From Octopus vulgaris (Eukaryota): a stretch of DNA of 64,000 nt. The stretch spans positions 28,086,001-28,150,000 of the forward strand of contig OX597820.1 in the NCBI GenBank assembly GCA_951406725.2. The letters are read 5' to 3'. Positions 1 through 64,000 of this stretch are shown in pieces; positions within the stretch are counted from its first letter, which is position 1, and the number at the start of each line of letters is the position of its first letter. The position numbers and the translations under genes are program-made. The notes under the pieces were generated by a model. That model searched no databases. It was not told where the DNA came from and saw nothing but the letters and a program-made list of their open reading frames with translations.

Positions 1-27708: not shown

Positions 27709-28268
27709 TGAGTGAGAGAGCAGTGCATGCCATCAAAGAGACACTGGGGTAAAATATACGAAGCCCAATATACCCATTCTGACTACCCGTCTGATACGGG
27801 TACACTAGGCACATGCATCACAATCTTATGTGCGTGACATGGTGATCTCATATCAAGATAAACAGCACAGGACCTTAAAGGTGGGGTCCAGTTAGAATTT
27901 TCTTCTGGTCGAGTAAAACCATCCTGCTCAAAAGGTTCCTGGATATGGGTTGTTGAAGGATGTTGAACGAAACACCCATGTTTCCAGAGGTGTATTATCC
28001 AAACCTCAAAGAATCCCTCCCAAAGTATGGCTATGATGCTCTCCCACTACTTCTGCTTGTGATCAGAGATGAACATATCGTCAGCCACTACGGGACATGT
28101 TCAACTGGGTAAGGTCAAATAATTGGCAAGCAAATCTGTGGTATTGAGCAGAATATTTGCTGTAGCCCATCTTTTATACCAAGACAAAACAATGTACATG
28201 ATAACACTTCCAATCAGTTAAGATCAGAAGCTATGAGAGCCACCGCCTGGTACTGCCTCGGGGCATTT
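27709..28268. mobile_element. About 560-bp non-coding element inserted in (ATT)n
   Basis: Higher-GC complex sequence bounded by (ATT)n on both sides; no ORF. Class unresolved. Confidence 0.55.
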
Positions 28269-28286
28269 ATTATTATTATTATTATT

Positions 28287-28931
<645 letters not shown>

Positions 28932-29117
28932 AATAAGTGTTGAAAACAAAAAGCTTCGAATTTATAGAACATAAAGCAATTAAGTGTATCAGCAAATGAT
29001 AAAAATCACAACGGCATAATATGATATTAAACCTGAAGCAAAGCACTCTTAGTTTACCATTTTTTCATCTCCTTCTCTTTTTGTCTCTTTCTCTTCAAAT
29101 TCTGTCGCTCCCGCCTT

Positions 29118-29154
<37 letters not shown>

Positions 29155-29169
29155 TCATACAAGGATACA

Positions 29170-29206
<37 letters not shown>

Positions 29207-29489
29207 ATTCAGCAGTTATACAGAGTATTTAAGTATGTATATCTATCTAGCCCTTTGAGAGTATAATGTAAAATGTAAAGTAAGAGAGGTGGAGACATAT
29301 GTATAACTGAAGGAATCAGTAAAAAAATATTGATAAAGAAAGAAAAAACATTAAATATACTGGGCAAATATGTGATTGTACATTTTATCTCCTGGTCTTA
29401 CTTTCCAAAATAATTCCGATTTTGATATTCTTCTTCTTTACAATATTTTCATTAAGTTTTAAGCCTATGCATCCTTTTTGCTTCTTACC

Positions 29490-29561
<72 letters not shown>

Positions 29562-30374
29562 CATATATATATATATATGTATGTATGTATATGTATGTAT
29601 ATGTATGTATATGTATGTATATATATATATATATATATATACATATATTCATTTCAACTCTATTGTAGATAAAACTTTAAATTACTTATTTCCGACGTAG
29701 CAAAGATAGGCAAGATAAATAAAGAAATAAAGATAAATAAAGTAGGAAAAGAATGAAAACAGAAAGAAAGAAAAGAACAAAGGAAGAAAGAACCTCAAAT
29801 GTTTCCATCAGCTTTCATTTTTTTTTACTATTTTTAATATTTGTATTTTCGTTATTTTTTTCTGTTACTACTTATTTGTGAGTTTCATATCATTCTTCGT
29901 ACAAAGGACACACGCAATGGGACGCAAATACACACACACACTTACACATATATATATGCACAACACATAAGTATATATTATTTATATATCCATCAATAAA
30001 GAAAACTTTTTGAATCTATACTTTTTTTCCCTTTAAACTCTCATCCCACAATAATTCCATTCACTTTCAACTTTTTCCTTCGTTCAGATTTCCCGTCAGT
30101 TTCTTTGTATGTATTTAGCCGTGAGAATATACGGGATATACATTTCCTTCCTTAGTTCAGATTATGTTGCTTGTAAATCTCCAATTGAATGCCGAACGCA
30201 CCTTCAAGCCAGTTTATTTTTATATTTAAAATATGTAGGGATTCATACTAAATCATCCCCAATCACAAATACATACATACATACATACTTACGTACAGAC
30301 ACTCATACATATATTTAAAAAAGAGAAAAACGTACATACATAGATCTAGAGATAAACATATCATCTCCCTCTCT

Positions 30375-30425
<51 letters not shown>

Positions 30426-30588
30426 TATATATGCACATATGTATATATATATGATATATATATGATATATATATATTTATATATTTATGTATATATATTT
30501 ATATATATATATATATATCCATACATGTGATCTGTACACACCCACCCACTCATATATATATATATATATATATATCTATATCTATCTA

Positions 30589-30707
<119 letters not shown>

Positions 30708-31253
30708 GGATGGATGGATGGAGGGATGGATGGATGGATAGATAGATAGATAGATAGATTGATTGATAGATAGATAAATGGATAATAGATAGAAAGATTG
30801 ATAGAGAGGGTTCGATATACAGTTTGAAGAAATAATAAAATACGAGAGTAAATTTATATGATAAAGAGAAGACAATCAAATAATCAATTGTATCAGACAA
30901 GTGAAAATAGGTGACAGAAAAACGCATAGAAATACACAACAAAATAACACAATCACTACAATAACGTTTAAAAGACTCATGTAAAAATAGAAGACAATGT
31001 AGAGCTTCGGGTGTGTGTGTGTGTGTGTACTTTGACTAAATAGACCGAATTAAGTACCTACATAGAAATGAAATCTGAGAATCATTGTCTCAATATTTAA
31101 TAGCGCAAAATCTATTTCATTCGGAGGTCAAACCCCTTAAACCGATTCTGAACTCATTTTAATCAGTCTTCAAAAACGACCACAAGTTCATTTATATACA
31201 CGTTGTAATTAGTTGTTTTCTCTCCAAATTATGAACAGTCTTTATCACTCAGT

Positions 31254-31518
31254 GCGGAGGCGCAATGGCCCAGTGGCCAGGGCAGCGAACTCGAGGTCGG
31301 AGGATCGTGGTTTCGATTCCCAGACCGGGCGTTGTATGTGTTTATTGGGCGAAAACACGTATAAGCCACAACTTTTTCTCTCTTCCTGTTTCTTGAGTAA
31401 CGCTGCGATGAACTGGCGTCCCGTCCAGCTGGGGGTGGGGGGCACATACGCCACAGAAACCGGGAAACCGGGCCCATGAGACGTGCTAGGCTTGAAAAGG
31501 GCGACGTTTATCGTTTTT
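31254..31518 (+). mobile_element. tRNA-derived SINE with Meta-domain-like core and 13-bp TSD
   Basis: A box tggcccagtgg, B box gtttcgattccc, core ctgcgatgaactggcgtcccgtccag...cagaaaccggga. TSD tttatcactcagt at 31241-31253 and 31519-31531. Confidence 0.85.
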
Positions 31519-32682
31519 TTTATCACTCAGTACTGGATAAATATATTTTACAGCGATTAAGAAAAGGTGTCTACATTTTCTACACATTAATGCATGTAAT
31601 AACACATTATGTTGCAATTCATGAAAAGTTCTTCGAAGCGTGATAATTATTTACAGATTAACTTAAAGAGCACATCAACTACAGCTCTTGATTCCTGGTC
31701 GTTTTGAAGTACTAACATGCATATGAATTGTAGAGATAAAATCATGGTGTTATTGTTTATTCAAAGAGCAATGATTGTTTCCAATTTATTTACAAAGACG
31801 TCAGTGTTTGAGGTCATTCGATTTCATCAAGCAAGCACTTAATTTCCACCTTATTATAATGTTCTCGGAGGCATGAAAGCAATTTTGATCTTCTCAGGCC
31901 TTGAAATTAGTGCACAAAGAGTCAGAAACTATAACACAAAAAGCATTTTCAATATTCTGACGATAATCACAATCAATTAATTCTGTCCTTACTATTTCTG
32001 ATTTAGGCGCAAGGATATGAGGGAGATAGTCGTTGCTATTGCTTTCAGTGCGTGATTAATACTTTATTTCCTCGACCGTAAAGGGATAAAAGACTAAGTT
32101 GAACTCTGCAGGACTTGAAATCTGCACCTAAATAATAATAAGATGTATGGAAAGATACTTTTCTTAACGTTCTAACTACTCTTCAAATTCAAAGACATTA
32201 TTCATGGACTCATAATTCTGTTTGCTATAGATACGAGCCAGAAAATTTGTGGACGACAGCTAGTCGACAATATAAACCCTACAGTTGAAATGGGTTTTAT
32301 TTTATCGACCTTGAAAGTAGGAAAGATAAAAAATCGAGCTGGGCGGAATTTGAACACAGAACGTGAGGATCAAAAAGAAATGCTGAAAACGCATTTTGTT
32401 TCGCTACGTAATGATCCTGCCAGTTCGCCACCTTGTCTATGGAATCATATTCTCAATGTAAACAAACGTGAATTGTAAAGCAGCCTAAATATGCATTCAA
32501 ATGTCTTTAAAAAACAAGGTTTACCAAATACTTTTTTAAAGATGAAATCTTGCTTACTTTACTTTTATACTTTGTGTAATCATGTTCAGGTTGGTTTCTT
32601 TAATATGGTTTCTTTTATTTTTCCTATTTTGTTTTTGTGATTCTCAGCATGTAAACATCATCTCAGTATTTTACATCCTTTA

Positions 32683-32973
32683 AGGCGTTGATCTAGCAGA
32701 ATCGTTATCACGCCGGGCAAAAACGTTTACTCTTTTACTATTATACTTGTTTCAGTCATTTGACTGTGGCCATGCTGGAGTACCGCCTTTAGTCGAGCAA
32801 ATCGCCCCCAGAGCTTATTCTTTGTAAGCCTAGTACTTATTCTATCGGTCTCTTAAGCCGAACCGCTAAGTTACGGGGACGTAACACACCAGCATCTGTT
32901 GTCAAGCGATGTTGGGGGGATAAAACAGACACACAAACGTATACATACACACACACATATATTTATATATATA

Positions 32974-33012
<39 letters not shown>

Positions 33013-33330
33013 CGGGCTTCTTTCAGTTTCCGTCTACGAAATCCACTCACAAGGCTTTGGTCGCCCCAAGGCTATAGTAGAAGACACTTGCACAAGTTGG
33101 CACGCAGTGGGACTGAACCGGGAACCATGTTGTTGGTAAGCAACCTACTTACCACACAGCCACCTCCTACGCCTATACCAGCATTTCGTTCATCTTTACG
33201 TCCTGAGTATATATTCCACCGAGGTCGACTTTGCTTTTCATTTTTTTTTGGGGGGGGTCAATAAAATAAGTAGTAATGAGTCGATGAAATTTACCTAAAC
33301 ATTTCCTCGAAATATCTATCCTTGTGCCAA
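32683..33330. mobile_element. SINE family 2 (minus, about 32730-33176) nested inside an older family 1 SINE (plus)
   Basis: Family 1 head stops at about 32729 and resumes at about 33177 (gcatttcgtt...ccgaggtcgactttgc). Confidence 0.85.
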
Positions 33331-36300
33331 ATTTTCAAAACAGTACTTTATATTTCTCATACATTTATATTAGAAACAGGCTTGAGAAAACAGAATTACG
33401 ACAGTTTACCAACGAAACATTACGCTGAATATTTAAGTAGGGATGCTCATATATTGACGGTGCTTCATTATAGCAGGCTGTTTCTTGAAAACCGTGGCTC
33501 ACACCATCATATTATACATTATACTAAATGTATACTCCTATATTGTACAGTATAGACGCAGAATATGTTCACATTCAAGTCTTTCCCATGAACATACGTG
33601 AATATTAAAATATACATAAAACAATGAACAAAGACTAACTTAATTAATTTTAGATGAAGCACCTCGCTAATCGTTTGATAAATGTATTAATTAGGAGACA
33701 TCAAACTAATTAGTTCAATGTCCATAAATAATATATTAATTATTCAGTTGTTATTCAACTAGAAATTACAGTACCAATTATATTGCTTTCAAAATGTGCC
33801 ATTTTAATGAGAGAAACTTTATTTGCAGTACACGTAATTTGGAAAATGATATTATGGAGCATTTCGACTTTCAATATTCTAATGTCGATATTCATATCAC
33901 TGGGATTAATTTTCTTCTCACAAATATTCAGTGAAAACTTTAATAATAGTCAAAATACACATGCCTGTTTAGTGATGGCATACGCCGATGTTGTATATCG
34001 CATATTAATCATCATACTTTAGTTCCGCCAATGTTCATTATATATTATGTTGTCCGTGGCAAAGCCGAAGGTCATAATCTACAAAATATCATTGTGATTC
34101 TCAAGAATGCTCTCCCCTACATAATTCATGTTAGTATTTTCTGTGTTTATACAATTTATTTCTAGTATGGCTTTATAAGAGCTTACAAAAAGTAACACCG
34201 ATTAGAGTATACAAACGAGCGAATAGTAAATATAGTACTGTGTAACTGGGGGATATCTACTGCTGTAATTACACTAATGATGCAACAGTTTGATATAATG
34301 CTACTAACAAATAAAGCGGCTTAATGATTTGAATAATAAACTATATTGTGATGAGTTAGTCTTGAAGTGTTTACCAGCGTTTCTGAAAATGTCTACATTT
34401 CTCTTTTGAGCTAGTTATCAATCAATGATTTTTGTGAATGTAGGGGATTCACAAATATGTAGAATACTGTACAAAAGTAGTTCGTGGAATTTCGGAACAT
34501 ATATTTGGAAAACCACCTCACTTCCCATCTAGGCCTTTTTCACCTTTTTCTCCATCATGACTCGACGGAAACATTTTCAGTCTAACAATGGTGATGATAT
34601 AATTTAAAACCATTTGCTTCCACCAAACTATGTGGACTTGTGCCATAGTCTAAATATTATATAGGATGAATGACCTAGCAGCTGTAAACTTAAGTATATA
34701 GTGGAAGAATAAATAGATGAGTTTAGTTTAAATTACATTTATATACAGTTTAATAAAATGTATATTTTGTTCTGAAAATTATATGAAAATAACATTTGCA
34801 CAGCCATACACAGATATGATTCTATCTTTTATTATATTTATACATCTAAATGCGACATACGGCTGAATGCCATTTATATATAGTTTAATAGAATATATGT
34901 TATATGCTAGACTAGCACAGTTAGACAGATATTATTTTATCTTTCATTATGAGTATACGTTTATCTTTCCTCTTATTTATCGATTGAATTTTTGACTATA
35001 TTTCATTGTTTCTTTGAGCTACTTCGATCGATAACCCTCTTTGCTACCTTTCCTATTCGTTTCTGACATATTCGCATGAACATTCTGCTCTATTACAAGC
35101 AAAGTTCTCAGTTAGCGTTATTTTTGTTCTGTTGTTGATACTGACCTTCGGATCAGTAGCAAAATCTTTTCATTTCTAACTCGATCCATCTAAGAAAATG
35201 CCCTTTCATTTAAATATTTTAAATTTCTATGTGTATGAGTCCGATATCTGTAGACCTATGAAAGCTGGTTTAATTTAATTATCTTTTAATCACGAAGATA
35301 TACGTCTAAAGAGTCATACAGCTGTATGAAGTCCTGACCTTTATTTGTCTAAGAACATTTTATGTCTAGGCTGTTGTCTCAAAGAATAGGTATTGTTAAA
35401 CTGCGTACTGCTTTCGTATGCTTGGATGCATTTAACCTAGAGTCCCAGACTATGTAAAATGCTTGTGGAGACATCATTCTTTGTCCATCAAACTATACTT
35501 TTATATCCGATAGGCAGTAATAGCAGTGTAGAGTTTACGGGAATATGTTGGTTATATTTCTAAAGTGCTCCGAATTTATGTTTGATCTGTTGTTCGATAA
35601 TAGATCTGACATAAATATGGAGGAATTTAGATCAGACAGATTATAATGCAGTAACTAATAGTTTAGGTCCTAATATAATGCGATTTTTGTTACCTTAGTA
35701 TCACTTCAATAAACTGCCTTAACCCAAGCAATATAATCTTTGAAGCATAATTGAGGTTGATTACTATTGATTAGTGTTTAAACTAAAATACTATGTTTTG
35801 CATATATTACCATACGTCCATATATTTCTCTATTTGCAAAGCTATCTTCTAAAGATGTACGTTCTTGTCATATGTGACAGACCCGTTAATTTTCACGTTG
35901 GAGAGATATCAGTTTAGTATTCACTTAGCGTGATGCTTTATCACACGTGATGTTAGGTAATTCTTAATGGCCTTGTATTCACTGCAGGGATTATTACAAA
36001 CGTCGGTAGTACGTTATATGAATAAATGATTGATATTTGACCAAGTAACTGATTCTCTTGAACTCTATAATTTCGGAAAATTGTACAAAAGCTGAGTGTC
36101 ATTATAGATGCTATAGACGAAACCAAAATAGTCAACAGGTGTACCAGGTCCTGTTGCCATAGCTTAGATGCAGTTCACAATAGAATTTCTACAAATACTT
36201 TTGTATGACTTCTGATATTTAGTTTGGGAAGAGAACATGTATCATTAATTTCGTTTTTGTATTACTAAGGTATTTGAGAACAAGATCTGTTCATGAAGCA

Positions 36301-36850
36301 AATATTGTTACTGGATATTATTCACTATTGGATCACTTTCACATATTAAATCCACGTTTCGACCTTTCATTTACGTACTCTTTTGTCTTACAGTAATATG
36401 TATTCTCATATGTAATCAATCTAAGTTAAAAAAAAACAATCTTAATGTTGTATCTTTTGTATGCTCATCTATCACATATAATTTACACTGTGTCACATTT
36501 CGTTTATATGACTCGTCTAGTGTGTTTCTCTGAGGGATTTTTATTAGAGTTCAAACATCTCATGGTCTTAGCACAGCAGCTAGGAAGAGATTTATAGACG
36601 TATACAACCCATCTATACCATTGTTGCTCAACGCAACGTGAGCTAACTATTCCGTAGTGTTGAAAAACTACTCATAACAGATGTTGTAACCTAGCAGAAG
36701 ACAAAGACCACACAAGTACAATAAATACATGTCAGAGACACCTACATGAAAATGCGAACCCACTGAAGCTAATGAGAAAAGACACCGATGACTATCCCCC
36801 AGGGATAACCTTATGAAGTGCATCTTAGTTCTGGTCACTTGAAGTAGGGC

Positions 36851-36936
36851 AAGAAGAAGAAGAAGAAGAAGAAGAAGAAGAAGAAGAAGAAGAAGAAGAA
36901 GAAGAAGAAGAAGAAGAAGAAGAAGAAGAAGAAGAA
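36851..36936. repeat. (AAG)n microsatellite
   Basis: Seen directly. Confidence 0.98.
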
Positions 36937-37407
36937 AAGGAAAACGATGAAGATGAAGGAGGATGATAACAAATTTTCCAAGACAGATTATTAAGTTTAT
37001 TTTAAGAAAATCACTCGTAATTCACCTAAAACTTCACTGTATGTTACGAATTTAAAGAATATATTTCTCATTATTTATAGTTCCCTAGCTAGCCTCGTGC
37101 CGTCAAAAATGATGGATAATTGTAGTAATTTATATATAAATATGGATGGTAAATCAAATTAATACGCTTGTCAATGTTCACATACATTCATGTACTTCCT
37201 TTGTGCATGTACAAAGATACACACATACACGAAACACAGAGTTGAAACCTAATTTTGATTTTTCTTTTCTGCGTTGAATATTTTCACCATCCCACTTAAC
37301 AAGTTTGTCATTACCCCTTCCTTCCTTATTTATCTATCACCTCTTCTTTTCTCAATCATATGTTGTGACGGAGTAACACACAAGGGTATCATTATAGTAG
37401 ATATTTT

Positions 37408-38178
37408 CAGGCGGCGAGCTGGCAGAAACGTTACCACGCCGGGCGAAATGCTTAGCTGTATTTCGTCCGCCGCTGTGTTCTGAGTTCAAATTCCGCCGAG
37501 GTCGACTTTAACTTTCATCCTTTCGGGGTCGATAAATTAAGTACCAGTGACGCACTGGGGTCGATACAACCGACTTAATCCGTTTGTCTGTCCTTTTTTG
37601 TCCTCTCTGTGTTAAGCGCGTTGTGGGTAGTAAAGAAATAGGTATTTCGTCTGCCGTTACGTTCTGAGTTCAAATTCCGCCTAGGTCGACTTTGCGTTGC
37701 ATCCTTTCGGGGTCGATAAAATAAGTACCAGTTACGCACTAATGTCCATATAATCAACTTAATCCGTTTGTCTGTCCTTGTTTGTTCCCTCTCTATGTAG
37801 ACCCTGTGGGCAGTAAAGAAATCAGAAACGTTAATACACCGGGCGAAATGCTTAGCGGTAGTTCGTCTGCCGCTACGTTCTGAGTTCAAATTCCGCCGAG
37901 GTCGACTTTGCCTTTCATCCTTGCGGGGTCGATAAATTAATTACCAGTTACGCACTGGCGGTCGATGTAATCGACTTAATACCTATGTCTGTCCTTGTTT
38001 GTCCCCTCTGTGTTTAGCCCCTTGTGGGTAGTAAAGAAATAGGTATTTCAACTGTCTTTACGTTCTGAGTCGACTTTTCCTTTCATCCTTTCAGGGTCGA
38101 TAAATTAAGTACCGAGATCAATCTATTTGACTGACGCCCTCCCCCCAAATTTCAGGCCTTGTGCCTAGAATACAAAAT
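37408..38178 (+). mobile_element. Tetrameric family 1 SINE array with 17-bp TSD
   Basis: Four head-to-tail units. TSD attatagtagatatttt at 37391-37407 and 38179-38195. Confidence 0.9.
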
Positions 38179-38549
38179 ATTATAGTAGATATTTTAATTC
38201 CTAGTTACAGTGAGTGCGGATCTTTTTTTTTTTTTTTGAACATCCAGCGATCACAGAGACAACACAGAAAGTTATCTTTAGATGCAAGTACTGATTAATA
38301 GAAATAATGGCTACATAGACCTAGTACGCACAAGGTACTTATTTATTCGAGCCCTTAATGTATGAAAGGAAGAATGCACTTTGGCAGAAATTGTACGGCA
38401 AGGCGGACGAAATGCCGCTAAACATTTTGACCGGCGTTTTAACAATTGTGCTTGCTCGCATTTATATATAATATAAATGTGACCTCGTGTGTACCGTTGG
38501 CGATTTTTTTTCCTCTGTCTTCCCTTCTCTGGATCTTTCCTTCTCCTAT

Positions 38550-38584
38550 GTTTCCGACGAAGGGCTCCGCTCGAAACGTTAAAC
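38550..38584 (+). ncRNA. Minimal type I hammerhead-like motif inside a pLTR-like repeat (about 38475-38690)
   Basis: GUUU-CCGACGA-a-GGGC(ucc)GCUC-GAAA-CGU-U-AAAC. Stem III is only the palindrome ACGU; U4 is C. Confidence 0.7.
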
Positions 38585-38740
38585 CCTCCTTCTTCCCTTC
38601 TTTCCTGAGCGTCCAATAATACTATATCTGTTCCACGTCCTCGCGTTGTTGTGTCTTTTTTTTGTGTTTTCTTGTTTGGATTAACTATATATGTATATAT
38701 ATATGTATGTGTGAGTATGTGTGTCCATGTATATATATGC

Positions 38741-38811
<71 letters not shown>

Positions 38812-38951
38812 GGAGGTATTTGGGTGTGTGTGTATGCTTATTTTTAACAGGAATATATTTACGTTTATATTCTTTCACACTTTCACTCTTTTTGTCTTTT
38901 TCTTTGACTTACTGTTATATGCGATACTTATCCATAGATTTTTTTATATAA

Positions 38952-39095
38952 CAACCACATAGTTCCGGACTCATTCCCACTACGTGGCACCTTGGGCCAG
39001 TGTCTTCTGCTATAGCCTCGGACCGACCAAAGCCTTGTGAGTGGATTTGATAGACAGAAACTGAAAGAAGCCTGTCGTATATATGTTTGTATGTA

Positions 39096-39170
<75 letters not shown>

Positions 39171-39362
39171 GAGTGTATATGTTTGTGTGTCTGTGTCTAT
39201 CCCCCCAACATCGCTTGACAACCGATGCTGGTGTGTTTACGTCCCCATAATTTAGCGGTGCGGCAAAAGGGATCGCTAGAATAAGTCCGGGGATCGATTT
39301 GCTCGACTAAAGGTGGTGCTCCAGCATGGCCACAGTCAAATGACTGAAACAAATAAAAGAGT
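38952..39362 (+). mobile_element. SINE family 2 with expanded internal (TA)n
   Basis: Family match on both sides of the microsatellite at 39078-39180. Confidence 0.88.
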
Positions 39363-40214
39363 ATATGTATGTATGTATGTATGTATATGTGAGTGTGTAA
39401 GCGCACATGTATATGTGTGTGTATGTGCTTCTTTTTAATGGGAAGATATTTACGTTTATATTTCTTTTCCACGTTCATTCTTTTTGTGTCTTTTTTCTTT
39501 CATTTACTGTTATACACGATATTTATCCATAGATATTTTTGATATTACATATCACATTCATGTATTATTTCGTAATACACATTTATATTACATGCCCTTG
39601 GCATTCTCGAAATCCACTTTATCATATAATGAATAATATTTCCGCTCCTGTTTGTCTGTTGAATAATGGAATCTGTCGGATTTTTTTTTCTGAATAGTTA
39701 CATCAAGAATCTATAGATCCGCTTAAATACAAAGATACAAAAACATCATCACATATTCAAGTAATAAAATCACCGCATAGCATGCCGTTAGATTTTGTTG
39801 GGTCAAGCAACTTAGACTGGAATAAAGCTTACATTGCGGTGCCAACTTCTGACATCTCTGGTATATTTTTTTCATGCGTATTGTATTTTTAACTTTGATC
39901 GGACGAATATATTTATAAAGAAAAAGTACATTAATTACCAAATCTCGTAATTGAACTTTTTCTCCATAATATCTCCCGCCCTGACATCCTGACTATTTTT
40001 TTTTATCTAACAAAAAAAAAAAAGATAAAACATCTAGAGAGATTTCGTGACTGCAGAGTATGTCCTCGCATCATGACAGATTTGTACTATAAGATCGTTA
40101 TCTATTTTGAGTTTGTGGAGATTAATTGAGCATTTTATCCACAATGCGTTGCTATGACCAACACCACTACCATTACCACAACCACCACCATTATCATCAT
40201 AATCATCATCATCG

Positions 40215-40274
<60 letters not shown>

Positions 40275-40401
40275 CAACCCTGATTGTGCTGGTCATCAAC
40301 ATGAAGGACATCATTTCCATCATTAACAATTCTACATTCTTTCCTGTATTATCTTTCATAATTATCAACATCACCATCATAGTTAAAAGAATACAAGTAT
40401 A

Positions 40402-41036
40402 AGGTGGCGAGCTGGCAGAATCGTTAGCACGCCGTGCGAAATGCTTAGCATTATTTCGTCTGCCGTTACGTTCTGAGTTCAAATTCCGCCGAAGTCGACT
40501 TTGCCTTTCATCCTTTCGGGGTCGATTAAATAAGTACCAGTCACACACTGGGGTCGATATAAATGACTTAATCCGTTTGTCTGTCCTTGTTTGTTCTCTC
40601 TGTGTTTAGCCCCTTGTTGGTAGTAAAGAAATAGGTATTTCGTCTGCCGTTACGTTCTGAGTTCAAATTCCGCCGAGGTCGACTTTGCCTTTCATTATTT
40701 CGGGTTCGATTAAATAAGTACCAGTTACGCACTGGAGTCGATATAATCGACTTAATCCGTTTGCTTGTCCTTGTTTGTCCTGTCTGTGTGTAGTCCCTTG
40801 TGGGCAATAAATAAATAAGAAACGTTAGCACGCTGGGCGAAACGCTCAGCAGTATTTCGTCTGCTGTCACGTTCTGAGTTCAAATTTCGCCGAGGTCGAC
40901 ACTGCCTTTTATCCTTTTGGAATCAATTAAAGAAGCACCAGCTACGCACTGGAGAGTAAATGTAATCGACTTAATCCCTTTGTTTGTCCTTGTTTATCCC
41001 CTCTATGTTTAGCCCCCTTTGGGTAATAAAGAAATC
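40402..41036 (+). mobile_element. Trimeric family 1 SINE array with 12-bp TSD
   Basis: Three units. TSD aatacaagtata at 40390-40401 and 41037-41048. Confidence 0.9.
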
Positions 41037-41458
41037 AATACAAGTATATCTAGGAGTAAACACCATATTTCATATAATATTACACCATTACACTTAGACT
41101 CTTATTTCAGTAGTGCAGTTGTGTGCATTCCTGTTGTTTTTATTGTGGCTTAGCTCGTGGTACGTCCTGATAATGCAGACATACGAATAAAAGCGCCCAG
41201 TGAGGATCATCCGGTTTAATTTATTTTCATAAATACTCCATCTTGGATTTTATTCAGTATGTCATTTATTATTTTATGCCGTTCCGTGTGGTATGAGTAA
41301 TATTTGGTAGCAGTCTCTAGCGGATCAATTGGGTATCGCCATTGTCACGCCTTTGAAAGACATAGAAACTGCTTGGTCTTTGTAAGTAGTGCAATGAATT
41401 TAACTATTTATTACCGAACCATTTTCATTCTCACATAATATATTCTATGTATGGTTAC

Positions 41459-41871
41459 GTTATAGGTAGTGGGTAGCCATTTTCTTTACTACTTCAGGGA
41501 GTGACGACTCTGCCTGACACTTGTCCCGGGCTCCGGCTGACAGTGCCCGGTATGGGCCCCTATCCGGGGTTGCGGAAAGGAGAAAACCTTCAAACAAATC
41601 CGGAGTGGAACCCCGTAAGTGGTTTAGTGTTCGACTCGACACTCTTCCCGCAGCTCCTGAAACCAAGCTGGTGCCAAACGTAATGCTGCTCTACACTCCT
41701 TTGGACTACATCAGCAAGGTCGAGAGAGGATTTCTGACGATTGGGCTACCCAGGATTTTCTTACATCTAGCCCAGGCCTGCGCAAAACTGGAGAGGACAT
41801 GAACTGTAAAAACCAAACTGGATTAGTTTATGCGAAACTCCATTGTCTCCCGAGAAAGAAGGATGCCAACA
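41459..41871 (+). mobile_element. GC-rich non-autonomous non-LTR element, possibly RTE-derived
   Basis: Sharp GC rise and flanking direct repeat atggttac (41451-41458, 41872-41879). No credible ORF; the clade is a guess. Confidence 0.5.
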
Positions 41872-42864
41872 ATGGTTACAGTATCACATTTGTAAGACCC
41901 TGATATAGTATTTAAGGGAAATAACGATGCAAACACCCAGAAAAGTAAATTTATAGTCTTGATTTTTTGAGCGCAATGTAGAAAGATGAAGTTATACTCC
42001 TTCCATAATTACTATTTATTATTTGTTAACATTATATACTTAATACTCGCCATAGCCCTTTTATATAACACATCTCTATACTTTCTATAACATTTCCCTA
42101 TTACCATACAACCGTTAATTGTATAGTAGTAGTGAAAGGTTATGTATTATATATAGCTGTATTTTCACCCTATTTGAAAGCAATATTCAACCATCATTTT
42201 CTTGCCTATGTCCATCTAGTGTTGATTGCTTCGGTTATATTTCGAATAGAGTTGTTTTTCATGCTTTAGACGAAAGACTTACTCCATAATATGCCATTCC
42301 ACTACAACTTGGTCATAGCTGCCTTTAACAGATTTCGTTCTTTTGTAAGTATTTAGGCCGGGTCACAGGTACGAGATTATATTTTCCCCTCCATCTCACC
42401 CCTCTCAAGCTGCCCAAAGTATCATGCACACTGCCTTCCTTCTGGAACAAAATACGAAAAGCATATTTGGCATTTTTGCAGGTACAAACTCTAACTTTTA
42501 TAGTCTCTGCAGATTCATATTACCATATGCGAAATTCCGACATTTTGTTCTCTACTATATTTAGATATAAATAATAATGTTTGTCCTATCTTAGTTTCTA
42601 AATATACGGTATTTTGTGGGTGGGGGTTGTTATATATTTGGTTTGAAAATCCCAAATAATTTTTTAATGTCTTCTCAGTTAGGGAACATGAAGGGAATTT
42701 ATCAATTTATCATGAATGTGTTTGCTTTTTCCTAAATTACAGAGCTTTATGAATAAATTATATCTACATATGTGAAATATATAAATCTATCTGAATAAAA
42801 TAGAAGCTGTAGATTGTAGAATCCATTATCCGATTGAAATATATCGATAACTTATCTTTCTAAT

Positions 42865-43068
42865 TTTGGCATAAGGACATCAGTTTTAAAGGGAGGGATA
42901 AGCCTATTATGTGACTCTCAATGTTCAACGGATTTGTATTTTATCGACCACGAAAGGATGAAATGTCAATCGACCTCACCGGAATTTGTACTCAGAGCCT
43001 AAGGAGCCGTAAGAAATGTGGCAAAGTATTTTCTCCGACGCGCAAACGATTCTGTCCGCTAGCCACCT
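42865..43068 (-). mobile_element. Old family 1 SINE
   Basis: ttttatcgaccacgaaaggatgaaa...cggaatttgtactcagag. Confidence 0.7.
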
Positions 43069-43146
43069 CATAAGCATTAATAAAATTGACAGAAGCGTTA
43101 GAATTACCTTTCAGAAACTAATGGGATCTCACAGTATCTACAATTA

Positions 43147-43712
43147 TTGGGTTGTCCGGAAAGTTCGTGCTGATTTATAGTAGCTTAAATTTCGACTTAT
43201 TTTAGAACATGGTTGAGTCCATAAAATAGGATTTGACTACACCACCATTTAGAGCACAGTTTAAGCTATCTTTTCGTGGAAGAAGGTTTATGTTCCTATA
43301 AACTGTGTTAATTCTGTAACCCTTTAAAATGGAAGATAAGAAAGTTCATTTTCGGCACTTGATGCTTTGGGAACCAGACAAAAATTGCTGCAGCTCGGCT
43401 GGGATGTCTTACCCCACCCTCCATATTCACCAGATATTGCTCCTTCGGATTTCCATTTATTCGGGTCTCTGCACAATAGTCTTAATGGTAAAAATTTCAA
43501 TTCCTTGGATGACGTACAAAGATACCTTGATGAATTCTTTGCCATGAAACCACCTCAATTCTGGGAAGAGGGTATTTTTAAGTTAAAGGAAAGATGGAGA
43601 CGCATTGTGCAACAAAATGGCTCATATTTGGTTGATTAAAAATGTAATGGCAATTATTTATTGACCTTTTACTTTTCTTTACATGTCGGCATGAACTTTC
43701 CGGACAACCAAA
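43147..43712 (+). mobile_element. Internally deleted mariner (mellifera-subfamily-like), 566 bp
   Basis: TIRs ttgggttgtccggaaagttcgtgctga / tcggcatgaactttccggacaaccaaa with TA TSD. MEDKKVHFRHLMLWE is fused to KLLQLGWDVLPHPPYSPDIAPSDFHLF...ERWRRIVQQNGSYLVD. Confidence 0.95.
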
Positions 43713-44853
43713 TAGTTTACACGGTGACAGACCTGTGTGTATTTGTGCGTGTGAGTGTATGTGTATTTGCGCGCGCGCGCGTGCGTGTGTGTGTGTATGT
43801 GGTGTACATGTCATTTGGTGCACTTATAAATATTTACCATACAGAAAGCTTTTCGAACTCCTTCCTTAGAACATCTCACTCCGCTTGAAGTTCTCTGTTT
43901 CTCTCAATCTGTTTCCAGTCAGTTTGTAAAAACATTGCTTTTTCCCTCTATTTTTTCTGCTAACCTTCTTTAAAATGCACTTTAATTATCCTTCCTTGTG
44001 TATGAGATTGAAAGATTTGAGATTTTGATAATTTCCTAACACCTTGAAGTCTGCTCTGAATCTCCGTTTTTATTTTTTGCCAAATAGAAGCTAAATGATG
44101 ATCGTTTCAGATGAGATTTAGGTTGATCGAGCTGGCCATATGATAAGGCAAGTACTAAGTGAGTGCAGACTTGCATGCATGTGAATACATACGGCTCTAT
44201 GTTTGTGTATAGATATACCTTGGTCCACTAAAGTCTAATCGATTATTGTTCTAATTAATAAGTCGTATAGCGATATTGCTCAACACTATACTGTATCATT
44301 TCCATGTATGTACTTACGCGTGTAAATCTTTGTGGCCATGTTAGACCCACAAGCGGAATTTAGAATCTAATTCAAGAAGAAAGAGGAAGACATTGTCTTT
44401 CGGAGCAAATATTTCGTATGGTTCTTTCTGTACAGCACTTTATTTCTGGAACAACATCTGGATATATATTGCACACCAAAACTCTGAATCAGCCCGCAAA
44501 ACTTGATTGAGGAATTATGTGATCATCTACGAAAGATTAAAGAAGGATATATTACTATATAAACCCAAACTAAACTTGAAGTACTCAATACAGCTATTAT
44601 AAACAACTACGTCTTTATGGATTACACTGTAATAAGTGTTTCAAAAAGTTTCCAACACCGAAAGCGTTAAAACGCAGTACGAATATTTATTTCTAAAAGG
44701 TTCCTAGCATTGTATTTTTGCTTTGAATTTTTACGTAGTTAATTGTGCTTCATTTACGAGAATCAATATTTAAATATTGTAAGTTTATCAAGTGTTCTGT
44801 ACAAAGACTTACATACATAGATACACACATACATACATACATATATGCATACA

Positions 44854-44884
<31 letters not shown>

Positions 44885-44994
44885 GCACATGTAAGTATAC
44901 ACTTATTCACAAACATACACGTGCATCCATTTACTTATTCAAACATACAAAAATATATATACATAGTCTATATACGATATGCGCGTGTGTGTGT

Positions 44995-45039
<45 letters not shown>

Positions 45040-45790
45040 CATGCAATATTATTATTTTTCCATAAACTTTTTCCTGCTATTATAAGACAACAAAGCCGGT
45101 GGGAGGGGTTATTTGGACACTTAAAATGATTCAAGAAAATAAAACGAACGAAAAAATTTGTCCGTATATTAAAAGTTATTGTGTTTTTGTAGAGAAATAA
45201 TGAACAAACAATTTGGAATCGGGAGACTTTCATTGAATAACGGAAGCAACATATAAAAGCTTAATTTGATGAAATGGCTGAAATATATTTTTGACATAAA
45301 TGATGACAGCTGGAAATATAATTCCTACATAACTAAGTGCTATTGAATTATTCTAATACACATCATAATAGAGTGTACTGCGACCAGCTTGAAAAAGCAG
45401 AAGGTTGGCGCTAGCGGGATAAACAAGCTGTTGGATATTTCGTTCGTATACATCTATGCACGATTGGCAGTGATTTCGAAGTTTTGGCCAGCTAAGCCGT
45501 CGTCCAACAATGGGTTAGCTGGCTAAGCCTGAGTCAGATCTATGGTTAAATTGAGGATTTGGTACTTACATATATGAAATAACCTTTCAAAAGTTGGTAC
45601 TTTCCTTGTTACTTTACCTCACTGTAGAAGATACGTTATGGAACCAAGCCATTTCTGGCGTCCAACGTGTTGATGTGCCTAGATTCTCGAGAATAGTGCA
45701 ACTGAGCTTTCTCTCTCTGCCTCTGTCTATCTGTCTGTCTCTCTCTATCTCTCTATCTCTCTCTCTTCATATATATATATATATATATAT

Positions 45791-46488
45791 TAATCAATAT
45801 GAGGGTAGTAAAAAATTCAATAGAAAATTTAATTAGGCTGATTTGCCAAAAGGTACGTCGAAACAATGCATTGTCCAAGGATTATTAGGGTAAATGTTTT
45901 TGATTTTCCTTTGATTTCTGAATTACTACTATTTAGCGGTTTGAGTTTGGCTGCTCTTTCTGGTGAGTCGAATGGCCTATCATGGCCATTCCTTAATATT
46001 TTTGAAATTATATATATATAGTCTGTGACTATTTTCTCTTTCTCACTAGACCGCTGATGGCGAAAAAAATTTCTATTGAATTTTTTGCTACCCTTAGATT
46101 GATTAATTAATGATTTTTTGACTACTTCTGAAATTAAATCAGCAGTTTATATTTGCTGCTGATAAGTTGGCGCGATTACGGTAGATTTTGAAAATTTAGA
46201 GTATATATTCCCGAGGCATCGATGAGGCTGCCTCGTGGAATATTTATTCCTCCTGGCCTCCTTGCCGATGAGACGAGCCAGAGGTAGATTGACTTGATTA
46301 AATTTAATTTAATTTAATTAGGCTGGTTTGCCAAAAAAGTACGTCCAAACAATGCATTGTCCAAGGATTATTAGGGTAAATGTTTTTAATTTTCCTTTGA
46401 TTTCTGAATTACTACTATTTAGCGGTTTGAGTTTGGCTCTTTCTGGTGAGTCGAATGGCCTATCAGGGCCATTCATTAATAATGTTGG

Positions 46489-46493
<5 letters not shown>
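45791..46493 (+). mobile_element. Second hammerhead-bearing partial-tandem element (period 486) with an inverted end segment
   Basis: 45826-46012 is repeated at 46311-46493. 45791-45828 is the reverse complement of 46068-46105. (TA)n on both sides. Confidence 0.82.
46260..46366 (+). ncRNA. Type I hammerhead with long loop II (mutated copy)
   Basis: CCUUG-CCGAUGA-GACG(long loop)CGUC-cAAA-CAAUGCAUUG-UC-CAAGG. The duplicate at 45856-45880 keeps the canonical CGUC-GAAA. Confidence 0.75.
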
Positions 46494-46545
<52 letters not shown>

Positions 46546-46946
46546 TGAAATGCGTTTTTACCGCTTGGTTCGCTTTCAATGCCACTACATCCCGTCCGAT
46601 TCGCTCCAAAATTTACAGGGACATGTAGAATGAGGTGACGATGCGCGTGGGCTACCTTAGAAATCCCTATCTTAAAAGGTGTGGTTGCTAGGGGCCATCT
46701 TCCTACCTCACCCTATTTCCTCCAGTACTCTGTCACTCCTCTTCATTTGACAATGCAACTACCGTTATTTAATGTAAAGTCTTCCTCAAATCACTCTGTA
46801 GCTATTTACTCTCTTCCAAGAACATTTTCACTCACTCTATCTCTTACCTTCCTATACATTTTACTCATGTATCTCTCAGCGTTCATGGACAGTAAGAAAT
46901 ATTACTCGCCATCCCCATCGCCATCGCATTCTATTGTCTACCTGTC

Positions 46947-46989
<43 letters not shown>

Positions 46990-47094
46990 TCATATATCTA
47001 ATATTATATTTTTATTTTTATGTTTTTGTTTTTCGTTTTTTACTGTTTCATTTCCCTATTAGTGGTTTTATCTCTAATTTAATTTCTACAGCGT

Positions 47095-47133
<39 letters not shown>

Positions 47134-47379
47134 TATGTAGCCCCAGTACACCCGAATGAAATCGGGTTCTCTTCATCAAAATGTGAAAAGGGGTCTACAA
47201 TTATCATCGCCACAACTTATGTATGTCTTCCTCACTCACTCACTCTTTTTCCTAATGATAATTATCATCGCCACCACCAACACCACCAACACACAATCTG
47301 GACAATCTTTCTCTTATAACAAATCATGTTTACATTGCAACGACGTCTGCCACCTCCGCCGTCTATATTTATTCTGCAA

Positions 47380-47535
47380 ATGACCAGAACTCGGGAAACT
47401 TAGTTTAGTGTTCTATGGTCTATGACCAGAACTCGGGAAACTTGCTTGACTGTTCTATGGTCTATGACCAGAAATCGGGAAACTTGGTTGAGTGTTCTAT
47501 GGTCTATGACCAGAACTTGGGAAACTTGGTTGTGT
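47380..47535. repeat. 42-bp minisatellite, about 3.6 copies
   Basis: Unit atgaccagaactcgggaaacttggttgagtgttctatggtct. Confidence 0.95.
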
Positions 47536-48223
47536 CCTCATCTTATAAAATGTGGCCCCAGTAGACCCAAATTAAATCGGGTTATATTAACCAAAAGGTG
47601 AAAAGGGGTATAAATGGGGCTGGAAGGGGATTAAAATTTAAAGGAGCGGGTGTTTAGCAATTCTCTGTTACATCAAGCTAAAAAATTTGCTCCAGCCTTT
47701 TAATCGTCAATGTGTTGCCGTCCATGATGAAGAAGTTTTCAATGCTTGCCATCGTGAGTCTACTGTCGTGAGAAAGAATCAAGTCAAAACTTGGTTTTTA
47801 GGGATTTTCTTTTACATCAAGTTCAAACTTTTACGCCAGCCGTTGAACTGTCAATACGTTGCTGTCCGTCGTTAAGAAATGCCAGCCATGGAGACTCTAC
47901 TATCCTCAAATTCTATCCCTTCAAACTTTGGTTTCCAATATTTTATTATTTTTATTCAGCTCGCAAGTTCGTCTGTCCCTTTTAAATGTTAGTGTTTTGC
48001 TGTCTGTCTTCAAGCAGACCTTTCCTTTGTAACTGCCTGATATTTATGATTGATCTTTCTAAATATTTTATTTCTCAACTTACTCAAGATCTTCTGTTGT
48101 TTATAAATGGGAGAGAGATACATAAAGATAGAGAGTAAGAGAAAGCGAGGGAGAGTCCGAGAGAAAGGAAGAGTAAGAGAGTGGGAAAGTGAGAGAGAAA
48201 GGAGAAAGAAACAAAGAGGGAGA

Positions 48224-48543
48224 ATCATCATCATCATCATCATCATCATCGTTTAACGTCCGTTTTCCGTGCTAGCACGGGTTGGACAGTTTGACAGGGG
48301 CCTGGGAAGCCAGGAGGCTGCACCAGGCTCCAGTCTGATCTGGCAGTGTTTCGACAGGTGGATGCCCTTCCTAACGCCAACCACTCTGTGAGCGTAGTGG
48401 GTGCTTTTTTCGTGCCGCCTGCACAGGTGCCAGGGGGCTGGCAGCGGCCACGATCGGTTGGTGCTTTTTACGTGCCACCAGCACAGAAGCCAGTCAAGGC
48501 GGCGCTGCAATCCGCCACGTTCGGATGGTGCTTTTTACGTGCT
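48224..48543 (-). mobile_element. Non-LTR retroposon 3' portion with (GAT)n tail and internal subrepeats
   Basis: Minus strand ggcgttaggaagggcatcc...gtccaacccgtgctagcacggaaaacggacgttaaacgatgatgat; the same tail is at 10383-10436 (+). Three ggtgcttttt.cgtgc subrepeats. Confidence 0.8.
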
Positions 48544-48609
48544 GAAAGGAAGCAACAGAAAGTAACAACCACACTCTTACCCGCGCGTAGAGCGGGTCAC
48601 CTTCAGCTA

Positions 48610-48738
<129 letters not shown>

Positions 48739-48809
48739 CATAATACACACATTCATACATGTAATTATTTATATATATATATATATATATATGTACGTAT
48801 GTATGTGTG

Positions 48810-48852
<43 letters not shown>

Positions 48853-48867
48853 ATATATATATGCATG

Positions 48868-48901
<34 letters not shown>

Positions 48902-49083
48902 TATGTATGTTTGTATGTATGCATGCATGTATATATAGAAATATAAAAGGAGCAAAAACCTGGAAAATCAATATACACCACGTGGCAAAATTATAAGTTG
49001 AAAATACATCGAGAGCATTTATAAAAAAGTGGAAGAGAAATGCCTTTATTTCACATAGTTAAGTATCATTTTATAAAAGAATT

Positions 49084-49140
<57 letters not shown>

Positions 49141-49143
<3 letters not shown>

Positions 49144-49368
49144 CTTTATGGATGTGATATCCAACCGGTCTTCGCAATTTAAATTAGCTTTATAAGAGAC
49201 ATTGTGAAGTAATCATTTCTTGTGACAAAGGAGTCTCGCCATTTTGGTTACTTCAAAGTAAGAATGTGTCTAGAGAGTGGACAAAGGGAGGCAACAGGTG
49301 GCAAGAGGGACAACTAACTAATTTAAATAGCGAAAACCAGTTGGATATCACAACATCCATAAACTATG
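49141..49368. repeat. Element with inverted ends of about 48 bp inside (TA)n
   Basis: 49141-49188 versus reverse complement of 49318-49368. Confidence 0.8.
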
Positions 49369-49474
49369 TATATATATAAAAAATTATTTTATAAACGATA
49401 TTAAATTATGTGAAACGATGGCATTTCTCTTACACTGCTTATATGTTTTCCATATATATACGTATACACATACA

Positions 49475-49524
<50 letters not shown>

Positions 49525-50219
49525 GATTAATACGTACATATATGCGTAAATATATGTGTGCGTGTGTGCGCGCATGTGCGTGTATATAAGGCAACAAGAG
49601 TTTATACTTATGCAGACAGAAATTCCTTCTAAACACATTCGCGCATGTACTGCACTAACGCACAGGTATTCGCACACACACTCATATATTTACACATATA
49701 TACAACGAATAAAACCCCCACACCAGACTCTCATACATGTGTTACACACTCCAATACAACGAAGCACACGCACGCGTACACACACACACAGGCGCACGCT
49801 AACCTTGCATCTGTCGTCTTCTTGTGCTAGATAGACACAGGGGTGACACAAGTTTCATGACCAGGCATTCACTCCAAACAACTCTTCTTTCGAATGCATC
49901 TGGTGTCGCTGCAATTGCCAATCTCACTCCTAACAACATGTGACTTGTCTTTACCAATAACGACCGATTTTAGACTTTACGTCTCCATTCAGTAATCTGG
50001 ACCTGAACGCGCAAGGTCTCTGTAAGAAGCCTGCGAAACCTTAAATCACAGGGAACCGAATCAAAATGTTTTAAATAAAAATGTATATAAATCGTATTTC
50101 ATATATTGAATGCCTTTATCATTTGTTTGTCCCGTTACTCGTACATATATATTCGTGTGTTTGTTTCTGTGTGTGTGCATGTGTGCGCGTGTGTGAGTCT
50201 GTAGGTATTAAAGGGTATA

Positions 50220-50450
50220 AGGCGGCGAGCTGGCAGAAACGTTAGTACGCCGGGCGAAATTCTCAGCAGTATTTCGTCTGCCGCTACGTTCTGAGTTCAA
50301 ATTCCGCCCAGGTCGACTTTGCTTTTCATCCTTTCGGGGTCGATTAAATAAGTACCAGTTACGCACTGGGGTCGATATAATCGACTAAATCCGTTTGTCT
50401 GTCCTTGTTTGTCCCTTCTGTGTTTAGCCCCTTGTGGGTAGTAAAGAAAT
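50220..50450 (+). mobile_element. SINE family 1 with TSD
   Basis: Flanks taggtattaaagggta / taggtataaaagggta. Confidence 0.92.
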
Positions 50451-50903
50451 AGGTATAAAAGGGTAAGTTCAACCATAGAAGTGAATATCATAGTGAAGAA
50501 GAAGGAGAGAGAGGGGAAGGGAGAATGAGAGGCGGATAACAATGTAAAATGGGTCGAAGTGATTCACCTAGAAAATAGATTAGGATTAGAATGTTCAAGA
50601 TCTTAAGTCTAATAATGAAATATGAAATGTAGATCAAATTATGAACGGGCGAATGACGAGAAGTAGAATATTAAAGTAAATAGGAACGTGAGGGTACAGG
50701 ACAATGCAAAGAAAGATAAGAGCGAAAAATAGTTCTTCGGTACATGAGACAACTTTTACAGATGCCAGTAGTTTAATTGCAGGAATACTGAAGAAGTTTA
50801 AAGAAGAGTTCAGGTCGGAGGGGAGAGGTAGGCTGAGAGGAAATATTAAATTTATGTAGAGGGGAAAAATCAGAGCAAAATCCATCATATTCGCTCTCCA
50901 TAC

Positions 50904-50936
<33 letters not shown>

Positions 50937-50937
<1 letters not shown>

Positions 50938-51112
50938 GGTGTAGGAGTGGTTGTGTGGTAAGTAGCTTGCATACGGACCATATGGTTCCAGGTTCGAGTC
51001 CCACTGCGTGGCACCTTCGGCAAGTGTCTTCTACTATACCCGACCTTGTGAGTGGATTTGGTTGACGGAAACTGAAAGAAGCCCTTCATATGTACGTGTG
51101 TGTACATATATG

Positions 51113-51205
<93 letters not shown>

Positions 51206-51375
51206 TGGTCAATCGCTTCACAACCGATTTTGGTGTGCTTACGTCCCCGTAAACTACAGGTTCGGCAAAAGCGATCGATAGAATAAGCACTAGGCTTAAA
51301 AAGAATAAGACCTGGCCTCGATTTGTTCGACTATAATGGCGGTGCGCCAGTGTTGCAAATAAAAGAATGAAAGAA
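50937..51375 (+). mobile_element. SINE family 2
   Basis: Head ggagtggttgtgtggtaagtagcttgc, internal TA/TG tract and tail. Confidence 0.88.
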
Positions 51376-51377
51376 AG

Positions 51378-51452
<75 letters not shown>

Positions 51453-52140
51453 GCATGTTTGCGTGTGTATGTATATGTCTATGTATATGTATATTTACAG
51501 AGTGAGTAGTGAGAGAAAGAGAGAGGCATAAATATGTATATATTCATATATATAAACATGCATATATGTGTATGCACATGTGTTTATGTGCGTGTGTGAT
51601 GTGTGTGTGTAGAGAGAGATATATGTCTCTGTGCATGTATATTTGTGTGTCTACATATACCTTTATAAACTTATATGTTTGTACATGCAGATTTGTGTAT
51701 TTCGGGAAGGAGAACGAAAAAAGGTAGGAATGTATACTTTTCCTTTATCTATCCGGACGGTTCTGGCTTAAGCTCGGTGCAATGTCTTATGTATATGTGT
51801 GTATATGTGTTTACACACACACATACTCACACTCATACATACACACACTCACACATACACACATATATATGTATACACACACACACACACACATGCATCC
51901 TTATATATTTACAATGAGACGATGAAATGTCTGCCTCTCTGTCTGAATTTCTATCAGTGCATGGATATGTATGTTTCTGCATGCGTGCGCAGTTTTATAT
52001 CGAATTGGAAGATTATAGTTACAGATGCCAGATAATTAAAAATGATGGGTATATGGGGGGAAAGGGGAACAATTCGACCCATTGAAATCACGTTTGTGGT
52101 CCAAACGTTGATAACTTTTATGTATTTATATTTCATTTTC

Positions 52141-52150
52141 CAATAACAAC

Positions 52151-52222
<72 letters not shown>

Positions 52223-52249
52223 TACAATAATAATAATAATAATAATAAT
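52141..52249. repeat. (AAT)n microsatellite
   Basis: Seen directly. Confidence 0.98.
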
Positions 52250-52671
52250 GTTAGCAAACATAAAAATAGCAAAAAATGCCTATAAAATGCAATCTTGGGC
52301 ATTTAATATAGCAAAGAGATATTGGAAATAAAAACAAAATTGATGATTTATTGTTGGTTTGAAAAAATGATACTGTCAGACAGTCTTAATATTTGATTTG
52401 AAGGCATGAGGAATATAAAAATAACAGATTGTTTAGATTGAAATAAAATATGTCGTTTATCTCAAAAATATTGGAATAGTCATATTAAGTTTTTGAAGCA
52501 AAAAGGCGTCTGAACCGCTTGTTATACAATACATATTGTACATATCTAATTGTATCTTTGTATGTAGTTATGTATATATATATATATAAATACATACATC
52601 CACACACACACACATATATATATACATACATACATATATATATACATACATACACACACAGACACACACAG

Positions 52672-52740
<69 letters not shown>

Positions 52741-53902
52741 GTGTGTGTGTGTTCGTTTTCACGTGAAAATGGCTGCGCAAATTGAATTGCTCCCATACTT
52801 GGAATGCATGAATAATTTAATCTCTGATACATAATAGGCTCTTCGCTTTATTTTTTTATTAAAAATAAATAATATTGCTTTCTAAATCAGATTCACATCT
52901 TTAAAAATGTTTCTTAATGTCAGCTTCCGGTATTGACTTAGCAACGGCGAAATTTTCCGTTTTCATTTGCGAAACTTCTCACACTATGTACTAATGTTTT
53001 CATTTCAAGTTTTAATTCGCTGTTTACAAACAACAACAATACGTTACTCATCGAAATATCCACTAAGTTCACAAATTTCGCTTGAACGCGTACACTTCAT
53101 GAATTTCCGTAAATCTTTTTTTCATTTAATGTTTGCGTGCCGTGTTCAGCTCTGTGTATTTCTAGTCACTCACAGACTATAATATTTATTATAGATTTAA
53201 TGTGGAATTTATATATATTTATCCCAAATATATATTTATCTCACATAGTATAGTAAAATCGTACTCCTTTCTGCCGTGATATTGTGCATACCAGAAGCAG
53301 AAATTTCTTATCAATATATTGCTTATAAATAGTTTAAAGCTGGGAGCGTATTCATTTACAAGTGGGATTCGCTTTTGCAGGAATAACAGTTACGAATGAA
53401 TAAAGATTGAAGGAAAGTCCTAGAAAATCGAAGGGTTGAAGTTTATAATTTTTTTATAATGATTCTGATAAATCTATTCCCTCTTAGAGACCAGTCTCAG
53501 AAATTCAACATAGCAAAACGCATAACTAGGCCAGGGACGCATAGAGTTTCTTCACTTTGAGAATATATGACTGTAAATATATTTTAACCTTATCTCAACT
53601 GAACAATAAAATTATCTATATTTATTAAGTATTGCAAACTGTTTCGATATTCAATAGAGCATAGAACTGCATTATTGCCGATGTCTTTCCTAACGGCTTT
53701 TTAATTGTCAGTTCAAATTATGTTAAGTTCAACTTTTAGCTCTTAAACTTTCTTGCTCGATAAAAATGTACGACTGAAAGATTGTGGTTAATATCATGGT
53801 TAACTTTAGGGATATTCCTCACAGTTTTCTTGTATTAGAATTTACTATTTAAATTGATATATAAACTGGAAAAACATACATCAATATTTTCAAATATTGT
53901 AA

Positions 53903-54114
53903 GGCGGCGAGCAGGCAGAAACGTTAAGCACGTCGGGCAAAATGCTTAGCGATATTTCGTCTGTCTTTACGTTCTGAGTTCAAATTCGCCGAGGTCGACT
54001 TTTCTTATCATCCTTTTGGGGTCGATAAATTAAGTACCAGTTGCGCACTGGGATCGATCTAATCGACTGGTCCCTTCCCCCAAAATTTCGGGCCCGGTGG
54101 CCAGAGTAGAAAAG
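53903..54114 (+). mobile_element. SINE family 1, alternative tail, with TSD
   Basis: Tail cccttcccccaaaatttcgggcc...gtagaaaag. Flanks aatattttcaaatatt / aatattttaaaatatt. Confidence 0.9.
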
Positions 54115-54745
54115 AATATTTTAAAATATTCTGTTATAAATTTCTTTACATATCTTCATTTATATTTACTCTCATATCATATGTGCAAGAAAAGGATCCT
54201 TGAAGTCGTCTGTTTCTGATTATCAGTGAAGATAAATAATAGATTTGTTAAGGAAAAATTTGAAAAATATATCATTCTTTAAAGTGCCAGTGATTAAGAA
54301 CCACCACCATAATATACAAACACGCTAAATATCACCTGCACATAAACTCACACACATGCACATACATACAAAAACATATATACATAGATACGCTCAGCGC
54401 AAACACAGATGATGCACATATTTTACACACATGTACGGACATACACACACACACTCCCCCCCCCCCCCACACACACACTTCCCTACCTTCAAAATGACAT
54501 TTTCTATCTCTCACCAAATACCACTTACTTAATGATTTGGTACGTAATAATACTCATGCTTTTTTCCGGATTCTCTGCTCTTTTTTCCTTTCCATTTTGC
54601 CTGGTCCTTTTCTTCTATCCGACTAAGAGCTATGGTCGCAACGTCATGGCGACTCCTATTGTTTATACAAGAACTTTCTCTGAGAGTCAATCTAATAAAC
54701 TATTTTCCTGTATATGTATTTTGCTATATATACATACATACTTAC

Positions 54746-54793
<48 letters not shown>

Positions 54794-54809
54794 CTGTGTG
54801 TGTGTATAC

Positions 54810-55500
54810 ATGAACGAAAACGCCTTGAACTCAGATCAATACTAATCAAAAGACGTCACCCAATATCATTATTAAATGATGGCATTAAACGAGCAAAGGA
54901 AATAGACATACGAACATTAAGGGAAGTCAACCGAAATACTGCACCAGACCTTAAAATACTCCCATACATCTCCACGCATAACCCTAGAAACAATGAAGCC
55001 TTCGACATTATCATACAAAATCTACGCATCCTCACAGGAGATAAGGCAATGAACAAAATTTTAGGCTCACACAAAATTATCAAACGCAAAATACAACCGA
55101 CATCATTGAAAACATATTACCCAGCGCAAGACTATATCCATTAACAACGGAACCAAAAGGGCAAACATGTGGTCGACCTAACTGTGGCACATGCCCCCGA
55201 CTTTTTGAGGGATCAGAGTTCCACTTTAAACAAGGTAAAATATTTAAGATTAAATAAAATTTCACCTGTGCCTCGGAAAACCTAATCTATGACATTACAT
55301 GGGTGTGGTAATCTTTATTATTAGCCAAACAGGAATATCATTCTGTCGAAGAACTACTCTCCACAAAGAATAATCCACCACCAAAATACAGATACAGATC
55401 AGTGAACACATTGAAAGGTGTACTAGGAACCTCAGTACAGCAACGAATGAATAAAGAGTCAACTTTCATCAATAAATATCTTCCACAACTCAATATGAAC
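54810..55500 (+). pseudogene. Penelope-like element (Neptune-type) thumb/linker, Zn-knuckle and GIY-YIG endonuclease fragment
   Basis: ELRSILIKRRHPISLLNDGIKRA...LPYISTHNP, then after frameshifts CGRPNCGTCP, NFTCASENLIYDIT..CG..Y..QTG, SEHIERC and ESTFINKYLPQLN. Confidence 0.88.
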
Positions 55501-55934
55501 ACACAACTTAATACAGAACACTACTAACCTTTCAATTAATACCACTAACCCCCATACATCCAATACACCATTCACATTACAGATCTATATCTACCCTAAT
55601 TGCACCAAATCCAGAACTACTTACCTCCCTTACACATAATCTTTTTACTCAGGAACTAGTAGACACGACACCGTTCGGTAATCTGTGCGTATTCAAAGCA
55701 GTGAATAGAAATTTTACGAAACCGTTATGCCTTTGAATCTATTTAACAATTCACAATAATGACGTTTATTATTTTATCCATGCCTCAGTTCATCCATTGG
55801 TATATATCTAACGTTACTTTTCAAAAAAATAATTTTGTTCTTATTTCCAATCTGCATTTTCGCTTCTTTGCCTTCTCACTTTCCCCGTACATTTCCACGT
55901 GCAGTTCATGCTTTCTTTTTATAACATATTTCTG

Positions 55935-55988
<54 letters not shown>

Positions 55989-64000: not shown

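Follow-up and report, generated by a model that had tools for sequence, protein, structure and literature searches.

A 486-nt hammerhead repeat in an octopus genome, probably a retrozyme inserted by Penelope-like machinery

Architecture of the insertion

An element built on a 486-nt unit spans positions 45791-46493 of the window, by which we mean the whole 64-kb stretch of DNA analysed here. As read from the sequence, it is bounded by a (TA)n tract on either side, at 45769-45790 on the left and 46494-46541 on the right. The original prediction had described a direct repeat of about 185 bp with a period of 486, and this is borne out. The repeat extends over about 195 nt (45826-46020 and 46311-46503) with identity at 183 of 196 alignment columns (93%), the two copies are nine substitutions and two indels apart, and the GUC cleavage sites at 45875 and 46361 are separated by 486 nt. 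By repeat alignment, the upstream partial unit, or pseudo-LTR, occupies 45826-46020 on the plus strand. It contains only the 3' half of a hammerhead, with an intact G12 at 45860 and a GUC site that ends at 45875. The full plus-strand monomer, 35% GC, lies between the two cleavage sites (45876-46361). The downstream direct-repeat copy (46311-46493, plus strand) stops at the monomer's internal AT run, about 100 nt before the likely family terminus. The locus amounts to about 1.4 units (1.37), with one full and one half ribozyme, and by the two-ribozyme test of Li et al. it does not qualify as an active locus.

The left end of the element is inverted. Positions 45789-45830 match 46066-46107 in reverse complement at 38 of 42 sites, and we annotate 45791-45830 on the minus strand as an inverted, 5'-truncated piece, the same joint being present in one contig of sequencing run X2. 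A Penelope-like inverted end of 38 bp had been proposed, and the proposal holds up, in that the piece fits the architecture described by Craig et al. (2021) and inverted joints recur in the contigs of the family. The outer end of the inverted piece corresponds to monomer position 46107 or thereabouts, which is likely to be the 3' terminus of the family. The right end of this copy is not at the proposed 46107 terminus, and when the two ends were compared for a 30-40-bp tail they differed by about 100 nt. Both ends sit in (TA)n, where a target-site duplication (more than 4 bp by the retrozyme criterion) is unreadable.

Within the monomer, a perfect 8-bp hairpin (45970-45991, plus strand) stands directly 5' of the TCCTTAAT motif. 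It is followed by a 3'-terminal region (45990-46107, plus strand) in which three motifs, at 45990-45997, 46046-46058 and 46088-46096, are common to a second element at 7649-8349 (local z 4.2-4.7); this region is a candidate reverse transcriptase recognition site. Folding places a long hairpin 5' of the ribozyme at 46199-46249 on the plus strand, with core arms at 46205-46218 and 46229-46243. The hairpin was already anticipated at 46205-46243, and the family letters at 46225, 46226 and 46228 in contigs of the sequencing runs support it.

The 486-nt unit has no coding frame, its longest stop-free stretch being 105 aa. A reverse transcriptase plus GIY-YIG frame was sought inside 45791-46493 and none was found, so the element is not an autonomous Penelope-like element. 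With respect to a tRNA-like head, as expected of a SINE, ARAGORN found no tRNA gene in the window, which is a weak test for decayed heads, and Rfam returned no tRNA match in the region of the element.

The hammerhead fold

Motif search, folding and family contigs identify a type I hammerhead fold at 46259-46367 on the plus strand. Hammerhead numbering and the term type II permutation are used here as in the cited papers and general knowledge. Stem I comprises 6 bp (46259-46264 with 46362-46367), and the fold is accordingly slightly longer than the 46260-46366 first proposed. Stem II pairs GACG with CGTC (46272-46275 and 46342-46345) and closes 66 nt, stem III is a perfect 12-nt palindrome (46349-46360), and the GUC site places the cut after 46361, all as predicted. 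The size given for the loop was right; that most of it is a 21-bp hairpin rich in G-U pairs (46283-46332, plus strand, by folding) had been missed. The core sequence had been overlooked as well: 46265-46271 reads CCGAUGA rather than CUGAUGA and so carries a U4C change. CAAA stands instead of GAAA, with C at 46346 as against G at 45860 in the upstream copy, so that the predicted mutation of G12 here and its integrity in the duplicate are both correct.

A descriptor that allows at most one core mismatch and demands a palindromic stem III matched the window twice (46259-46367, and 7958-7906 on the minus strand) and matched none of 30 block-shuffled windows; this contrast is flattered because the descriptor was composed after both motifs had been seen. 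The segment 46195-46372 folds with a z of -4.95, and none of 200 shuffles folds equally well. Rfam gave no hammerhead in the region, where it listed 7 matches with E allowed up to 5, and none among the 150 listed of 263 matches in the whole window, nearly all of which are microsatellite look-alikes.

In predicted folding, the best structure is 3.1-3.6 kcal/mol more stable than the hammerhead, the pairs of stem III have probabilities of 0.04-0.12 in the monomer, and stem I falls to about 0.16 with family-majority letters. Stem III alone is predicted to form no stable hairpin, and as a duplex it is predicted at -15.1 kcal/mol; cleavage is therefore likely to be dimeric, as for other animal hammerheads, which are described as acting as dimers (Perreault 2011; Weinberg 2019; Cervera 2014). 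The U4C change lowers hammerhead activity in vitro, yet it is tolerated by a viroid (Perreault 2011, PMC3088659), and eight of the nine Xenopus retrozyme dimers that were tested failed to cleave (Li et al. 2026, bioRxiv 10.64898/2026.07.22.740005). A 486-nt circle is predicted to fold at -134 kcal/mol, as compared to -102 +/- 6 for 40 shuffles. The intact 3' half at 45856-45881 can also pair with the 5' half at 46259-46275; the permuted hammerhead so formed, of type II, is predicted at 3.8 kcal/mol above the best fold, and through it the locus may still hold one complete core despite the G12C change.

A second element of like build

Repeat alignment, motif search and sequence reading identify a second element of like build at 7649-8349 on the minus strand (element A). 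It has a 512-nt monomer, a 196-nt repeat with 7 differences and (TA)n on both sides, and the inverted piece is absent. Its hammerhead (7958-7906) is a canonical type I with an undamaged core, a 10-nt palindromic stem III and a GUA site.

The original prediction regarded the two as sister elements on the basis of collinear motifs. The match is best at the 3' end (local z 4.2-4.7), and overall the sister claim is weakly supported (z about 3). When the monomers are phased at the cleavage site, three scoring schemes give z of 2.9-3.2, with the score reached by 1-2 of 300 shuffles; a fourth gives z of 1.0, with 50 of 300 shuffles reaching the score. One control segment of the window equals the 486-nt monomer against element A (294 against 293). 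For the 3'-terminal 125 nt, a stretch picked for motifs already noticed there, local z is 4.2 (2 of 2000 shuffles) and rises with family-majority letters to 4.7 (1 of 2000 shuffles, 0 of 3106 window segments), with a global z of only 2.1-2.5. The family letters at 46057 and 46097 improve the match. The aligned end of element A coincides with 46107, where the inverted piece starts, and the ends lie past the cut sites by 256 nt in element A and 232 nt in the 486-nt element. The end of element A is exactly half a unit from its cut site (256 of 512 nt). Common descent or a shared enzyme is likely for the two elements.

It had further been argued that every stem differs between the two elements and still pairs, as a sign of selection on the fold. 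We reject these stem differences as covariation because the two ribozyme regions do not align.

A Penelope-like remnant and other repeats in the window

Protein relatives and alignments identify a broken, 5'-truncated Penelope-like element of Neptune/Nematis type at 54790-55935 on the plus strand. Situated between microsatellite tracts, it retains the reverse transcriptase thumb, a CX4CxxC linker, a GIY-YIG remnant and a 3' region. A full phmmer search with the broken frame (54790-55500) found 241 relatives at E up to 0.001. Twelve of these were scanned, made up of the 8 longest and a further 4 from the best 150 of the 241; at E up to 0.01, GIY-YIG was present in 10, RVT_1 in 8 and both in 7. 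The scanned relatives align to the window over the thumb region and the CX4CxxC linker, which marks Neptune and Nematis elements according to Craig et al. (2021, PMC8557442). One relative, the single named one of 10 listed, is labelled Octopus sinensis; together with the heavy load of microsatellites, this label points to a probable octopus host. With the remnant as query, ESM Atlas gave a best score of 0.75, Pfam no families for two Penelope pieces, and the word-indexed protein search none of 185 candidates. A hammerhead was sought in 54790-55935 and none was found.

As a parent of the 486-nt element, this remnant was considered and rejected: its 3' region (55380-55940) is unlike either monomer, being no closer than shuffles in all four comparisons, and what it shows is the type of machinery. 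Two Penelope-related metagenome loci (L001 and L002) likewise have no hammerhead and no match to the monomer. Diverged direct repeats lie downstream of the Penelope-related match in L001 (4588-5062), with no hammerhead by the descriptor. In O. vulgaris, Bonar et al. (2026) report 190 Penelope-like families (6.83%), 31 of them with recent insertions.

The window holds several other repeats. A 200-aa frame at 5378-5980 on the plus strand contains a Pif1 2B domain (E 3.4e-09) and is likely a Helitron remnant. A 132-aa frame at 11633-12031 on the plus strand, which resembles a decayed piece of a LINE reverse transcriptase, matches nothing significant in Pfam. An abundant SINE-like repeat of about 240 bp occurs at 10108-10292, 25867-26091, 37409-38113, 40397-41035, 50215-50456, 53896-54119 and 56984-57207, with partial tandems at 37409-38113 and 40397-41035. 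A family of about 440 bp, at 70-86% identity, occurs at 22065-22500, 24075-24511, 32728-33177, 38949-39427, 50934-51449 and 58075-58500, and two of its copies are in inverted arrangement (23573-24493). A 580-bp repeat is present at 43142-43720 and 61787-62354 in opposite orientation, 89% identical.

The family in public sequencing runs

Part of the stretch is present in 20 of the 24 runs listed, under five organism labels and from ten studies. Four runs with three organism labels were aligned to one monomer (46000-46495) at 80% likeness, and 867, 542, 381 and 161 contigs fitted; only 3-7% of these continue into unlike sequence. The 486-nt unit is an abundant repeat family. Depth along the unit was not taken as copy number. 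None of the listed runs that contain the element is on record as RNA, and run X7 (161 contigs), merely guessed to be RNA, was not counted as evidence of expression.

The original prediction named a consensus lacking GAAA as one refuting condition. Position 46346 reads G in 100% of the depth in all four runs (10, 19, 19 and 5 contigs), and the family consensus has GAAA. G12 is intact across the family, and the C at 46346 is therefore damage to this copy. Runs X1 and X8 have four C-to-T places each, all accounted for at 46228, 46258, 46261 and 46362. As none of these is in the core, the family itself carries U4C in no fewer than two of the runs; X2 and X7 have one further C-to-T place each, outside the 40 of 60 rows listed.

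The stems vary within the family. The stem I pair 46261/46365, C-G in this copy, has T at 46261 in 84, 58, 83 and 88% and A at 46365 in 75, 23, 97 and 68% in the four runs. C46362T, found at 47, 84, 46 and 44%, leaves a G-U pair in stem I. T46344C, found at 0, 11, 16 and 49%, would break a stem II pair if 46273 stayed as it is, and the 40 of 60 rows listed include no compensating change at 46273. Loose ends, one in X8 that ends in GAAACGATGCATC and one in X7 that starts with TGCATCGTC, point to a subfamily with the third pair of the palindrome changed on both sides. Within the family, a pair in stem I and another in stem III thus exist in two pairing forms each, the changes being unphased. It is this variation inside the 486-nt family, rather than the comparison with element A, that argues for selection on the fold.

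Together, the overlapping contigs of the family extend over the entire unit, with no single contig spanning all 486 nt, and joints in the contigs go back 481-483 nt; from these two observations the unit is a fixed ring at the family level. No full dimer with two complete ribozymes was seen, the contigs being too short to show dimers. Opposite-strand joints are of four types. That of the window (46070/46312) is found in one contig of X2 at a depth of 18, and X2 may be the source of the window; the other three are found in one contig per run. Five of the 32 pieces listed stop at 46108-46111, one of them, on the plus strand, being followed by 40 letters that do not match, and in all four runs the depth there drops by 36-56%. 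The end-site listing of the family contigs gives no site where many molecules end. Depth stays fairly high from 46108 to 46170, past the likely terminus, with a second drop near 46170 in all four runs, a pattern that may reflect an extended form of the Penelope tail or stronger divergence beyond. Exact family patterns had no matches in metagenome contigs and none in viral contigs.

Discussion

The element at 45791-46493 is a decayed insertion of a non-coding, 486-nt repeat, probably a non-LTR retrozyme that was probably copied into (TA)n by Penelope-like reverse transcriptase/GIY-YIG machinery. Two sets of features lead to this reading. At the family level, the repeat has what defines a retrozyme, namely a type I hammerhead (with a U4C core) and a fixed, short, low-GC and non-coding unit. 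At the level of the insertion, a 5'-truncated partial tandem, an inverted 5'-truncated copy and a (TA)n target are marks of Penelope-like insertion, a pattern described by Craig et al. (2021, PMC8557442) and Goubert (2022). The reverse transcriptase/GIY-YIG remnant with its CX4CxxC linker, found among microsatellites of the window, also favours this reading. The (TA)n is found at both ends of both elements, which are only two insertions in a microsatellite-rich window.

In the mechanism that we propose, RNA transcribed over more than one unit would cut itself at GUC, probably in dimeric form held by the 12-nt palindrome, and the cleaved monomer would be ligated into a circle. A Neptune-type Penelope-like enzyme would nick the (TA)n target, and copying would begin near 46107, at a fixed site that lies 232 nt beyond the ribozyme junction and about half way round the unit. 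Continuing past one unit, it would yield the 1.4-unit partial tandem. The inverted piece would be a short second copy that began at this site too but was primed by the opposite strand, the (TA)n being identical on both strands. On the right, about 100 nt separating the internal AT run from the flanking (TA)n were probably lost, unless priming took place there, and the G12 change would have arisen after insertion. Because the insert passes the cut site twice and is longer than one unit, the template was a circle or an uncut multimer, or else the enzyme changed templates. A fixed terminus is likely, given the inverted piece, the weak alignment to element A, the five of 32 listed stops and the depth drop. 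If the direct copies were identical at insertion and have diverged at 0.0036 per million years, the rate that Bonar et al. (2026) quote for octopus, the insertion would be about 7 million years old.

Alternatively, the unit could belong, as pseudo-LTR and untranslated region, to an autonomous Penelope-like element represented here by partial tandems with strong 5' truncation. Autonomous elements share the same architecture (Craig et al. 2021, PMC8557442), most genomic Penelope hammerheads are single truncated motifs (Cervera 2014, PMC4209133), depth is uneven along the unit with a minimum at 46170-46290, and 229 loose ends lie outside the rows listed. Against this, family contigs from at least two runs bridge the junction after 46107, the unit closes on itself at 481-486 nt, and few fitted contigs enter unlike sequence. 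The lack of a coding frame also speaks against it, and so does the comparison with the window's single Penelope-like 3' region, which is unlike the unit; neither this remnant (55380-55940) nor L001 or L002 shows homology that would tie the unit to an autonomous pseudo-LTR. We consider this origin unlikely.

Spread at the DNA level, satellite-like or by rolling-circle DNA, with the hammerhead as an inherited relic that no longer cleaves, is less likely still. A fixed U4C, the unfavourable predicted folding and a Helitron-type Pif1 helicase fragment elsewhere in the window would agree with it, but G12 is invariant and the stems are paired across subfamilies and organism labels. In addition, the inverted piece and (TA)n target suit target-primed reverse transcription, and the copies here are dispersed 1.4-mers rather than arrays. 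That the fold arose by chance in AT-rich DNA, or that the inverted end is an assembly artefact, is very improbable and already largely refuted by the family contigs. Rfam has no hammerhead match, and X2, which carries the same inverted joint, may be the window's own source; against this, the descriptor found nothing in 30 shuffled windows, the family restores GAAA, and the inverted piece is not a fresh copy because 4 of its 42 sites differ from the source.

Beyond the retrozyme insertion itself, the two elements invite a joint reading that we offer tentatively, in which a Neptune-type enzyme enters the circles of several octopus retrozyme families at a single conserved site, the same for all. 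It is possible, if doubtful, that this site lies on the far side from the ribozyme junction, at the shared CTAGACC...CTACCCTTA end, and that both strands of (TA)n prime. That the ribozyme works with a fixed U4C core and the 21-bp loop II hairpin is a conjecture in which we place limited confidence; no such hammerhead build was found in the literature searched. If the joint reading is true, each such insertion would directly record, in the genome, the copying of a circular RNA by Penelope machinery, and the mechanism could be tested in vitro with a template of 490 nt.

Type I hammerhead repeats, or non-LTR retrozymes, and their link to Penelope-like elements are already published, and the novelty of the element was overrated in the original prediction. 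The 486-nt family opens no new class and is likely an added member of the retrozymes. The enzyme that moves animal retrozymes and the circular template have so far been matters of proposal (Cervera 2014, 2020), to which Li et al. (2026) contribute co-occurrence and homology. Craig et al. (2021, PMC8557442) see the next task in setting up an in vitro system for the tandem and inverted structures of Penelope elements. A short non-coding element that bears Penelope insertion marks, with a candidate start site away from the ribozyme junction, would be a small test substrate. The family also demonstrates that a 486-nt ribozyme repeat can escape Rfam and CUGANGA-based searches.

Comparison with known systems

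Hammerhead 1 matches number 235 in the giant squid genome paper. The text consulted of Bonar et al. (2026) and a search of its supplement by term gave no mention of hammerhead, ribozyme or retrozyme. No cephalopod retrozyme family was found in the literature searched, to which Repbase, Dfam and most subscription papers did not belong. No U4C/CCGAUGA core in an animal element was found there either; Lunse (2017) or supplements may describe one, or a long-loop variant.

The element closely resembles the metazoan non-LTR retrozymes (PMC7229834; Li et al. 2026). It shares with them a short, low-GC, non-coding unit with a type I hammerhead, the existence of many families per genome, a predicted highly paired circle, co-occurrence with Penelope-like elements and a proposed mobilisation by them. 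The units of 486-512 nt are longer than the 170-400 nt of invertebrate retrozymes (Cervera and de la Pena 2020, PMC7229834) and fall within the 51-972 range of Li et al. (2026, bioRxiv 10.64898/2026.07.22.740005). Unlike metazoan retrozymes, the insertions here are dispersed 1.4-unit copies with an inverted end, not arrays, and the ribozyme combines a U4C core with a 21-bp loop II hairpin.

Penelope-like elements of Neptune/Nematis type, which carry a C-terminal GIY-YIG (PMC8557442), also have a pseudo-LTR tandem, an inverted 5'-truncated copy, (TA)n and a hammerhead in the repeat. In contrast to them, the 486-nt element has no protein, a fixed short unit and no clear 30-40-bp tail, and no sequence link to a parent was found. 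Penelope-associated hammerheads are likewise type I, with a dimer-suited palindromic helix III, an enlarged helix II and core variants (PMC4209133; PMC3088659). Their palindromes are of 2-6 nt, as compared to 12 nt here with a loop II of 66 nt. The core change of the 486-nt element is at U4, a viroid variant cited by Perreault et al. (PMC3088659), and differs from the U3-A8 change reported for Schistosoma elements. The 486-nt repeat is a real and abundant family, likely of retrozymes, with an unusual ribozyme build and clear marks of Penelope-type insertion, and one that is probably undescribed.
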